A stretch of 64,000 nucleotides of DNA. Origin: Gemmatimonadales bacterium. GTDB taxonomy: Bacteria > Gemmatimonadota > Gemmatimonadetes > Gemmatimonadales > GWC2-71-9. The position numbers and the translations under genes were made by a program. The notes beneath the pieces were generated by a model that saw nothing but the letters and a program-made list of their open reading frames with translations, was not told the origin of the DNA and did not search any database. The DNA lies in the NCBI GenBank assembly GCA_037189525.1, contig JBBCJC010000001.1:512001-576000 (forward strand). Reading direction: 5' to 3'. Numbering within the stretch: position 1 is the first letter of the stretch; every line of letters starts with the position of its first letter. Shown piece after piece: positions 1 through 64,000 of this stretch.

Positions 1-3000
1 AAGCGGAGGGTTCCCGTTCGGGGGTCACGGCTCTCGATGTCATAACCGAGCTTGTCGAACTCGCGATCGACCGGCTCGAACCCAAGCGCCACTTCCTGCG
101 CCATCACGGCGGCACGAGCTCGGGCCGCCGCTGCCTGCGTGTCCGCGATCTCTCGGAGCTCAGGTGGCAGTTCGGTACCCATCATCTTAGCCAGCAGACC
201 GACGGGCACGACGACGACACCACCCACGACGACCGGTGGCATCGGGGTGATCTGTGCCTCGAGATCAAGCTGAGTAATCCTCTTCGCCAACCGCCCCTGC
301 AGATCATCCGCTCGCCGCCGTGCCTCCTGCGAATTGAGGCGAGCATTGGTCTTCCCAGCCTGCTCCTGGAGCCGAAGCTCCTGGGCACGGCGGTCCCAGT
401 GATTGATCTCTTTGACGAGCCGGTCCTTGACCGCAGCCTTGGCCTTCTCAATCAACCCCAACCGACGGCCTCGAACTTCACTGAGGTGCTCGGGAACGAC
501 ATTCTGAATTGCATACGCCTGCGCCTGTCGCTCCAGGTCTCGACCGATCCAGGCTAACTCAGGCCTGCGCAAGATTTCCTCGGCTCCCGGTTCCGCGGCA
601 GCGAGCGGCCGATAGTCCAGGTACGGCGCGTACTGGAGGTGCCGAGTCGGACCATCAGGCAAGAGCTCGACGTATAGCATCCGCTGGGAAATGGTTCGAC
701 GCTCGCCGGAGCGGGTTTGGCTGGCATCCTGAATTGCGTGGTCGAGGTAGAGCAACACACGCGGCGTTTCGGATGGGTCCTGCGAATCAACCAACACTGC
801 TCCACGCCGCAGCAAGTCGCGGTTTCGTTCCAGCGTAAGGTCAAGCGTGGCGTCTAGCAGCGGATGCCCGGGGCAAATGAATGCCGCCGGAATCTCGCCC
901 TGGGGCGCCAGCAGCTGCTTCTCGAACGCAACCCGCTCATAACGGGGCAGAACTGGCTCGCGAATACCAATGATGCGATCCCGGTTGCGAACGGGGGCGG
1001 GAACGTTGGTAACCTCGTAGCGTCGAGACTCACGCTGCCGGATCGTCCCGCCAACCTGCTTGAAGGCCTCGAGAAAGAAGTCCTCGATGTAGTGCGGCTG
1101 AAGGCGGCGAGCTTCCGCCCGTTCCATTTCTTCGCGGACCCGCATGACACGACTCACGTCCATCGCGTCCTGGGCGAGCGCCCGATCTTCAAGCAACCCC
1201 TGGAGGTGAGAACGGTCCACCGCATTCTCGACAACCCGGTTCAGCTTAGCCCGGACATCAGGCTGTTCACCGTACCGAATTGCTTCGATCAGCAAATCAC
1301 GGAGCGGCTTGCCGTCGAACTGCACCCGGCCGAGCACGTCAAACACCTGCCCGCCAAGAGCCTTTCGGGCCTCCTCCAGCTTCTCAAAGAGGGTGTGGTA
1401 GACGTCGCCCTCTCGAGTCTCTTCTGCCAAAAGATTCCATAGGTGGCAGACTTCCGTCTGGCCGATCCGGTGAATCCGACCGAAACGCTGCTCGAGCCGA
1501 TTGGGGTTCCACGGCAGGTCGTAATTGACCATGAGGTGGGCGCGCTGGAGATTGATCCCCTCGCCTGCCGCATCGGTCGCAATGAGAACCCGAACTTCGG
1601 GGTCGTATCGGAAAGCCTCCTGCGCCTTGCTTCGCTCCTCACGCCCCATCCCGCCGTGGATAACTACGACTGCTTCTGGCAGTCCGAATCGCGTCGTGAT
1701 CTTCTGTTGGAGATAGTTGAGCGTATCGCGGTGCTCAGTGAAAAGCACCAATTTCTGTCGTGGGGACGAAGCCGGTTTCGGGACGCCTGCTGACCCATAA
1801 GGTGGTGCAACAGGTTCAGCCACCGTATCCGAACGAGCCGGAGGTGTGAACACCTCGTCAAAGACTCTCGCTAGCTCGGCCCACTTGCGGTCCTCGCCAC
1901 TTCGCCGGACGGTGTTCGCCAGCCCTTCGAGACCAACCAGAATGGCGATTTCGGCTTTCAGCTCGTCGATGGTACGCGCGGCAGTGGCCTGGTCGAGAAT
2001 CTGCTCCTCGGCAGCTTGCACCTCATCTTCAGGAGCATCCTCGAGGTCCTCGACATCGTCAGCGTCGAGCAAAGGCCCCAGCGGAGCTAGTTCGATCCCG
2101 CCCCGCTGCATGAGCTCGAGTTCTCGCATCCGCTTTTCCAGCCGCTCGCGCCTTCTCCGAAGAGACTGGTAGATCGCTTCTGGCGAGGAGGCCAGACGCC
2201 GCTGGAGGATCGTAAGCGCGAATCCGACCGTCCCCGCCCGTTTCTCGTTTTCGAGCGCTTCGGCCCGGTTGAACTGCTCGCGAACGTAGGCGGTAACTTC
2301 GCGGTACAGCTGCGCTTCCGCTGCGGAGAGTTTATAGGGAACCGTGTACGCAATGCGCTCCGGAAACAGCGGCGTTCCGTCGAACTTGAGCAGCCGTTCC
2401 TTGACCATCCGACGCATCAGATCCGTCACGTCCTGGGTATGGACGCCATCCCTGAACTTTCCTTCGAAACGATCGCCGTCGAGCAGCGCCATAAACAACT
2501 GGAAGTCCTCTTCCTTGCCATTGTGTGGCGTGGCCGTCATCAAAAGCAGGTTGCGCGTCAAGGAGCCGAGCAACTGACCGAGACGATACCGCTTGGTGTA
2601 CTTGACCTCCCCGCCAAAAAACGTGGCCGACATCTTGTGGGCTTCATCGCAAACGACGAGATCCCAGCGACAGTCGGGGGCCTGAAGCTTCTGCTGAACG
2701 TCCTCGTCTCGAGAGAGCTTGTCCAGCCGGGCAATGACAAGATGGTTCTCGAGAAACCAGTTTCCCGTACGGGCCGCCTCGAGCTTGTCGTTGGTAAGGA
2801 TGTCAAACGGCAGATTGAACCGCTTGAACAACTCGTCCTGCCACTGCTCGGCAAGGCTACCTGGGCAGACGATGAGGCAGCGCTGGAGGTCACCCCGAGC
2901 GATCAGCTCCTTGATCAGTAGCCCGGCCATGATCGTCTTCCCTGCGCCGGGATCGTCGGCCAACAGGAAACGAAGCGGCTGACGCGGAAGCATCGATTCG

Positions 3001-3341
3001 TAGACCGCCGTGATCTGATGGGGGAGCGGGTCAACGAGCGAGGTGTGAACAGCTAGGACCGGATCAAACAGGTGAGCCAGTCGGATTCGGTTGGCCTCAG
3101 AGACGAGGCGGAACAAGGCCCCATCGCCGTCGAAGCTCCAGGGTCGGCCCTGCTCGACCACCTCGAACCGAGGCTCGTCGTGGCGATAGAGCAACTGATT
3201 GGCAACACGACCCGCAGGGTCTTTATACGTGAGTTCCAGAGCGTCTGACCCGAACCACTGCGTGGTTACCACAGTGATCAGGGCATCAGGTATGAGGCCG
3301 CGAATGATGGCGCTGGCCCGAAGATCCTCCAGTTTGCTCAA
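1..3341 (-). CDS. SNF2-family (SF2) helicase with C-terminal DUF3883-like domain; 3' end truncated by the window edge
   Basis: Translated by hand, partially (absent from the ORF track, consistent with no in-window stop). TTG start after a GGAGGAG SD. Motifs PLPHQ, LLADDPGAGKT (Walker A), CDEAHKM (Walker B), LMTATPHNGK. At the window edge GYDIESRDPRTGTLR, as in DUF3883. Confidence 0.9.
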   Translation of the reverse strand, partial: MSKLEDLRASAIIRGLIPDALITVVTTQWFGSDALELTYKDPAGRVANQLLYRHDEPRFEVVEQGRPWSFDGDGALFRLVSEANRIRLAHLFDPVLAVHTSLVDPLPHQITAVYESMLPRQPLRFLLADDPGAGKTIMAGLLIKELIARGDLQRCLIVCPGSLAEQWQDELFKRFNLPFDILTNDKLEAARTGNWFLENHLVIARLDKLSRDEDVQQKLQAPDCRWDLVVCDEAHKMSATFFGGEVKYTKRYRLGQLLGSLTRNLLLMTATPHNGKEEDFQLFMALLDGDRFEGKFRDGVHTQDVTDLMRRMVKERLLKFDGTPLFPERIAYTVPYKLSAAEAQLYREVTAYVREQFNRAEALENEKRAGTVGFALTILQRRLASSPEAIYQSLRRRRERLEKRMRELELMQRGGIELAPLGPLLDADDVEDLEDAPEDEVQAAEEQILDQATAARTIDELKAEIAILVGLEGLANTVRRSGEDRKWAELARVFDEVFTPPARSDTVAEPVAPPYGSAGVPKPASSPRQKLVLFTEHRDTLNYLQQKITTRFGLPEAVVVIHGGMGREERSKAQEAFRYDPEVRVLIATDAAGEGINLQRAHLMVNYDLPWNPNRLEQRFGRIHRIGQTEVCHLWNLLAEETREGDVYHTLFEKLEEARKALGGQVFDVLGRVQFDGKPLRDLLIEAIRYGEQPDVRAKLNRVVENAVDRSHLQGLLEDRALAQDAMDVSRVMRVREEMERAEARRLQPHYIEDFFLEAFKQVGGTIRQRESRRYEVTNVPAPVRNRDRIIGIREPVLPRYERVAFEKQLLAPQGEIPAAFICPGHPLLDATLDLTLERNRDLLRRGAVLVDSQDPSETPRVLLYLDHAIQDASQTRSGERRTISQRMLYVELLPDGPTRHLQYAPYLDYRPLAAAEPGAEEILRRPELAWIGRDLERQAQAYAIQNVVPEHLSEVRGRRLGLIEKAKAAVKDRLVKEINHWDRRAQELRLQEQAGKTNARLNSQEARRRADDLQGRLAKRITQLDLEAQITPMPPVVVGGVVVVPVGLLAKMMGTELPPELREIADTQAAAARARAAVMAQEVALGFEPVDREFDKLGYDIESRDPRTGTLR

Positions 3342-3761
3342 GTACGGACTCCTCCGATCAAGCCGAACGCCCGCGAGGAAAATCGTTCATGGGTGTGTCA
3401 TTGAGCTGACAAGTGGCCCGGACCGGGGCTCGCTGAAATTAACCCAACCCCAGCAATGACAAAAGGTTACAGCATGGCATTGACGAAGTCGATCCCCCTA
3501 TGCATTGGGCTTTAGGAGAGACTACCCACAACCGTGGCTGCCCACGCTCGGGATGCCGCTCAAGCATGCATTGCCTCGACCCCGTTAATCCACAAACCGG
3601 AAACCGAAACTTGGCAAAATAGGAGCCACTATGTTGGGCTATTTGAAGGCCAATTCGACGGAAATGGAATCGAGCGCTGGCGATGTGTAGAGGGGGCTTG
3701 ATCGACAATGCCGCCGGATGGTCGACAGTCCCTCCACAGCAATTCGGTAACCGCGCGGACA

Positions 3762-3846
3762 CAACTTTTGAGCATTTCAAATGTACGAAAGTTGCCAAGA
3801 CTGGCACGACTAAGTACTTTCGAAAATCTGAAATGCTGGAAAGTTG
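3762..3846 (+). promoter_or_regulatory. Sigma70-like promoter overlapped by a 33-bp imperfect inverted repeat (putative autoregulatory operator)
   Basis: TTGCCA (3792-3797)-N17-TACTTT (3815-3820). Arms 3762-3794 and 3814-3846 match at 26/33 positions as an inverted pair. Confidence 0.65.
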
Positions 3847-3849
3847 ACA

Positions 3850-5685
3850 ATGGCGCTCCATCTCGTCGGCGAAACTATCGACAAGGCACAGGCCCACACC
3901 ATGGCCCAAGCCGGCCGGCTAGTTCAGCTGATGCGCGGTATCTATGTGAATGCCAGCGACGATGTCGAAGAAACCGTCCTCCGACATGCCATCCGGATCG
4001 CCCGATACCTCTACCCCCGCGCCTACCTCTCGGCGGCCAGCGCCATCCTGCTCGGCCCCACCCGCGATGGCCGGCTGTTCCTGAGCGGGCGCAATGCCCG
4101 GCGGACGCGCCTTCGGGCACTGGAGATCATCCAGAACGTGGCGCCCGAGCATCCATCGACCGCCCCGGCGTTCATCAACGACGGCATGGGCGAATTCACT
4201 GTCGAGGTGTCCTCGATCCGGCAACGTTTTCTCGAGGCATTCCGCATCCGAGGCGAGCACGCCGCGTCGCTCGACGAGGCCATGCGTGAGGGCGTCGCCA
4301 GGCGTCTCGTCGAAGAGTACGGCACGCCGCAGGCCGCCGCCGACGCCGTCTGGCGCCTGGCACGGGACAACGCATGGTATCGCGAAGGGGAACGCGCCGA
4401 ACGCTTCCTGCTGCATCGGCCCACAGCCACGCCCCCGCGCAACAAAGCGGCGCTGGACCTGACGGTTGCCTGGCATGGCACGCCGGTAGGCCGCCTGATG
4501 CATGACGGATTCGAATGGCGTTGGTACAGTAACCCATGGAAAGCGCCACCACTGATCCGGCAAACCACCCCGGGCGCGCTACCGCCCTTCATCGTTTCGT
4601 TGCTACCCGAAGGCTGGCTGGAGTCCGTGCTCCGCAGCAGCGACGAGCGCGCGTTGCTGCGGTCCGGCAAGCGGTACATGTCCAACATCACGATCGTCGA
4701 GCAACCGAGCGAATTGACCGAGTTGCCGGCCGACATCCTGACGACGCCGCTGGCGCGCTTCACGAACGACGGCATCTTCACCGGGCACTACGCCGGTCCG
4801 GGGCGCGGCCCGCTCGAAGAAAGTTTCGAACGCAACCTCGCCGCGATCTTTGCGGACAGCCGCACGCCGCGCTTGTCGGGCATCCAGATCAAAGCGCCGA
4901 TGTTCCTCGCGGAAGACGGCTCCTTGTTGCCGAGTGAGGACCGGCCGTTCACCCATATCCTCAAGCCCGCTGGCACCGGCGGCTTCGAAGCGTTGCCGCT
5001 GATCGAGTGGCAGGCCCTAACGCTTGGCGCAGCAATCGGACTCGACACTCCCGCCATGGCGCTCGTGTCCATGCCGGACGGCTTGCCGCCCGCCCTACTG
5101 GTCGAGCGCTTCGACATTCGCCAGAGCGAGAACGACACGCGCCTGCTCGCGCTAGAAGACCTGTGTTCCGTGTTGGGTGTCCCCTCATCGGCTAAGTACA
5201 GCGGCAGCATCGAACGGGTGGCTCGCGCCCTCCGGCCGCTCTCGACCACACCGCACGATGACCTGCTCGTCCTTTTCCGGCGTGCACTGTTCGCGTGGTG
5301 CATCGCCGATGGCGACATGCATCTCAAGAACCTGGCGTTACTCAAGATCGCCGAACCGGGCAAGGCCGCATTCGAAAGTGTGCGGATGGCGCCGCTCTAT
5401 GACGCCGTCACGACCCGCGTCTTTCCCCATCTGACGCGAGACCGCATGGCGCTCATGATTAACGGCAAAGACGATCGACTGCGCCGTTCCGATTTTATGA
5501 CTATGGCTGCAACGATCGGGGTACGGCCAACCGACGCGAAACAGACCATCGACGATCTGACCGCGCGCCTGCGCACCGAGATTGGTACACTGACCCTGCC
5601 GACCATCGCCGTCGAGTCACGAACGGCCGACCGCGCGGCTGCCATGCGCCGACTCGTAGGGGAACGAATCGATACACTGGCATAA
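3850..5685 (+). CDS. HipA-family Ser/Thr kinase toxin with N-terminal AbiEi-like/DNA-binding extension
   Basis: FIVSLLPEGWL (HipA N-terminal coupled region), LSGIQIK, ILKP, LLVERFD, DGDMHLKN, MAPLYD. About 200 extra N-terminal aa with LMRGIY and YLSAASA. Confidence 0.85.
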   Translation: MALHLVGETIDKAQAHTMAQAGRLVQLMRGIYVNASDDVEETVLRHAIRIARYLYPRAYLSAASAILLGPTRDGRLFLSGRNARRTRLRALEIIQNVAPEHPSTAPAFINDGMGEFTVEVSSIRQRFLEAFRIRGEHAASLDEAMREGVARRLVEEYGTPQAAADAVWRLARDNAWYREGERAERFLLHRPTATPPRNKAALDLTVAWHGTPVGRLMHDGFEWRWYSNPWKAPPLIRQTTPGALPPFIVSLLPEGWLESVLRSSDERALLRSGKRYMSNITIVEQPSELTELPADILTTPLARFTNDGIFTGHYAGPGRGPLEESFERNLAAIFADSRTPRLSGIQIKAPMFLAEDGSLLPSEDRPFTHILKPAGTGGFEALPLIEWQALTLGAAIGLDTPAMALVSMPDGLPPALLVERFDIRQSENDTRLLALEDLCSVLGVPSSAKYSGSIERVARALRPLSTTPHDDLLVLFRRALFAWCIADGDMHLKNLALLKIAEPGKAAFESVRMAPLYDAVTTRVFPHLTRDRMALMINGKDDRLRRSDFMTMAATIGVRPTDAKQTIDDLTARLRTEIGTLTLPTIAVESRTADRAAAMRRLVGERIDTLA

Positions 5686-5968
5686 CGGAATCGAGCCTGG
5701 AAATTGATAGCTGAGGGAAGCTAGGGAGTTTCGTTTCGAGCCTGCAACCTCTCGCTTAGCAGCCAGCATTGTATGACTCCACAGTACATCAACGGAGATA
5801 CAATCAAACGCGCCTGCCTTTCGGGCTAGGGTATCGCAGTCCGGTTGGTCTGCGAAGCGTAGTTCAGACAAGCAACCTACCGTATGTCCACTAAATCGAT
5901 GCGGCCCTAAGACAAGAGCAGGTTCGTCGACGCTCGTTAGCTGGCCTGAATAATGTCGGACGATTGCA

Positions 5969-6925
5969 CTACCACGGAATCTCGGCACCAAGGTAAAGAA
6001 GCTTTGCTTCGAGTTCTTTACGTTCGCGGCTCCGTGCCATTTCGCCAGACTCCGAAACGGCAAGGAGGCCTGCCTGCCTCGCGACATCTCTTGCCCGTTT
6101 AACATCACCTGCGATGAGGGCCCCGAGTACGTCGACCTCCACTCTCGAAAGTGAGACAGAGTGCAGTCTGTAATCACCGAATGCCTCCCAAACAATCGGC
6201 ACCCACCGCGCAACCACCTGTTCGCCGATCAACTGTGCATAGCTTCGAATCTCGTATTGAGCGTGCGTGTCCATCCTAAGCAGGAGAAAGTGGAGCAGAT
6301 TGTGGAGGTCGATCTTCCAGTATGCTTCTGTATATGTAGAAAGAGGTAGGTCTTTCCGCGCTTGCTCACGTGCCACTCCAGCGTTGAGACGGGCTTCATA
6401 AACACGCCTCAGTTCCCGGTGGATGGCCTGTTCCTCATCTGACAAGACGGAACCGATCGCCAGAGGAAGAAATCCGTCACTACCTTGCCGGTTCTCACCG
6501 GCCTGTTGGCGCCATCGATCCGCAGCCGTCTGTTCAGCGGAGTCAATCGCGACGGAATAGCGAGTCGAATATTCGTTGACACTCGCAGTTCTATGGCGGA
6601 TCCATTGCCGCCATACATCCATAGGTGCGCGCACGTGCAACTTGATCTCACACATCTCAAACGGCGTAGTGTGATGATGCCGCATTAGATACCGAATCAA
6701 ACCGCGATCCTCATGCACACGCTTCGTTCCAACACCGTAGGAAACGCGAGCTGCCTGCACCACAGAGGCGTCGTTTCCCATATAGTCTACGACCCTCACA
6801 AATCCGTCATCGAGAACGTGGAGCGGAACACCGAGAATCGCGTCCAGATCGGGCGTGATCGGCCGACCGACCGGCTCCGGCTTAGATACGCCACCATCCG
6901 CCGCTCCCCTCACCGGCTCAGTCAT
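5969..6925 (-). CDS. thyX: Flavin-dependent thymidylate synthase ThyX
   Basis: ARVSY, HTTPFE, RQWIRHRTASVNEYSTRY (ThyX signature), REQARKDLP, HAQYEIR. Confidence 0.95.
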   Translation of the reverse strand: MTEPVRGAADGGVSKPEPVGRPITPDLDAILGVPLHVLDDGFVRVVDYMGNDASVVQAARVSYGVGTKRVHEDRGLIRYLMRHHHTTPFEMCEIKLHVRAPMDVWRQWIRHRTASVNEYSTRYSVAIDSAEQTAADRWRQQAGENRQGSDGFLPLAIGSVLSDEEQAIHRELRRVYEARLNAGVAREQARKDLPLSTYTEAYWKIDLHNLLHFLLLRMDTHAQYEIRSYAQLIGEQVVARWVPIVWEAFGDYRLHSVSLSRVEVDVLGALIAGDVKRARDVARQAGLLAVSESGEMARSRERKELEAKLLYLGAEIPW

Positions 6926-6937
6926 CGTAGCTTCACC

Positions 6938-8035
6938 TTACCCCCCTAGCTCCAAATACGCCCGTCTCTCTCTCGTTGCGATGTCATCGACAAGCGCCTT
7001 CAGGCGTCCGAACGACAACATCCACCTCTGACCCGTTCCGCTACTGTATTGGGGAAGAAACCCCTCAGGCGAGGGATACTCAATGTGGATATCAGGATGA
7101 AGGGCCTTGGCAAAGAAACAACCTACGGCCTGCATCTTGCTTCCAGCGGGTGCGAGTAGTACACGGTGTGTCTCTGAGAGCTCCCAATACAGCTCGACCA
7201 AGAGAGAAACTGTTTCCCGATAGTCCAGGGTTGACACGGCCCGGATAGGAAGCTCGTCGCCCAGCGCATCGGCTACACTTGGGTTGTCGTTCATCCACTC
7301 TCGGCATACTTCGGCGTGAATCCAAGCTGTAGCTTGCTGCCGCCAATGATGGACGGGTGGACGCCCGTTGATCAGCAGAAGGCGACTTGGGTACACGGTG
7401 TTCAATAAGACTTGCGTTAATGTATCGTTAAAGGACATGAAGACGACCGCCGCAGTAGGCTGACCCTGCATCGCGACACTCGAGAGACTTCCAACCCGGA
7501 CGACACCATGAACGCCAGTATAAATCTGAAGCGTGGGGCGATGGATCTCGTTGCGACGTCGAGCTGTTTCGAATTCCTCATGACTAGGGCCGTAGATCTC
7601 AGCCTCCGAGTAGAGGAGGATCACTTCACGGTCAAGCTCCAAGCATACCTTCAACGTGAGAATCACAGCCAGCTTGGACATCGTCGAGATATCAACTACA
7701 ACCCGCTGCGCGTTACGTTGCGCCAGTCGTTCCCGCAAGGCTCCCTCATACCCCGCCGGGTTGAACCGATCGTACTCGACGATATCCGAACTCTGTGTTT
7801 CGACGCCGCAGGCTTTTAATCCGTTGCGGACGTCAGCTAGCCTGTTGCCCTCGTTGTACGGTAGATAGGTAAGTAGAATCGCAGATGCCCCCGGATCTGC
7901 CACTAGCAGATCTAACAGCGACAACGTCCTGTCTTCGAATCCTGGTGCATGTACGATGACGTCCTGGGGGCCGATGAGTATCCGGTTTACAGGTGAAAGG
8001 ACAGGCAGCGCAGCCCCTAGGTCGTGCAAAATCAT
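6938..8035 (-). CDS. Hypothetical protein with two Rossmann/CARF-like repeats
   Basis: 365-aa ORF, TAATG overlap with the upstream gene, GAGGAG SD. Repeated strand-loop-helix patterns VVVDISTMSK and VLLAPAGSK. The fold call is inference. Confidence 0.7.
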   Translation of the reverse strand: MILHDLGAALPVLSPVNRILIGPQDVIVHAPGFEDRTLSLLDLLVADPGASAILLTYLPYNEGNRLADVRNGLKACGVETQSSDIVEYDRFNPAGYEGALRERLAQRNAQRVVVDISTMSKLAVILTLKVCLELDREVILLYSEAEIYGPSHEEFETARRRNEIHRPTLQIYTGVHGVVRVGSLSSVAMQGQPTAAVVFMSFNDTLTQVLLNTVYPSRLLLINGRPPVHHWRQQATAWIHAEVCREWMNDNPSVADALGDELPIRAVSTLDYRETVSLLVELYWELSETHRVLLAPAGSKMQAVGCFFAKALHPDIHIEYPSPEGFLPQYSSGTGQRWMLSFGRLKALVDDIATRERRAYLELGG

Positions 8036-10746
8036 TACGACTCCTCACCTACGTTACCAGAAGTATTCTTCTCAGACAGAATATCGTCGTACGTGCGGTC
8101 GTACTCGATGTCTTCTCCCTCTTCATCAAATAATTGCATCTGATCACTTGGTACGCGTTTTACACTGAACCTATCCTTAAACAGATCAGGCTCCAAGAGA
8201 AGGAGGACAAAATCATCGCAAGTGAGTTGGACACTATCACGCTTTGACAGGGCGAGCGTGCAGTATGGCAGTAGCAGACGACGCAGGTACAGGCGCGGAA
8301 CAAAAGCCCCCCGAACGCTTTTCCCTCGACTATCTCGCATAAACAATCCATAGCGGATTAGATCGCGGTAAATTTCGCGCGCAAGGCCTTCAATCCTAAA
8401 ATCATCCACAATCTCAAGTCGAAATGCCATTCTCGGCACTTCACGGGGCACAGAACCTTCACGAATCGTGTAGGCAGGTCCAGCCAGCAATTGGGTTGCT
8501 GCGTCCACGAAAGCCTCCACTATCGCTTTTAGGTGGTCACCATAGTGACCTTGAAGTGCATACTGACCCCTAGCTTCGTTGAGGACCGCCAGTTCATGCT
8601 TGACAACATCGGGGCTGGTTGGCTCGTTTCGAGTATGTGAATTCAGCCACTCGCCACCTCGATTGCGAAACACACGGTCCTGAACGATGGGGTCTACAGG
8701 TGTCACGACGATCTCCTCACCTGGATGACGTGGCCCCTGATCAAGAACGTCGGTGATCAACTGGATCATTGTTCGCGTGTCGCCCGACCAAAGATTCGCG
8801 AACACGTCCTCGCCGTGGTAAAGTACGCGACCTCGCGACCGGCCCCGTCGCTGCGACTTCGCCGATACCGGGGGAGGCTCTGATGACGGTACCCCTTGGT
8901 GAGAAAGGCGGAGCCGACGAGCAAACTCTGTCTTGGTGATGCCGAGATCACCAAGCAAGCTTCGAAGATCTACCTCGCTATTCCGAACACGTGGATCTAT
9001 GCGAAGACGCCGAGAAAGTACCTCTCGAAGGAAAGCAAGTCGATCAGTGTCAGCAAGAAATAGGGACTCTTCTCCCATGTCGACAAGCTGGTAATCATCA
9101 CCGTCCTGTAGCTGCTTTCCGCTGGAGTCCTCCGGCACGAAGGTACTCCACGCTTCAGTGGCCACCTTTGCAAGAAAATCAGGCGATCGCTGCAAAAAGA
9201 GGCGATTCAGGACGCGTTGCATCGAGAGTGGTATTCTCGGAGTAGAAAAATCGTCAACGAACAACAACGCGGATCTATCGTTCATCCACGGGCAGCAGCC
9301 TCGTACCTGCTGGACAAAACGGGGGAGCCAGCGGTGCTGCGACATTTCACTCAAGCCGGGAAACAAGGGTCCTTCGGCGTCCGGAAAGCTCCACTTGATC
9401 TCTTCGAGAACAGCACGATATCGCTCAAGCCGATCCTCACCGACAACAAGTGCTTGGAACGTCTGCGGGACAAGCCATCGATGGACAAGGTCTAAAAGGG
9501 CTTCTGGCGGCGGGTCCCTAAAGCGGCCAGCACGCGCGGACTGAACTGTGAGCAAATCGCCGAGGACACAAAGGTTCGCATAGCAGGTTAACCTGGCCTG
9601 ATCTTCGACGCTTGGAACCTCTGGATAATTAGCGAATGCGTCCGCAAAATCGTTCGCATTCACATACAAAGCAACGAATCGGTCCGGAAGGTCGGCGACC
9701 TGTCCGCATTCTACTATCAGGCGTTCACTCAGCCGCCTGAACAGCATCGTCTTTCCGCATCCACGCGGACCAGTGACAACGGTTGGTATGTCAAGCGCAA
9801 GAATCTTTGACCGAGCTGGCACTGTTGGAACAAACAGCCGTCGCCACCAATCCCACCGTTCCCCTATCATTTCGCTTACTTGGAACTGGCCTACGGTTGG
9901 TTTCTCGTCCCCTGTCTGAACACCCTCAATTGCATCTGGACCAAGATTTCGATTTGCATGCCCATTCGTAGCTTGCGCCGAACGCTTGATATCCGCCAGA
10001 TGCCTGAGCAAGTCAAGTGGCTTTCGTCGCTCAGGGCCGGTTCCATCCCGCAGAAGCTTGCCAAGGTCTCGCTGCATCGAACGGAGGATGTGACGATGTG
10101 TGGGCGTCGCGACCGCATGATTCACGCGAGCGATGATACCGTCGATTATTCGCGCGAGACCATGGTAGTCGTCTTTGAGCTCAACAGCACCGCCCGTAAC
10201 ACCGTACCCGAAATCGGAGACATAAATCTCCGCACGCGGCCGTAAGGTATCGTCAAGCAGTGCCTCAGTTGGAGTACCAATGAGAATATTTCCCGAGTGC
10301 AAATCGCCATGACGCGGCACCCCCTTCACCTCACAAGCGTGCAGCACTCGCAGGATCCGCTCAACAACAGCGAGCAGGAATCCGGCGTCTACGGTACGGA
10401 CCCTTTGGAGGTACTGTGCGAGATTTTCCCCGGGCGGAACGAAATCCCAGACCGTATATTGGCATAGGTGAGTGCTACCCCCAAGGGATATACTTGCTGG
10501 CCCAAGGTCATGGAAGTGTACAACGCCGTCAACGCGATCTAAGCTGGTGACTTTCCTAAGCTCGGCTTCCCACCCACTCTTTAGACTGAAGGTTAATTTT
10601 ACAGCTCGAATAGCGTCTGGAAATTTCTCAAGGGAAGCTCGGTAGACGTAACCAATCTTACCTGCACCGATGAATTCGTGCAGCACCAAATTTCCCACAC
10701 TTTGGCCGCTCAAGTTACGGCACCAGTCGTCAGGAGGCCGAGACAT
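8035..10746 (-). CDS. Protein-kinase-like domain fused to a P-loop (ORC/CDC6-like AAA+) ATPase
   Basis: Kinase motifs: IGAGKIG, AVK, HGDLHSGN, DFG. ATPase motifs: GPRGCGKT, LLFVDD, downstream SGDTR. Confidence 0.85.
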   Translation of the reverse strand: MSRPPDDWCRNLSGQSVGNLVLHEFIGAGKIGYVYRASLEKFPDAIRAVKLTFSLKSGWEAELRKVTSLDRVDGVVHFHDLGPASISLGGSTHLCQYTVWDFVPPGENLAQYLQRVRTVDAGFLLAVVERILRVLHACEVKGVPRHGDLHSGNILIGTPTEALLDDTLRPRAEIYVSDFGYGVTGGAVELKDDYHGLARIIDGIIARVNHAVATPTHRHILRSMQRDLGKLLRDGTGPERRKPLDLLRHLADIKRSAQATNGHANRNLGPDAIEGVQTGDEKPTVGQFQVSEMIGERWDWWRRLFVPTVPARSKILALDIPTVVTGPRGCGKTMLFRRLSERLIVECGQVADLPDRFVALYVNANDFADAFANYPEVPSVEDQARLTCYANLCVLGDLLTVQSARAGRFRDPPPEALLDLVHRWLVPQTFQALVVGEDRLERYRAVLEEIKWSFPDAEGPLFPGLSEMSQHRWLPRFVQQVRGCCPWMNDRSALLFVDDFSTPRIPLSMQRVLNRLFLQRSPDFLAKVATEAWSTFVPEDSSGKQLQDGDDYQLVDMGEESLFLADTDRLAFLREVLSRRLRIDPRVRNSEVDLRSLLGDLGITKTEFARRLRLSHQGVPSSEPPPVSAKSQRRGRSRGRVLYHGEDVFANLWSGDTRTMIQLITDVLDQGPRHPGEEIVVTPVDPIVQDRVFRNRGGEWLNSHTRNEPTSPDVVKHELAVLNEARGQYALQGHYGDHLKAIVEAFVDAATQLLAGPAYTIREGSVPREVPRMAFRLEIVDDFRIEGLAREIYRDLIRYGLFMRDSRGKSVRGAFVPRLYLRRLLLPYCTLALSKRDSVQLTCDDFVLLLLEPDLFKDRFSVKRVPSDQMQLFDEEGEDIEYDRTYDDILSEKNTSGNVGEES

Positions 10747-10752
10747 ACGCAG

Positions 10753-11898
10753 CTATCGCTTGTGGTAAATCAGCACAGTTTCGTGCTTTGTTCCACGGCA
10801 CTCGCGTCGGGAGCGCCGAATATCAGGAATACTGTCCTCGTAAGAGGACGTCAGGCGATAGTCCCTCAAACGCGGAGCATTTGCGAATACTTCTTGAACC
10901 AGCTCTGCCGTACGCACGGGCTGTGATACCCTACGTGTCACGTCTCCCACCACGAGCACGAAACAACCACCTGGTAGGATGTTCCCAGCAAACCTATCGC
11001 ATACAGCCCTGAGGAGGAGGCGAAACGCCTCGGCTCGACCATGGCCACTGAGTTCCAAACCCTTTGGCAGCGTCTTATTGATAAACCAAAGCCGAAGACG
11101 ATTGTCTCGGACGTAGTCCAACTCATTCATATAAGGCGGGCTCGTAATCACCGCGCGAATCCCGCGAACTCGCGGAAACTCGCGCGCATCGCCCGTAACC
11201 ACACGACGAGGCTCTAAGTACGGCGAGGGTTGCCGCCGAAATGTTCGGAGAATTTTCGCTTCCAACCTTGGGAGCACATCGCGGGGCTCGTACAGGTCTG
11301 GGTATTCTCCTCGCGGGAATTTCCGCTCGCGGAGGTAGGGCACCAAGTGACTACTTGGATATGACAAGAACCCGGGCCGCTGGTGATGTAGTATCCCTAG
11401 GAGGCTCGCCAGTAGAAACTCGTCACCTAGTCTCACACAGGCATCGCGAAACGCTAGTGCAGATCGAAGCGTTTCCGGATGGAAGAATCTTCGAACCCAA
11501 GGAGGGACCGTTCTAAGGTCCTGGTGGGCAAACCGATTTTGGGCAACTGTCCATGCATGATGGAGACGCTTCTGAGCCGCTGCTATAGATCGAGGGGGAA
11601 ACAGTTTGGCGCGAGTAAGTAGAACCGCGTACGGATTCCAGTCACCGACCACGACTCGACGCTGCAATGCTGCGGCTTCAAGAGCAACGACACCACACCC
11701 ACAAAAGGGATCAACAATCAAGTCTCCCCTTGCCGTTTGCGAACTGATTAACTCACGCGCCATCGACGTTTTCATCCGGCCGATGTATGGTGCGAGTTGA
11801 TGTAGGCTAATGTCGGTTGCTGTGGTCGAGCCCCTTGACCATGGAACCTGACGCATGACGCTACCAAGTTTTGGTGCCGCGGGTTTCCGTTTGGGCAA
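10753..11898 (-). CDS. DNA amino-methyltransferase (SPPY motif, likely N4-cytosine; alpha-like motif order)
   Basis: DPFCGCG (SAM-binding motif I) lies N-terminal to ITSPPY (motif IV). TTG start; alternative ATG at 11856. Confidence 0.85.
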   Translation of the reverse strand: MPKRKPAAPKLGSVMRQVPWSRGSTTATDISLHQLAPYIGRMKTSMARELISSQTARGDLIVDPFCGCGVVALEAAALQRRVVVGDWNPYAVLLTRAKLFPPRSIAAAQKRLHHAWTVAQNRFAHQDLRTVPPWVRRFFHPETLRSALAFRDACVRLGDEFLLASLLGILHHQRPGFLSYPSSHLVPYLRERKFPRGEYPDLYEPRDVLPRLEAKILRTFRRQPSPYLEPRRVVTGDAREFPRVRGIRAVITSPPYMNELDYVRDNRLRLWFINKTLPKGLELSGHGRAEAFRLLLRAVCDRFAGNILPGGCFVLVVGDVTRRVSQPVRTAELVQEVFANAPRLRDYRLTSSYEDSIPDIRRSRRECRGTKHETVLIYHKR

Positions 11899-12540
11899 TT
11901 GAACCCCAATGTAGAGTGCGGCGGTTCGAGTTCATCGGACTCGCATGGACGCCGAAAAGCTGTCGCTTAAGTAATTGCTACCATTGACGATACGACGACA
12001 ACCCCCTTTTCGCCACCCTCGCCCGATGCAGCCTGTTGACCCCGTTCTGATAGCCATCTGAGTGGCTCGATCCTCCTCCAATCGTCCTGTAACCACGACG
12101 ATGATGCGATTGCGGCGCCGGCGCCGCTCTTGCCAAGCAGCGCCAACGTCTAAACAGCTGCGGGGAGCTCCGCCGAAACCTCATCAGAGAGGCGAGACGC
12201 TGGCGACACACAGGAGGCACTCGCGATCTACTCCGTCCATAGCGACCACCGCGTGGTATGGGTCGAATAGCCTCACCCCTTGAAATCGGCGCGGATGGCG
12301 TCGAGCACGTGGGCGGACACCTGTTTGAGCCGGCCCGCGATGGTCGCGAACGGTGAGATCACCACCGGCGTCGGCGTCGCCTCCTGGCACGGGTCGCCGT
12401 CATTGGGGGGCTCATCGGAAAGGGGTTTCCTTTGACGCGGAGAACCACGAAGCGAGGGCTCACCGGCCCGTCCAGGTCCGGCCATCCGCTTCGGGAAGGG
12501 CTCTCGAGTTCTTGGCTGCCCCGCCCTCCCCGCTTTGCCG

Positions 12541-13716
12541 CTACCCGGCCGGTCGTGCTTTCCAGGCGGCCAAAATCTCGGCCTCACGTTTCATTTGCTG
12601 ATCCATCGACGCTGGACCAGTCAGGCCGGCGCCCCTGAGGCCGCCACGCATGGCGCTCCGACGCTCCTCCGGTTGTTCCTTCCACCACGCCAGGGTGTCA
12701 CGGACAGTGTCGGCAAATGGCCGGAATGCCATGCCATTGGCGAAACAGCGTACCGGTGAGAGGCGGGCGAGGCCGTGGTAGGGGCCTTCTTGATCGACCC
12801 ATGGCATCAGGCTGACCGGCGGGACGCCTGATTCCGCCAGGAACGGCCCGGGTACCCAGGTCAGCTCTGGCTGCGCACCGATCGCGGCGGCGATGCCCTC
12901 GAGCATCTGGCCCATTGTCATGCCGTCTTTGGGCCCGATGGCATGGAAGGTATTGGTCAGCCGCTGTTCCACGCAGTGGAGACTGAAATCGGCGAGATCG
13001 CGCGCGTCGACGTACTGGACCGGATCGCCCGCGCTGCCAAAGGCCATCATCTCCCCGCCGCGGTCGATCCGGGCCGGGTAGTAGGTGAAACGGTCAGTGC
13101 CGTCACCAGGGCCTACGATCAGCCCCGGTCGGGTGATGGTGTAGCGGCCAGGGAATGCGGCCCGAACTTCCTCCTCGCAGGCCCCCTTGAGCTGCCCGTA
13201 ATACCGGCCCACTTCCTCCGAGCCCGGCTCCGGGAGTTCAGCTACCTGCGCATCTTCGTCGATGAAGCCCTCGGGCCAGGCGTTCTCGAACATGGCTTTG
13301 TAGAGACCGGCCGTCGACGTGAACAGGTAGTGGTCCGCTGCATCCTTGAGGAGTTGGGCGGAGTCCCGCACGTGCCGCGGCACATAGCCTGAATTGTCGA
13401 GGACCACGTCCCAGCGGTGGCCTTCCAGCGCTTTGAGGTTGCCGTCACGATCGCCCTCGAGCTTCTCGACCTCTGGAAAGAGTTGCGGATTGGTCTTGCC
13501 ACGGTTGAAGATCGTCACCTCGTGCCCCCGATCGAGGGCAGAGCGCACCATGTGCGGGCCGAGGAATCCGGTGCCGCCGAGGATGAGGACCTTGAGCGGT
13601 TTTGCGGAGTCTTTGCCGGCGCAGGACGACAGTGCAGGCAAGAGCGACATTGCCCCTGCGGCGGCAACCGAGGCGCGTACGAATTCTCGCCGGTTGGGAA
13701 CTCTTGGAGTATGCAT
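12541..13716 (-). CDS. NAD-dependent epimerase/dehydratase (atypical SDR) with Tat-like signal
   Basis: NRREFV twin-arginine motif, GGTGFLG, YGQLK, RPGLIVGP. Confidence 0.85.
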   Translation of the reverse strand: MHTPRVPNRREFVRASVAAAGAMSLLPALSSCAGKDSAKPLKVLILGGTGFLGPHMVRSALDRGHEVTIFNRGKTNPQLFPEVEKLEGDRDGNLKALEGHRWDVVLDNSGYVPRHVRDSAQLLKDAADHYLFTSTAGLYKAMFENAWPEGFIDEDAQVAELPEPGSEEVGRYYGQLKGACEEEVRAAFPGRYTITRPGLIVGPGDGTDRFTYYPARIDRGGEMMAFGSAGDPVQYVDARDLADFSLHCVEQRLTNTFHAIGPKDGMTMGQMLEGIAAAIGAQPELTWVPGPFLAESGVPPVSLMPWVDQEGPYHGLARLSPVRCFANGMAFRPFADTVRDTLAWWKEQPEERRSAMRGGLRGAGLTGPASMDQQMKREAEILAAWKARPAG

Positions 13717-13961
13717 CGGCTCTGCCTGTAGGGTTCGGGTGAGTCGGTGCCGCGGGAGGAGGGCGGCACTCACACGTCGGGTGGTGGCTGTCGGCGTTGA
13801 ATGTACTGCCTCATCGCTGAATTCACCTCAGCCGCGGCGGGCCGTGCCCCTATCCGGGATTCCGTACCCCCGCCCCCACACCCGGTTCCGCAGAATCGAG
13901 TTGCGGATCACGGGGTGCTGCCCCATGGTTGAGTGGAGAACGGATACCATGAGAGCCGAAA

Positions 13962-14897
13962 ATGAATCCGATGAGAGCTGGCGTCGCACTCCTCTGCACC
14001 TTTGCATCTGCGGTGCCGCCCGCGCGGGCGCAGGACGCTGCCGCGGTGGCCGAGGCAGTGGTCCAGACCGGAGATGTGGATCTGTTCTATCGGGTCTATG
14101 ACCGCGCCGGCGGGAAACCGTCGGCCGAACAGCTCCAGCACGAGTACCTAGACCGGGGCTCGGACGGGCTGCATCTGTTCGCCCGCCTGCGCGACATCTC
14201 CGGCGAACGGATCGCCGCAACCTTGAAGGCCAATCCTTCCCTGTATTCCGATGCCAAGCGTTGCCTGGACGTCCTGCCCGCGGCCCAGAAGCGCCTGGAG
14301 GCGGCGCTGCGCAACTTGGGACGCCTGTATCCGGCTGCGCGCTTCCCACCCGTGACCATCGCGATCGGTCGCGGCAAGCCGGTAGCGATAGGTGCGCCAG
14401 CTACCGGCATCCAGGTTGGACTCGAGGCGCTGTGCGCGACTGAATGGCTCAACGCCGACGTCGAAGACCGGATCGTCACCGTGCTCGCGCACGAGTACGT
14501 CCACGTCCAGCAGGTGGGCGCTCGCGAGCTGCGCGAGAAGGAAACGCCGACGGTGCTCGAGGTGTCGCTGCGCGAAGGCATCGCCGAGTTCGTCGGTGAG
14601 CTCATCGCCGGCGAGGTTGCCTATTCCCGGAATGCCGCCGCGGCTGTCGGGCGCGAGTTGGAGATCGAAACGCGCTTTGCCGCCGATCTCGACAAGACCG
14701 ATCTTTCGGACTGGGCCTACAATGCCACCCCCGCCACCCCCGGCGACCTCGGTTACTGGGCAGGCTACCGGATTGCCAAAGCCTACTACCAGCATGCGTC
14801 CGACAAGGTCCGCGCCGTGCGAGAGATCCTGGAGATGTCGGATCCGAAAGCGTTTCTGGCGCGGAGCGGCTGGTACCCGGGCATCGTGCTCAAATAG
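13962..14897 (+). CDS. Secreted putative Zn-dependent protease (DUF2268-like)
   Basis: Signal peptide, HEYVH zincin motif, EGIAEF, DLGYWAGY. Confidence 0.7.
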   Translation: MNPMRAGVALLCTFASAVPPARAQDAAAVAEAVVQTGDVDLFYRVYDRAGGKPSAEQLQHEYLDRGSDGLHLFARLRDISGERIAATLKANPSLYSDAKRCLDVLPAAQKRLEAALRNLGRLYPAARFPPVTIAIGRGKPVAIGAPATGIQVGLEALCATEWLNADVEDRIVTVLAHEYVHVQQVGARELREKETPTVLEVSLREGIAEFVGELIAGEVAYSRNAAAAVGRELEIETRFAADLDKTDLSDWAYNATPATPGDLGYWAGYRIAKAYYQHASDKVRAVREILEMSDPKAFLARSGWYPGIVLK

Positions 14898-14912
14898 ACA
14901 GTGGAGGCTTCA

Positions 14913-15551
14913 ATGCGATACCTGGCCCTTGTCGCAACGATCTCGAGCGGGCTTGGCGCCTGCGCTCCGGGGGACACTCCTCGCGACGCGCCGCCGGAAG
15001 GCGTGCCCGCCGCAGTTGGTGCCTCCTCTCCGCCCCTCGTGCCCGAAATCCGGTTCGACGATAGCGTCACGGTGCGGCTGGAGCTTCCGCCGCCAATGGC
15101 GCGCCTGCTCGCGGACTCCGCGCCTGGATTTGTACCTTGGTCGCTCGCGCACTACACACCAGATGTGCGCGGGTGGGCCGTCCCGAAGCCGCGGAGCGCG
15201 CTCTCAGTGGTCATCGGCGACTTCAATGGCGACAATGTCCTCGATGTGGTTGCCGACGGGTATGATCGCAGCCGCACACTGCAAATTGCGCTTGTTTCGG
15301 ATGCGGACGGATGGCTCTTCTTCACCTTGCACGCACTTCCGTTCGACACCGTTCCAGTCCCCGCGGCAAACCCGTATGCACGGTCGGGGGCGTACCTGAC
15401 CCTCGCACCTCCGGGGCGTTACGAAAGCGATTTCGAGGACGAACCGCTCGTGCTGAAGTCGGACGGATTCTATCAGGTGTACTTCGAGAAGGCTGCTGTG
15501 CTCAACTACTTTGACGGTCGAACGTTAGTCAGCTGGGTAGCAACAGACTGA
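14913..15551 (+). CDS. Hypothetical lipoprotein with FG-GAP-like Ca-binding motif
   Basis: LGAC lipobox, GDFNGDNVLD. Confidence 0.6.
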   Translation: MRYLALVATISSGLGACAPGDTPRDAPPEGVPAAVGASSPPLVPEIRFDDSVTVRLELPPPMARLLADSAPGFVPWSLAHYTPDVRGWAVPKPRSALSVVIGDFNGDNVLDVVADGYDRSRTLQIALVSDADGWLFFTLHALPFDTVPVPAANPYARSGAYLTLAPPGRYESDFEDEPLVLKSDGFYQVYFEKAAVLNYFDGRTLVSWVATD

Positions 15552-15733
15552 GCGACCTATACGACCGGAGGACTCGACTCCTGGACGGCGAACGTTACAA
15601 ATGGCGTCGGTACGCCCAACTACTCTTGGGAGCGCTACGGGTGCACATCACCTCGGCTGGTCGGTCAACCATCGCAAGCCAAATGGTCGGCGGATTCGGC
15701 TTCTGCTGATTCGAGCGTAGCTGGAGGCCTAAA

Positions 15734-16390
15734 ATGCGAGCATCGAGCGTAGTGTACCTGGGCGTGGCTGGACTAGTGGGACTCATCGGCGGTTGCGCAT
15801 CCGAGCCCGACTACCCACCTACTGTCATTGTGACCCCACGGGTCGACTACATTACGCTCGACTTCGCTCGGGTATCCGAGCACAGGCACCTCTTTGCTGA
15901 GCTTTGGTACCATATTGACGAGCCTCCCCTCGGACCAGACGAACTGACGAAGGCGCGGTTCGAGACATCTAACGGTGACCACGAAGAAGTGTGGGGTCCC
16001 GCAGAGCAGTTCCTTGTCACCCTAAAACCTGGCTACACGCTTGACTCCGTGAAGGATCGCATCGCGAGCGTCGGGCAGGTCACAGGCACCTTTCAAGGAG
16101 GGACAACATTCAGTGTCCACGTACTCCGTTTCGATATCGACCGTCGTGAGGCACATCGGATCCTGGCCTCCTGGAAGGAGGTAGCTGAGATCCGATACGA
16201 AAGGCGTGGAGACGTTTCGTTCCCTGGGAAGCAACCTCCGTATAGCTCATTTGTTGACATTCAAACGACTTCCAGCGGACAGCCAGGTGACTTCATGCTG
16301 CGCATTGCGCCTGGGGACACAGTATGGGTGACGTATCAGAACAAGGTCGGCGCCGCCGTCACGGGATGGGGCGTCGTGCCGCCCCAATAG
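15734..16390 (+). CDS. Hypothetical lipoprotein
   Basis: GGAGG SD, hydrophobic leader ending IGGC, protein-like composition. Confidence 0.6.
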   Translation: MRASSVVYLGVAGLVGLIGGCASEPDYPPTVIVTPRVDYITLDFARVSEHRHLFAELWYHIDEPPLGPDELTKARFETSNGDHEEVWGPAEQFLVTLKPGYTLDSVKDRIASVGQVTGTFQGGTTFSVHVLRFDIDRREAHRILASWKEVAEIRYERRGDVSFPGKQPPYSSFVDIQTTSSGQPGDFMLRIAPGDTVWVTYQNKVGAAVTGWGVVPPQ

Positions 16391-16630
16391 ACCGACGCCC
16401 GGCGACCGCGAGACTGACCATCTTCCAGAGCTCGTCCGAGCAGAGGCGTTTGACGTTCCGTTGACCACGGCCTGCTAGCCTAAACGACATGTGCACCTAT
16501 ACCGAACGGACAATGGCCGTGCCTTTCACCGGCCGGGACCGCCTGCCGCCGGCTTGGACCCGTCGCCACTTCAGCGCGGCTGCGCACCGGCGTCGACAAA
16601 GGGCAGCACCTCGACGTTCCGCTGCCTCCT

Positions 16631-19294
16631 TTACCCGGTATTCCGCATTCCCGCCGCCACACCATTCACCGTGCTGAGGAAGGCCTCGAACAACCCCGGA
16701 TCGGCCCCCGGCTCGCGCAGCCGGCTCAGCACTTCGGCCTGCACGAGGTTGATGGGATCGACGTAGGGATTCCGCACGTCGATCGACCGCCGCAACACCG
16801 GATTCTCCTCCAACAAATGCTCGTGACCCGTCACCTGCAGCAACACCCGCTCGGTGCGCGCCAGATCTTCCCGCAACTCCACCCCGATCGGTTGCAGGTG
16901 TGGCGGTACCAGCACCTCGTCGTAGACCGCCGCGATGTCCGGCGAAGCCTTGGCCACCACCATCTCGATCAGGTCCAGCGTGGAACGAAAGAACGGCCAG
17001 CCCTGGTACATCGCCCTGAGTTCCGTGGCGTGTCCGGCCCCGAGCGCCTGGTCGAGCGCGGCGCCTACGCCGAGCCACGACGCGAGCAGCAAGCGCGTCT
17101 GGGTCCAGGCAAAGACCCAGGGAATCGCGCGCAGCGACTCCACGCCGCCCACTGAACGCCGGCGCGCCGGGCGGCTGCCGGTTCGCAGCTGGCCCAGCTC
17201 CAGTTCGGGCGTAGCCGTCCGGAAGTACTCGATGAACTCCGGCCTGTCATAGACGATGCTGCGGAAATGCGCCCGGGAGGCATCGGCCAGCGCCTGCATC
17301 CGTACCCGCCACGCCTCCGGCACCGCCAGCGGCTCCAGCAGCGAGGCCTCCAGCGTGGCCGTCGTATACACTTCCAAGGTACGGTCGGCGATTGCCGGCA
17401 AGCCGAACTTGGCGTCCACCATTTCGCCCTGCTCGGTGACGCGGATGGTGCCGTCGATGGAGCCCGGCGGTTGCGACTGAATGGCCAGGTGCGTAGGGCC
17501 ACCGCCCCGACCGACCGATCCGCCACGACCGTGAAACAGGGTCAGCCGCACACCCTGCTTCCGCGCCACGGCGACCAGACGTTCCTGCGCAGCGTAGAGT
17601 TCCCACGCGGCGGCGAGCCGGCCGCCGTCCTTGGCGGAATCGGAGTAGCCGATCATGACCTCCATGGCACCGCCTACCCGCTCTCGATACCACGGCAGCA
17701 GCAACAGCGCCTCCACGATCGCCGCCGCATGCTGCAGGTCGTCGACGGTCTCGAAGAGCGGCACCACCCGAAGCGGCGGCGCGAGCCCCGCCCCCTCCTG
17801 CAGCGCGCACACGGCGAGCATATCGGAGGGCCTTGCCGCCATCGAGATCACATACGCACCGAGGGCATCGCGCGGAAGGGTCGCGGCGGTACGGAAGGTG
17901 TCGAGCGCATCGTCGACATCATCGCTGAACCGTGCGCCTGTTGCGAAAGCTTCGGCAATGACCCCGGTCGCTCCGCTCAGTTCCCCCTGCAGGAACTCTT
18001 GACGCGCCCTCTCGTCCCAGGCGCGGTAGGAGCCGAGCCCGGCAGCCGTCGTGATCGCATCGAGCGCCTCGGTATGGCGGCCCGCCTCCTGCCGCAGATC
18101 GAGCGGAGCGAGCGAGATCCCGAAGCTCGGAATCCGGCGCAGGATGTCGAGCAGGCGCCCGTCGGCCACGCGCGCCGCGCCGGTTTCATGCAACGAGCGG
18201 TAGCAGAGCTGGAGCGGTTCGGCCAGCTCCGCCGCGTCGGCGTAGTCGTCGGGGTGGGGTGTATAGGGCGACCCCGACTCCAGCAGGGCGGTCATTCGGT
18301 CGCGCATGACAAGGAGGCGGGCAACCACGGGCTTGAGCAGCGCGCGATACGGCTCCGGCGCGCTGCCCACCCTGCCCCGCAGCTCACCATTGGCCCGGCC
18401 CATCGACAGCTCGCTGCGCAGGGATTTGATTTCCTGGCGGTACAGGTCGACGGCCATCCAACGCGCCAGCATCACGGCCTGCGCTGTTACCAGCGGAGTG
18501 ACATTCGGATTGCCGTCTCGGTCGCCGCCGATCCAGCTGCCGAACCGAAGGGGGGCCGCGCTCAGCGGCAGTCCATGACCGGTGGCCATCTGCAGCGCGC
18601 GGTCGATTTCGCGCAGCGAGCGCGGTACCGCGTCCCACAGGGTGCCTTCGAACGACACCAGCCCCCACTTCACCTCGTCGAACGGCGTCGGTGCCTGACG
18701 CCGGACCTCGTTTGTCAGCCAGAGGCTGGTCACTTCGGCCGCGAGCGCACGGGTCAGCTCCTCGCGTTCACCAGGCGTCAGATCGGTGCGATCGCGCTCG
18801 CCCAGAAGCTCAGCGATCCGCCGCTGAGTGCGCCTGACGGTACGACGGACCACTTCGGTCGGATGCGCCGTGATGACGAGCTCCACGTGCAGCGAGCCCA
18901 CCGCCGCGTGGAGTTCCTCGGGGGTCACCCCGGCGCCGAGCAGTCGCCGAAAACTCTCGGTCAGGGAGCCTCGTTGCGGCGGCTGGTCGGGGGTGCGCAG
19001 ATAGTCGCGGCGGCGGCGGATGCGGTGGTGCTGTTCGGCAATGTTGGCCAGGCCGAGGAAATGGGCAAAGGCGCGGGCCACTGTCAGCGACTGCGGCGTC
19101 GAGAGCGCCTGCAGAGTGCGAGTCAGCTCCTCACGCGCCACCCTGCCGCCGCGGGCATCCTTGGCCAGGACGCGCACGCGTTCGACCGTCTCGAACAGCG
19201 CGTCGCCCTCCTGCTCGCGCAGCGTGGCGCCGAGCAGCTCGCCGAGGAGGCGGACGTCGGCGTGGAGGGGGGCGTGGGGGGAGGCAACGGACAT
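16631..19294 (-). CDS. ppc: Phosphoenolpyruvate carboxylase
   Basis: TAHPTE, GSWIGGDRDGNP, GYSDSAKDGG, FHGRGGSVGRGG, LRAIPWVFAW, C-terminal MRNTG. Confidence 0.97.
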   Translation of the reverse strand: MSVASPHAPLHADVRLLGELLGATLREQEGDALFETVERVRVLAKDARGGRVAREELTRTLQALSTPQSLTVARAFAHFLGLANIAEQHHRIRRRRDYLRTPDQPPQRGSLTESFRRLLGAGVTPEELHAAVGSLHVELVITAHPTEVVRRTVRRTQRRIAELLGERDRTDLTPGEREELTRALAAEVTSLWLTNEVRRQAPTPFDEVKWGLVSFEGTLWDAVPRSLREIDRALQMATGHGLPLSAAPLRFGSWIGGDRDGNPNVTPLVTAQAVMLARWMAVDLYRQEIKSLRSELSMGRANGELRGRVGSAPEPYRALLKPVVARLLVMRDRMTALLESGSPYTPHPDDYADAAELAEPLQLCYRSLHETGAARVADGRLLDILRRIPSFGISLAPLDLRQEAGRHTEALDAITTAAGLGSYRAWDERARQEFLQGELSGATGVIAEAFATGARFSDDVDDALDTFRTAATLPRDALGAYVISMAARPSDMLAVCALQEGAGLAPPLRVVPLFETVDDLQHAAAIVEALLLLPWYRERVGGAMEVMIGYSDSAKDGGRLAAAWELYAAQERLVAVARKQGVRLTLFHGRGGSVGRGGGPTHLAIQSQPPGSIDGTIRVTEQGEMVDAKFGLPAIADRTLEVYTTATLEASLLEPLAVPEAWRVRMQALADASRAHFRSIVYDRPEFIEYFRTATPELELGQLRTGSRPARRRSVGGVESLRAIPWVFAWTQTRLLLASWLGVGAALDQALGAGHATELRAMYQGWPFFRSTLDLIEMVVAKASPDIAAVYDEVLVPPHLQPIGVELREDLARTERVLLQVTGHEHLLEENPVLRRSIDVRNPYVDPINLVQAEVLSRLREPGADPGLFEAFLSTVNGVAAGMRNTG

Positions 19295-19530
19295 GGTGGC
19301 CCAATCGAAGCTCGGTACGTACAACCAACGTGGATCGAGGGGCGCTGGCAAGTTTTCGATGGGAGAACCAGGGGGGGGGGAGCGCGACATCCCTGAGCGT
19401 TCACCGACTTTCGGCCAGCGCGGCGGAACGCGCTGCCAGCACGTGGATGAACGGATCGGCGCGTTCCGAATCTGGTGGGAGCCACTCAAACGGGAACTCG
19501 AATCGATCCGCCGCTCCCGTCCCAGCCAGT

Positions 19531-21309
19531 CTACCGACCGCTGACGGCACCTCGCTTGGGCCACGTCACCGGCGACTGCGCGTGACGCGTCATCGAGACG
19601 ACTTTGCCGGACGCATCCCGGTTGAAGATGATGGCGACGTTCGGCGAATCCCGGACATGCCAGTGATCCGCCTGCCGAGAGGAGCGTAGCGGGGCGACTC
19701 CGCCGTTCGGCGCGCGAATCCCGAGCACGCCGTCCTGCACGATCACCTCGACGTCATTTTCCGAGCCGGTCACCTGGTACCGGCCCGCCGCGTCGGCCAG
19801 CTCGGCCGAGGACGCCACGCGATCCGCAGCGAGCGAATCCGCCAGCGGCGAACCGACCCGCGGCACGTCGTACGCCTTGTCGCCCTGATAAAACACGAGC
19901 TTGCCGGCAGGCGCGCCTTCGCTGGGCTCGAAGGCCACCTGCAGCCCCTGGCGGGCAATCTCGGCCCCCCAGCGCTTCGCGTCTTCGAGCCAGACCAGGT
20001 CGAATGGGAGCCGGCTCGGCACGTCGAGCACCAGCTTGCCGTTGCGCCAGAGGACTTCGAAGACTTCCTTCTGGAACGGCCCGAAGTTGGCCACGTAGCG
20101 ACCGACGTACCCCTGGTACGCCACCGGCACCGGCTCGGCAGCGGCGCCGGGATTGATCAGAAAACGCTCGAGCGCCTCCTCGAATCGAAGCGGCGTGGTG
20201 CCGCCGCGTGACTGCGTGAAGTAGAACACCATCAGGTTGCGATCGGGCCAGGCCCACGCATTGGTGCCATCCGACCCGCTGTGCCCCAGAATGCGAACCC
20301 GATCGGGATGGCCCTGCTCGACGTGCAGCACGGCCATCTGCCCGTACCAGACCTCGAGCCCGCGGAACGAGGTCGGCACTCGCGCATCATTGCCCAGCAT
20401 CGACATCGGCGATGCCGGCGTCGTCTGCCGCAGAACGGCTTCCTTGGACAGGAGCTGGCGATTCCCTACCCGCCCACTGTCCACCCAGAGCTGGAGAAAC
20501 TTCGCATAGTCCCGCGGGGTCGAGTAGAGCGTCTGCGATCCCCAGGCGAAGGGATAGAGCGCCTTGCCATCCGCGGGATTCCAGAAGCGGATCCACGACC
20601 CCCCGGACGCGATATAGGGGCTCGCGATCCGCCCCCAGCGAGGATCGCCGGCATCGGTGCCGAAGAACGTGTCCGTCATGCCCAGCGGCTCGAGCAACTC
20701 GCTGCGCACGAACTCGGCGAAGGGCCGCCCGCTCGCGACCTGGACCAGCGCTGCCGCCACATCGGTCCCCGCATCGCTGTACCAGAACTTGCTGTCGGGG
20801 GCGTGAGCCGGTCCCTGCTCACCAATCGCGTTCACCTGGGCCAGGAGGTTCGGAAACTGGTCGAGGCGTTCGAGGACGATGGTGAGCGGCAGGCCAGCCC
20901 GGTGCGTCAGCACCTGCCGGACGGTGATCGCGCGGGAGCGGTCGTTGTCGAAGCTGGGCAGGTACTTGCTGACGGGATCATCGAGCGAGAGCTTGCCGCG
21001 ATCGATCAGAAGCTGCGCGGCCGCACCGGTAAGCGGCTTGGTCATCGACCGGATGTTGGAGATGGTGCCGACAGTCCAGGGTCGCTTCGACTCGCGGTCG
21101 GCCAGACCATGCGACTGGTGCAGCAGCACCTTGCCGTCGTAGAGCACCAGCAGCTCACCGCCGACCGCGAACCCCTGCGCCACATAGGAGGCGACGACGG
21201 AATCGAGGGCCTCGAGCGCCGCTGGGGCGGGCGGAGCTGGGGCCTGGGCAGCCGCGACACCCGCAAACAGCGAAAACAACACTCCGGAAAGGGCGAACGA
21301 CCGGCACAT
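19531..21309 (-). CDS. Secreted serine hydrolase (beta-lactamase/class C-like family)
   Basis: Signal peptide, SMTK, LTHRAGL, WYSD, GHSG. Confidence 0.85.
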   Translation of the reverse strand: MCRSFALSGVLFSLFAGVAAAQAPAPPAPAALEALDSVVASYVAQGFAVGGELLVLYDGKVLLHQSHGLADRESKRPWTVGTISNIRSMTKPLTGAAAQLLIDRGKLSLDDPVSKYLPSFDNDRSRAITVRQVLTHRAGLPLTIVLERLDQFPNLLAQVNAIGEQGPAHAPDSKFWYSDAGTDVAAALVQVASGRPFAEFVRSELLEPLGMTDTFFGTDAGDPRWGRIASPYIASGGSWIRFWNPADGKALYPFAWGSQTLYSTPRDYAKFLQLWVDSGRVGNRQLLSKEAVLRQTTPASPMSMLGNDARVPTSFRGLEVWYGQMAVLHVEQGHPDRVRILGHSGSDGTNAWAWPDRNLMVFYFTQSRGGTTPLRFEEALERFLINPGAAAEPVPVAYQGYVGRYVANFGPFQKEVFEVLWRNGKLVLDVPSRLPFDLVWLEDAKRWGAEIARQGLQVAFEPSEGAPAGKLVFYQGDKAYDVPRVGSPLADSLAADRVASSAELADAAGRYQVTGSENDVEVIVQDGVLGIRAPNGGVAPLRSSRQADHWHVRDSPNVAIIFNRDASGKVVSMTRHAQSPVTWPKRGAVSGR

Positions 21310-21346
21310 GACTGGCACTCCCTCCAAGCCGACAGGAACATCGCTT

Positions 21347-21358
21347 AATTGCGCAATT
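21347..21358. promoter_or_regulatory. Perfect palindrome AATTGCGCAATT, candidate MarR operator
   Basis: 12-bp palindrome in the AT-rich spacer between the divergent hydrolase and MarR genes. Confidence 0.45.
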
Positions 21359-21484
21359 GATTGTACATTGTGGGAAACAAAAGCGCAAATGACCGTCCCT
21401 CGGTGATATGTTCGCTGGTGGATGAGAGTCGGTCGCAGGTACTACCCGCGGAATACAGCATCCCAAACGGAGTCGAGCCGCCAG

Positions 21485-21988
21485 ATGAATGAGATCCCCT
21501 TCTTCGCAACCACTTCGGCTTTCGCGATGCGGGTCGGCCAACTCGCCACGACGCTCTATGACCAAATGGACGCGAGCCTGGCGGCCTACGGCATCGAGCT
21601 GCCGGGCTACACCACGAGCATCGTCCAGAGCCTTTACCACGGCGGACCGCAGTCGATTTCGGACCTTGCCCAGCAACTGGAGCTCTCCCACCAGCTCGCC
21701 TCGCAACGCGTCAACTGGCTGGTGAGACAAGGATTCGCGACCAGCGTCTCCGGCGCCGAGGATCGGCGCACCCGGATCGTGAGCCTGAGCCGCGCCGGCC
21801 GAGCCCAGGCGGCGAAGCTTCAGGAGTTCCTGCCGATCCTCGCGCAGGCGTACGGCGACCTGTTCGAGGAGATCGGCGTCGACCTGCACGACGCGACGGT
21901 ACGCGCGTCTGTCGCGCTCAGCGGGCGATCGCTCGCGGAACGGTTCAGCCATCCGGCGGCCATGGCTGGCAAGACTCCACGGCCCTAA
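21485..21988 (+). CDS. MarR-family transcriptional regulator
   Basis: SISDLAQQLELSHQLASQRVNWL helix-turn-helix, EDRRTRIVSLSRAG. Confidence 0.85.
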   Translation: MNEIPFFATTSAFAMRVGQLATTLYDQMDASLAAYGIELPGYTTSIVQSLYHGGPQSISDLAQQLELSHQLASQRVNWLVRQGFATSVSGAEDRRTRIVSLSRAGRAQAAKLQEFLPILAQAYGDLFEEIGVDLHDATVRASVALSGRSLAERFSHPAAMAGKTPRP

Positions 21989-21994
21989 AAAGAC

Positions 21995-23491
21995 TCAGTA
22001 CACCACAGGCCTCGGCGTAGCGCTGTTGACGGTCGAGCCGTCGCCGAGTTGGCCAGAGGTGTTGGCGCCCCAGCAGGAAGTCAGCGGCTCGGTGAACCTC
22101 AACACACAGCCGTGCTGTAATCCCGCTCCAACCTGCCAAGCATCCGCCACGCCCACGACACGTTGCGGCAGATTGCTATTGCCGGTCGCGCCGCCAAGGC
22201 CGAGTTGCCCCTCGAAATTCTTCCCCCAGCAGTAGACCATCTGATCGGTCGCCAGGCCACAGGTGTGCTCCGCACCGGCGCTGATCCCGGCAAAGAGCAC
22301 ACCGCCCCCCACGCGAGTCGGAACGGTTCGGTTGGTTTCCGTTCCGTCGCCGAGCTGGCCATAGAAGTTATTTCCCCAGCAATACGCTTCGCCGTTTCCA
22401 GTAACACCACAACTATGGACGCTCCCGGTACTGACTGCCGTGAACTCGATGTCTCCGGCAACCGCCGTGGGCGGAGTAGCCAGGTCACTGGTGCTGCCGA
22501 TGCCGAGTTGGCCGCGATGGTTCGCGCCCCAACAATAGGCGGTGCCGTCAGTCGTCACTCCGCAGGTGTGATTGCCTCCGACGCTGGCCGAGACGAAGCT
22601 CAATGCGCCGGCAACACGAACAGGGACCGTTCGAGCGCTTTGGGTTCCGTCGCCCAACTGCCCCGCATTGTTGTTGCCCCAGCAATACAGTTCGCTCGGA
22701 AAGGTGGTCAAGCCGCAGGTGTGAGTCGAACCCGCGCTCAGCCGGGCGAAGGTAAGACCGCCTGATACGGGAACCGGTGCGAGGCGGGCGTCCACCTCCG
22801 TTCCATCGCCCAGCGTCCCGCCCACGTTAGCCCCCCAGCAATAGGCGGTGCCGCTGGTGGTGACCGCGCAAACGTGGTTGCCACCCGCGCTCAGGCTGAC
22901 GAATTGTGGCTGCGGATCCGGGATCGCAATCGGGCTCGGCAAGGGCCTCGCCGTCGTCGTCCCATCGCCAAGTTCGCCCGAGCGATTATTCCCCCAGCAT
23001 TGGACAACGCCTCCCCTGTCGATCCCGCAGGTAAACTCCCCGCCCGGGCTGATGGCGTCGAGGGTCATCGGAGCGACCACCCGAAACGGCGCGCTGGTGG
23101 CACTCGTCAAGGATGTGGCGGACGCGACGAGGGTGTAGCCGGCGCCGCGCTGATCGAGCCGGAGATTCGGGAAGGTGGCCTTGCCCGCTACCGCGGCGGC
23201 CGTCATTGCGCCGGTCAACGCGGCCCCACCGGGATTGGCGCCAAGGCTGATGGCGACGGTCCCGGTCGCCGTGGTCACTGGAGCCCCGGCCGCATCCCGG
23301 AGTTCGACCTCGACCGGCGGCGTGATCGGCTCTCCGGCCAGAGTGGTTCCGGGTCCGACCACAATCACCAACTGCGTGGGAGCGGGAGGGGGTGGTGGCG
23401 GAGGAACCGGCGGTGGCGGCGGGGTAGGCCCTTCCCCACCGCACGCCACAACAGACAGCAGTACGAGTACGCTCCGCCAGTGCCGGACCAT
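21995..23491 (-). CDS. RCC1-repeat lipoprotein with Ig-like N-terminal domain
   Basis: VACG lipobox, poly-Pro linker, seven repeats of HTCG...CWGxNxxGQLGDG. Confidence 0.9.
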   Translation of the reverse strand: MVRHWRSVLVLLSVVACGGEGPTPPPPPVPPPPPPPAPTQLVIVVGPGTTLAGEPITPPVEVELRDAAGAPVTTATGTVAISLGANPGGAALTGAMTAAAVAGKATFPNLRLDQRGAGYTLVASATSLTSATSAPFRVVAPMTLDAISPGGEFTCGIDRGGVVQCWGNNRSGELGDGTTTARPLPSPIAIPDPQPQFVSLSAGGNHVCAVTTSGTAYCWGANVGGTLGDGTEVDARLAPVPVSGGLTFARLSAGSTHTCGLTTFPSELYCWGNNNAGQLGDGTQSARTVPVRVAGALSFVSASVGGNHTCGVTTDGTAYCWGANHRGQLGIGSTSDLATPPTAVAGDIEFTAVSTGSVHSCGVTGNGEAYCWGNNFYGQLGDGTETNRTVPTRVGGGVLFAGISAGAEHTCGLATDQMVYCWGKNFEGQLGLGGATGNSNLPQRVVGVADAWQVGAGLQHGCVLRFTEPLTSCWGANTSGQLGDGSTVNSATPRPVVY

Positions 23492-23710
23492 AGGGGCCTA
23501 TCCTTCGTTTACTTGAGACGTTTGCCTAAGACGCGCTCGACCGGCGGGGTACTTGGAATGACAACGGTACGAACCAACTGGGATCAACTTTCCAGCTGAC
23601 GGACCCGGCGCTCTACTAGCTGAGCTACATCACAAAATGTGGGGAGAATACCCGCCCCCCGCAATACGGGGCGTTGGAGTGGAACGGGTAGATCCTGAAA
23701 GTCGAGGAAG

Positions 23711-23783
23711 CTGGGGCGGCAGGTTTCGAACCTGCAACCTTCCGGTTAACAGCCGGACGCTCTGCCAGTTGAGCTACACCCCA
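23711..23783 (-). tRNA. tRNA-Asn (GTT), CCA not encoded
   Basis: Cloverleaf: acceptor stem TGGGGTG/CGCCCCA (U1-A72), D-arm GCTC/GAGC, anticodon arm TCCGG-CTGTTAA-CCGGA, T-arm GCAGG-TTCGAAA-CCTGC. Confidence 0.97.
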
Positions 23784-24129
23784 AGGAGCACGCAGGTTAA
23801 CCGGGACCCCGGAGCCCCGTCAACTAGGGATAACCCGGTCGTGACGGCCGATTCTCGCTCCGGGCGAATATGTCTATCCCAATACGCCGCAACAGGATGC
23901 CCCCTGCCGCTCCGGCCGACCCCGATCCCGTCCCCATAATCGATCAAACGGATCCCAATTCCCCGGTACCACCGGGCGAAGAGACGATTCCGCGGCATTC
24001 CTTGCTGGCAGTATCGCCCCCGCGTAGACTAGTCAGCACCGACCGTTTTTTTCTGAGCGCGGACCATCGCGCGCACCTTGCGAAGGTCGCGGCCCGCCGC
24101 ACACTTCGCACTGCCTGGGAGCGAAGCGG

Positions 24130-24750
24130 CTGACCACCCACGCCATCATCCTCGCCGCCGGGGCCGGGACCCGTTTCGGTTCCGGCGGCGCCAAACTGCT
24201 CACACCGTGGCGGGGACGGCCGCTGGTCGGGCACGTGCTCACCACCCTGGCCCGCGCCGTCAAAGACCGGATCATCACCGGCGGCGTGCTCGTCTACGGA
24301 CCTGGCGGCGACGTCCTCCGCGACCTGGCCACCAGCGCCGGCTTCGATGCGGTGCAAGCCAGCCGCGCCGGACAGGGTATTTCGGAGAGTCTCAAGGCCG
24401 GCATCGTCACCCTGGCCGCGACGACCACGCCCCGGGACGTTCGCTCGGCGCTGATCTGCCTGGGCGATCAACCCCTGCTCCGGCTCGAGACCATCGCCGC
24501 CGTGGTGGCCGCCAGCGGCGAAGGCGGTACCCGCCTGGTGCGCGCCCGCTACCGCGACGACCCGGACCATCCCGGCCATCCGGTCCAGGTCGGTCGCGCC
24601 CACTGGCACCTGATCACCGAAACCGAGGGCGACCGCGGCCTCGATCCGATCGTCCGCGCCCACGGCCTGGCCTGGCGCGAGGTCGAGGTGGACGGGTCCA
24701 ACCCCGACGTCGACACCCAGGCTGACCTGGATCGCCTCGAGCACCTCTGA
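24130..24750 (+). CDS. MobA/MocA-like NTP transferase (molybdenum cofactor nucleotidyltransferase family)
   Basis: In-frame IILAAGAGTRFG..AKLL upstream of the tracked ORF; LGDQP, GHPV, DVDTQADL. Probable CTG start. Confidence 0.85.
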   Translation: MTTHAIILAAGAGTRFGSGGAKLLTPWRGRPLVGHVLTTLARAVKDRIITGGVLVYGPGGDVLRDLATSAGFDAVQASRAGQGISESLKAGIVTLAATTTPRDVRSALICLGDQPLLRLETIAAVVAASGEGGTRLVRARYRDDPDHPGHPVQVGRAHWHLITETEGDRGLDPIVRAHGLAWREVEVDGSNPDVDTQADLDRLEHL

Positions 24751-24850
24751 TCGTCAGTTTGATCGGACATATACATACAATTGACCGGACCTTTCGCACG
24801 CGTGGAGCACGCGCTACCTTCTGACGATCCCTTCCCGTCCGAGGCAAACG

Positions 24851-26488
24851 TTGCCGTTCTTGCTCCGCTCGCTGGCCATCATCCTGATCGCCCTTGCACT
24901 AACGACTGCTGTCGGTCAGGCTGCTCCACGCTTCGAAGTGACCATCGCCCCAACCGCTCATGCCGGCCCGCTGACCGGCCGGCTCATCGTGGCCGTTTCC
25001 AAGAATGACCAGGTCGAGCCGCGGTTCCAGGTCGCCCCGGGCGGCCCCGCCATCTTCGGCGTCGATCTCGAAGGCGCCAGGCCGGGCACGACGATTACCG
25101 TCGACAACAAAGCCATCGGATACCCGATGAGCCTGGCGGAGCTACCAGCCGGCGACTACTGGGTGCAGGCGGTAGTCATGGTGTATTCGGAAGTCCATCG
25201 CGCAGACGGCCACACCCTGTGGCTCCCGATGAACGACGGCCGGATCGAATCGTTCCATAGCGCGGCGGGCAATCTGATAAGCGAGGTCCAGAAGGTGCGC
25301 ATCGACGGCGGGAGCCGGCCGATCCGCATTGCAGTCAACCGCGTACTGCCAAAGCTTCCGCGTCCGACCGATACGGAATGGGTCAAACGGATCACCGTCC
25401 AGAGTAAGAAGCTCACCGCCTTCTGGGGCCGGCCGACCTACATTCACGCCGCCGTCCTCTTACCCAGAGGGTATGCGGAGGAACCGAATCGGCGATATCC
25501 GGCGATCTATACACTCGGGCACGGCGTCCCCTTTCAGTTCCGCACCGATTCGGTCGGCCAGGGGATCGGGCAAATCAACCCCATTACCGGTACCGAAACC
25601 GGCTTCGATTTTCACAAGGCATGGATTCGCGACGACTTTCCGCGCGTCATCGTGATCACCCTGGAACAACAGACGCCCTTTTTCCCGGACTCCTACTCGA
25701 TCAACTCGGCCAACAACGGCCCGTACGGAGACGCGGTCGTCGAAGAGGTGATTCCCGAGCTCGAGCGGCAATTCCGGATCATCGCCGAGCCGTATGCCCG
25801 GCATCTGGAGGGCGCGTCGACCAGCGGCTGGCAGACGCTCGCTCTGCAACTGCACTACCCCGACTACTTCGGGGGCGCCTGGATCTTCCAACCCGATCCG
25901 ATCGATTTCGCCCGCCACCAGCTGATCGACATCTATCGGGACGAGAACGCATTCACCATCCCGGTCGGACAGTTCATCACGGCGGAGCGGTGGATGCGCC
26001 GCACCGTCGAGGGGCAGCCGATCTGGAGTGTCCGCCAAATGAGCCGCTTCGAGGCCGTGCTCGGCTCAAAGGGGCGCTCCGGCAGGCAATTCCAGGCCTG
26101 GGAGGCCGTCTATGGACCGACCGGACCGGATGGCTACCCGAAACCGCTCTGGGATCCGCTCACCGGCGTGATCGACAAGTCGGTTGCCGCATACTGGAAG
26201 GAGCACGGCTACGATCTGCGCGACTACGCCGAGCGTAACTGGGCCACGCTCGGCCCCAAACTGGCGGGCAAGCTGCGCTTCTTTCTCCCGGACATGGACG
26301 ACTTCTACCTCAATCTCGCCATGTACCGGTTCGAGGATTTCCTGAAACGGGCGGAGGGCCCGAAGAGCGACGCGGAGTTCATCTACGGACGTCCGCTGAA
26401 GGGACACAGCTGGCATCCGTACCCCTGGGCGGAGCTGGTCCGCCGGTTTGCCGCCACGGTCGAGCACAACGCACCTCGGAGCCGTTAG
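24851..26488 (+). CDS. Secreted alpha/beta hydrolase (putative esterase)
   Basis: Signal peptide, NSANNGPYGD, GASTSGW elbow, PDPIDF. Confidence 0.75.
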   Translation: MPFLLRSLAIILIALALTTAVGQAAPRFEVTIAPTAHAGPLTGRLIVAVSKNDQVEPRFQVAPGGPAIFGVDLEGARPGTTITVDNKAIGYPMSLAELPAGDYWVQAVVMVYSEVHRADGHTLWLPMNDGRIESFHSAAGNLISEVQKVRIDGGSRPIRIAVNRVLPKLPRPTDTEWVKRITVQSKKLTAFWGRPTYIHAAVLLPRGYAEEPNRRYPAIYTLGHGVPFQFRTDSVGQGIGQINPITGTETGFDFHKAWIRDDFPRVIVITLEQQTPFFPDSYSINSANNGPYGDAVVEEVIPELERQFRIIAEPYARHLEGASTSGWQTLALQLHYPDYFGGAWIFQPDPIDFARHQLIDIYRDENAFTIPVGQFITAERWMRRTVEGQPIWSVRQMSRFEAVLGSKGRSGRQFQAWEAVYGPTGPDGYPKPLWDPLTGVIDKSVAAYWKEHGYDLRDYAERNWATLGPKLAGKLRFFLPDMDDFYLNLAMYRFEDFLKRAEGPKSDAEFIYGRPLKGHSWHPYPWAELVRRFAATVEHNAPRSR

Positions 26489-26489
26489 G

Positions 26490-27884
26490 CTACCGTCGTG
26501 ACGGCCGGTCTCCGACAGCTTTGAAGATCACGCCGTCCTTCATCACGAACGCCACCCGCTTCAGGACATTGACATCCTGGAGCGGGTTGCCCGTGACGGC
26601 GATGATATCGGCCGCAAATTCCGGCCGAAGAACACCCCGCTCCTGCTCCATCCCCAGCAGCTCAGCAGCGTTCGTCGTCATGGCGCGGATCAGATCCGCC
26701 GGAGGGATACCGGCTGCGTGCCAGCTGTCGATCACCGACATGGTGATCTCGCCCCGATCGTACCAGCCCGTCGGCGCGCGGACGATGTCGGCCCCGAACG
26801 CCATCCGAACCCCGATCCGATGGGCCCGCCGTAACCGGTCGATCGTGCGGTCATCCTGACTCGACCGCCCCGACTTCTCCATCCAGACACCGGCGGGATC
26901 GGTCCCCACTAGCACGACGCCGCGCTCCTTAGCCATCCTGAGCGTCTCATCGCTCATGATATAGCCATGCTCGATCGATGCGACACCGGCTTCGATCGAG
27001 GCCCGCGCCCCGGCTTCCGTAACGGCGTGGGTCGTCACCTTGGCGCCGCCACGCGCCGCTTCCTGCACAGCAAACCGGAGATCGTCGACGTCGTACGCGT
27101 AACGCTGATCGTCCACGATGAGCTTGATCCAGGTCGCGCCGTAGTGAATGTTCTGCCGGATGGCGGCCTGCAGTTCTTCTCGGGTATCGGCATAGAAGTA
27201 GTCCTGCTCACCGATGCGCGGGAACTCGGGGCTGACCCGGAACTGCGCCCCAAACGGAGCAATGATTTTCCCCGCGTAGACGATGGTGGGCCCGACGATC
27301 GGCCGGCCGCCCACGGCCATGCGGTCGACCACCGCATCGCCGTACACCCGGCGTCGAAGGGGATCGCCCTGGTTGAAGAAGAGCGCGAGCGCCGCGTCGG
27401 CGAAGTTGCCGGCATTCCCGAGATCGCGTACGGTCGTAAAACCTGCTGCCATCATCTGCCAGGCAAGCGCAATTCCCTGTAACGCCCGCTCCGGCGTCGA
27501 GACGATGAGCGCATAGTCCCGAAGGTTCGTAAAGGCGGGATCGTAGGCTGCCGTGAGATGGGTATGGGCATCGAAGAGCCCAGGGAGCACGACGTACTTG
27601 GAGAGATCGACGACCGTCGCACCGGCGGGCACCGGGAGGTTGGCACCGATCGCCGTGATCTTTCCTCCGGTGACGACAATGGTTTGCGCATCGATCGTGC
27701 GGCCCGCGACGGGATCGACGACGGCGCCCGCCTTGATCACCGTCACGGGCTCGGAAGTCGTCTGCCCATCGGCACTCCCGACCATTCCACCGACGAACGC
27801 CAGAGCAGCTACCCATCGACGAACCCCGCCGCCGATCCGTGCGACGACGCCTTCCGTTCCCAGACCTGTCTGCATCGGGGTCAT
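26490..27884 (-). CDS. Amidohydrolase family protein
   Basis: PGLFDAHTH, GFTTVRDLG, WIK, THA, SIEHG, ADIIAV. Start uncertain. Confidence 0.9.
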   Translation of the reverse strand: MTPMQTGLGTEGVVARIGGGVRRWVAALAFVGGMVGSADGQTTSEPVTVIKAGAVVDPVAGRTIDAQTIVVTGGKITAIGANLPVPAGATVVDLSKYVVLPGLFDAHTHLTAAYDPAFTNLRDYALIVSTPERALQGIALAWQMMAAGFTTVRDLGNAGNFADAALALFFNQGDPLRRRVYGDAVVDRMAVGGRPIVGPTIVYAGKIIAPFGAQFRVSPEFPRIGEQDYFYADTREELQAAIRQNIHYGATWIKLIVDDQRYAYDVDDLRFAVQEAARGGAKVTTHAVTEAGARASIEAGVASIEHGYIMSDETLRMAKERGVVLVGTDPAGVWMEKSGRSSQDDRTIDRLRRAHRIGVRMAFGADIVRAPTGWYDRGEITMSVIDSWHAAGIPPADLIRAMTTNAAELLGMEQERGVLRPEFAADIIAVTGNPLQDVNVLKRVAFVMKDGVIFKAVGDRPSRR

Positions 27885-28115
27885 CCCTCGGCCCTCCCTC
27901 AGAGTTCCACCGAACCGTTCGTCCGCGAGTTCCCGGCTAGCGCCGGGTGATCTTTCATCCGGCAATCGAAGAAATTCGTCGCGGGCGGCCCGAAGCCAAT
28001 TGTCGAGTATAGCCGAAAACAAGGACGCCCGACTCCGAAACACCAGACTCCAGGCAACCACGCGGCATAGGGAATGGCGCCCCCACATCCCGCCGCGGAG
28101 CCCGGGATCGGCCGA

Positions 28116-28898
28116 CTATCGCTCCGTAATCCGGCGGACCACCTTCCCCTCGGCGTCGAGAAACTCCATCACCGGCGCTCCCGTGGAGTCCACCCGCAGC
28201 ACGAGACGGGGCCGGCCTTTCGGGTCCGCCAGGCGAACCACCGTCGCTCGGTCGGCATCCTTCCCGGCAAAGAACCGGACCGCGCTCACCTCGCCGAGTT
28301 CCGCCTGGCGCTGGCGCATCTGCTGCATTCGGGCGCGCTGCTCGGCGGTATCGGACAGCTTCCGGATCGCGATCGTACTGTCGAGCCACGGTTGCAGCGG
28401 CGCGGTGGGGCGATCATAGACGCGGACACCGGCGACACGCTGCCCGTTCACATCGCTGTGCGAGATCTGGACGACCTGATCCTGCTTGTGCTGATCGAAG
28501 GTCAGGCTGCCGCCGGCACGATAGCCGTTGGCCGAGTCAGCGCCCGAGAAGATCAGTCCGCCGGTTTCGTCGCCGACATCGTTGAAGAAGATGAGCCCGG
28601 CAGCCCGCGCGCCGGAGCGAATGGGATACGCCGTACCGCCCAGGACCGGATCAGGCAACCGCTCGCTGTTGGAGAGCGTCATGCGCAGCGTGCCATCGCG
28701 CTCGACGACATTGATGCGCTCGACGTCCAGCACCTGGAGTCTCTGCGGCTCTTTCTTCATCAGGGTCAGACCCAGGAGGATTGCGACCACGATCGTCATC
28801 ACCATCGCGTAGATCTTGAGGCCCTTCACATCCCGTTCGATCGTGCTACCGGTCGTCGCACTCACGGCCCACCTCCAGTCGAATACGGTCTCGATCAT
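28116..28898 (-). CDS. Conserved hypothetical membrane-anchored protein (paralog of 49506-50261)
   Basis: Single N-terminal TM segment; motif blocks shared with the paralog. Confidence 0.75.
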   Translation of the reverse strand: MIETVFDWRWAVSATTGSTIERDVKGLKIYAMVMTIVVAILLGLTLMKKEPQRLQVLDVERINVVERDGTLRMTLSNSERLPDPVLGGTAYPIRSGARAAGLIFFNDVGDETGGLIFSGADSANGYRAGGSLTFDQHKQDQVVQISHSDVNGQRVAGVRVYDRPTAPLQPWLDSTIAIRKLSDTAEQRARMQQMRQRQAELGEVSAVRFFAGKDADRATVVRLADPKGRPRLVLRVDSTGAPVMEFLDAEGKVVRRITER

Positions 28899-29002
28899 CC
28901 CCGAAGCTCCACCGGCTCCGGATATTCACTCGTTTCTCGGCTCGGCCGGCGGCGACCCAGGCCACCCCCACCACGCTAGCACAGGCGCACGTGCGCGAGG
29001 GG

Positions 29003-30109
29003 CTATCCGCAGACGTTTCGGATCAGGCTGCGCATGTTGCCTCCGACGATTTTGCCCACCGCCCCATCGTCATATCCGGCGGCGGACAACGCCTCGGCCA
29101 CGCGGACCAGGCGGTCGGGGCCGTTGAGCTCGGCTGCCCGGATGTGGTCGGGTACCCGTTCGGTGCCCGGTAACCCTGGCGTCCGCTCCGCCCAGCCTCG
29201 CATTCCCCGAAGTTCGTCTTCGAGCGAGGCCACACCGAGCGATGGTCCATCGCTCGAGAAGGCGACATGATCGATGCCTACCAACTGTACCACATGGTCG
29301 ATGTGCCGGACCACATCCGCTACCGACGTGCGCGGCGCGGTGGTCAGCCAGAGCGACATGCTGAAGATGCCGATCACGCCGCCCTTGGCCGCCAGAGCGC
29401 GAATCTGAGCATCCGACTTGTTCCGCAGCGTGTCGTAGAGTGACCGGCACCCCGTGTGCGTGAAGGCGCAGGGCCGCTCGGACAACGCAATGGCCTCGTC
29501 CGTCGTCCGGTCGCTGCAGTGGGACAGATCGATGATCATCCTCAGCTCATTCATCCATCGCACCACGTTCTGTCCCAGACGGCTCAGCCCTCCGTCGCTT
29601 CCCTCCCGGTAGGCTTCGGCCACCGCATTCCGGTCGCTGTGCGTCAGTTGGAGGACGCGGAGCCCGAGATCGTGAAACAGACGGAGGTTGCGGGACGCAT
29701 CGGCCGGCGCGCCGAGGATCGACGCATCCTGACTGGCCAGGATCACGCCGAAGCGACCGGTGCTGACCGCCGTATCGAGATCGGCGGCGGTCAGCACCCG
29801 CTGGAACCCGGACCCGGGCGCGTTGAACGCGACGTTCCAGGTGGCGAGCGCCTGCACCGCGTTCTCGAAGGTACGCGGGAATGACCTGAGATCGACGATG
29901 GCGGCCGAGAGACCGGCAGAGACGGCGCGTTTGGGATCGAATGATGGATCGTCGACTGCAAGGCAGTCGATCGTCAGGCGGGCAGACGAGCGATCCGGCT
30001 GGCTGGAGGACCGTTTGGGCGGGGACATCAGCGGTGCCGGTACGGCAGCGGCGCCCATCGCGGCACCGAGCAGGTGCGTGAACCGCCGTCGGGAGTACGC
30101 CATCGCCAT
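29003..30109 (-). CDS. Membrane dipeptidase (M19) family protein, Tat-like signal
   Basis: SRRRF, GLRVLQLTH, IDLSHCS, LRNKSD, GIDHV. Confidence 0.85.
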   Translation of the reverse strand: MAMAYSRRRFTHLLGAAMGAAAVPAPLMSPPKRSSSQPDRSSARLTIDCLAVDDPSFDPKRAVSAGLSAAIVDLRSFPRTFENAVQALATWNVAFNAPGSGFQRVLTAADLDTAVSTGRFGVILASQDASILGAPADASRNLRLFHDLGLRVLQLTHSDRNAVAEAYREGSDGGLSRLGQNVVRWMNELRMIIDLSHCSDRTTDEAIALSERPCAFTHTGCRSLYDTLRNKSDAQIRALAAKGGVIGIFSMSLWLTTAPRTSVADVVRHIDHVVQLVGIDHVAFSSDGPSLGVASLEDELRGMRGWAERTPGLPGTERVPDHIRAAELNGPDRLVRVAEALSAAGYDDGAVGKIVGGNMRSLIRNVCG

Positions 30110-30156
30110 CGGCCGACCTCCTGTGAGCGCGGGTGCGATAGCCCCGCAACCGTATG

Positions 30157-30702
30157 CTATGCGGGTGATGCGACGGGCATATCCATGAACCGGGACAGCG
30201 CCCCGTGGAGGGTCGCCAGCGCCGCCGTCATCTGATTGGCCACCGTCTGCGGAGCGATGTCGAGCGTCTCGGCGATTTCCCGATAGGTCAGGCCGTGAAA
30301 GCGTGCTAGAACGAAGACCTCCCGGCGCCTGGTCGGCAGACCGTGCACCGCCTGGAGCACCGCCTGGTGAAGTTCCTCGCACTCGAGCACCTGGATGGGC
30401 GTCTGCAGCGGCGCGCCCAGCCAGCGGTGCTGCAATCGCAGCTGGCGCTCCCGAAAGCCCTCGGCTTTGATCTCATTGAGGGCCAGGTTCCGGGCAATCC
30501 GGTACAGCACGGCGCGCGGCACGGTCGAGGTCCACCACCGGGCGCGCTGCTCCCACAGTCGCACGAAGGCCTCCTGGACCACGTCCTCCGCCGCATCCTT
30601 GTCGTCGAGCAGGCGTCTGACGTAGACCACCAGTTCCTGCCAGTACTGCTCTACCAGCCACTGCAGCGCGTCGGGGTCGCCCGCGCGGAGGGAGGCCATC
30701 AT
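30157..30702 (-). CDS. ECF sigma-70 factor
   Basis: AEDVVQEAFVRLW, LYRIARNLALN, LTYREIAETLDIAPQTV. Start uncertain. Confidence 0.9.
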   Translation of the reverse strand: MMASLRAGDPDALQWLVEQYWQELVVYVRRLLDDKDAAEDVVQEAFVRLWEQRARWWTSTVPRAVLYRIARNLALNEIKAEGFRERQLRLQHRWLGAPLQTPIQVLECEELHQAVLQAVHGLPTRRREVFVLARFHGLTYREIAETLDIAPQTVANQMTAALATLHGALSRFMDMPVASPA

Positions 30703-30977
30703 GGCTTCTCCCCCATCCGTCTCTTGCGGAACCCGCCTAGTCGCGCCGCGCTCCCGTTCACCCCGCCGGCGGGCCGCCCGGGGATCGTTCCGGGAAAACC
30801 GACGGTCTCTCCGTACCGGTTCGAGGACAGCGAGTTCGTTAGACACGGGACACGCCCTATTGGCTCGAGAGAGATCTCGTTCGTTGGCGGCCGGCTCGAT
30901 GCGATATCCCGGCGGCGCCCCTGCGGAACGGGGCATCGGTCGCAGCGCATCGATCGGCACCATACCACAAATCCATT

Positions 30978-30989
30978 ATGTACGGACAA
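30978..30989. promoter_or_regulatory. GntR/HutC-type operator candidate ATGTACGGACAA (copy 1)
   Basis: Same motif at 38893-38904 and, with one mismatch, on the reverse strand at 43206-43217. Confidence 0.6.
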
Positions 30990-31081
30990 AACGACGATCG
31001 TATAGTACGGACCTTTCAACATGCCGTCAAGGTCGGGCCAGGAAGGTCTTGTTGGGAGACGGATAACGGCGGGAAGGCAGC

Positions 31082-31116
31082 AAAAAAGAACGGGAGACTG
31101 ATGCTCAGCCTCCCGT
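31082..31116 (-). terminator. Rho-independent terminator after susD-like gene
   Basis: Minus strand ACGGGAGGCTGA-gca-TCAGTCTCCCGT followed by TCTTTTTT. Confidence 0.8.
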
Positions 31117-31157
31117 CCTCCAACCCAGATCTCGCTCGGGACGCTCGATGAGCGCCG

Positions 31158-32513
31158 TCACATGTTGGGATTGGCGTCCTTCTCCGCGAGCGGCAACGGC
31201 AGGCAGGTCACGTTCCCATAGACCCCGCCGCCGGCACTCTGTGGATATGCCGTGCCCGCCGCGGGTGTGAACGGCAGGGCGTACCGCAGCAGATCGCCCA
31301 GATGGTGACTCTCGAGGAACAACTCGCGCCGGCGCTCCTCGATCACCTGCGCGCGAATCTCGGCCGCCGTCCCGCCCGCGAACGGCGGAATCCCGGCGGC
31401 GGCGTGCAGCGCATTGATGATATCGATGGCCACCTGGCCACCTTGCGCCTCGGCCACGATGAGCTGCGCCTCGGCGCTCCGCGCGATGGGAATCGAGGTG
31501 CCGGTCGTCTGGTATTTCTGCTGCAGCCAGAGCGGGGTGAGCGCGTTTTGACCGTTGCGCCCGGCATCCGTGACCGGCACGCGCGGATCCGCCACACCGG
31601 CCCACGCAACGCCACGGTATCCGTCCTCCACCGTGAAGTACGAGTTGATGTTGGTCGACTGTACGATGCTGTTGTAGCGTCGGGGCACCGTGTTGGCGAA
31701 TGTCGCGTTGCGGACATAACCTGCTGGAATGAGCGCCGCATCCGCTCCTGCCTCAGCCAGCTTCGCGGGATTGACGACCTGGCCGTTGGCGACGGCCAGA
31801 TTGAGGCGCGCTCGCGCCCTGCCGAGCAGCGCCATGTGCCGGATGGCGTCGGCCGACGATCCCGCCGCCTGCGCCGCGCCGATCGCCGCCGTGAGGCGCG
31901 TCTCCGCTTCCGTGAACGCCGCCGCGCGGGTCAGCTCCGGACCCGCGTCGATCGCCATCGAGCAATAACTCTCGGCCAGGAGGACGAGAGCGTACCCGGA
32001 GTGCGCCTTGGCCGTGGCCGTCAGGAGCTCCCGATTCGCAATCGGCGTGTCGGCCCACAGCACTTCGAGCCGATTGGCCACGTCGTCACCCTGGAAACGC
32101 GCGACCTGCAGCGGGTTGTAGATCCCGGGGAATGATTCCGGCGACCCTCCGGTATCGCAGGTCGACGCGTGGATCGGGCTGACGAGATCGGTCGTCGCCC
32201 GCCGATCGACCGTCCAGTAGCTCCCGAGCGCGTTCTGTGCATCGGCGTAGATGTTCCCGTGGATGCCGCTCCCCAGGACGTAGCGGCCGAAGGCGCATTC
32301 GAAGTCCGTCACGACGCTCGTCACCATGAGCTGCGCGAGGTTCGGATTGTTCAGATCGTCGGCCACGACTTGCGACGGGATGTCGACATCCAGCAGACTC
32401 TCGCAGCCGGTCAGTCCGGCTGCCATCGCGACGATCAGCGCCGCGCGCCCCCAGGGACGCCGACCGGCCGAGCGCCGGCCGTTGTTCTCGACTCGTTCTC
32501 GTGAACGCAGCAT
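31158..32513 (-). CDS. RagB/SusD-family nutrient-binding lipoprotein
   Basis: LTGC lipobox, EERRRELFLESH, terminal LPLAEKDANPN; directly follows the SusC-like gene. Confidence 0.9.
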   Translation of the reverse strand: MLRSRERVENNGRRSAGRRPWGRAALIVAMAAGLTGCESLLDVDIPSQVVADDLNNPNLAQLMVTSVVTDFECAFGRYVLGSGIHGNIYADAQNALGSYWTVDRRATTDLVSPIHASTCDTGGSPESFPGIYNPLQVARFQGDDVANRLEVLWADTPIANRELLTATAKAHSGYALVLLAESYCSMAIDAGPELTRAAAFTEAETRLTAAIGAAQAAGSSADAIRHMALLGRARARLNLAVANGQVVNPAKLAEAGADAALIPAGYVRNATFANTVPRRYNSIVQSTNINSYFTVEDGYRGVAWAGVADPRVPVTDAGRNGQNALTPLWLQQKYQTTGTSIPIARSAEAQLIVAEAQGGQVAIDIINALHAAAGIPPFAGGTAAEIRAQVIEERRRELFLESHHLGDLLRYALPFTPAAGTAYPQSAGGGVYGNVTCLPLPLAEKDANPNM

Positions 32514-32521
32514 GATGGCCC

Positions 32522-35512
32522 TCACCAGTTGACGCGGATAGTGGCAGCGAACGACGCAAGCTGCGGCGTCGTCGTCTGCTCGTAATAGTTGTAATTCTGG
32601 ATCGCCGTCGAGGCAGCGCTCTCGGGGTCGAGCCCCGTATAGCCCGTCCAGGTATGGAGATTCCGGCCCGCCAGGTTCACGCTGATCCGGTTGGCTCGCA
32701 CACTCCGCGCCCAGCCGTCCGGAACGTCGAATGTGACGGAGAGCTCGCGGAGCTTGAGGAAGTCCGCCTTCGAGAAGTACTTCCCGTGCAGGGTGAGCTG
32801 GTTGTTCGCGATATCGATCGGGTCGAAGTCCTCCGGCCGCATGTTGATATCGCAGAGCCGGAACACCGCGCAGCGAGCCCAGTTCGTCTCGTCCCGCAAC
32901 AGATGACCACCGCGGAAATCGAAGTGGGCAAAGAGCACGATCCGATCCCACAACCGGATGGAATTGCTGACGCCTCCCTCCCATTTCGGCAACAGTCGGC
33001 CGAATGCCACGACCGGCGCCGACGCGCAGGCGACAGGCGCGCCGCCACCCGGGCCGGGATCACACAGAATGTTCTCGGCGAGCCCGGTGGTGGGATTGAA
33101 GTCGGCACTCACCACCTTGCGCTGATAGGCCACGCCGATCTCCTCCCCCTCGGTATGGCGCATCAGACCGGCGCCGATGAAGGTGAGCTCCGGATTGTTC
33201 GGATCGAGATCGATGACCTTGCTCGAATTGACGGCGTAGTTGAAATCGACGTCCCATTTGAGGGCGCGTGATTCGATCGGCGACAGCCGGAGCTGCACTT
33301 CCAACCCGGAGTTCTGCACGTGTCCGGCGTTGAAGAACTGCTGCGTGAAGAAACCCGAGGACGGCGCCGGCAGGCGCGTCAGGATCATGTCCCGGGTGTC
33401 CTTCCGATAGTAGTTGAAGTCGATGCCGACTCGGCCGCCGAGGAGACCCGCTTCGAAACCGATCTCGGTTTCCGTACTCCGCTCCGGACCGAGATCAGGA
33501 TTCCCGACCGAGAGCGGGCTAACCGCCGAGCCGGTGGCCGACGACGTCGGTCGATAAGTCCGGATCGCGGCGAAGGCCGACGGCTGCAGACCGGACTGAC
33601 CGTAGGCCGCCCGCAGTTTGACCGACTCGAGGAACCCGATCTTCCAGAACGGTTCATCGCTGATGACCCAGGAGAGGCTCGCCTTGGGATAGGTTACGAG
33701 ATCGAATGCCGCGCCGAAGGCGCTGTTGTCGTCGGCGCGGATGGCGCCCGTGACGAACAGGCGGTCGTTCAGCGCGAACACCTGCTGGAGGTACGTCCCG
33801 ATCGTGACGTTCTCGAGGTAGTCGTCTCCCCCGAATGTCCGGGCCGCCCCCGATACCGTGGTAATGCCGGGCGCCGGGAATCCCTGCCCTTCGGAGTACT
33901 GTAGCTTGGTGAACCGCCGGTAGTACTGCGCACCGACCGAGGTCGTCGAGGTGATCCGCTGGCCGAGCCCCGTACTGGCGGTCAGGGCGTAGTCGAGCGT
34001 GTTGACCGTCTCGTTGCGGCGGTTGACAATCTTCCGCCCGTCGCGATCGACCGCGGAGCTGAAGAACTGGCGAATACTGTCGGGCTGCAACTCCGAGATG
34101 ACCTGGTTGTCCTCGGCGCTCTGATCCAGACCGAATACGAGGCGATGACGCAGCCACGAGAACGGCCGATGATTGAGGGTCAGACCGGTGATGTAGCGGT
34201 CGACGTCCTGGAACGTCTCGTAGGCGCTGGACCAGAACTCCGGCGGTCCGTTGAGGAAACCACGCGTCGGAGTGTTGCGGGTTGCCGGATTGCCGAAAGC
34301 CGTCGCATACATCAGGGACAAGCCGCGGTCCAGGCTCATGTCGCGCCGGGCATTGGTACCGCCGAAGTTGAGCGAGATATCGATCTTCTGGTTCGGCGCG
34401 ATGGTGATATTGGCTCGGCCGGCTTTCCGGGTGAACGCGTTGCGAACCTCGATGCCCTCCTCCCGGCTGTACCCGGCTGCGGCAAAGTATTGGACGATCC
34501 CGCTGCCCCCGCTGATGGTCGCGTCGTACCCCTGCACGCTGCCGGTCCGGAAGAGCGGCCGACCCGCCGCCCGCTCGTTTGCCAGCAGGTCCTGCTCGAT
34601 GACCGTGGCGCCGTCGCGAAGGAAATTGTGCGGGATTCTGCCTTCGGGATTCATGAACCAGTTGGCGCCGCCGCGCACGATCGTCTCGACGGATGGACCG
34701 GCGTTCGCGCGGCCCCGCTTCGTGATGATCTGGATGACGCCGTTGGATGCCTCGGTGCCGTACAAGGTCGCCGCCGCCGGGCCTTTGATGACCTCGATGC
34801 TCTCGATCTCGTTCGGATTGAGATCGCCCAATCGCGAGATATTGGGCTCGGATGAATTGATCGAAGGACCGGTTGCCACGGCGTTGTTGGCGCGTACGCC
34901 ATCGATGTAGATCAGAGGCTCCGCCGTCAGCGACAGCGACGAGCGACCGCGAATCGCCAGCTGCGGACCGGCGCCGACGACGCCGGTGACACCGACGACG
35001 TTGACGCTGGACGAGCGGCCCCGCAGCAGGTCGGAGACGTTTTTGATCGGAGCCACCTCGGCGAGCGCGGACGCATCGATGCGGTCCACCACGTTGCCGA
35101 CGGCGCGACGCTCGACCGGCACGGCGGTACCGGTCACCACGACTTCGCTCAGGTTCAGCGCCACCCGCTCCATGGTCACCGTGATCGTACCACCGACCCG
35201 CGCCGTTCCGGACCAGCGCCGAAAGCCGATGCGGGTGATGTCGAGGGTGACCTCGGAGCCGGTCAGACCCGTCAGGCGGAAGCGGCCCGCCGCGTCGGTG
35301 CTCACCTCCGTCGCGGTGCCGCGAACGATGACACGCGCCGCTTCGACCGGCGCCGATCGATCGTCCACCACCGTGCCACTGACGACGCCGGCCTGTGCCT
35401 GCACCATGACGACGCCACCACCACGCTCGGCGCGGACCGGCGCTGCGACCAGCGCGAGCGCGAGGCCGCATAGCAGGAGGGACCACATCTCGTCACCTCT
35501 CACTCGCCTCAT
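32522..35512 (-). CDS. SusC/RagA-family TonB-dependent outer-membrane transporter
   Basis: GGAGGT SD; IESIEVIKGPAAATLYGTEASNGVIQIITKRG signature; terminal Trp. Confidence 0.95.
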   Translation of the reverse strand: MRRVRGDEMWSLLLCGLALALVAAPVRAERGGGVVMVQAQAGVVSGTVVDDRSAPVEAARVIVRGTATEVSTDAAGRFRLTGLTGSEVTLDITRIGFRRWSGTARVGGTITVTMERVALNLSEVVVTGTAVPVERRAVGNVVDRIDASALAEVAPIKNVSDLLRGRSSSVNVVGVTGVVGAGPQLAIRGRSSLSLTAEPLIYIDGVRANNAVATGPSINSSEPNISRLGDLNPNEIESIEVIKGPAAATLYGTEASNGVIQIITKRGRANAGPSVETIVRGGANWFMNPEGRIPHNFLRDGATVIEQDLLANERAAGRPLFRTGSVQGYDATISGGSGIVQYFAAAGYSREEGIEVRNAFTRKAGRANITIAPNQKIDISLNFGGTNARRDMSLDRGLSLMYATAFGNPATRNTPTRGFLNGPPEFWSSAYETFQDVDRYITGLTLNHRPFSWLRHRLVFGLDQSAEDNQVISELQPDSIRQFFSSAVDRDGRKIVNRRNETVNTLDYALTASTGLGQRITSTTSVGAQYYRRFTKLQYSEGQGFPAPGITTVSGAARTFGGDDYLENVTIGTYLQQVFALNDRLFVTGAIRADDNSAFGAAFDLVTYPKASLSWVISDEPFWKIGFLESVKLRAAYGQSGLQPSAFAAIRTYRPTSSATGSAVSPLSVGNPDLGPERSTETEIGFEAGLLGGRVGIDFNYYRKDTRDMILTRLPAPSSGFFTQQFFNAGHVQNSGLEVQLRLSPIESRALKWDVDFNYAVNSSKVIDLDPNNPELTFIGAGLMRHTEGEEIGVAYQRKVVSADFNPTTGLAENILCDPGPGGGAPVACASAPVVAFGRLLPKWEGGVSNSIRLWDRIVLFAHFDFRGGHLLRDETNWARCAVFRLCDINMRPEDFDPIDIANNQLTLHGKYFSKADFLKLRELSVTFDVPDGWARSVRANRISVNLAGRNLHTWTGYTGLDPESAASTAIQNYNYYEQTTTPQLASFAATIRVNW

Positions 35513-35789
35513 TACACACCTCCGTAGGTAAGCCATGCGAGAACCACTGCTGTTTGGGATTATGGGCCGTCGTTCAGGACGCGACGGCGCCGAGCCAGGA
35601 CCAGGCACGGCGACACCGGACCTGCGAACCCCGTCCGATCGGACCGGAGCGGGTTCCTGACAGGGCCGATCGTTCCAACGTTTTCGGCGCTGCGATGTAT
35701 CTCAACAATTTCGGGTCGCGTTCCTACTAGTCACCCGGCCGCTCGGTTTTTTTGCGGGGGTTTCAGGCTGTCCGGAACAAACGGTGACG

Positions 35790-36695
35790 TCAGGGGGAAT
35801 CGGAGTCGCCCGAGAGGGGCAGGTCGAGTATCACCCGAAGGGCCCGCGCCGCCGCACTCGGCCGCCGGTGCGGCAGCGCCAGATGCGCAAATGTCCGGCG
35901 GATATCGAGTTGTTCGACCTCGACCAGCGCCAGCGTGCCCAACGCCAGCTGATCGGCCACCGTCGCCTTGGAAACGAACGCCAATCCCAACCCGGCCGCG
36001 ACGGCCGATTTGATCACCTCGGTGCCGCCAAGCTCCAGCGTTCGGGATGGCGTGAAGCCCGACCGTAACAGCACAGTCGCCACCACCGCCGCGGTACCCG
36101 AGCCCGGCTCGCGCACCAGCAGCGTCTCACCGGCAAGCTCCGCCCATGGCACCGTCCGCCCGGCAAGCGGATGCCCCGCCGGCGCAATCAGGACCAGCCG
36201 ATCCTCGCGCCACGGCTCGACCACGATGCGCGAATCCGCAACAGGCCCTTCGACCAGCGCGATATCGAGCTCGTATCCGAGCAGGCGGCGAACGATGTCC
36301 TCCGTGTTGGCGTTGATCAGACGCAGCTCGATCCCCGGGTAACGGCGCGTGTACGCACCGACCAGCGGCGGCAGGAGATAGGTGCCGATCGTCGTACTGG
36401 CGCCGATGGTGAGCGACCCTCCGGTCAGGCCGCGCACGGCCCCCAGTTCCTCTTCCGCTTTCTTGACCGACGCAAAGATGCTCCGGGCATGCTCGGCGAG
36501 GAGCGCGCCCGCTGCCGTCAGTTGGACGCCGTGCGCGCCCCGCTCGAAAAGATCGACGCCCAGCGCGCGCTCGAGGCTCCGCACGGCTTTGCTGATTGCC
36601 GGCTGGCTCACGTGCGCCAGGACGGCCCCGCGCGTGAAGGTTCCCGCACGGGCCACTGCCTCGAAAAGGCGCAGCGCATTGAGATTGACAGGCAT
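35790..36695 (-). CDS. LysR-family regulator (CysL/YeiE-like)
   Basis: N-terminal HTH (VSQPAISKAVRSLE), GASTTIGTYLLP, REPGSGT. Confidence 0.93.
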   Translation of the reverse strand: MPVNLNALRLFEAVARAGTFTRGAVLAHVSQPAISKAVRSLERALGVDLFERGAHGVQLTAAGALLAEHARSIFASVKKAEEELGAVRGLTGGSLTIGASTTIGTYLLPPLVGAYTRRYPGIELRLINANTEDIVRRLLGYELDIALVEGPVADSRIVVEPWREDRLVLIAPAGHPLAGRTVPWAELAGETLLVREPGSGTAAVVATVLLRSGFTPSRTLELGGTEVIKSAVAAGLGLAFVSKATVADQLALGTLALVEVEQLDIRRTFAHLALPHRRPSAAARALRVILDLPLSGDSDSP

Positions 36696-36708
36696 AACCG
36701 CCGGTTAT
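36694..36708. promoter_or_regulatory. LysR box (T-N11-A palindrome ATAACCGCCGGTTAT)
   Basis: Palindrome overlapping the LysR start codon in the divergent spacer. Confidence 0.7.
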
Positions 36709-36783
36709 CGGCCACCGGTACGGATCGGTATTGGCCGAATCTCCTGAAGGGCCTCTATACTGAATGCCTGTCGAGAGGGCATC

Positions 36784-37743
36784 ATGTCACACCGGGCATC
36801 CGAGCGCGCCACGAGGCCGAGCGTTCTCATCGCCAGCCTCTATCTGGCGGGCGCGCTGGCGAGCCTGTGGTGGCGAGCCCCCGCATTGGCGCTGTTGCTC
36901 GGCAGCGGGCTCGCGCTCGCCCTGGGCAATCCGTTGGCGGCCACGAGCGAACGCGCCAGCCGGTGGCTGATCCAGGCGAGTATCGTCGGACTCGGCTTCG
37001 GCATGCCGCTCGGCGCGGTGGCGTCGGCTGGCTGGGCAGGAATCGGCGTCACGATCCTCGCGATCGGGGTCTGCTTCGCCATCGGTCCGTGGCTGGGCCG
37101 CCGGCTCCGGATCGATCGCGACACCTCCATCCTCATCACGGCCGGCACCGCCATCTGTGGCGGCAGCGCCATTGCCGCGATGAGCGTGGCGATCGGAGCG
37201 TCGGCGCGCGCAACCGCGGCCGCGCTCGCCATCCTCTTTGCCCTGAACGCCGTCGCCCTCGGCCTCTTTCCCTCCCTGGGCCAGGCACTCCAACTCACCG
37301 ATCACCAGTTCGCCACCTGGGCAGCCATCGCGATTCACGACACCAGCTCCGTCGTCGGGGCGGCGGCGAGCTACGGTCCCGCGGCACTACTCGAGGCAAC
37401 GATCCTCAAGCTGGCACGCGCGCTCTGGATCGTGCCACTCACCCTCATCGCGGGTTTCGTGGCCCACCGAAAGACTGGTGCGGAGCGAAAGATCACCATC
37501 CCGTGGTTCATCGGTTGCTTCGTACTGGCCAGCCTGCTCCGCTCGATCCTTGGACCAGCGGCGCCGGCCCTCACGGACGGCATCGTCTTCGTTGCCCGGC
37601 TCGCCATGGTGGCGGCCCTCTTCCTGATCGGCACCACACTCGAGCCAGCTACACTCCGAGCCGTGGGACTCCGGCCCGTCGTCTTGGCGCTCGTGCTCTG
37701 GGTGCTCGTCTCGAGCCAGACCCTGTTCCTCGTGCTCCGCTGA
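36784..37743 (+). CDS. YeiH/PSE-family membrane transporter
   Basis: GTAICGGSAIAA, AIHDTSSVVGA, KLARALWIVP; multiple TM segments; divergent from LysR. Confidence 0.9.
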   Translation: MSHRASERATRPSVLIASLYLAGALASLWWRAPALALLLGSGLALALGNPLAATSERASRWLIQASIVGLGFGMPLGAVASAGWAGIGVTILAIGVCFAIGPWLGRRLRIDRDTSILITAGTAICGGSAIAAMSVAIGASARATAAALAILFALNAVALGLFPSLGQALQLTDHQFATWAAIAIHDTSSVVGAAASYGPAALLEATILKLARALWIVPLTLIAGFVAHRKTGAERKITIPWFIGCFVLASLLRSILGPAAPALTDGIVFVARLAMVAALFLIGTTLEPATLRAVGLRPVVLALVLWVLVSSQTLFLVLR

Positions 37744-37747
37744 GCCG

Positions 37748-38803
37748 CTACCGACCCGCCGCCTCGGCGAGCGCCTTGCGGAGCGCCGCCTCGAACGCCT
37801 CGGGCTGACCGAGCCAGCTGCTGTGACCGGCGCCCTGCAACACGGTGATGGCGCCGTCGGCAAGCCGCTCCACGATCCGAGGCCAGATCTCGGGACCGAG
37901 ATCGACATAGTCGCAGGTTCCGTAGATGACGCGGACCGGCCCCTGGAAACGCAGCAGCGCGGGCCAGAGCGCAGCAACGGACCGGTGGTAGGTGCTGTCC
38001 CGCAGGATGTTGTTGGCAACGTTCTGACTGTAAAAGGCCTGCCCCCCTTCCATCTCGCGCCACCGGTCGGCGTTGCAGGTGTTCACCGCAGCAAACTGGA
38101 TCCGCCAGGCTCGGGTCCGATCGCGATCCCGGTGCACCGCCATCAGGTTCAACGACTCCGCCGGTACCCCGCGAAGGGAATCGGGAAGGAGCCCTTCCCG
38201 GTCGGCGATCTGCTGCACCCGCTGGCCGAGTTCGCGAAAGAAGGCCCGATTGCGCTCGGCCAGCGCCGAGGAGTCGGCATCGGGCCAGATCTCTCGCAAG
38301 AGCTCGATATTTGGGCCGCCGCCCGCCCAGAACGGATAGACGGTGCCTAACAGCACCAGCCCCCGCACTCGATCGGGGTACTGGTTCAGATACGCATAGG
38401 CGAGGTTGCCGCCCATGGAATGCGCCACCAGCGTCACCTGCTCGAGCCCCAGCGTCTTTCGCAAATGCTCGAGATCGGCCACGAACCGCTGCAACCGGAT
38501 GGTGGAGTCGGGAGCGGGCGTGCGGAGCGATCCGCGCTGGTCGTAGAAGACGACCCGATACCGATCCTGTACCGTGGAGAGCGGCCGGAGCAGATATGAA
38601 TGCTCCGCCCCCCACCCGCCGTGGATCGCGATGACCGTATCACCCGGACCAGCGGCACGGCCCGCCTCATAGACGTAGTGCCGCACTCCGTCGTCGGTCC
38701 AGAAGTACCACTGCTCGGCAGCATCACCCGCGGCGCCGGCCGGAGTTCGGTCGGATGCACAGGCACCGCACACCATGAGCACGGTAAGACACACGGCGCG
38801 CAT
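37748..38803 (-). CDS. Alpha/beta hydrolase (proline iminopeptidase-like) lipoprotein
   Basis: HGGWG, YDQRG, AHSMGG, GAGH. Confidence 0.85.
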   Translation of the reverse strand: MRAVCLTVLMVCGACASDRTPAGAAGDAAEQWYFWTDDGVRHYVYEAGRAAGPGDTVIAIHGGWGAEHSYLLRPLSTVQDRYRVVFYDQRGSLRTPAPDSTIRLQRFVADLEHLRKTLGLEQVTLVAHSMGGNLAYAYLNQYPDRVRGLVLLGTVYPFWAGGGPNIELLREIWPDADSSALAERNRAFFRELGQRVQQIADREGLLPDSLRGVPAESLNLMAVHRDRDRTRAWRIQFAAVNTCNADRWREMEGGQAFYSQNVANNILRDSTYHRSVAALWPALLRFQGPVRVIYGTCDYVDLGPEIWPRIVERLADGAITVLQGAGHSSWLGQPEAFEAALRKALAEAAGR

Positions 38804-38892
38804 ACGGTATCTCCTCTCGGTTCTCCGGCCGGATCCCATCGCACGAGCGGCGCCCAGGTACGAACGATCCCAACGCCGGCGAAAGATCTGAT

Positions 38893-38904
38893 ATGTACGG
38901 ACAA
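38893..38904. promoter_or_regulatory. GntR/HutC-type operator candidate ATGTACGGACAA (copy 2)
   Basis: Identical to 30978-30989; lies in a divergent spacer. Confidence 0.6.
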
Positions 38905-39076
38905 TTTCAGGGATCATATCTATCGATTCCACCGGAGACCGTCAAGGGCCGGCGCCACACCCGGCGATCGAGCCGCAGAGATCGATGGTAGAGCGCGTCC
39001 GCGGAATTGTTGACCCTCGGGCCAGCCCCATACGGTCGACGGCCGCGTTGCAATCACGGCATGGAGTGTGTTTTCG

Positions 39077-41026
39077 ATGACATTGGCGTCACTTCGTTCG
39101 CGCAGACCGCGGTCTCTCCGCGCAATCCAGAGACTTGCGATATCGGCGTCATGTCTGACGCTGTTCGGCTGGCCCACGCTGGCCAGCGGACAGCGGGGCG
39201 ATGGACCGACGCCGAGACCGCCAGGCGCGCACTCGGTCAGGCTCGAGAAGGGCGTGATGGTTCCGATGCGGGACGGTATCCGCCTGTCGACCGATCTGTA
39301 TCTTCCCGCCGGCGCGGGCGATCGCCTGCCGGTGGTGCTGATCCGCACGCCCTACGACAAGCGCCGCTATCGCCGGCAGGACCCGGACTCCAGTGAAGCG
39401 ATGTTCTTCGCGTCGCACGGTTTCGCGGTGGTGGTCCAGGACACCCGTGGCCGGTTCGAGTCGGAGGGCACGTTCACCATCTCCTACCCCGATGTCGAGG
39501 ACGGGTACGACGCGATCGACTGGGCTGCCAGGCAGCCGTGGTCGAACGGCAAGGTGGGCGGATACGGTTGCTCCTACGTCGGCGACACCCAGGTGATGGC
39601 GGCGAAAGCGCGCCATCCGGCCTACGCGGCCATGATCCCGCAATCGGCGGCGGGCTCGTTTCCGGATCGCGGGTTTCTACATAGCCAGGGTGGCGCCATC
39701 GACCTCTCGATCTCGCTCAGCTGGTTCGCATCGGGCGGGAGCAAGCTCCGCTATCTCCCGCCGCCCGGCACGCCGAGGGAAATGATCGCGCAGCACGGCG
39801 ACTATTTCGCAATCATGCCGACGGTGCCATTCGACATGCGTGAGCAGGTCTGGAACCTCCCGCTCATCGACATCCTGTCACGCGCCGGAGTGCCTCCCAC
39901 CGACTGGGAGAATGTCCTGAAGCACGGCCCGAACGACCCGTGGTGGATCAAACTCGGCTACTTCACCGACCAGGATCAGTTCGACACGCCGGCTCTCCAG
40001 ATCGAGTCCTGGTACGACACCGGCGTGGCCGTCTCCCTCGCCCAGACCAACTTCCTGCGCGAGCGCTCGCTGAGCAGTCGCGGGCGCGACAATCAGTTCA
40101 TCATCGTGTCGCCCACGCTCCACTGCCAATCCGAAGAGGCCACGGCCCGAACGGTGGTCGGCGAGCGGAACATGGGCGATCCGAGACGCGACTACTGGCG
40201 GCTCTATCTCGACTGGTTCGATCACTGGCTCAGGGGCGTCGACAACGGGGTCACGGCGATGCCCAAGGTGCAATACTATCTGATGGGAAAGAACGAATGG
40301 CGCAGCGCCGAGGCGTGGCCCATTCCGGGTACCCGGTTCACGCAGTACTTTCTTCGCAGCGCCGGGCGGGCCAACACCCGCTCCGGCGACGGCCGCCTCT
40401 CGACGGTGCAGCCGGCCGACGAACCGCCGGATTTCTATGTGTATGATCCAGCGTCGCCGGTGCCTTCGCGCGGATTGGCCTGCTGCATGGGCGGCCCGCG
40501 CGGTTCGCTGGACCAGTCGGAGGTGGAATCGCGCCCCGACGTGCTCGTCTATACGACCGAGCCGTTGAGGGAGGGGCTCGAGGTGACCGGGCCGATCGAG
40601 CTGGTGCTGTACGTCGAATCGTCGGCCCGGGACACGGATTTCACGGCGACGCTCGTGGACGTGCTGCCCGACGGTACCGCGTACAATGTGCAGGAGGGGA
40701 TCCTCCGGGCCCGGTATCGCGAGGGGTGGGATCGCACGGTCTGGATGACGCCGGACACGGTCGTCACGGTGCCGGTCAGCCTGGGCGCCACGGGGCACTA
40801 TTTCGGCCCCGGGCATCGGATCAGACTCCAGGTTTCGAGCAGCAACTTCCCGCGTTTCGACCGCAACCTCAACACGGGTGGCAACAACTACGACGAGACG
40901 TCCTGGGTCATCGCTCGAAACGGCGTCCATCATTCGGCGGCGTACCCCTCGCACCTGACGCTCCCGATCGTTCCGAGCGGCATCGGTTCCGAGGCGCCCG
41001 CGGCGCGGCGCGACGGCAGCCGATGA
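39077..41026 (+). CDS. CocE/NonD-family hydrolase (peptidase S15-like)
   Basis: MRDGIRLSTD, RTPY, QDTRGRFESEG, GCSYVG, SSSNFPRFDRN. Confidence 0.93.
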   Translation: MTLASLRSRRPRSLRAIQRLAISASCLTLFGWPTLASGQRGDGPTPRPPGAHSVRLEKGVMVPMRDGIRLSTDLYLPAGAGDRLPVVLIRTPYDKRRYRRQDPDSSEAMFFASHGFAVVVQDTRGRFESEGTFTISYPDVEDGYDAIDWAARQPWSNGKVGGYGCSYVGDTQVMAAKARHPAYAAMIPQSAAGSFPDRGFLHSQGGAIDLSISLSWFASGGSKLRYLPPPGTPREMIAQHGDYFAIMPTVPFDMREQVWNLPLIDILSRAGVPPTDWENVLKHGPNDPWWIKLGYFTDQDQFDTPALQIESWYDTGVAVSLAQTNFLRERSLSSRGRDNQFIIVSPTLHCQSEEATARTVVGERNMGDPRRDYWRLYLDWFDHWLRGVDNGVTAMPKVQYYLMGKNEWRSAEAWPIPGTRFTQYFLRSAGRANTRSGDGRLSTVQPADEPPDFYVYDPASPVPSRGLACCMGGPRGSLDQSEVESRPDVLVYTTEPLREGLEVTGPIELVLYVESSARDTDFTATLVDVLPDGTAYNVQEGILRARYREGWDRTVWMTPDTVVTVPVSLGATGHYFGPGHRIRLQVSSSNFPRFDRNLNTGGNNYDETSWVIARNGVHHSAAYPSHLTLPIVPSGIGSEAPAARRDGSR

Positions 41027-41161
41027 CTCGACAGATGCTTACCAAGGAATCATCGCCTGCACCGGACGGTGTTCGATCGTCCGGCCGCTCATCGGACCGA
41101 GCGCGGCTGGCAGCGACAGTAACAGACGGGATCACACATGGCACGATCTGGCACCACGCGG

Positions 41162-41902
41162 ATGCCGAAAAACGATACCCCGCCCGACGTTCCCCGCTAC
41201 CAGCAGGTCGCGGACGAGTTGATGGCGAGCATCGCCTCGGGCGAATACCCGGTGGGCGGCAACCTGCCCACCGAGCTGGAGCTGTGCCGGCAGTATGGCA
41301 TCAGCCGACACACTGTCCGCGAGGCGCTGCGGCGTCTCCGCGACGATGGTCTGATCTCCCGGCGGCGGCGGGTCGGTACCGAGGTCGTGGCCCGGACACC
41401 GATGGCGAGCTACCGGCAGCCGACCAACTCGATCGGCGACTTTCTCCAGTACGCCGAGGAGTCGCAGCTCGTGGTGCTGCGGACAAAGCGGGTCATCTGC
41501 AACGGAGCACTTGCCGAAGTGCTGGATGGCCGGCCGGGCAGCGCCTGGGTCCGGATCGACAGCCTCCGCACCTTTCCGACCAATCCTCGCCCGATCTGCA
41601 TGACCACCGCCTACGTCTCGGCGGATCTGCCCGGGATCGGCGAGAGTCTCGAAAAGCTGACCGGCCCGCTCCTGGCAATGCTCGAACGCCAGTACGGGGT
41701 GCAAATCGCGCGGATCGAGCAGAGCATCCAGGCCATCCGACTGCGGCGGCCGATAGCCAAGCTGCTGCGCGCCGAGGAAGGTTCGCCGGCGCTCCGCGCG
41801 GTGCGCCGGTACTACGACGCCAAGGGCAGATTGATCGAGCTCTCCACCGCGACGCACCCCGGCGACCGCTTCACCTACGTGACGAGCCTGGTGCGGTCGT
41901 AG
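41162..41902 (+). CDS. GntR-family regulator, HutC/UTRA subfamily
   Basis: LPTELELCRQYGISRHTVREAL wHTH plus a C-terminal UTRA-like domain. Confidence 0.92.
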   Translation: MPKNDTPPDVPRYQQVADELMASIASGEYPVGGNLPTELELCRQYGISRHTVREALRRLRDDGLISRRRRVGTEVVARTPMASYRQPTNSIGDFLQYAEESQLVVLRTKRVICNGALAEVLDGRPGSAWVRIDSLRTFPTNPRPICMTTAYVSADLPGIGESLEKLTGPLLAMLERQYGVQIARIEQSIQAIRLRRPIAKLLRAEEGSPALRAVRRYYDAKGRLIELSTATHPGDRFTYVTSLVRS

Positions 41903-41945
41903 CGGCTGTTCCGGAGCGGCGGCGTGCGCAACCGCTGGTGGGCGG

Positions 41946-43157
41946 ATGAGCGCGCTCCGGTCTGCCGCCGATTTCGCAGCGCTCGAGGATCGATGGAGCG
42001 CGCGAACCCACATTCCGTTCGATGTCGTCATTCATCGCGCGGAGGGTTCGTGGCTCATCGACGTCGAGGGGCGCCGGTACCTCGATTGCCTGGCCGCCCA
42101 TTCGTCGGTCAACTACGGCCATTGCCATCCCGAATTGCTCGCCGCGTTCCACCAACAGGCGGATCGCCTCGTGCTGACGTCGCGGGCCATCCGGAACGAT
42201 CAGCTGCCGGCGTTCTGCGAAGAACTCGCCGCCTACTGCGGCGCCGAGGCCGTCCTGCCGATGAACTCGGGCACGGAGGCGGCGGAAACGGCCATCAAGG
42301 TCGCCCGGCGATGGGGCTATCGGATCAAAGGGATTCCGGAGGGCCGGGCACAGGTCGTGGTCTGCCGGAGCGGATTCCACGGCCGTACCATCACCATGGC
42401 TAGCTTCGCATCGGAGCTCGAGCATCGCGAGGGATTCGGCCCGTTCGTCCCGGGGTTCGTTTCGATTCCGTTCGGCGACATCGACGCCCTCGAGCAGGCA
42501 ATGACGGCGCACACCTGCGCGTTCCTGGTCGAGCCGATCCAGGGCGACGGCGGCGTGGCGGTGCCCCCGGACGGCTATCTGGCGGCCGCGCGCGAACTAT
42601 GCACCAGGCACAACGTCCTCTTTGTGGCCGATGAAGTGATGACGGGTCTGGGCCGGACCGGCCGGCGGTTCGGCTGCGACCACGAGGACGTGCAACCCGA
42701 TGTGCTGATCCTGGGCAAAGCCCTCTCGGGCGGATTCTCGCCCGTCTCGGCGGTGGTCTCGCGCCGCGAGATCCTCGACCTGCTCGAGCCCGGCAGCCAC
42801 GGCAGCACCTACGGGGGCAATCCGCTGGGGGCGGCCGTCGCGCGCGCGGCTCTTCGCGTCCTGGCCAACGAGCGGCTGGCCGAGCGCGCCCGCGACCTGG
42901 GTGCCTGGTTCCTCGCGGAACTGCGGCAACTCTCCCACCCACGCATCGTCGAGGCCCGAGGGAGAGGCCTGCTGTTGGGATTGGAGCTCGACGTACCGGC
43001 GCGCCCCTACTGCGAGGCGCTGCAACGTCTGGGCGTGCTCTGCAGGGAGACCCACCGGTCCGTGATCCGGATCACGCCCCCGCTGGTGGTGACCCTGGAG
43101 GAACTGCGCTGGGCAGTGGCCCGATTCCGCGCCGTCTTCGACGGTCCCGCGCCGTAA
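41946..43157 (+). CDS. rocD: Ornithine aminotransferase-like class III aminotransferase
   Basis: NYGHCHP, PMNSGTEA, FHGRT, DEVMTGLGRTG, LGKALSGG, HGSTYGGNPL. Confidence 0.85.
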   Translation: MSALRSAADFAALEDRWSARTHIPFDVVIHRAEGSWLIDVEGRRYLDCLAAHSSVNYGHCHPELLAAFHQQADRLVLTSRAIRNDQLPAFCEELAAYCGAEAVLPMNSGTEAAETAIKVARRWGYRIKGIPEGRAQVVVCRSGFHGRTITMASFASELEHREGFGPFVPGFVSIPFGDIDALEQAMTAHTCAFLVEPIQGDGGVAVPPDGYLAAARELCTRHNVLFVADEVMTGLGRTGRRFGCDHEDVQPDVLILGKALSGGFSPVSAVVSRREILDLLEPGSHGSTYGGNPLGAAVARAALRVLANERLAERARDLGAWFLAELRQLSHPRIVEARGRGLLLGLELDVPARPYCEALQRLGVLCRETHRSVIRITPPLVVTLEELRWAVARFRAVFDGPAP

Positions 43158-43166
43158 ACGATCCGG

Positions 43167-43217
43167 TTGACGCACCCGCGGGCGCGTCTATACTTTGAAA
43201 GTTAATTGTCCATACAT
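43167..43217 (+). promoter_or_regulatory. Sigma70 promoter followed by GntR operator candidate (copy 3)
   Basis: TTGACG-N16-TATACT, then TTGTCCATACAT (reverse complement ATGTATGGACAA). Confidence 0.7.
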
Positions 43218-43289
43218 TTCAAGTTCTCGACAACCAAGCCGATGCGCGCGGGGATGGAACCGTCCCCCTCACGGCCGGAGATCCCCGCC

Positions 43290-44510
43290 ATGTCCCTTCC
43301 ATCTCTCGCTCGGCGCGCACCAGCCCGACCGCTCGGTGCCGCGCCCACGCGCCCGGACAATATCGCGTTCGATTCCGGCCACGCCTTTCCCGGCGTGCTC
43401 CCTGATCTGACGGCGGAAGCCACGCGCGCACTGACCGAGTTCCGCAGCGAGACGCTCCAGTACGCGCCGCGTCCCGGACTCACCCCGCTCCGCGAGTGGA
43501 TCGCCAAGTATCTGAGGGCAGACGGGACCAAGGTAGCGCCAGGTGATATCCTCGTCACCAACGGGGCCAAGCATGCCATCGAGCTGATCTGCAAGCTGCT
43601 CCTCGACGAAGGCGATACGATCGTCGTCACCGTGCCCACCTACTTCACGGCGATCCCGATCTTCCGCAGCTTCGGCGTGCGTTTCCTCGAGGTCGCGCAG
43701 GATGCGGATGGTTTGGATGTCGAGCAACTCGAGGCCCTGATCGCGGAACGCGAGCGGAAGGGTGAGCGGCTGCCCAAGTTCATCTACAACGTGCCCGACT
43801 TCCACAACCCCACCGGGGTGACGATGTCCCTGCCGCGCCGGCAGGCACTGGTCGAGCTGGCAGCCCGGAAGGGGATCTACATCCTCGAAGACAGCCCCTA
43901 TCGCAAGGTCCGCTTCGAGGGCGCCGACGTACCGTCGGTCAAGGCGCTCGATCCGGGCGGCCTGGTGTTCCAGTGCGGCACCTTTTCGAAGCTGATGGCG
44001 CCGGGGCTCCGGGTGGGGTGGGTCGCCACCACGCCCGACATGGTGGGCCGGCTGATTCAGCTCAAGGCGGACGGCGGTTCCTGCCCGCTCACCCAGCGCA
44101 TCATCTTCGAGTTCTGCCGGAGCGGCCGGCTCGAGGCGCACACGAGCCGAATCCAGGAGACCTATCGGCGCAATCGGGATCATATGGTCGCGGCACTGCG
44201 GCGAGATCTTCCCGCTGCCACGTTCGCCGTGCCCGAAGGCGGGTACTATATCTGGGTGACACTTCCTGAAGATGTCGACGGCGACGAGGTCACGACGCGC
44301 GCGGCGGCCGGCGGCGCCACCGTGATTCCGGGCAGCAAGTTCCTCGCGCTGCCGGAGGCGGGACATCCGCGCAATACCGTGCGGGTCGCGTTCAGCCACG
44401 CCACGCCCGAGGAGATCGACGAAGGCATCCGCCGGCTGGCCGCGGCGTTCGATGCGGTGGTGTCGGGCGCACCGGCCTTAGCGACGCCGACGGGATCGCA
44501 GACCCGATGA
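43290..44510 (+). CDS. PLP-dependent aminotransferase class I/II (LysN/Aro8-like)
   Basis: PDFHNPTG, EDSPY, TFSKLMAPGLRVGW. Confidence 0.9.
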   Translation: MSLPSLARRAPARPLGAAPTRPDNIAFDSGHAFPGVLPDLTAEATRALTEFRSETLQYAPRPGLTPLREWIAKYLRADGTKVAPGDILVTNGAKHAIELICKLLLDEGDTIVVTVPTYFTAIPIFRSFGVRFLEVAQDADGLDVEQLEALIAERERKGERLPKFIYNVPDFHNPTGVTMSLPRRQALVELAARKGIYILEDSPYRKVRFEGADVPSVKALDPGGLVFQCGTFSKLMAPGLRVGWVATTPDMVGRLIQLKADGGSCPLTQRIIFEFCRSGRLEAHTSRIQETYRRNRDHMVAALRRDLPAATFAVPEGGYYIWVTLPEDVDGDEVTTRAAAGGATVIPGSKFLALPEAGHPRNTVRVAFSHATPEEIDEGIRRLAAAFDAVVSGAPALATPTGSQTR

Positions 44511-45496
44511 AGCAACCGATCCGGATCAGGGATATCGAGGCCGAGAGCGGCACTGTCGCGCGCGGGTTCCTCACTATCGGGGAAACGCCGTCGGGTCCGC
44601 TGCAGATTCCGCTCGTCATCATCAACGGCGCCGCCGACGGCCCGGTCCTCTGCCTGACCGCCGGCGTCCACGCCACCGAATACGCACCAATCGATGCTGT
44701 ACTGCGCACCGTGCAGACGCTCGACCCGGCGACGCTCCGCGGCGCCGTGCTGGCGGTACCGGTAGCCAATATGCGGATGTTCGAGAGCCGACACGGGTTC
44801 GTCTCGCCTCTCGACGGACTCAATTTGAACAAGGTGGCGTCCGGGCGACCGGATGGCTCGATCTCCGAGATCCTCGCCCAGGTGCTGCTGGACGAGGTGA
44901 TCGGAGCGGCGCAATACCACATCGATCTCCACGCAGGCGACTTGGGTGAGATGCTGCTTCCGTTCGCGGGCTACGCGAACACCGGGAAGCCCGAGCTCGA
45001 CCGCGTGGGGGAGATGCTGGCTCGACTCTATGCGCCGGAGTTGATTTCCATCGCCACCGGTAACGGTCAGGTCCCGCCCTTCCCGGACGGGATCGTCTAC
45101 GCGGCGTCTCGGCGTGGCGTGGTATCCCTCTTCGCGGAGTCGGGAGGGAACGGTACCCTCGAAGAGGCCGACGTCCGGGTCCATCTGGACGGGATCGACA
45201 ACGTCATGAAGCAGCTCGGGATGCTCGACGGCCAGCCCACGGCTCCCGGCCCCCGCATCGCGGGCACGGGGCGGGTCATCGTGCGTGCCAAGCGCGCTGG
45301 CCTGCTTCGGCTCAAGGTCGCGATCGGTGACCGCGTTTCGCCCGGGCACGAAGTGGCGGAGATCTGTAACGTTTTCGGCGACGTGGTCGAGCGGGTCACC
45401 ACTCCAGGTACCGGTGTGGCCGGGCTGGTGTGGGCGCACAAGGTCGTGAACACCGGCGACCCGATCATGCGATACTGGACCACGGAACCAGCCTGA
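44507..45496 (+). CDS. Succinylglutamate desuccinylase/aspartoacylase-family (M14-like) hydrolase
   Basis: GVHATE, NLN, IDLHAG, ESGG; ATGA overlap with the upstream gene. Confidence 0.88.
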   Translation: MKQPIRIRDIEAESGTVARGFLTIGETPSGPLQIPLVIINGAADGPVLCLTAGVHATEYAPIDAVLRTVQTLDPATLRGAVLAVPVANMRMFESRHGFVSPLDGLNLNKVASGRPDGSISEILAQVLLDEVIGAAQYHIDLHAGDLGEMLLPFAGYANTGKPELDRVGEMLARLYAPELISIATGNGQVPPFPDGIVYAASRRGVVSLFAESGGNGTLEEADVRVHLDGIDNVMKQLGMLDGQPTAPGPRIAGTGRVIVRAKRAGLLRLKVAIGDRVSPGHEVAEICNVFGDVVERVTTPGTGVAGLVWAHKVVNTGDPIMRYWTTEPA

Positions 45497-45511
45497 CGAG
45501 GCGGATGCGCG

Positions 45512-46849
45512 ATGGTCGACCTGGCGCACGATACCATTACGGCCTACTTGGGCGCCCGCGCCGACACGCGGGAGCGCCTGAATGCGTGGCTGGCGGACGA
45601 TCCTTCGTCGGTGTTGGGCCACTGCCTCGACGGCTATCTCCACATGACGGCGAGCCGGCAGGAGTCGGTCGCCAAGGCGCGGCATGCGGTGGCCAATGCC
45701 CGAACGGCCGGCGCGCGCACCCAGCGAAACCGGACTGATCTGCGACACATCGCCGCGCTGGAGGCCTGGTCCGACGGCGACATGCACGCTGCCGCCGCCG
45801 CGTGGACTGCAATCCTTCGAGAAGATCCGCGCGACATCGTCGCCATTCGGGTCTCCCAGTTCGTGCTGTCGTATCTCGGTGAGACCGCTCGGATGGGAGA
45901 GACGATCGAACAGGTGCTGCCCCACTGGGACGAATCGGCGCCGGAGTACGGCTTTCTGCTCGGCTGCCACGCCTACGCCCTCGAAGAAAACGGCGACTAC
46001 ACTCGCGCCGAGGAACAGGGACGCCGGGCAGTGGCGCTCAACCCGGGAGACATCTGGGCTGCGCACGCCGTGGCGCACGTCCGCGAGATGCAGTGCCGGC
46101 TCCGTGACGGGGTCGAGTGGATCACGTCGCTGGCCGATCGGTGGCGGGAATGCAGCAACTTTGCGATGCACCTCCGCTGGCACGAAGCGCTCTACGAACT
46201 CGAGCTCGAACGGTATCCCCGGGTGCTCGAGCTGTACGATCGCGAGGTCTGGCCCCATCCCAGCGACGAATACCTCGACCTGACCAACTCCGCCTCGCTC
46301 CTCTGGCGGCTGGAGCAAGCGGGCATCGAGGTGGGCTCGCGATGGCGCGAGTTGGCGACCTCGACCCAAAAGCGGGTCGGCGATCATACTCTCGTTTTTG
46401 CCGATGTGCACTATGCGATGACGCTTGCGGCCGCGAAAGACGACGCGGCGCTCGACGCGCTGCTCGAATCGAGCGCCCGCTTTGCCGCGACCGGCACCGG
46501 GACCGAGGCGTCGGTGATGCAGCTAGTGGGGCTTCCGCTGATGCAGGCCGTCGTGGCCCATCGCCGGCAAGCGTTCGGGCAGGTGGTCGACCTGCTGCTG
46601 CCGGTACGACACGAGATCCGATTGATCGGCGGCAGCCACGCACAGCGCGATGTCTTTGCGCAGTTGCTGATCGACGCCGCCTGGCGCGCCGGCCGTCATG
46701 AGGTTGCCGGGATGTTGCTCCACGAGCGGATCACACGCCGTCCGGACAACCGGTGGGGATGGAAACATTACGGGCTGGTGCTGGAAGCCACCGGCGCGCC
46801 CGAACGCGCCGCCGCCCGCGCCGAGTGGGACCGACTTCGCATGCTTTGA
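45512..46849 (+). CDS. TTC38-like tetratricopeptide-repeat protein
   Basis: WAAHAVAHV, HLRWH, SLLWRL, IGGSHAQRDVF. Confidence 0.85.
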   Translation: MVDLAHDTITAYLGARADTRERLNAWLADDPSSVLGHCLDGYLHMTASRQESVAKARHAVANARTAGARTQRNRTDLRHIAALEAWSDGDMHAAAAAWTAILREDPRDIVAIRVSQFVLSYLGETARMGETIEQVLPHWDESAPEYGFLLGCHAYALEENGDYTRAEEQGRRAVALNPGDIWAAHAVAHVREMQCRLRDGVEWITSLADRWRECSNFAMHLRWHEALYELELERYPRVLELYDREVWPHPSDEYLDLTNSASLLWRLEQAGIEVGSRWRELATSTQKRVGDHTLVFADVHYAMTLAAAKDDAALDALLESSARFAATGTGTEASVMQLVGLPLMQAVVAHRRQAFGQVVDLLLPVRHEIRLIGGSHAQRDVFAQLLIDAAWRAGRHEVAGMLLHERITRRPDNRWGWKHYGLVLEATGAPERAAARAEWDRLRML

Positions 46850-46856
46850 GGCATCC

Positions 46857-48071
46857 ATGAATCCGCCACCGAGCGGTCAGCACCCTCTCCACCCGGACAC
46901 GCTGCTCATCCATACGGGCGGTCATCCCCGCGATCGGCACGGCGCGGTGAATCCGCCCGTCTATCGCGCGTCGACAATCGTGTTTCCGACCGTCGCCGCG
47001 TGGGAAGCCTCGCGCGACCCGGCCGTGCGCTTCGATCTGGTCCGCTACGGCCAGCTCGGCACGCCGACGACCTTCGCGCTGGAAGAAGCCCTCGCGACGC
47101 TCGAAGGCGGCTATCGCACCATCCTGGTTCCGTCGGGACTCGCCGCCTGTACGACGGCGCTCCAGGCGCTGCTGCAGACCGGGGATCATCTCCTGATGGT
47201 CGACACGGCCTATGCGCCCACCCGCCACTTCTGCGACGCCGTCCTGCCCCGCTCTGGTGTCAGCACCACGTACTACGATCCGCTGATCGGCGGGCGAATC
47301 CACGAGCTGTTCCAACCCAACACGCGCGTCGTGTTCCTGGAATCGCCGGGCTCGCTCACGTTCGAGGTGCAGGACGTACCCGCGATTGCCGAGGCTGCGC
47401 ATCGGGCCGGCATCACGGTGGTGATGGACAATACCTGGGCAACGCCGTACTTCTTTCCCGCGATGGCGCGCGGTGTGGATGTCTCGGTCCAGGCGGTAAC
47501 CAAGTATCCCGCCGGCCACGCCGACGTGATGATGGGCTCGATCACCACGACGGAAGCGCTCTACCTTCCGATTCGTTCGCTCGTCGCGGAGCAAGGCAAC
47601 TCGGTGAGCCCCGACGATGCCTACCTCGCGCTCCGCGGGCTTCGAACGATGGCGGTTCGGTTGGAGCGGCATCAGCAGAGCGCACTCCGGGTGGCCGAGT
47701 GGCTCCAGGGGCGACCTGAAGTGGCGCGAGTCCTCTACCCTGCGCTTCCGTCCGATCCGGGCCATGCACTCTGGACCCGTGACTTTACCGGTGCGACGGG
47801 ATTGCTGGGGGTCGTGCTGCATCCCGTCCCCAAACGTGCCGTCGACGCCATGCTGGATGGGTTGCGATGGTTCGGGATGGGCGCGAGCTGGGGCGGATAC
47901 GAAAGCCTGGTGTTGCCCTTCCAGCCCGAGAAGTTTCGCAGCGCCACGCGATGGGACGATCCGGGTCCGTTGCTTCGGCTCCACATCGGCCTCGAACATC
48001 CCGAGGACCTGATTGCGGACCTTGCGGAGGGACTCGACCGTCTCGCCACGGTAGCCTCGGCGACCGGGTGA
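46857..48071 (+). CDS. metC: Cystathionine beta-lyase
   Basis: VNPPVYRAST, ESPGSLTFE, DNTWA, TKY, SWGGYESL, RLHIGLE. Confidence 0.9.
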   Translation: MNPPPSGQHPLHPDTLLIHTGGHPRDRHGAVNPPVYRASTIVFPTVAAWEASRDPAVRFDLVRYGQLGTPTTFALEEALATLEGGYRTILVPSGLAACTTALQALLQTGDHLLMVDTAYAPTRHFCDAVLPRSGVSTTYYDPLIGGRIHELFQPNTRVVFLESPGSLTFEVQDVPAIAEAAHRAGITVVMDNTWATPYFFPAMARGVDVSVQAVTKYPAGHADVMMGSITTTEALYLPIRSLVAEQGNSVSPDDAYLALRGLRTMAVRLERHQQSALRVAEWLQGRPEVARVLYPALPSDPGHALWTRDFTGATGLLGVVLHPVPKRAVDAMLDGLRWFGMGASWGGYESLVLPFQPEKFRSATRWDDPGPLLRLHIGLEHPEDLIADLAEGLDRLATVASATG

Positions 48072-48105
48072 GCGGCGGCTCCGCCGCTCACTCTCGCGAG
48101 ACCTC

Positions 48106-49413
48106 ATGACTGCGCCGTCATCCGACCTGATCCGCTCCATCGGTCGCTGGAGCCTCACCGCGCTCGTCATCAACAACATGATCGGGACCGGGGTGTTCAT
48201 CCTCCCGGGCACCGTCGGGGCGCAGCTGGGCTGGATGAGCCCGATCGCCTGGGCGCTCGCCGCGCTCTGTACGGTTGTGATGATCCTGTGTTTCGCGGAG
48301 GTCGCGTCGCGGTTCACGACGGCGGGCGGCGCCTATCTCTATACCCAGGCAGCCTTCGGCCGGTATTTCGGACTCCAGATCGGGTGGATCACCTATTTCG
48401 CGCGCGCGGTCACCGCTGCTCTGCAGGCCAATCTCTTCACGACCTATCTGGCGGAACTCTGGCCCTGGGCCGGCACCAGAACGGGCAGCGTGTCCATCAC
48501 CACGCTGTTCATCGGATTCCTGACTGTCGTCAACCTGGGCAGCGTGCGCGCCGGGACGCGGACGAGCAATGCGCTCGCCGTCATCAAGCTGGCGCCGCTC
48601 CTGGTGCTGGGTGTGATGGGCCTGGTCTGGCTCGGACACGGAAGCACAGAACCGGCGATCCTCGCGACCGACCCGACGCTCGGTGGCTGGCTCGGCAGCC
48701 TGCTGCTTCTGATGTTTGCCTTCGGAGGCTATGAATCGGCGCTGATCCCGTTGGGAGAGGCGACCAACCCGCGGCGGGATGCCCCGTTCGCCCTCTTCCT
48801 CGGACTGGGGATCGTCACGCTGATCTATATCGCGACCCAGATAGCCGTGCTCGCTGCGCTGCCCGATCCGGGAACGACCAACCGCCCGATTGCCGCGGCC
48901 GTGCGGGCCATGATCGGCGACTCGGGCGCGATCGTGATCACGGTCACCGCTCTGGTATCCGTCTATGGTTGGCTGGCCGCCAATCTGCTGGCGGCTCCGC
49001 GGCTCTCCATGGCCATGGCTGCACAGGGCGACCTGCCCGCGTACTTCGGGCGTATCCATCCCAAATATCGCACGCCCTGGGTCTCGATCCTCATCTTCAG
49101 CACGTTGTCGTGGATCATGGCCACGCAGTCCGACCTGATGCAGAACCTCGGTCTCTCCGCCATCTCTCGCCTCTTCACCTATGGCGGCGTCTGCGCCGCG
49201 CTCCCCGTACTCCGCTGGAAAGAGCGACAGGGCCTCGCCGAAGCCGGTGTCGCGCATTTTCGGGCGCCGGCCGGCATTGCAGTCGCCGTGTTCGGAGTGG
49301 GGCTCTCGGTCATTCTGGCCACCCGGATGAGCCTGCGCGAGGTCGTGATCATGGCCGTCGTGCTGGTCGCGGCAACCGCTTACTGGGCAGCGACGGGCAG
49401 GCGCCGGGCCTGA
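48106..49413 (+). CDS. APC-family amino acid permease
   Basis: MIGTGVF, GGAYLY, AFGGYE; multi-pass hydrophobic pattern. Confidence 0.92.
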   Translation: MTAPSSDLIRSIGRWSLTALVINNMIGTGVFILPGTVGAQLGWMSPIAWALAALCTVVMILCFAEVASRFTTAGGAYLYTQAAFGRYFGLQIGWITYFARAVTAALQANLFTTYLAELWPWAGTRTGSVSITTLFIGFLTVVNLGSVRAGTRTSNALAVIKLAPLLVLGVMGLVWLGHGSTEPAILATDPTLGGWLGSLLLLMFAFGGYESALIPLGEATNPRRDAPFALFLGLGIVTLIYIATQIAVLAALPDPGTTNRPIAAAVRAMIGDSGAIVITVTALVSVYGWLAANLLAAPRLSMAMAAQGDLPAYFGRIHPKYRTPWVSILIFSTLSWIMATQSDLMQNLGLSAISRLFTYGGVCAALPVLRWKERQGLAEAGVAHFRAPAGIAVAVFGVGLSVILATRMSLREVVIMAVVLVAATAYWAATGRRRA

Positions 49414-49505
49414 CGGGAATCCTCAACCGAATAGTAGGATTGCAGCCCCTCCGTTGTTGTTAAGGCAGAGACTCGCTCTTCACCTGCAATCCAAGGACCG
49501 GCCCC

Positions 49506-50261
49506 ATGGACGACCGTATCGATAAGCTCGAACGAGACCTGCGGCTTTTCAAACGCTATGGCATCGGGATGACGCTCGCCTTCGGCGCCCTGCTGCTCGT
49601 TGCATTCCGGCAACCGGGACGGACCAAGTTCACGGAAATCGACGTCGAACGCGTCAACATCGTCGAAGCCGATGGCAGACTCCGGCTCGCCATCTCGAAT
49701 TCGACCCGCGCGTCTCCCATCATGTTCTACGGTAAAGAGTATCCCGGGCTCCGAGGCGGACACGGCATCGGCGGCGCGGGGATGATCTACTTCAATGATG
49801 AGGGCACCGAAAACGGGGGCTTCATGTGGCAGGGGCGGCGGAACCCCGATGGCACCTACCTCGCCAGCGGCCTGCTGACCTTCGATCAATACAATCAGGG
49901 CGAAGCGCTCGCGCTTTCCTACGGCGACAACAACGGCCAGCGCCGCGCCGGGCTGTCCATCCTGGATCAGCCAGAAGGATCGGTCCAGCCGCACCTCGAT
50001 TCACTCATCGCGATCGATCAGATTCCCGACAGCGCCGAGCGGACCAAGCGAAGAGCCGCCTACAGCCGGATCCTCAGCGCGACCGGCGCCTACACCCAGC
50101 GACTCTATGTCGGCAAAGATGCCACCAAGTCGTCGCTCCTGACCCTCGCCGACCCGCAGGGCCGGACCCGGCTGCGCCTGTCGGTCGATTCGCTCGGCAT
50201 GGCACGCCTGGAGTTCCTGGACGAGAAAGGCAATGTCAGCCGGCAGCTCCTGGGCCAGTGA
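49506..50261 (+). CDS. Conserved hypothetical membrane-anchored protein (paralog of 28116-28898)
   Basis: Shared blocks DVERVNIVEADG, FNDEGTENGG, LTFDQ, LADPQGR. Confidence 0.75.
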   Translation: MDDRIDKLERDLRLFKRYGIGMTLAFGALLLVAFRQPGRTKFTEIDVERVNIVEADGRLRLAISNSTRASPIMFYGKEYPGLRGGHGIGGAGMIYFNDEGTENGGFMWQGRRNPDGTYLASGLLTFDQYNQGEALALSYGDNNGQRRAGLSILDQPEGSVQPHLDSLIAIDQIPDSAERTKRRAAYSRILSATGAYTQRLYVGKDATKSSLLTLADPQGRTRLRLSVDSLGMARLEFLDEKGNVSRQLLGQ

Positions 50262-50306
50262 GATCCAAGGCGTCGTCGCCGGAATATCAGCGGCTCTGAC
50301 CGAAGC

Positions 50307-52364
50307 TCAGTCGGTCACAGGCACATTCCGGCGCACCACGCCAATGCTCTCCAGCGCCGCCAGGAACTCGAGCACGGCCTCGAGCGGCACCGGACCGTAC
50401 ACCGCGGTGAGCGCGTCCCGGATCTGCTGCGCGGTCCTCCGCCCGTCGACGAAGTTGAGCAACTCGTAGGAGTACTCCGCGCCCCCGCCCCGAAGACCCT
50501 GATGGCGCATCAAGCGGAGCTGTCCGGCCCGCTCTGCGCCATAGTGGTCGTTGAGATAGTCGTACGCGAAGGCGGACATCGGTCCTTTCACCGCCGTCCG
50601 CTGATAGACCACGGCACCCGGCCCGCTGGCCGGAGGCGCCGGCACCGCGCGGCCCGTCATCGATTCCAGATTGTTCTGGAACGACTCGGCGCGGGCAATC
50701 ACCTCGCGCGGCGCCGCGAAAAAGCGCGAGAAGGACGCCAGCCTGCGCTTTTCCGCATCCCAGTGGAAGCGGGTTAGCGCAGCTGCCGAGGCTGAATCGA
50801 CCTCGAGGCGGCGCTGCAACAGTGTCGAGGTCCGTTCGAGGGTTCGGGCCGCTACGGTCTCCCAAAGTGTCGCGGCGTCCCGGCTCGTCGCGTTGGCCAG
50901 CACCAGCGCCGACGCCGCCCCGATGAAGGCGGCCCGCTTGAGCACCGTCGGGTCGATGTTGGCGGGAAGATCGAAGTTGGTGTGGATGTACCGATCGGGC
51001 CACTGGGCCAGATAGATGGCCGGGATGGCGAACGACCCTTCGGTGTAGATCTCGTGATCGCTGCCTAACGTGAAATCATCGACCAGGCCGGCAAACGGTT
51101 CCTTGCCCCCTTCCGGCGCCACCAGCGGATAGCGTGCCCGTCCGGTAGCCGCGAACTCCGCCGACTGCTGATTGACAAACAGGGTCCACGCGTCGGCCAC
51201 ATCGTTGACGAAGGTCGGCAGACTCGCCGGGCTGTGCTTGACCTGGAACTGCGCCTTGGTCACCGGCCCGCCGCCCACCATATCCATGTGGACGACGGCC
51301 TTGATCCGATCGCGAACCTCCGGCCGTTCGGTCAGGAGCGCCAGGGTGCCTTCGATCTCGGGCGGCCAGATGAAGCGGAGCGTTCGGGCCGGACGCGGAA
51401 TGGCGCCATCGGCAACCAGCTTGGCGAGGGTGCGTCCGATTTCGAGGATGGTCACACAGCCGCTGGCGTTGTCGTTGGCCCCCGGCTTCTGATGATCGAG
51501 ATGACAGCTGAAGGCAATCTCTTCGCCGCGGAGCGCGGGATCCGCGCCCTCGATCAGGGCACTGGTGATCTGGTACACCCCGGGCCGGCGTCCGCCGCGC
51601 ACTTCGGCGCGCATCCGGATCGTCTCGCCGCGGGCCAGCCGCTGCCTGAGCAGTCGCCCCTGCTTGAGCGACACCATGAAACCGAGCCGATTGTAGGGCG
51701 TGAACGCGTCATAGTGGCCCCAGCGGATCAGATTCTCATCCTCGCCCCACCAGGCGTTGCGCTGATTCTGGGCATAGCTCACGATCCCGGCGGCGCCATA
51801 CTTGGCAATGGCAAGCGCGCCCACCGCCGCGGGCTGCTGAGCCGCCAGTACCAGCTTGCCGCGCACGTCGCGGCCGGCATAATCGGCCTCGCTGGTGCCG
51901 TCGCCGACATCGACCAGCTCCGACTCGACCGAGCCGCCCTCGCTCAGATTCGCGATGGTGATCGGGGCTGCGTCCCACGACGCCAGCCGCTCGGCCGGGA
52001 CCCACTGATCGCCCTGGCGGCCGAGTTCCCAGAGTTCACCGAAATCGATCTGCCAGGCCGGGCGGGATCGCTGGGTGCCGTAGAAGCGCTTGCCGTCGGT
52101 GGGAAACGAGTCGACCCGGACCCGAACCAGACCGACCGCGCCGGCCTGCGCCACCATGAACTCGACGGCCTGATTGAAGTCGCGCGACCCTGCCATGCGG
52201 TGGAGCCGCGTCAGGTACTCGAGGTTGCGCTTGGCAGCTTCGCCCGAGAGTTCGCGGGCCAGCGCCGCCACCGTCGCATCCGGCAGCAACCGAGGCTGCT
52301 GCGCATCGGCCGAGGTTACCTGGGCCAGCGTCATCAGTCCCACCATCAGCCATCGGGTCATCAC
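50307..52364 (-). CDS. M28-family peptidase with PA domain
   Basis: CHLDH, GANDNASG, PPEIEG, HMDMVG, GSDH, YIHT. Confidence 0.85.
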   Translation of the reverse strand: MMTRWLMVGLMTLAQVTSADAQQPRLLPDATVAALARELSGEAAKRNLEYLTRLHRMAGSRDFNQAVEFMVAQAGAVGLVRVRVDSFPTDGKRFYGTQRSRPAWQIDFGELWELGRQGDQWVPAERLASWDAAPITIANLSEGGSVESELVDVGDGTSEADYAGRDVRGKLVLAAQQPAAVGALAIAKYGAAGIVSYAQNQRNAWWGEDENLIRWGHYDAFTPYNRLGFMVSLKQGRLLRQRLARGETIRMRAEVRGGRRPGVYQITSALIEGADPALRGEEIAFSCHLDHQKPGANDNASGCVTILEIGRTLAKLVADGAIPRPARTLRFIWPPEIEGTLALLTERPEVRDRIKAVVHMDMVGGGPVTKAQFQVKHSPASLPTFVNDVADAWTLFVNQQSAEFAATGRARYPLVAPEGGKEPFAGLVDDFTLGSDHEIYTEGSFAIPAIYLAQWPDRYIHTNFDLPANIDPTVLKRAAFIGAASALVLANATSRDAATLWETVAARTLERTSTLLQRRLEVDSASAAALTRFHWDAEKRRLASFSRFFAAPREVIARAESFQNNLESMTGRAVPAPPASGPGAVVYQRTAVKGPMSAFAYDYLNDHYGAERAGQLRLMRHQGLRGGGAEYSYELLNFVDGRRTAQQIRDALTAVYGPVPLEAVLEFLAALESIGVVRRNVPVTD

Positions 52365-52527
52365 TGCTCCTTGCGCGACCGTTCGCTCCTGCGGCGACTT
52401 CTTCAGTTACAAGATGGGGACAAAACCCGTCATTCGCACGCCCATCCGGAGGCCCCGCCATCTGGCCTGCCGGGTCCCATCAGACTATCGTCCGGTCCCG
52501 AATCCATTCAACCCAGAGGTTTTTCAG

Positions 52528-54843
52528 ATGCGCCGTGCCCTGACCGGGCTCCTGCTCCTCGCGGCAGCCCGCTCGGCTTCTGCCCAAGTCGACTACCATC
52601 GGGCCGAACAGTTCCTGACCTGGAACTCGACCCGTCTCATCTACAACGACCAGGTCGCGCCCACCTGGTACGCCGACAGCACCCGATTCTGGTACCGGGT
52701 CCATACCCCGACCGGTTTCCGTTTTCTCTCGGTAACACCGTCGACCGGCGCCAAATCGCAGCTCTTCGACAATGCGCGCCTTGCCGCCGCCCTCTCGGTC
52801 GCGGGCGACACCGCAATCCAGCCGACCAAGCTGCCCTTCCAGACCTTCACGTTCGATCAGGACGGCAAGAACGAGCGCGCCATCCTGGTGCGGATCGGGA
52901 AGCGCGCCTTCCGTTGTGAGCTGGCGGGCTATCAGTGCGCCAAGACGGACACCCTGCCCAGTCAGATGCGCTTCGTTCGGTCTCCCGACGGACAGTGGAA
53001 CGCGTTCACCGCAGGCAACAATCTCTGGGTTCGCCCGGTTGCCGGCGGTGACTCGATTCAGCTCACCACCGATGGCGCCGAGCTCTACGGCTATGGCCAC
53101 GGTTCTCCGCGTCCCAATCAGGTTCGACAGAAGCGGCCCAGCCGGCCCAACGTGATCTGGTCGCCGGATTCGAAGCGGTTGCTGGTGTCCCGGGTCGACG
53201 AACGCGGGGTCCAGACGCTCGGCCTGATCAGCATGACCACCGTCCGGCCGGTGACGTACACCTATCCGTATGCGATGCCGGGCGACTCGATCGTCGAGCG
53301 GCTCGAGTGGTACGCCGTCGATATCGGCGCCAAGTCATCCAAGCGGATCGATGCGCCAGCGCAACCGGCCATGGCGTTCTACAATTTCGGCGGCCAGTCG
53401 GCACAGTGGAACCCGGGAAGCGACCGGATCTTCTTTGCGCACGTCGACCGAGGCCCCAAGCGGGTCCGGCTGATGAGCGCCGATCCGACCACCGGCGCCG
53501 CGCGCACGCTGCTCGCAGACAGCAGTTCGTCCTATGTGATCGGCTCGGTCGATCTCTTCGGCCAGGGCACCAACTGGAAGGTGCTCAAGAACGGCGACAT
53601 CCTCTGGCTGTCGGAACGGGACGGCTTTGCGCATTTCTATCGCTACTCGGCGGACGGCACGCTCAAAAACCAGGTGACCTCGGGCGGCTGGGTGGTGTCG
53701 GCGCTGCACTGGGTCGACGAAACGACCGGCCGGATTTATTTCTCGGGCAAGGGCCGCGAGAGTGACCGGCACGCCGACTATGCGCAGCTCTACTCCGTGG
53801 GGCTCGACGGCAGCGGTCTGACGCTGCTCAGCCCGGAAAAGGCGCATCACGCCATTACGCCGATACCGTCGGGCAAGTACTTCATCGACACCTACTCGAC
53901 CGTGAGCGATCCGCCCGTCGTGGTGATCCGCGGCGTGGACGGTCGCGTCGTCGCCGAACTCGAGCGAGCCAACATCGACGCCCTGCGCGCGACGGGATGG
54001 CGATCAGGAGAGGTCTTCACCGCGAAAGCCCGGGACGGCGTGACCGACGTCTGGGGCACCATCTGGAAGCCGAGCCACTACGACTCGACCAAGCGGTACC
54101 CGATCATCGACCATATCTATCCGGGCCCGCTGATCACGCCGACGCCCAAAGCGTTTTTCCCGAACCGCGAAGCCTTTACCTATCCGCTTGCCGGGCAGGT
54201 GCAGGCACTGGCCGAACTGGGCTTCATCGTGGTCTCGATCGACGCGATCGGCAACACGGGCCGAGCCAAGGCGCTCAACACGCTCTGGTACGGCAACATG
54301 GGCGACAACGGCATTCCCGACCACGTCGCCGTGATCAAGCAGCTGGCCTCGCGCATGCCGAGCATCGATCTCGACCGGGTCGGCATCTACGGCCATTCGG
54401 GCGGCGCCTTTGCTTCGACCGGCGCGATGCTCCGCTACCCCGATTTCTTCAAGGTGGCCGTCTCGACCGCCGGCAATCACGACAACCGCACCTACTACAG
54501 CGGCTGGGGCGAGCGGTTCCAGGGCCTGCTGGTCCGCGACACGCTGCGCAACACCGATAACTACGCAGCCTCCGCCAACCGGACGCTGGCTTCGAACCTC
54601 AAGGGCAAGCTCTTCCTGATGCACGGCGACCTGGACGACAACGTCCATCCCGGCGGGACGGTGGCCCTGGTCGATGCGCTGATCAAGGCGGACAAGACGT
54701 TCGACTTCATGGTGATCCCGGATGCCGACCATGGCATCACCCAGCATCCGTGGGTGATCCGGCGGACCTGGGATTACTTCGTCCAGCACCTGCTGGGCAA
54801 GACACCGCCCGACAACTTCTCGATCGCGCCACCTCCGACCTGA
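52528..54843 (+). CDS. S9B dipeptidyl-peptidase IV-like peptidase
   Basis: Signal peptide, YPGP, GHSGG, HGDLDDNVH, DADH. Confidence 0.93.
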   Translation: MRRALTGLLLLAAARSASAQVDYHRAEQFLTWNSTRLIYNDQVAPTWYADSTRFWYRVHTPTGFRFLSVTPSTGAKSQLFDNARLAAALSVAGDTAIQPTKLPFQTFTFDQDGKNERAILVRIGKRAFRCELAGYQCAKTDTLPSQMRFVRSPDGQWNAFTAGNNLWVRPVAGGDSIQLTTDGAELYGYGHGSPRPNQVRQKRPSRPNVIWSPDSKRLLVSRVDERGVQTLGLISMTTVRPVTYTYPYAMPGDSIVERLEWYAVDIGAKSSKRIDAPAQPAMAFYNFGGQSAQWNPGSDRIFFAHVDRGPKRVRLMSADPTTGAARTLLADSSSSYVIGSVDLFGQGTNWKVLKNGDILWLSERDGFAHFYRYSADGTLKNQVTSGGWVVSALHWVDETTGRIYFSGKGRESDRHADYAQLYSVGLDGSGLTLLSPEKAHHAITPIPSGKYFIDTYSTVSDPPVVVIRGVDGRVVAELERANIDALRATGWRSGEVFTAKARDGVTDVWGTIWKPSHYDSTKRYPIIDHIYPGPLITPTPKAFFPNREAFTYPLAGQVQALAELGFIVVSIDAIGNTGRAKALNTLWYGNMGDNGIPDHVAVIKQLASRMPSIDLDRVGIYGHSGGAFASTGAMLRYPDFFKVAVSTAGNHDNRTYYSGWGERFQGLLVRDTLRNTDNYAASANRTLASNLKGKLFLMHGDLDDNVHPGGTVALVDALIKADKTFDFMVIPDADHGITQHPWVIRRTWDYFVQHLLGKTPPDNFSIAPPPT

Positions 54844-54850
54844 GCTGACC

Positions 54851-54888
54851 CCGACCGCCCCGGCCATCGACCGGGGCGGTTCGGTTTT
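54851..54888 (+). terminator. Rho-independent terminator
   Basis: ACCGCCCCGG-7 nt-CCGGGGCGGT followed by TCGGTTTT. Confidence 0.7.
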
Positions 54889-54955
54889 CCCCACGTCTGG
54901 CTATTACGTTTCCGGAATATCCGAACCAGCCCGCCCCTCCCGAACCAGGTTTCCC

Positions 54956-57625
54956 ATGCGCCTGATCGCGACGTTGCTCCTCATCCCGACACTGCTCTCG
55001 GCCCAGGATTTCGACTTCTATTCCCGGGGGCCCTACCGCCCCAACGTGCCGCGTCCCGACTCGCTGCTGGGCTACCAGCTCGGCAGCCAGCACACCATGT
55101 ATCATCAGCAGCAGCAGGTGCTAGATCGCCTGATTGCCGCCGCGCCCGACCGGGTCCGCACCGAAGTGATCGGACGGACCGCCGAGGGCAAGGTGATGCG
55201 CCTGCTGATCATTTCGTCTCCCAAGAACATCGGCCGACTCGACGAGATTCGCGCCAATCTCGATCGTCTGGCCGACCCGCGACGCACCTCGGCATCAGAG
55301 GCGGCGTCCCTGGCGGATGCGACGCCCGTCACCGTGCTGCTGACTCACTCGGTCCACGGCAACGAACCGGCCGGCTTCGAGACGGCCATGGCGACCACCT
55401 ATCAGTTGCTCGCCTCCGATGAGCCGGCCACACTCGCGATGCTGGAGAATGCGGTCGTCCTGATCAACCCGTCCCAGAATCCTGACGGGCACGAGCGATT
55501 TGCCGCCTGGTCCAACTCGATTGCGGTCGCGTCGGACGATCCGATGGCGATGGAGCAGTCCGAGCCCTGGTCGATTCGCGGCCGTTTCAACCACTATCGC
55601 TTCGACATGAATCGCGACATGCTGGCGCAGTCGCAGAGCGAGAGCAAGGCGCTGGCGTCGGTCTACCTCCGCTGGCGGCCGCAGGTCATTGCCGATCTGC
55701 ACAGCACGACGGAGCAGTATTTCTTCCCGCCGGTTTCGCAGGCGCATAACCCGAACGTGCCGGCCACGACGTTCCGCTGGTTCGAACGGTTCGGCCGCAA
55801 CAACGGCGATGCCTTCGATCGCTTCGGATGGCAGTACTTCGTCAGCGACGTCTTCGACTTCTTCTATCCCGGCTACATCGATACCTGGCCCACCATGCGG
55901 GGCGGCGTCGGCATGACCTACGAGACCGACGGCGGGCCGGAGCTGGCGCTGCGCAAGGACGACGGTTCGGTCATGACGTTCCGGATGGCGATTGCGCATC
56001 ACTACGTCGCGGCGCTGGCGACGGTCGACTACGCCGCCAAGAATCGCGCCGAACGGCTGCGCGACTTCCACAACTTCCTCGCCAGCGGCATGGCCGACGC
56101 CGAGAAGCGGCCGTTTCGCCGGGTCGTGTTCTCCGGTGAGAATGCCACCGCGGTGCAATGGCTGGTGCGACGGCTCCTGGCCGAGGAGATCGAAGTGACT
56201 CGGTTGAGCCAGCCGTGGACGACTCTCCGGGCCAACTCGTATCTCGGCGGCCCGGCAGCTCGGCAGACCTTCCCTTCCGGCAGCTACGTCGTCGACCTCA
56301 ACCAGCCACAAGCCCGGCTCGCGACCACCATCCTCGAACCCCGGACCGCATTCGACTCGGCGTTTGTCCGTGAACAGCGATCGGCGTACCAGCGGAACCA
56401 GCGCCGTGGCGAAGCGGCCGACCGCGAAGGGTACAGCTTCTACGACGTGACCGCCTGGTCCCTGCCGTATGCGCTCGGTCTCGACGCCTGGTGGACCGAC
56501 GACGTTGCCGCGCTGCCCGGTGACCGGGTCACGACGGCGGCTCTCCCGGCGCCGGCTGCTCCCGCCCGGGCCCGTTCGAGCTACCTCTTCACCAATGCCG
56601 ACGAATCGAGTGCCCGGCTGGCGATCAAGTTGCTGCGAGAAGGGTTTCGCGTCGCGTTTGCGACGGAACCGATCATTGCCGACGGGACATCCTATCCGCG
56701 CGGCACCTTCGTGGTCCGGATCCAGCGGAATCCCGACACCGTTCACGATCGGATTGCTGCCCTGGCCCGGGAGGTGGGAGCAACCGTGATCGCGTCGCAG
56801 TCGGCCTTTCCGGACGGGGGCCGGTTCGGACCGGGCAGCGGATCGGTGATCCCCCTCGAGACGCCCCGGATCCTGCTCGCCGGCGGGGACGGAGTCGACG
56901 CGACCTCATTCGGCGCCCTCTGGTTCTACTTCGAGCGGGAACTGGGTGTGTCGATCGTTCCGGTCAACCTGGCCACGCTGGGCAGCGCGAACTTTTCCAC
57001 CTATAACGTCCTGATCATTCCGGAAGGTTCGAGCAGCCGGATGGCGCGCGAACTGGGCGAGACCGGTATGTCGCGGCTCAAACAGTGGGTCGAAGGAGGC
57101 GGAGCCGTCATCGGCATCGGCAGCGGCGTGGCCAGTCTGCTCAGCCGGCGAGAACTCGGACTCACCACGGTTGCCGACGTGACCGGCGACAGCTCGATTG
57201 CCAAGGATACGACGGTCGCAAGCGGCGCGACTGCGGGACCGCCGCTCGTCTCGGCCACCGCACCTGGCGGCCGTGATCCGGAATACATTCCGGGAAGCAT
57301 CTTCCGAGGCACCATCGACCGGACCCACTGGCTGACCGCCGGCTACGAGCGCGATCACCTGCCGGTGTTCCTGGATACGTCGACGCCGCTCAAAGCGTCG
57401 AGCAAGGGAGACAACCCGGTGGCGTTTGCCGGCAAGGACCTGCTGCTGAGCGGATGGTCGTGGCCCGGTAATACCGAGCGTGTGGTGCAGAACAGCGTCT
57501 ATGCCGCGGTCGAATCGGCCGGACGGGGACGGGTGATTCTTTTCGCCAGCAGCCCGGTCTTCCGCGCCCTCTGGCGAGGCCCAGCCAAGCTGCTCACCAA
57601 CGCGGTCCTGGTCGGCCCCCGCTGA
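54956..57625 (+). CDS. M14-family zinc carboxypeptidase
   Basis: VHGNE, NPDG, DMNRD, DLHS. Confidence 0.9.
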   Translation: MRLIATLLLIPTLLSAQDFDFYSRGPYRPNVPRPDSLLGYQLGSQHTMYHQQQQVLDRLIAAAPDRVRTEVIGRTAEGKVMRLLIISSPKNIGRLDEIRANLDRLADPRRTSASEAASLADATPVTVLLTHSVHGNEPAGFETAMATTYQLLASDEPATLAMLENAVVLINPSQNPDGHERFAAWSNSIAVASDDPMAMEQSEPWSIRGRFNHYRFDMNRDMLAQSQSESKALASVYLRWRPQVIADLHSTTEQYFFPPVSQAHNPNVPATTFRWFERFGRNNGDAFDRFGWQYFVSDVFDFFYPGYIDTWPTMRGGVGMTYETDGGPELALRKDDGSVMTFRMAIAHHYVAALATVDYAAKNRAERLRDFHNFLASGMADAEKRPFRRVVFSGENATAVQWLVRRLLAEEIEVTRLSQPWTTLRANSYLGGPAARQTFPSGSYVVDLNQPQARLATTILEPRTAFDSAFVREQRSAYQRNQRRGEAADREGYSFYDVTAWSLPYALGLDAWWTDDVAALPGDRVTTAALPAPAAPARARSSYLFTNADESSARLAIKLLREGFRVAFATEPIIADGTSYPRGTFVVRIQRNPDTVHDRIAALAREVGATVIASQSAFPDGGRFGPGSGSVIPLETPRILLAGGDGVDATSFGALWFYFERELGVSIVPVNLATLGSANFSTYNVLIIPEGSSSRMARELGETGMSRLKQWVEGGGAVIGIGSGVASLLSRRELGLTTVADVTGDSSIAKDTTVASGATAGPPLVSATAPGGRDPEYIPGSIFRGTIDRTHWLTAGYERDHLPVFLDTSTPLKASSKGDNPVAFAGKDLLLSGWSWPGNTERVVQNSVYAAVESAGRGRVILFASSPVFRALWRGPAKLLTNAVLVGPR

Positions 57626-57629
57626 GACG

Positions 57630-57671
57630 ATCCGTGGTGGCTCCGAAATGAGGCTCGGAGCCACCACGGAT
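57630..57671. terminator. 17-bp perfect hairpin between convergent genes
   Basis: ATCCGTGGTGGCTCCGA-8 nt-TCGGAGCCACCACGGAT; lacks a U-tract. Confidence 0.6.
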
Positions 57672-57677
57672 TGCTAG

Positions 57678-58103
57678 CTAGCCAAGCAGCCCCATGGCGT
57701 ACGCGCGGTTGATGTCGCTCCGCGAAATCACGCCAACGACCTGCCCTTCCTCTTCGACGAACAGCCGGCGAATGTCGCCGTACTCCATCTGGAGCGCCGC
57801 TTCACGCAGTTCGAGGTTGGGTTCGACGACCAGACCCCGCGGCGTCATGATGTCGCGAGCCGTCTGCTGCATCAGCCGCTCCCGCGCCTCGTCATCGCCC
57901 GACTCGGCAAACGCCGCCAGGAGATCCGTGGTCGAAACCACACCCAACAGCCGGCCCCGGCTGTCGATGACCGGCAGGCCCGATACCCGGCTGTCGGCCA
58001 GCTGGGTGATCAATTCGCCGACCGATTGGTCGGGATGAATCGCGACGACATCCGCCGTCATGACCTGGCGGACCGTCCGGCCCGCGCGCTCTCGGTACAC
58101 CAT
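57678..58103 (-). CDS. CBS-domain protein
   Basis: VSGLPVID..LLGVVSTTDL and VVGVISRSDI; AAGGAGG SD. Confidence 0.92.
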   Translation of the reverse strand: MVYRERAGRTVRQVMTADVVAIHPDQSVGELITQLADSRVSGLPVIDSRGRLLGVVSTTDLLAAFAESGDDEARERLMQQTARDIMTPRGLVVEPNLELREAALQMEYGDIRRLFVEEEGQVVGVISRSDINRAYAMGLLG

Positions 58104-58191
58104 GGTTACCTCCTTCAGACTGGAGATCGATCCTCATCCCAGCGATCAACGTACCCCGTCCCGTCTGAAGGAATCATGAAGTCCGATAGAG

Positions 58192-59607
58192 CTAATCTCC
58201 ACGTCGGGGAATGGCGGCGAGGATTTCGGTCAGCGCCAGGTTGAGGTCGGCCTCGTGCTTGCGGGTACCCTGGAGATGCCCCATCCGAACGATCACCAGG
58301 TCGTGCGACGGCACCACGATCGTCTTGCTCACACCGCCGCCGCTCATGAAGTATGCATCGCGCGGCAGGCTCCACTCACCGTCGCCGTTCAGGCGGAACA
58401 AGGCACCGTATACCGGCGTCGACCAGGCGGGCGCCGGCGTGCTCACGAAGCGGGTCCATCCCTCGGGGAGGAGCCGCTCGCCCTGCCAGACGCCGTCCTG
58501 CAGGTAGAGCAATCCGAGCCTGGCCCAGTTTCTGGCGGTACCGTAGTCGTAGCCGGTCAGCAGGAAGTTGCCGTAGGGATCGGGCTCCAGCACCTGACGC
58601 CTGATCCCGATCCGATCGAAGAACGCCCGCTGGGGCCAGCTGAGATATTCGTCGCCAGCTGCGGAGACGGTCCGTTTGACGATGGCGCCGAGCACGAGCG
58701 GATCGACATTGCGGTAGCGTCCCACCGTCTGGGGAGGAAACTCGGGCTGCTTCCCGATGCTGAACCCGAAGGCATCGATGGCGCCCGAATAGATGTAGAG
58801 GTGGTCGGGGTGAGCCTGACCCCAGGTCTCCGGCGGATCGGTCGCATCCGAAAAGCGGAGCCCGCTGCTCATTTGCATCAGGTCGCGAATCGTGATGCGG
58901 GCTCTCGGATCGCCCGGGGTCTGCCACTCTGCCACGGGCGCCGGATCGTCGAGGCGGAGTTTGCCTTGCCGAACCAGGAGCCCGACCATGGCGGCCGTAA
59001 TGCTCTTCCCCATCGACCAGCTCTCGAGCTGGGTATCCTGGCCGATGCCGGGCGCATAACGCTCCGCGACGATCCGCCCCCGATGGACGACGACCATGGC
59101 CAGCGTCAACGCCTCGGGCGCGCGAAACGCCAGGTCCAGACCCGCCTCCAGGCGGGCGCGGTCGAGACCGGCCGGCAATGGCGTGTCGGGCAAACGATCG
59201 CCCATGGGCCAAGGGGCCGACGCGGCGGGGCCCAGCACCGTCCGGACCGGTACCGGCGTGAACGCCACGGAATCGCGCCCCCGCGGCAGGATGACGCAGC
59301 CCTGGTCGCCGAATAACCGCGCCGAGCGCCGGAGACTGCCGTCCAGCGTCAGGTGAACCGCCCGATTGGCGCGATCGACCTCGACCTTGGTGATCCGCTC
59401 CCGGCGGAACGAACCCCAGAACCGCGGTGCGCTATTGGTCAGCGCGTCCTCGACCTCGCGGCCGGTAATGAAGACGGCCGAGCAGGCGATCTTGGCGCTC
59501 ATTGCCGTCAGCAGCTCTTCCCTCGACGGAGATGACTGAGCCGCGCCCGCTTGAACGCCGCCGGCGCCGGCAAGGAGGAGAAGAGCAGCGAGTGAGCACC
59601 GATTCAT
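58192..59607 (-). CDS. Secreted serine hydrolase (beta-lactamase-like)
   Basis: SMGK, LMQMSSGL, YRN, ARNWARLGLLYLQDG. Confidence 0.88.
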   Translation of the reverse strand: MNRCSLAALLLLAGAGGVQAGAAQSSPSREELLTAMSAKIACSAVFITGREVEDALTNSAPRFWGSFRRERITKVEVDRANRAVHLTLDGSLRRSARLFGDQGCVILPRGRDSVAFTPVPVRTVLGPAASAPWPMGDRLPDTPLPAGLDRARLEAGLDLAFRAPEALTLAMVVVHRGRIVAERYAPGIGQDTQLESWSMGKSITAAMVGLLVRQGKLRLDDPAPVAEWQTPGDPRARITIRDLMQMSSGLRFSDATDPPETWGQAHPDHLYIYSGAIDAFGFSIGKQPEFPPQTVGRYRNVDPLVLGAIVKRTVSAAGDEYLSWPQRAFFDRIGIRRQVLEPDPYGNFLLTGYDYGTARNWARLGLLYLQDGVWQGERLLPEGWTRFVSTPAPAWSTPVYGALFRLNGDGEWSLPRDAYFMSGGGVSKTIVVPSHDLVIVRMGHLQGTRKHEADLNLALTEILAAIPRRGD

Positions 59608-59748
59608 GATTGCCCCGGACGGCAGGAAGGAGTGGCAAGTATCCGGCCCTGCGGCTCCGACCGTCAAGCCCTGGTCGATCCTCAGCGAACGGTCTAGCTT
59701 GCTGGCGCTCCAACGGCCATTCGACTCGTCACCGACCTGCGTTTCCCG

Positions 59749-61266
59749 ATGCGACAGCCCATCCTGGCAGCCCTCCTGGTCTCGCTGGCCTCGGCCGCAT
59801 CCGCGCAAGTCGTCCCGGAGCGGCTCGAACGCTATGTCACGGGCGCCCTCGACGCCTGGCAGGTTCCCGGCGTGGCCATCGCCATCGTCCGCAACGATTC
59901 GGTCGTACTGACGCGCGGCTACGGGGTCCGGACCGCAGGCGGGCTCGAGCCCGTCACCGACGCCACCGTCTTCGGGATCGGCTCGACGACCAAGGCATTC
60001 ACGGCGACCCTCCTGGCCATGCTCGCCGATTCCGGGTTGGTGGCCTGGGACGACCCCGTCACCCGCCACCTGCCCGGCTTTCAGCTGCCCGACCCGTGGA
60101 CCACGAAGCTGGTGACGGTGCGCGACCTGCTCGCTCACCGAACCGGGCTGGCCGGCAGCGACTTCGTCTGGTACGCATCCCGGCACGACCGCGCCGAGCT
60201 GATCCGGCGCGTCCGATTCATGCGGCCCGCGAGTCCGTACCGAACCGAGTTGAGCTACAACAACGTGATGTACGTCGCGGCCGGCGAGATCGTACGGGCC
60301 GTCTCGGGAACAACGTGGGACGAGTCCATCGCCCGCCGAATTTTCACTCCGCTCGGCATGGCCCGTACCACTGCCGGTACCGCTGGCCTGCCGACCCATG
60401 GCAACATCGCGACGCCTCACGCGCGGATCCGCGATACGGTTCGTCCCATCGACCGGCCGATACTCGACAATCTTGGCGCAGCTGGCGCCATCAATTCCAC
60501 CGCGGCCGACATGGCGCGCTGGGTGCGCTTCCTGCTGGCGCGGGGCCGCGTGGACGACCGCCGGCTCGTGTCGTCCGATCGGATGGCCGACCTGTTCACG
60601 CCGCAGCTGATGCTCACCGGAGATGGAACGCCTCCGATCGATACTGCTTCGATCCGCCCGACCCACTTCGAAGCGTACGGCCTGGGCTGGTTTCTCAAGG
60701 ACTATCATGGCCGGCTGGTGGCCGAGCATGGCGGCAACGTGGATGGCATGTCGGCGACCATTACGCTCGTGCCCGAAGCGCGGGTCGGCGTGGTGGTGCT
60801 CAGCAACGTGCACAACACCCAGTTGCCGGGCATCCTGGCCGACTGGATCATCGACCACGAGCTGGGCGCGCCAGAATTCGATCGGAGTGCCATTGCGCTA
60901 CGCCGCGCGGGAGCCCGCCGCGATCAGCTCCGCGGCCGGGAGGCCCGGTTGCTGGGGAACCGCAAGACCGGCACGACTCCGTCGCTGCCACTCGAGCGGT
61001 ACGCCGGTATCTATCGCGACAGTCTGTATGGCGACCTGACGATCACCCGGGATGGCGACGCCCTCGTCGCCCGGCTGGGACCGGGACTGCGCGGTTCGCT
61101 GGAGCACTGGCACCACGATATCTTTCGCGCGCAGTGGTCGCCTGCCATGTGGGGCAGCGCGTTCCTGACGTTTCGGGTCAGCCCGGCCGGTCGGATCGAC
61201 GGATTCGAAATCGATCTGGGCGGCGAGCCTGCTCCGCTCTGGTTTGGCCGCGCCGACCGGCCCTGA
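59749..61266 (+). CDS. Secreted serine hydrolase with DUF3471-like C-terminus
   Basis: STTK, YNN, HGG, YAGIYRDSLYG. Confidence 0.9.
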   Translation: MRQPILAALLVSLASAASAQVVPERLERYVTGALDAWQVPGVAIAIVRNDSVVLTRGYGVRTAGGLEPVTDATVFGIGSTTKAFTATLLAMLADSGLVAWDDPVTRHLPGFQLPDPWTTKLVTVRDLLAHRTGLAGSDFVWYASRHDRAELIRRVRFMRPASPYRTELSYNNVMYVAAGEIVRAVSGTTWDESIARRIFTPLGMARTTAGTAGLPTHGNIATPHARIRDTVRPIDRPILDNLGAAGAINSTAADMARWVRFLLARGRVDDRRLVSSDRMADLFTPQLMLTGDGTPPIDTASIRPTHFEAYGLGWFLKDYHGRLVAEHGGNVDGMSATITLVPEARVGVVVLSNVHNTQLPGILADWIIDHELGAPEFDRSAIALRRAGARRDQLRGREARLLGNRKTGTTPSLPLERYAGIYRDSLYGDLTITRDGDALVARLGPGLRGSLEHWHHDIFRAQWSPAMWGSAFLTFRVSPAGRIDGFEIDLGGEPAPLWFGRADRP

Positions 61267-61297
61267 CGTTTCTCCCGCCGCAAGGATCCGCACCGCC

Positions 61298-61723
61298 ATG
61301 ACCAGTCCGACCCCGATGACGCTCGCCGACCTCCAGACTCTGCTCGACAGCTCGCCGGCGATTGCCGCGCTCGGAGTCCGAATGGAGTCGGCCGATCCGG
61401 CCCGGTCCGCCGTCGAACTCAGCATGACGATCCATCCCGCGCTCGAACGCGCCACCGGCACCGGGCAGTTTCACGGCGGACCGCTGGCGTCGCTGATCGA
61501 TATCGCCGGCGATGTCGCGATCGCGATGATGGTGGGCGGAGGCGTTCCTACGATCGACCTTCGGATCGACTACCTGCGTCCGGTCCTCACCCCGACCGTT
61601 CGCGCGCGCGCGACGGTGCGCAAGCTGGGCAAGACCATTGCTATTGCGGACGTCGAGATCATCGATGCCCAGGGCAAGCTCTGCGTCCTGGGCCGGGGCA
61701 GCTACAGTCCCCGCATCGGATAG
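61298..61723 (+). CDS. PaaI-family (hotdog) thioesterase
   Basis: HGGPLASLID, TIDLRIDYLRP. Confidence 0.9.
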   Translation: MTSPTPMTLADLQTLLDSSPAIAALGVRMESADPARSAVELSMTIHPALERATGTGQFHGGPLASLIDIAGDVAIAMMVGGGVPTIDLRIDYLRPVLTPTVRARATVRKLGKTIAIADVEIIDAQGKLCVLGRGSYSPRIG

Positions 61724-61727
61724 TCCG

Positions 61728-63149
61728 ATGGCAGGACGCCGCATCGCCACCGTACTGCTGGTACTCGGCATCACGGCCGCCGGCATCGAGCGGAGCCACG
61801 CGCAAGCGCCAGGCGAGAACCTCACCGCCGAGCGAATGGCCGCGAGTCTGGCGCTGCACACCAAGTTGCTCTGCTCCGGTATTTTCGTGGCCGGGCGGGA
61901 TGCCGATGAGTTGATCGCCCAGGATCTCCAAGCCGACCTCTATACCTTTCACGACTGGACCCGCACCGACGTTCGCATCGATCGCGAACGCCGCCAGGTC
62001 ACTCTCGGCCATCCGGGCTTGGCGGCGCGCACTGCCCGCTACACCGGCGATCAGGGCTGTGTTCTGCTGCCACAATTCGGCGATGACGTGTTCTTCACTC
62101 CCGAAACGCTCTCCCGGCCCGCTCGGGATGGATGGCCCGGCGCCAGAGCGAGTCTGCCCGGCAATGTGCGCAGCAAGCTTGACGAAGCGCTGACTTTTGC
62201 GCTCGACGACAGCCGCCAAACCGCACCGCAACTGACTCGCGCGCTGGTCGTCCTCCACAAGGGGCGACTGGTCGGCGAACGGTACGCCGCCGGGTTCAGC
62301 GCCGAGCGGCGGCAGATCGCGTGGTCGATGGGCAAAAGCGTCACGGCGGCGCTGACCGGTATCCTGGTTGGACAAGGTCAGTTCGCTCTCGATGCACCTG
62401 CTCCCGTGGCCCTCTGGCGCCGGCAGGGCGACCCGCGCGGCGGGATCACGTTGCGGCACCTGCTCCAGATGAGCGGCGGGCTCGCATTCGACAACTTCAG
62501 CACCGGCGACTCCGCCTACTACACCAGTCGCCATCATCACGAGCTGGTCTACTTCGGCGCCGTCAACGTCTTCGACTACGTGCTCGACCGTCCGGTTGCT
62601 GCGCCACCCGGCACGCTCTGGGCCTATCGCAACACCAATACGCTGACACTCGGCCACCTCATCCGGCAAGCAGTGGAGGCCCGGGGCGACTCCTATCTGG
62701 CCTTTGCGCAGCTGGCGCTGTTCGATCCGATCGGGGCCCGCGACATGGTGCTCGAGCCGGATCCCTATGGGAATTTCATCACCACCGGGTTCGTCTACGG
62801 TTCCGCCAACGACTGGGCCCGTTTCGGGCAACTGCACCTGCAGGACGGCGTCTGGCAGGGCACGCGGATCCTCCCGGCGGGCTGGGTCGATTTCATTCGC
62901 ACACCGGCGCCCGCCCATCCGTCCAAGGGTTACGGCGGCCAGTTCTGGCTCAATGCCGGCGGCCGGTACCCGCGCTGGCCTCGTGACGCCTACTGGGCCC
63001 TCGGCTGGCTCGGACAGATGGTGCTGGTCATCCCCTCCCGCGATCTCGTCATCGTCCGGCTCGGCCACAGCGCCAAGGGAGAATTCGACGGCTACATCGA
63101 GGAAGTCGTGGCCCGCATCCTGGATGCGACGGCGGCGATCGACCGCTAG
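61728..63149 (+). CDS. Secreted serine hydrolase (paralog of 58192-59607)
   Basis: SMGK, YRN, LEPDPYGNF, DWARFGQL. Confidence 0.88.
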   Translation: MAGRRIATVLLVLGITAAGIERSHAQAPGENLTAERMAASLALHTKLLCSGIFVAGRDADELIAQDLQADLYTFHDWTRTDVRIDRERRQVTLGHPGLAARTARYTGDQGCVLLPQFGDDVFFTPETLSRPARDGWPGARASLPGNVRSKLDEALTFALDDSRQTAPQLTRALVVLHKGRLVGERYAAGFSAERRQIAWSMGKSVTAALTGILVGQGQFALDAPAPVALWRRQGDPRGGITLRHLLQMSGGLAFDNFSTGDSAYYTSRHHHELVYFGAVNVFDYVLDRPVAAPPGTLWAYRNTNTLTLGHLIRQAVEARGDSYLAFAQLALFDPIGARDMVLEPDPYGNFITTGFVYGSANDWARFGQLHLQDGVWQGTRILPAGWVDFIRTPAPAHPSKGYGGQFWLNAGGRYPRWPRDAYWALGWLGQMVLVIPSRDLVIVRLGHSAKGEFDGYIEEVVARILDATAAIDR

Positions 63150-63233
63150 CTCCATCCGACAGTCGCGAGGCACCTCGAAGATGGCTACGTTGCGGCCTAC
63201 CGATGGGTCTTACATCCAACCGGCAGGTCGTCC

Positions 63234-63698
63234 ATGCGGATGAGTTTCAGCGGCGCCCCCGAAATCCGCGCCACTCGTGAACAGGTTTGGAATGCCGTTC
63301 TCGATCCGCAGCTGGTGGCCGCCAGCGTCGGCGTAGTTGAAAGTGTCGAGGAAATCGACCCGACTCACTACAAGGTGGTAGCCGGGCTCGGGATAGGCGT
63401 CCTCACAATCCGTTTTACCCTGAACGTCGAGCTGTTCGACCTGGTCGAAGGCCAAAGCGCCAAGATGCGCGCCCGCGGCAAAGCCCCGGGTTCGACGCTG
63501 GACGCCACCACCGCGTTTCAACTGGAAGACGCGGCGCCCGGGGTCATCCGCCTGGTCTGGCAGGCCGACAGCGATGTCGGCGGAATGGTCGCAAGCGTGG
63601 GCGCCAGGCTGCTGGAAGGCACGGTTCGAAAGCTCGCCGAACAGTTCTTCAAGGATTTTGCCGAGACCGTCTCAGAGCAGTCCGCAAGCTCCGCATGA
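63234..63698 (+). CDS. coxG: CoxG/SRPBCC-family protein
   Basis: VWNAVLDP, GGMVASVGARLLEG. Confidence 0.85.
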   Translation: MRMSFSGAPEIRATREQVWNAVLDPQLVAASVGVVESVEEIDPTHYKVVAGLGIGVLTIRFTLNVELFDLVEGQSAKMRARGKAPGSTLDATTAFQLEDAAPGVIRLVWQADSDVGGMVASVGARLLEGTVRKLAEQFFKDFAETVSEQSASSA

Positions 63699-63931
63699 TG
63701 TCGTCCTCGGCACTGGTGTTCCAATCGGCGGTGCGCTGGCCGGCGGGCCATGACTACCTGGCCGACGACGACCCCCTGGCGGGCCAGGCCAGTTGTCGGC
63801 CCGGAGTGCAGGGTCTCAAAGCAGCACTGCCCTACGTTGACGAAATGCTCCACTCTGTCTCAATTGCTTCTCTGGAGCATCTGGCCGCCCGCCTGGTGCG
63901 CCCCTTCCGACGAACCGGTACGTATGCGTGA
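63695..63931 (+). pseudogene. Probable remnant of the C-terminus of a CoxE-type VWA protein
   Basis: DPLAG..GLKAALPYVD..IASLEHLA resembles the CoxE terminal pattern; only 78 aa; lies between coxG and xdhC. Confidence 0.55.
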
Positions 63932-64000
63932 ACTGCTGCGGGATATCGAACGATTCGCCCCTGCCCGGACCGGCCGGGCGGTGGTCACCCGGGTTTGGGG
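63924..64000 (+). CDS. XdhC/CoxI-family protein, 5' fragment (truncated by window edge)
   Basis: MRELLRDIERFAPARTGRAVVTRVW(G) resembles the XdhC N-terminus; cox gene context. Confidence 0.6.
   Translation, partial: MRELLRDIERFAPARTGRAVVTRVW

Follow-up and report, generated by a model that had tools for sequence, protein, structure and literature searches.

A candidate methylation-linked, kinase-output defence cassette with an accessory thymidylate synthase in a Gemmatimonadales bacterium

Four packed genes in the genome of a Gemmatimonadales bacterium appear to make up a methylation-linked, kinase-output candidate defence cassette with a selected thymidylate-synthase accessory, a reading that we hold with evenly balanced confidence and whose mechanism is offered as a model. 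The core would be a sensor-switch-effector pair made up of a kinase/ORC-Cdc6-like AAA+ fusion and a tandem-CARF protein that senses a ligand. A partner for DNA marking or recognition, which can be exchanged and is here an amino-methyltransferase, would be coupled to this pair. The cassette is rare but occurs widely, with copies in 3 of 401 genomes of one phylum, and the block is one such copy, acquired horizontally; a search of 100 relatives found none. Because the identical gene order is seen in dozens of unrelated genomes, the arrangement lies far beyond chance.

Architecture of the four-gene block

Within the window (the whole 64,000-nucleotide stretch of DNA analysed), the methyltransferase, kinase-ATPase, CARF and ThyX genes follow one another on the minus strand with a 6-nt gap, a 1-nt overlap (TAATG) and a 12-nt gap. 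A sequence-only reading of this DNA had described four such packed genes, lower in GC than the host and next to a HipA toxin and an SNF2-DUF3883 helicase, and each of these observations was borne out. The ORF listing agrees with the spacing, and the GC content of the four genes is 0.54-0.56 compared with 0.66 in the right host flank. The neighbours include a HipA_C protein gene (3844-5685, plus strand) and an SNF2 helicase of 1192 aa in full, with PF13020/NOV_C, presumably the former DUF3883, at its C-terminus. The defence neighbours at this locus are Hma, a NACHT protein and HipA.

The first gene (10753..11898, minus strand; 381 aa from the first TTG) is predicted to encode a SAM-dependent amino-methyltransferase of the N4-C/N6-A type. 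Since homologues align from about residue 20, translation may in fact begin at the ATG of residue 15. Motif I (F65, G67, G69) lies upstream of the catalytic SPPY (residues 253-256), and these motifs are invariant across 24 sequences. Matches include Pfam N6_N4_Mtase (1.6e-08) and UPF0020 (2.6e-08) and PADLOC MTase_II (2.2e-20). A profile built from the 24 homologues matched solved beta-class N4C/N6A methylases (2zie, 1.1e-10; 8s9n, 7.8e-09), with two motif blocks in permuted order.

The kinase-ATPase gene (8035..10746, minus strand) encodes 903 aa, with a protein-kinase fold at about residues 10-260 and an ORC/Cdc6-like AAA+ ATPase at about 300-580, followed at 575-870 by the AAA+ lid and a C-terminal alpha/beta part, possibly a winged helix (model pLDDT 86; best matches AAA+ lids, Z 5.5 or lower). 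It matches Pfam ORC-CDC6-like (2.4e-21) and PADLOC CARF6--CARF_STK_AAA (PDLC01925, 8.1e-19, covering residues 89-704), with weaker PADLOC matches to mad6 (8.9e-06) and PD-T4-6 (1.2e-05), and Pfam Pkinase is present in its homologues. Both catalytic centres are invariant in 18 homologues: G27/G29/G32, K50, H146-G147-D148...N153 and D178-F179-G180 in the kinase, and Walker A G326-T333 and D498-D499 in the ATPase. The sequence-only reading had raised a STAND-type ATPase, an identity that we reject: the best Pfam match is the ORC-CDC6-like AAA+, accompanied by sub-threshold generic AAA matches and neither NACHT nor NB-ARC, and the NACHT protein is the product of a separate gene 17 kb away. No nuclease family or fold was recognised in the four proteins, and hence no cognate restriction endonuclease such as a classical type II restriction-modification system would place beside the methylase; the C-terminal ~200 residues of the kinase-ATPase, however, gave no match at Z >=8 and could still harbour a novel nuclease.

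The CARF-like call made for the 365-aa product of the next gene (6938..8035, minus strand) is confirmed by fold. This protein has two Rossmann-like CARF domains (~22-145 and ~192-345) and no effector domain, and its residues 22-343 match positions 14-303 of the 308-position PADLOC profile CARF6--CARF_CARF_CARF (PDLC01917, 3.4e-11). When its AF2 model (pLDDT 92.9) was compared with 48,161 chains, the top 13 were all CARF proteins or the uncharacterised VC1899, with Can1 first (6sce_A, Z 14.1 over 243 residues), further matches to Csa3 (Z 12.4), Card1 (Z 12.0) and Csm6 (Z 11.5), and unrelated Rossmann folds at Z <=9.2; Foldseek alone gave weak USP and CODH rows only. Loop residues conserved in both domains across 31 sequences (D115/S120 and G298/S299/K300) mark a predicted ligand pocket. 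Relatives of the protein are fused to TIR, histidine-kinase or metallophosphoesterase outputs. The protein corresponds to the C-terminal module of larger fusion proteins found in other genomes, here encoded as a separate gene: it also matches positions 891-1007 of the fused, 1187-position profile PDLC01925, and single ORFs of 1122-1226 aa combine kinase-ATPase and CARF at L029, L031, L032 and L038.

The last gene (5969..6925, minus strand; 318 aa) is predicted to encode a bona fide ThyX, a flavin-dependent thymidylate synthase (TIGR02170, 9.7e-52, scoring 175.6 bits where the cut-off is 87.9; Pfam Thy1, 2e-49), with an intact RHR...S active-site motif (R110-H111-R112, S115). It is the sole ThyX of the genome, and since thyA is present on another contig it is an extra thymidylate synthase; a ThyX was found in none of 21 other genomes of the genus. 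The enzyme falls in an ordinary housekeeping-type clade, in which 3 of its 80 nearest metagenomic relatives are cassette-linked and members outside cassettes sit among housekeeping genes.

Recurrence of the cassette and recruitment of thymidylate synthases

We gathered 44 related loci through two peptide patterns, and because a crude longest-ORF script was used to call their genes, all counts given here are approximate. In 40 of the 44, the CARF protein and the kinase-ATPase are neighbours or, at four loci, a single fused protein. The third partner belongs to the cassette methyltransferase family in 27 loci, is another N6_N4 methyltransferase in one and DruA in 13. The block usually moves as three or four genes without replication or transfer genes. 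The defence-island setting suggested by the sequence-only reading extends from Hma, NACHT and HipA at this locus to its relatives, which are flanked by RM, McrBC, GmrSD, AbiE, SIR2, Fic and nSTAND-Mrr genes. Inside or directly upstream of some cassettes lie a SIR2 gene with a ParA-like gene, GmrSD_N, a Mom-like gene or a DCD-like gene.

Some copies are flanked by integrases, a relaxase, transposases or ParB/RepB genes, and two IMG/VR contigs carry the triad.

A conserved linkage to a methyltransferase or a thymidylate synthase had been put forward as the check on the original proposal, and both links recur, the former in 28 and the latter in 13 of the 44 loci (ThyX in 11, ThyA in two). The synthase follows the methylase-type branch, being present at 12 of the 28 methyltransferase-linked loci and at L009, and at none of the 13 DruA loci. 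As it is absent from 16 of the 28 methyltransferase-linked loci and from all 13 DruA loci, it is not required. The earlier inclusion of ThyX in the functional unit thus stands in part: it is linked in a portion of the relatives, but as an accessory and not as core (31 of 44 loci lack it).

Its repeated presence nevertheless suggests selection. Well-supported branches of the kinase-ATPase tree, which comes from quick searches with long-branch warnings, force at least five changes of the synthase label, and synthases thus seem to have been recruited separately, at least about five times, from the two unrelated enzyme classes ThyX and ThyA. Within one kinase-ATPase clade (97% SH-aLRT), 9 of 11 members carry ThyX. 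The GC content of ThyX follows the cassette and not the flanks in 11 loci, and in pairwise comparisons at nine loci, where the pairs are non-independent, ThyX identity tracks that of the kinase (rho 0.49) and the CARF protein (rho 0.65), whereas methyltransferase identity does not (rho -0.12). ThyX therefore appears to co-diverge with the kinase and CARF proteins while the methylase type has been swapped. Together with the operon-like spacing, this co-divergence and the common low GC in 11 loci agree with the earlier suggestion that the four genes form one unit. We read ThyX as an accessory under selection within the methylase-type branch, the selected trait being dUMP-to-dTMP activity and not a particular protein. 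Repeated capture of two unrelated synthase classes, co-diverging with the core, would be an unusual and testable link between immunity and dTMP synthesis.

Comparison with known systems

The gene set had been described as unrecognised among named systems, which holds inasmuch as we found no named or tested system and our literature search found no paper on the cassette as a system; however, PADLOC-DB does contain HMMs for the two core proteins. Its CARF6 profiles (PDLC01925, PDLC01917 and others), whose names appear to stem from a CARF census paper, represent the same families as the 903-aa and 365-aa proteins, which are split here. As far as the entries show, they catalogue proteins only and attach to them neither the definition of a system nor a methylase partner, a link to thymidylate synthase or an experiment.

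Nuclease-free, methylation-linked defences (BREX, Pgl, MADS) are still poorly understood, and the cassette may offer a small, tractable three-gene model in which a kinase output is combined with an ORC/Cdc6-like switch and with a CARF sensor that lacks a signal synthase. It resembles Pgl / BREX type 2 in its defence-island location, in having no obvious nuclease, and in bringing together a DNA methylase with a protein kinase and an AAA+ ATPase of the ORC/Cdc6 clade (PMC12839542). It differs in lacking the PglZ phosphatase, BrxA/BrxB and the helicase, in placing kinase and ATPase in one protein, in having a tandem-CARF sensor, and in its small N6_N4-type methylase where Pgl / BREX type 2 has PglX. 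We reject membership of that group: the block has no PglZ-like gene, and no Brx/Pgl profile appears among the matches listed (PADLOC, E 0.01), which are all six of the kinase-ATPase, all nine of the CARF protein and, for the methyltransferase, the best 25 of 44; ThyX had no PADLOC match at the same threshold. MADS likewise is methylation-based and places kinase and methylase in one operon, but as described it comprises eight genes including a specificity subunit, as opposed to three or four here, and names neither a CARF component nor a thymidylate synthase (10.1101/2023.03.30.534895). Membership of MADS is also rejected, as the matches are confined to weak ones to mad2 (2.1e-06) and mad6 (8.9e-06), with no other mad profile among those listed.

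Two further groups share parts of the cassette. The sensor fold of the 365-aa protein is common to the type III CRISPR CARF effectors Can1, Card1/Can2, Csa3 and Csm6, and Can1, too, has two CARF domains in one chain; in contrast to these effectors, our protein has no nuclease/HEPN domain and no cas or cyclase linkage, at 7-15% identity. The 13 DruA-linked sister cassettes carry the same kinase-AAA+ and tandem-CARF pair in the same order at 19-29% identity, with a Druantia DruA-family protein (PF14236) in place of the methylase and no adjacent synthase. A thymidylate-synthase domain and a HipA-family kinase do occur in experimentally validated defence units, according to one study (PMC13092281). 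The DefensePredictor synthase unit reported there, likened by description and not by sequence, is presented in a figure legend with dNMP-kinase, 5-hmdU-kinase and NMAD domains, and that description mentions no kinase-AAA+, CARF or methylase, unlike the cassette (PMC13092281).

Proposed function and alternatives

We propose a model in three steps. First, the methylase would mark host DNA. Second, the AAA+/C-terminal module and the CARF pocket would integrate a DNA or nucleotide infection cue, a role for which two accounts offer precedent, in that ORC/Cdc6-clade ATPases serve as switches in methylation-based systems (PMC12839542; MANTIS preprint). The CARF ligand is probably phage-made or damage-made because the cassette encodes no signal synthase. 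Third, the N-terminal kinase, with its invariant catalytic residues, would phosphorylate host or phage proteins and stop phage growth, as modelled on Pgl/BREX type 2, MADS or Stk2. Counting against this step, the search for effectors recognised neither a nuclease nor any other classical type, which leaves the kinase as an inferred output. As our leading guess for ThyX, tentative and at less than even odds, the enzyme may give the cassette host-independent thymidylate synthesis, in which case it would sustain dTMP supply and dUMP clearance during infection, for example by phages that switch off the thymidylate synthase of the host or put another base in place of thymine.

Alternatively, the three-gene core could be a defence system and the synthase cargo without an immune role, which aids the block's retention or selection either by replacing or backing up an essential host gene, so that loss causes thymine auxotrophy, or by rescuing thyA-defective recipients. 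We consider this unlikely but deserving of serious weight. In G012, the host thyA, which is high in GC, lies in two pieces, with residues 1-97 beside an insert and residues 160-266, with folA, at a contig end; the low-GC insert (0.40-0.45) carries its own full thyA, CARF, STK-AAA and methyltransferase, adjoins the N-terminal thyA fragment, and would separate both fragments if the two contigs join. This suggests that, if they do, the cassette plus its own thyA took the place of the host thyA, and how a defence block might make its own loss difficult. The adjacent thyA is the only synthase found in G011, where folA lies on the far side of the cassette, as is the cassette ThyX in G001; the ordinary, housekeeping-type character of the ThyX at our locus points the same way. 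However, all three are draft or metagenome genomes, in which a second synthase may be unassembled, and 10 of the 11 genomes with a cassette ThyX keep another synthase, so no dependence exists there. A redundant hitchhiker should also decay, yet ThyX is kept through most of a diverged clade and co-diverges with the kinase and CARF proteins, and a retention value should hold equally for the DruA-type cassettes, which never carry a synthase. Reliance on the cassette-linked enzyme in G001, G011 and G012 would be expected of a role in retention just as of one in defence. Even if ThyX were ordinary cargo, the core would remain a clean, widespread candidate system for experimental screens.

It is also conceivable, though in our view improbable, that the cassette monitors thymidylate metabolism: the tandem CARF would read dUMP, dTMP or a phage-made 5-substituted pyrimidine nucleotide, the synthase would set the baseline or be the guarded enzyme, and the ORC/Cdc6-like switch would fire the kinase when phages hijack the branch. 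The repeated recruitment of two synthase classes speaks for this, as do genes of the thymidylate branch near some cassettes (Tmk, HD and NUDIX at L080, a DCD-like gene at L017). No signal-making enzyme is present in the cassette, and the search of the 98.1%-complete genome for signal synthases found no Cmr2, no SMODS cyclase and no Cas10 above cut-off (a sole match at 31 bits against 170), yet the CARF loops are conserved. One paper argues that defence sensors without a signal synthase may read phage-modified nucleotides (PMC10853773). Most cassettes nevertheless lack a synthase, including every DruA-type copy. Moreover, solved CARF domains bind oligoadenylates and are not known to bind pyrimidine mononucleotides. 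Were this alternative true, a CARF pathway would here operate with no signal synthase, and for the first time a housekeeping-type thymidylate synthase would be a working part of a defence.

Less plausible still is that the block is not an immune system but a module with which a mobile element manages replication or epigenetic control. All four functions bear on DNA replication, the ATPase being of the ORC/Cdc6-like initiator type and accompanied by methylase, kinase and dTMP supply, and the mobility and ParB/RepB genes beside some copies and the triad on IMG/VR contigs would be expected of such a module. Its usual travel without replication or transfer genes argues against this, as do its mostly defence-related neighbours, the defence-type effectors such as SIR2 and GmrSD_N inserted in cassettes, and the fusion of TIR to members of the CARF family; in addition, neither the kinase-ATPase nor the CARF protein has a family in PHROGs. 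We regard as very improbable the remaining idea, that the CARF protein and kinase-ATPase are ancillary effectors of type III CRISPR or CBASS answering cyclic oligonucleotides made elsewhere in the genome, since the resemblance of the fold to the cOA-activated Can1, Csa3, Card1, Csm6 and Can2 is set against the result of the synthase search and the absence of cas or cyclase genes from the annotated flanks of the 44 loci.

Two loci bear on the role of the methylase and weigh against the model of the candidate defence cassette. At L009 the methyltransferase is missing and an IS lies next door, and at L005 it reads in three frames. Either the core is not lethal without its methylase, or these are dead copies, or sequencing errors account for the breaks at L005.

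The kinase-ATPase and tandem-CARF core and its partners

The cassette comprises four minus-strand genes of the ORF listing, which encode a methylase (381 aa, window 11898-10753), a kinase-ATPase fusion (903 aa, 10746-8035), a tandem-CARF protein (365 aa, 8035-6938) and ThyX (318 aa, 6925-5969). The sequence-only reading had described them as tightly packed and poorer in GC than the host, and both descriptions hold: the spacings are 6 nt, a 1-nt overlap (TAATG) and 12 nt, and GC is 0.54-0.56 in the four genes against 0.66 in the right flank. A scan of window 3300-12700 gave three promoter-like and four terminator-like sites, no excess over shuffles, and in a sequencing-run look-up the stretch was present in one soil-metagenome DNA run only and in no listed RNA run.

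The domain content of the cassette and its complete catalytic motifs are firmly established, as are the fusion or adjacency of its core genes, its mobility and its defence-island setting. The 381-aa protein matches Pfam N6_N4_Mtase (1.6e-08) and PADLOC MTase_II (2.2e-20), and is predicted to be a SAM-dependent amino-methyltransferase. Its motif I (F65, G67, G69) and catalytic S253-P254-P255-Y256 show no variation across 24 homologues, a profile of which matches solved beta-class N4-cytosine/N6-adenine DNA methylases (2zie 1.1e-10; 8s9n 7.8e-09), with the two motif blocks in reversed order. ThyX scores 175.6 bits against TIGR02170 (cut-off 87.9) and has a complete RHR...S motif.

Hundreds of proteins from widely differing bacteria are related to the 903-aa protein at 60-73% identity. 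Its N-terminal kinase fold carries residues without variation (G27/G29/G32, K50, H146-G147-D148...N153, D178-F179-G180); Pfam Pkinase is found in its homologues, and the PADLOC profiles mad6 and PD-T4-6 match the protein weakly. The ATPase domain is ORC/Cdc6-like AAA+ (Pfam 2.4e-21), and its Walker A (G326-T333) and D498-D499 do not vary. The model of residues 575-903 (pLDDT 86) shows an AAA+ lid and, after it, an alpha/beta region. For this C-terminal third, the VIA matches were confined to AAA+ lids (Z <=5.5) and a weak ORC2 winged helix (Z 4.3), and Foldseek gave no match at E <=0.001; an effector domain was not recognised but may be present. Complex prediction for residues 290-903 with the methylase scored 0.00, which weighs neither way.

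No Pfam family matched the 365-aa protein. Its model (pLDDT 92.9) has two Rossmann-like domains, and the CARF fold match comes from a wide, all-against-representatives VIA search: the best of 48,161 chains was Can1 (6sce_A; Z 14.1, rmsd 3.8, 243 residues across both domains), followed by Csa3, Card1, Csm6 and Can2. Foldseek with the same model returned low-TM USP, CODH and transporter rows only. The modelled fold is that of a tandem-CARF sensor and includes no effector domain. Searching 1.84 billion proteins with a profile of 31 sequences of the CARF protein recovered 459 representative clusters at E <=1e-30; the ESM Atlas returned only unnamed 'hypothetical protein' clusters. Rare family members are joined to an output domain, namely a calcineurin-like metallophosphoesterase (P0144, 724 aa), HisKA + HATPase_c (P0172, 670 aa) or a TIR domain (P0259, 420 aa), and the family therefore behaves as a ligand-sensing input domain.

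Across genomes, the constant unit is the kinase-AAA+ protein with the tandem CARF, and the third partner is exchangeable. We compared 44 loci that two peptide patterns recovered when a single genome of each species was scanned, a sample consequently biased towards family members keeping those motifs; locus content was read from tblastn with the window proteins, crude ORF calls and Pfam annotation, in two passes, of 220 flanking ORFs. A CARF protein was detected beside the kinase-ATPase in 40 of the 44 loci; the match is missing on two short or truncated contigs (L025, L046) and in two loci where a right-size ORF went undetected by tblastn (L036, L045). In four loci (L029, L031, L032, L038) a single ORF of 1122-1226 aa carries both proteins. 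The pair in the window is therefore a split form of that fusion, which accounts for the match between the 365-aa protein and the C-terminal end of the fused PADLOC profile. The anticipated linkage of 903-aa homologues to a methylase was recovered in 28/44 loci, where the kinase-ATPase adjoins the window's methylase family (27 loci) or a different N6_N4 methylase (L032). A Druantia DruA-family protein (PF14236) is adjacent in 13/44, and three have neither partner: L009, with an IS at the cassette, and the truncated L025 and L046.

The DruA loci form a sister branch (L033-L037, L039-L045, L047) in which DruA lies upstream of the kinase-ATPase or downstream of the CARF gene, and which extends to a Methanobacteriaceae archaeon (L039). 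Compared with a Mom-like protein from L004, the 13 DruA-like proteins gave an hhalign probability of 0.1, and their profile matched nothing meaningful among PDB sequences. Several cassettes are interrupted or damaged: a Mutator-family transposase splits one kinase-ATPase gene (L023:7629-8867), an IS (rve) occupies the would-be methylase place in another locus (L009:5279-6370), and methylase matches fall in three different frames at L005:12264-13410, which could reflect sequencing error in a long-read MAG.

Linkage to thymidylate synthases

The sequence-only reading had also proposed a conserved linkage to thymidylate synthase (TS), and a TS directly adjoins the cassette in 13/44 loci. ThyX follows the CARF gene on the same strand in L004, L005, L006, L007, L009, L010, L011 and L012, is convergent in L022 and L030 and divergent in L028, and ThyA takes its place in L017 and L018. 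By partner, a TS accompanies 12/28 methylase-linked loci, plus L009, and none of the 13 DruA loci. One Thermoanaerobaculia MAG (G004) holds two different cassettes, L007 and L030, whose kinase-ATPases are 25% identical; each has one ThyX, and a ThyA lies elsewhere in the genome.

The linkage of cassette and TS appears to be selected. Recruitment was assessed on a kinase-ATPase tree from a quick maximum-likelihood search, to be read with a long-branch warning. A single clade (SH-aLRT 97%) contains the same-strand ThyX loci, and ThyX is present in 9 of its 11 members (L008 and L024 are without). The ThyA pair forms a separate clade (100% support), and L022, L030 and L028 are placed elsewhere. 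Five or more changes of the TS label are required by the well-supported branches, which indicates that recruitment happened independently several times. Among metagenomic loci, L075 has the layout integrase-ThyX-MTase-kinase, and a distant cassette (L080:3922-8556) is accompanied by a small thymidine-nucleotide cluster: a thymidylate kinase (Tmk) gene on the opposite strand, then genes for ThyX and for proteins of the HD-domain and NUDIX types.

That the cassette merely landed beside a host thyX can be rejected, because the GC of ThyX is that of the cassette, not of the flank, in all 11 loci examined (in L012, 0.57-0.58 in the four cassette genes and 0.72-0.73 in the flanks), and because a second TS is present in 10/11 genomes with a cassette ThyX, being ThyA in six and a tandem-domain ThyX in four. 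No TS was found in G001 besides the cassette ThyX, and ThyX was found in none of the 21 other searched genomes of the window's genus. The double-domain ThyX joins two Thy1 domains in a single frame of about 530 aa (747 aa in G006) and is apparently the housekeeping TS of its four genomes (G002:C7:186511-187932; G005:C1:3350538-3351893; G010:C2:7957-9300; G006:C1:298220-299473).

Over nine loci, pairwise ThyX identity tracks that of the kinase-ATPase (rho 0.49) and the CARF protein (rho 0.65), whereas the methylases are of two types and do not track the core (rho -0.12); the pairs are non-independent and the values descriptive. ThyX co-diverges with the core and the methylase type does not, so ThyX appears tied to the core more stably. 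In the reverse direction, 3 of the nearest 80 metagenomic relatives of the window ThyX (56-73% identity, full length with terminal extensions) are cassette-linked, many of the 80 being on short contigs. Housekeeping genes surround the unlinked members of its subclade, and linked ThyX sequences group together on the ThyX tree, with 8 label changes where shuffles give 13.3 and 0/500 shuffles are as low. These results mark the window ThyX as an ordinary enzyme taken from a housekeeping lineage and not a specialised variant; a cassette-specific variant is rejected, its N- and C-terminal extensions being present in unlinked relatives too.

Mobility and defence-island setting

The cassette was found in none of 100 relatives of the window genome, including all 20 other searched genomes of the genus. 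Even in Acidobacteriota, the phylum where it is commonest, it occurs in 3 of 401 sampled genomes, all three among the loci already known. In this genome it is the lowest-GC section of an island that is mosaic in composition and some 25 kb long, and both neighbours named in the sequence-only reading are there. The first, a 613-aa HipA_C kinase on the opposite (plus) strand (window 3844-5685), shows weak AbiEi-like HTH matches in its long N-terminal stretch; its GC of 0.63-0.70 is host-like or above, unlike either neighbouring module, and a 156-aa minus-strand ORF without family (window 3439-3909) overlaps the start of its gene. The second, a full-length SNF2 helicase of 1192 aa ending in PF13020/NOV_C (which we take to be the former DUF3883), is HmaA of a complete Hma system (BREX-related type 1; HmaA, HmaB and HmaC at PADLOC E = 0) that spans L003:9722-17766 and window 3-3341 (G000:C1:503722-515341). 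HmaC is a HEPN-DUF499 ATPase of 1108 aa and HmaB a DUF1156 methylase of 1004 aa, and a GmrSD_N/DUF262 gene (567 aa; PADLOC PDC-M55C and HEC-05 matches) sits between HmaB and HmaA. At the left edge of the low-GC island, adjoining host-like WYL/PafBC-type regulators, a minus-strand gene (L003:5177-9634; G000:C1:499177-503634) encodes a NACHT-type protein of 1485 aa that contains HEAT repeats and, at its C-terminus, an NCAB2 domain. The island borders hold no tRNA and, as sole repeat, a 12-nt chance match; no integrase is among the annotated island genes.

In relatives, the flanks contain type I and IIL R-M, McrBC, GmrSD, AbiE, Fic, nSTAND3-Mrr and DUF499 genes, integrases and transposases. Additional genes sit within some cassettes or immediately upstream of them: a ParA-like ATPase with SIR2_2 (L022:2954-4844), GmrSD_N with a gene without assignment (L019:4473-6372), a Mom-family protein (L004:5818-6723) and a low-GC dCTP-deaminase-like protein (L017:5156-5728). 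Two IMG/VR contigs hold the triad without ThyX, and nearby PHROG matches are weak and tail-like. Judged by gene content, this context has the pattern expected of a defence system.

Proposed working and relation to known systems

We regard the cassette as a real feature and, in its probable working, a methylation-associated, NTPase-switched defence. The claim that it is not a named system stands in part: we found no literature description of the cassette, of 'CARF6', of its methylase partner or of the TS link, but both core proteins fall in families already profiled in PADLOC-DB as 'CARF6'. These names seemingly derive from a CARF census paper, which lies outside this search. In working, the cassette would be a compact relative of Pgl/BREX, with a CARF input added and with neither PglZ nor PglX, and likewise of the methylation-associated defence system MADS, although it has no mad operon. 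By its context it is not an ancillary effector of CRISPR or CBASS.

The scheme we propose, in which marking, a switch and a kinase act together, is modelled on Pgl/BREX type 2, MADS and BREX-related systems. The methylase would mark self DNA; integration of a DNA or nucleotide cue would fall to the CARF pocket and the AAA+/C-terminal module, with the kinase as output. Three sources describe ORC/Cdc6-clade ATPases of BREX-related or methylation systems as loading or regulatory switches (PMC12839542; MANTIS preprint; MADS preprint). The cassette contains no cyclic-nucleotide synthase and none was found in the 98.1%-complete genome, so that a cyclic oligoadenylate signal from CRISPR/CBASS is unlikely; the CARF ligand may instead come from phage or damage.

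The TS link is unusual and testable. A validated defence unit with a TS domain has been described (PMC13092281). Since two unrelated TS enzyme classes have been recruited, the selected trait would be the enzyme activity. The role we favour, tentatively and at well short of even confidence, is a dTMP supply that does not depend on the host while a phage is infecting, useful for instance when that phage shuts down the host TS or excludes thymine. Two alternatives are live: ThyX may be a retention or cargo gene, or it may take part in sensing thymidylate.

The ThyA cases point to retention or cargo. In G011 no TS was found other than the ThyA that adjoins the cassette, with folA at the cassette's opposite side. 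In G012 the high-GC host thyA is broken into fragments on two contigs. On one (L129, G012:C31:29237-36660), codons 1-97 immediately precede a low-GC insert (GC 0.40-0.45) that contains a complete, different thyA, then the CARF, kinase-ATPase and methylase genes; on the other (L128, G012:C1:281510-282361), codons 160-266, the C-terminal fragment, and the folA after them lie about 500 bases from the contig end. Because a gap separates the contigs, we infer their join; if they do join, as the contig ends suggest, the central part of the host thyA gave way to thyA and cassette together, about 8 kb in all, and such an insert would be hard to lose.

Follow-up and report, generated by a model that had tools for sequence, protein, structure and literature searches.

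The window, a stretch of 64,000 nucleotides from a Gemmatimonadales bacterium, carries on its minus strand a four-gene operon encoding a methylase, a kinase-ATPase, a CARF6-type protein and ThyX, in that order (Table 1). A role of this operon in defence is probable and, more tentatively, the kinase is regarded here as the effector in an abortive-infection system that senses a nucleotide and is gated by the ATPase. On this view, an antiviral growth-arrest system would be built around two products, the kinase-ATPase and the CARF protein. Once the CARF pair had bound a danger signal of nucleotide type, the ATPase, presumably bound by the CARF protein, would switch and cluster, and the kinase, likely without need for phosphorylation of its activation loop, would go on to stop the infected cell by phosphorylating a host target. 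The methylase would likely mark host DNA and may supply the ligand, in the form of methylated nucleotides freed when a phage degrades the chromosome, while ThyX would be an optional helper draining dUMP into dTMP.

Table 1. Genes and domains of the operon (positions in the window).
Feature	Position	Strand	Basis or size
FAD-dependent thymidylate synthase ThyX, optional fourth gene	5969..6925	-	Pfam Thy1, TIGR02170
CARF6-type (tandem CARF-like) protein, 365 aa, predicted ligand sensor	6938..8035	-	PADLOC, hhalign, linkage
Kinase-ATPase ORF	8035-10746	-	903 aa
Protein-kinase domain, aa 1-~258, predicted effector	9973..10746	-	motifs, family alignment, profile search
ORC/CDC6-like ATPase, aa ~284-860	8035..9897	-	PF24389, PADLOC, hhalign
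First gene, amino DNA methyltransferase of alpha order (motif I DPFCGCG followed by TSPPY)	10753..11898	-	Pfam, PADLOC

The genes are tightly packed: 6 nt separate the methylase, the first gene, from the kinase start, the ATG of the CARF6-type gene overlaps the kinase-ATPase stop (TAATG), and ThyX, with its motif intact, begins 12 nt after the CARF stop. A promoter and terminator scan gave results at chance level. A search of 8000 candidates returned 340 homologues of the kinase-ATPase, and the observation is therefore not a matter of chance. Conservation was followed in a close set, made of the best 120 of the 340 (59-78% identity, the query itself included), and in a distant set of 55 full-length sequences, comprising the query and those 54 of the 150 listed matches that reach 780 aa or more.

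All the kinase and ATPase motifs reported in the first-pass annotation are present in the translation. In the kinase these are GAGKIG (residues 27-32), AVK (48-50), HGDLHSGN (146-153) and DFG (178-180), the last followed after 11 residues by DDYHGL (192-197), with 12 residues to the conserved alphaF-type D193. In the close set K50 is found in 117/120 sequences, E62 in 118/120 and D148, N153, DFG and D193 in 119/120 each, the remainder being gaps, and the DFG-to-D spacing is 12 in 116/120, 11 in two and unmatched in two. In the distant set K50, E62, N153 and D193 are conserved in all 55 sequences and D148 in 54, with a spacing of 8-15 residues (12 in 40/55). No APE motif was found in any of the 120 close sequences, nor an APE-like one in the 55 distant ones. 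Judging from these alignments, the activation segment of about 12 residues without APE, described as very short from the outset, is a trait of the family and not a sign of decay; a dead or decaying kinase is ruled out at the sequence level by the near-invariance of the catalytic motifs in both sets.

When compared with known structures, the family profile matches the Hanks-type kinases ULK1, StkP and PknA (E 1e-25 to 1e-21), the match ending around position 185, i.e., through DFG. The Gly loop, the beta3 Lys, the alphaC Glu, the catalytic D..N and DFG are all present, whereas the 12-residue segment without APE and the catalytic loop HGDLHxxN, in place of HRD..K, depart from the Hanks type; the predicted kinase would thus work like a Hanks-type Ser/Thr kinase without being a canonical member. 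The short loop, the lack of APE and HxDLHxxN are reminiscent of atypical kinases such as Bud32/RIO/ABC1. The defence-linked kinases PD-T4-6 and Mad6 (PADLOC) also come close, with matches confined to the kinase part, at E about 1e-5.

The ATPase carries a Walker A (GPRGCGKT, 326-333), a Walker B (LLFVDD, 494-499) and SGDTR (654-658), and matches the Pfam family PF24389, ORC-CDC6-like (E 2.4e-21, 76.5 bits against a cut-off of 27), as do 21/21 members of the alignment; the original description, in which a kinase of intact appearance is joined to an ORC/CDC6-like ATPase, stands. Walker A, DD and SGDTR occur in 120/120 close sequences; among the 55 distant ones K332 is kept in 53, the Walker B DD in 55 and the SGDTR arginine in only 23. 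The P-loop arginine R328 is present in 120/120 and 54/55, respectively. Regional identity reaches 0.92 around Walker A and 0.82 in a basic C-terminal region (RGKSxRG..RLYLRR), the tail being acidic and variable. For the ATPase, searches of PDB sequences yielded no solved relative (best E 0.019). The ESM Atlas returned only same-family or unnamed clusters, and the AAA+ fold is predicted from PF24389. Gating of the kinase through ATPase oligomerisation, as for a STAND-like ATPase, is plausible; since Walker B reads DD and not DE, ATP hydrolysis may be slow, and the strongly conserved basic region could read DNA directly.

The adjoining CARF6-type gene, overlooked in the first-pass annotation, is the next gene in 59/59 informative loci and the sole invariant partner. 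The protein matches the PADLOC model CARF6--CARF_CARF_CARF (PDLC01917; E 3.4e-11, residues 22-343 on model positions 14-303 of 308) and, by hhalign (98.9%), the C-terminus of fused kinase-AAA+-CARF forms. This constant adjacency, its co-divergence with the kinase-ATPase (distance correlation rho 0.85) and the fusion of CARF to the ATPase in three relatives support CARF as the core partner. Both halves retain a lysine, K121 and K300, which we take to occupy the CARF motif position. Aligned with each other, the halves give 0.1% in hhalign, which is not significant, the alignment still pairing the two S-K motifs; the predicted tandem CARF arrangement follows PADLOC labels and the table of Makarova et al. 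(2014). No CARF relative beyond short motifs emerged from a PDB sequence search.

As judged by profile comparison, kinase-ATPase and CARF together are a split form of the fusion described by Makarova et al. (2014; PMC4012209), consisting of Zn-ribbon, S/T/Y kinase, AAA+ with a P-loop arginine, and CARF, for which PADLOC holds the model PDLC01925 (CARF6--CARF_STK_AAA; E 8e-19 with the ATPase). The kinase-ATPase aligns with fused forms at 100% in hhalign, and the two share a short-loop kinase, a GxRGCGKT ATPase and a CARF-type C-terminal part at about 19-23% identity. The operon, however, lacks the N-terminal Zn ribbon, encodes CARF as a separate next gene and is linked to ThyX and a methylase of SPPY type. 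Close to the fused forms there is instead a C5 methylase, in 3/3 loci, and a gene resembling pyrimidine-nucleoside phosphorylase, in 2/3. The phosphorylase-like gene is found in 0/94 close-family loci, and additional searches recovered no further fused loci.

The pfam09670_new_CARF_CARF or PADLOC CARF6 systems share the order effector, ORC-CDC6-like ATPase, CARF6. In two hand-picked loci the effector is HD-CE (Rhizobium pRLG201, which likewise carries a cytosine methylase and ThyX) or PRTase-CE (Burkholderia plasmid bgla_2p); in the operon this slot is filled by the kinase fused to the ATPase. This replacement of the kinase by other predicted effector domains in distant relatives makes it likely that the kinase is the effector, as first proposed. 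The Rhizobium locus, with m5C and ThyX, also breaks a pairing of m4C with ThyX and of m5C with the phosphorylase, which had been considered. A methylase-kinase-CARF_CARF triplet of Methanocorpusculum labreanum (2014 supplement) has the same order, annotation and size, compared by annotation and not by sequence. The literature examined contained no experimental characterisation of the CARF6 systems with HD-CE or PRTase-CE or of the Methanocorpusculum triplet, and the literature searched gave no description or test of the operon, which Makarova 2020 (PMC7498327) and Nicastro 2023 (PMC10681802) may cover.

The operon is mobile and located in a defence island. No orthologue was found in 60 relatives, its GC is 0.55-0.61 vs 0.655, family loci adjoin defence-type genes (Hma, GmrSD_N, NACHT, HipA-like), and copies lie on a plasmid and on a viral contig; all of this supports the defence reading. 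The operon is conserved at about 60% across several phyla, with few carriers in wider genome samples (5 or 6/401 and 1 clear/401, only 2-3 candidates being scored per genome).

The methylase matches Pfam N6_N4_Mtase (E 1.6e-8) and PADLOC MTase_II (E 2.2e-20); a PDB sequence search gave no relative beyond short motifs. SPPY, a motif indicative of N4-cytosine methylation, is present in 46/48 linked copies, and the enzyme is accordingly predicted to be m4C specific. An SPPY-type methylase is linked in 29/30 loci, with variable position and orientation; one locus with ThyX (L056) has none within about 5.9 kb either side. Clustering revealed no recurring nuclease near the methylase in 71 loci, and the neighbours scanned include only isolated cases (Mrr 1, RusA-like 1, GmrSD 2). 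The methylase thus lacks the cognate endonuclease of a type II restriction-modification system, and its retention without a recurring nuclease supports the growth-arrest explanation. On distance correlation the methylase (rho 0.40) is exchanged more freely than CARF (0.85), which weakens the initial idea that it is a partner or substrate of the kinase.

ThyX (Pfam Thy1 E 2e-49; TIGR02170 above cut-off) keeps the RHRx7SxR motif in 28/28 linked copies. It is linked in 28/46 loci and missing from 18/46, so that it cannot be a general substrate of the kinase. It tracks lineage, being found in 27/38 close and 1/8 more distant loci; its lineages were read from quick and FastTree trees, the FastTree one carrying a long-branch warning. 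Since the genome also encodes ThyA, a housekeeping ThyX is ruled out here; ThyX is a second thymidylate synthase in 8/9 genomes.

The methylase, kept without a recurring nuclease, the basic ATPase region, conserved at 82%, and the proposal of ORC-CDC6-clade ATPases as DNA sensors (10.64898/2026.10.19.760177) would also suit a system with the logic of Pgl/type 2 BREX. In such a system the basic region would bind foreign, unmethylated sites and the methylase would shield the host, with the kinase serving as effector and CARF as a scaffold or brake. PglW, according to PMC12839542, joins a kinase with a STAND/ORC-like domain and has a methylase partner; its ATPase, however, is described there as inactive and C-terminal, and the operon lacks PglZ/PglY. 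Such DNA reading is unlikely, as the invariant partner is CARF and the methylase is readily exchanged: at L155 it is 48% identical where the ATPase is only 25% identical, it also travels with ParA-SIR2, and the Burkholderia locus has none as annotated. The atypical features of the kinase and a weak APH match (Pfam, E 0.025) could instead point to a relay or small-molecule kinase that acts on partners, regulators or a nucleoside or nucleotide and tunes pyrimidine metabolism, with no toxic effect. Kinase-mediated signal transduction, not killing, was suggested by Makarova et al. (2014; PMC4012209), and accessory genes across the wider family (ThyX, phosphorylase-like, PfkB, HAD) encode nucleoside or sugar enzymes. 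This is rather doubtful, given that the profile search ranks Hanks-type protein kinases first among relatives of known structure, ThyX is often missing and no other candidate effector recurs in 71 loci.

A mobile addiction or stress-dormancy module without antiviral role, with ThyX a passenger acquired once, would agree with the sporadic, mobile distribution beside HipA-like and other toxin genes, and with a ThyX largely of one lineage, whose clade includes a copy (L105) not linked to the system, in a genome where no other thymidylate synthase was detected. We consider it improbable: the neighbours are of defence-island type, ThyX is mostly redundant, and it adjoins both the 25%-identical L155 system and, from another lineage, the HD-CE version. 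Characterised CARF domains bind cyclic oligoadenylates, and the retained lysines would fit an orphan receptor reading cyclic oligonucleotides that a type III CRISPR or CBASS system produces at another genomic site. Yet the Cas10 palm exceeds the cut-off in only 3/14 carrier genomes and SMODS in 2/14 (some genomes may be incomplete), neither does so in the host genome (98% complete), which therefore lacks the cyclase expected of an ancillary effector, and the pfam09670_new_CARF_CARF rows seen in the 2014 table (27 rows among 29 of 71 places; PMC4012209) have no CRISPR-Cas nearby. An orphan receptor is thus very improbable, and the rarity of cyclases supports the growth-arrest explanation. Counted against the preferred abortive-infection reading are the basic ATPase region, the DD Walker B, L056, the lineage pattern of ThyX, the 2014 signalling proposal, the insignificant alignment of the CARF halves and the two-locus effector-slot argument.

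The recurrence of cytosine methylases with pyrimidine enzymes (ThyX, nucleoside-phosphorylase-like) hints at a pyrimidine-nucleotide trigger. A possible common logic is offered by PUA-Calcineurin-CE-HAD, in which, according to PMC12871103, the methylome-derived m6-dAMP is the trigger, PUA the sensor, and the effector depletes dNTPs: a methylase-marked host nucleotide freed on infection would start an abortive defence. No domain is held in common, and the ligand, demonstrated there, is hypothesised here. It is conceivable, if rather unlikely, that the operon is a self-primed alarm, in which m4C would be placed in the host chromosome by the operon's methylase and DNA breakdown by a phage would free a methylated or deaminated pyrimidine nucleotide; this would be read by the CARF pair and lead to arrest by the loop-less kinase on its ATPase switch, with the threshold set by ThyX or, in fused relatives, by the phosphorylase.

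The operon opens the question of what a cyclase-less CARF pair senses, no non-CRISPR CARF ligand having been found in the literature examined. If the self-primed alarm were true, CARF would sense a pyrimidine deoxynucleotide rather than a cyclic oligoadenylate and ThyX would gain a defence role. The operon makes testable both the control of a kinase without an activation loop and the presence of a second thymidylate synthase in a defence module, and its compactness allows clean point mutants of every part.

The kinase-ATPase is the second of four closely packed genes, which run in the order methylase, kinase-ATPase, 365-residue CARF protein and ThyX, and its stop codon is overlapped by the start of the CARF gene (TAATG, read from the DNA). 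Its translation matches PF24389 (ORC-CDC6-like) in Pfam and CARF6--CARF_STK_AAA in PADLOC, and every kinase and ATPase motif listed by the first-pass annotation is present in it.

This arrangement recurs in a set of 71 loci, obtained from 13 genome loci, the best 80 of 162 metagenome loci and the window after collapse at 90% identity. The CARF gene comes next after the kinase-ATPase in all 59 loci that extend 500 nt or more beyond it (the other 12 being too short), and the methylase is found in 29 of the 30 with sufficient DNA on both sides; in 43 of 54 loci it directly precedes the kinase-ATPase in the same orientation, and in the rest it is divergent, convergent or downstream. Of 46 loci, 28 contain ThyX: 27/38 in the closest lineage and 1/8 beyond it. 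Pairwise identities of kinase-ATPase and CARF correlate with a rho of 0.85, and those of the methylase track less (rho 0.40), the pairs being non-independent in both cases. No further recurring member was found among the neighbours in the 71 loci, the other neighbours scanned being a chosen subset of 48 and 74 proteins; Mrr, RusA-like, GmrSD, ParA-SIR2 or a CARF-AEP fusion each occur in single loci.

Individual loci depart from the common plan. A ParA and SIR2 pair headed by the same methylase family lies inside this operon in locus L013 and stands alone in L152, a Salmonella plasmid record. In L066, genes for radical SAM and calcineurin-like proteins come after the one for CARF fused to an AEP-like domain. 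In L011 a transposase interrupts the kinase-ATPase, and an MTHFR-like gene, convergent with CARF, occupies the usual place of ThyX. Upstream genes run into the kinase-ATPase in L001, and kinase and ATPase have separate frames near the linker in L099, L044 and L068 (a natural split or a frameshift).

Features of the window and of the collected loci (L numbers; G and C, genome and contig, G000 being the window's own genome)
Feature	Location	Strand	Remarks
Methylase	window 10753-11898	-	Pfam N6_N4_Mtase; first gene
Kinase-ATPase	window 8035-10746	-	903 aa; second gene of four
CARF6-type protein	window 6938-8035	-	365 aa; PADLOC CARF6--CARF_CARF_CARF
ThyX	window 5969-6925	-	Pfam Thy1; fourth gene
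HipA-like kinase	window 3844-5685	+	613 aa; HipA_C E 1e-39; weak AbiEi-type N-terminal region
Hma system (HmaA, B, C)	window 1-3341; G000:C1 499175-515341 (L162)	- in window	same island
Distant system	L155 2536-8769 (G067:C56)		
ParA + SIR2 pair	L013 1695-4844		
ParA + SIR2 pair	L152 6920-9979		
AEP-CARF fusion	L066 8700-12410		
Interrupted kinase-ATPase and MTHFR-like gene	L011 8629-9867 and 13225-14220		Mutator-family transposase
Upstream genes	L001 348-7723		second methylase, two unknown genes, HAD, Mom-family gene
Kinase and ATPase in separate frames	L099 8001-10696		
Pyrimidine-nucleoside-phosphorylase-like	L163 8209-9423; L164 11072-12286		404 aa, divergent; upstream of fused genes
PUA-like + calcineurin gene	L100 4199-6606		Loktanella plasmid

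The very short activation segment without APE, noted in the first-pass annotation, is borne out across the family. Among the best 120 of 340 homologues the catalytic residues are kept at every ungapped position, the distance from DFG to D193 is 12 in 116, and APE occurs in none. Searching representatives clustered at 50% identity yielded 169 proteins with E <= 1e-30; in the 55 full-length sequences among the matches listed (query included, shorter hits excluded), with identity down to ~21%, K50, E62, N153 and D193 are each present in all 55, the spacing is 8-15 and APE is absent throughout. Since this pattern persists at such identity and the family profile matches Hanks-type kinases only as far as DFG, the short segment is an old trait of the family. 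From these residues the kinase looks alive, with predicted activity, and its control may depend on clustering instead of loop phosphorylation; a Ser or Thr lies within the segment in 54 of the 55 sequences, so that loop phosphorylation is also conceivable.

The ThyX of the operon is a spare. The genome of the window has ThyA elsewhere and this sole ThyX, which has no match in the 95 sampled genomes of the genome's own family, and a second thymidylate synthase is found in 8 of 9 genomes having ThyX in the operon. In a quick tree, compared against only 29 stand-alone copies, all from the phylum of the window, 28 operon ThyX and two others form one branch (SH-aLRT 99). One of these two adjoins the distant system at L155 (identity to ours 48% for the methylase, 25% for the kinase-ATPase and 25% for CARF); the other is unlinked and is the sole thymidylate synthase found in its genome, which suggests that the clade consists of ordinary dUMP methylases. 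The genome of L155 already holds a close system; at L155 ThyX and a RusA-like gene face the distant one, the RusA-like protein being 45% identical to one following CARF in L009. A thymidylate synthase domain is present in one validated defence system (PMC13092281).

The operon is mobile and lies within a defence island. No orthologue was found in 60 relatives, apart from two weak kinase-only matches, GC at the locus is 0.55-0.61 against 0.655, and copies are carried by one viral contig and by a Bradyrhizobium plasmid, whose annotation gives kinase and ATPase as separate, overlapping genes. The HipA-like gene converges on thyX, and the Hma system of L162 encloses a GmrSD_N gene and is followed by a 1485-aa NACHT protein.

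In the mechanism that we favour, tentatively, as the most likely, the CARF pair would bind a nucleotide-type signal, the ATPase would then switch and cluster, and the kinase would arrest the cell. Most carrier genomes lack the usual cyclases, so the ligand would probably arise from the infection itself; a cyclic messenger borrowed from elsewhere is very unlikely. A host-methylated nucleotide as trigger has a published precedent (PMC12871103). Unmethylated DNA might instead be read directly, which is unlikely, if the least so of the alternatives; dual DNA and nucleotide sensing has been proposed for another ORC-CDC6 system (preprint 10.64898/2026.10.19.760177). It is rather improbable that the kinase acts as a relay or on small molecules, and a shade more so that the module has no antiviral role.

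The operon is real and of a known kind, the single parts and the fused architecture being published as predictions. The literature searched, in which the most relevant work was covered incompletely, yielded neither an account nor an experimental test of the methylase-kinase/ATPase-CARF-ThyX operon. In a small family reported by Makarova 2014 (PMC4012209), a single chain combines a Zn ribbon, a kinase, an AAA+ ATPase whose P-loop contains arginine, CARF and wHTH. Three loci of this fused type were found, and our kinase-ATPase and CARF proteins align to its two parts (hhalign 100% and 98.9%). In two of the three a co-oriented phosphorylase-like gene lies upstream; the two products are 40% identical to each other, reach E 5e-24 to solved phosphorylases and belong to a family with 725 matches at E <= 1e-30, perhaps including ordinary phosphorylases. 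A C5 methylase lies within a few kb in all three, and both genes may be mere island neighbours. In L100 the PUA-like and calcineurin gene is directly upstream of a fused kinase-ATPase-CARF.

Among the supplement rows available (PMC4012209), a Methanocorpusculum triplet of methylase, 847-aa kinase and CARF_CARF resembles ours by order, annotation and size only, others have PfkB-family and HAD-SIS neighbours, and the sole Thy1 row is Rhizobium pRLG201. The latter locus, chosen because of its ThyX, has the order C5 methylase, HD-CE, ORC-CDC6-like and CARF6, and is faced by a ThyX that shares 46% identity with ours and does not belong to our branch. On a Burkholderia plasmid, PRTase-CE takes the position ahead of the ATPase ('CE' is said to stand for conflict effector), and HAD and NADAR genes are also present. 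Across the kinase, HD-CE and PRTase-CE loci the ATPase with CARF6 is thus the constant part, and the slot ahead of the ATPase varies; the additional genes, such as those for ThyX, phosphorylase-like, PfkB and HAD proteins, encode enzymes acting on nucleosides or sugar phosphates.
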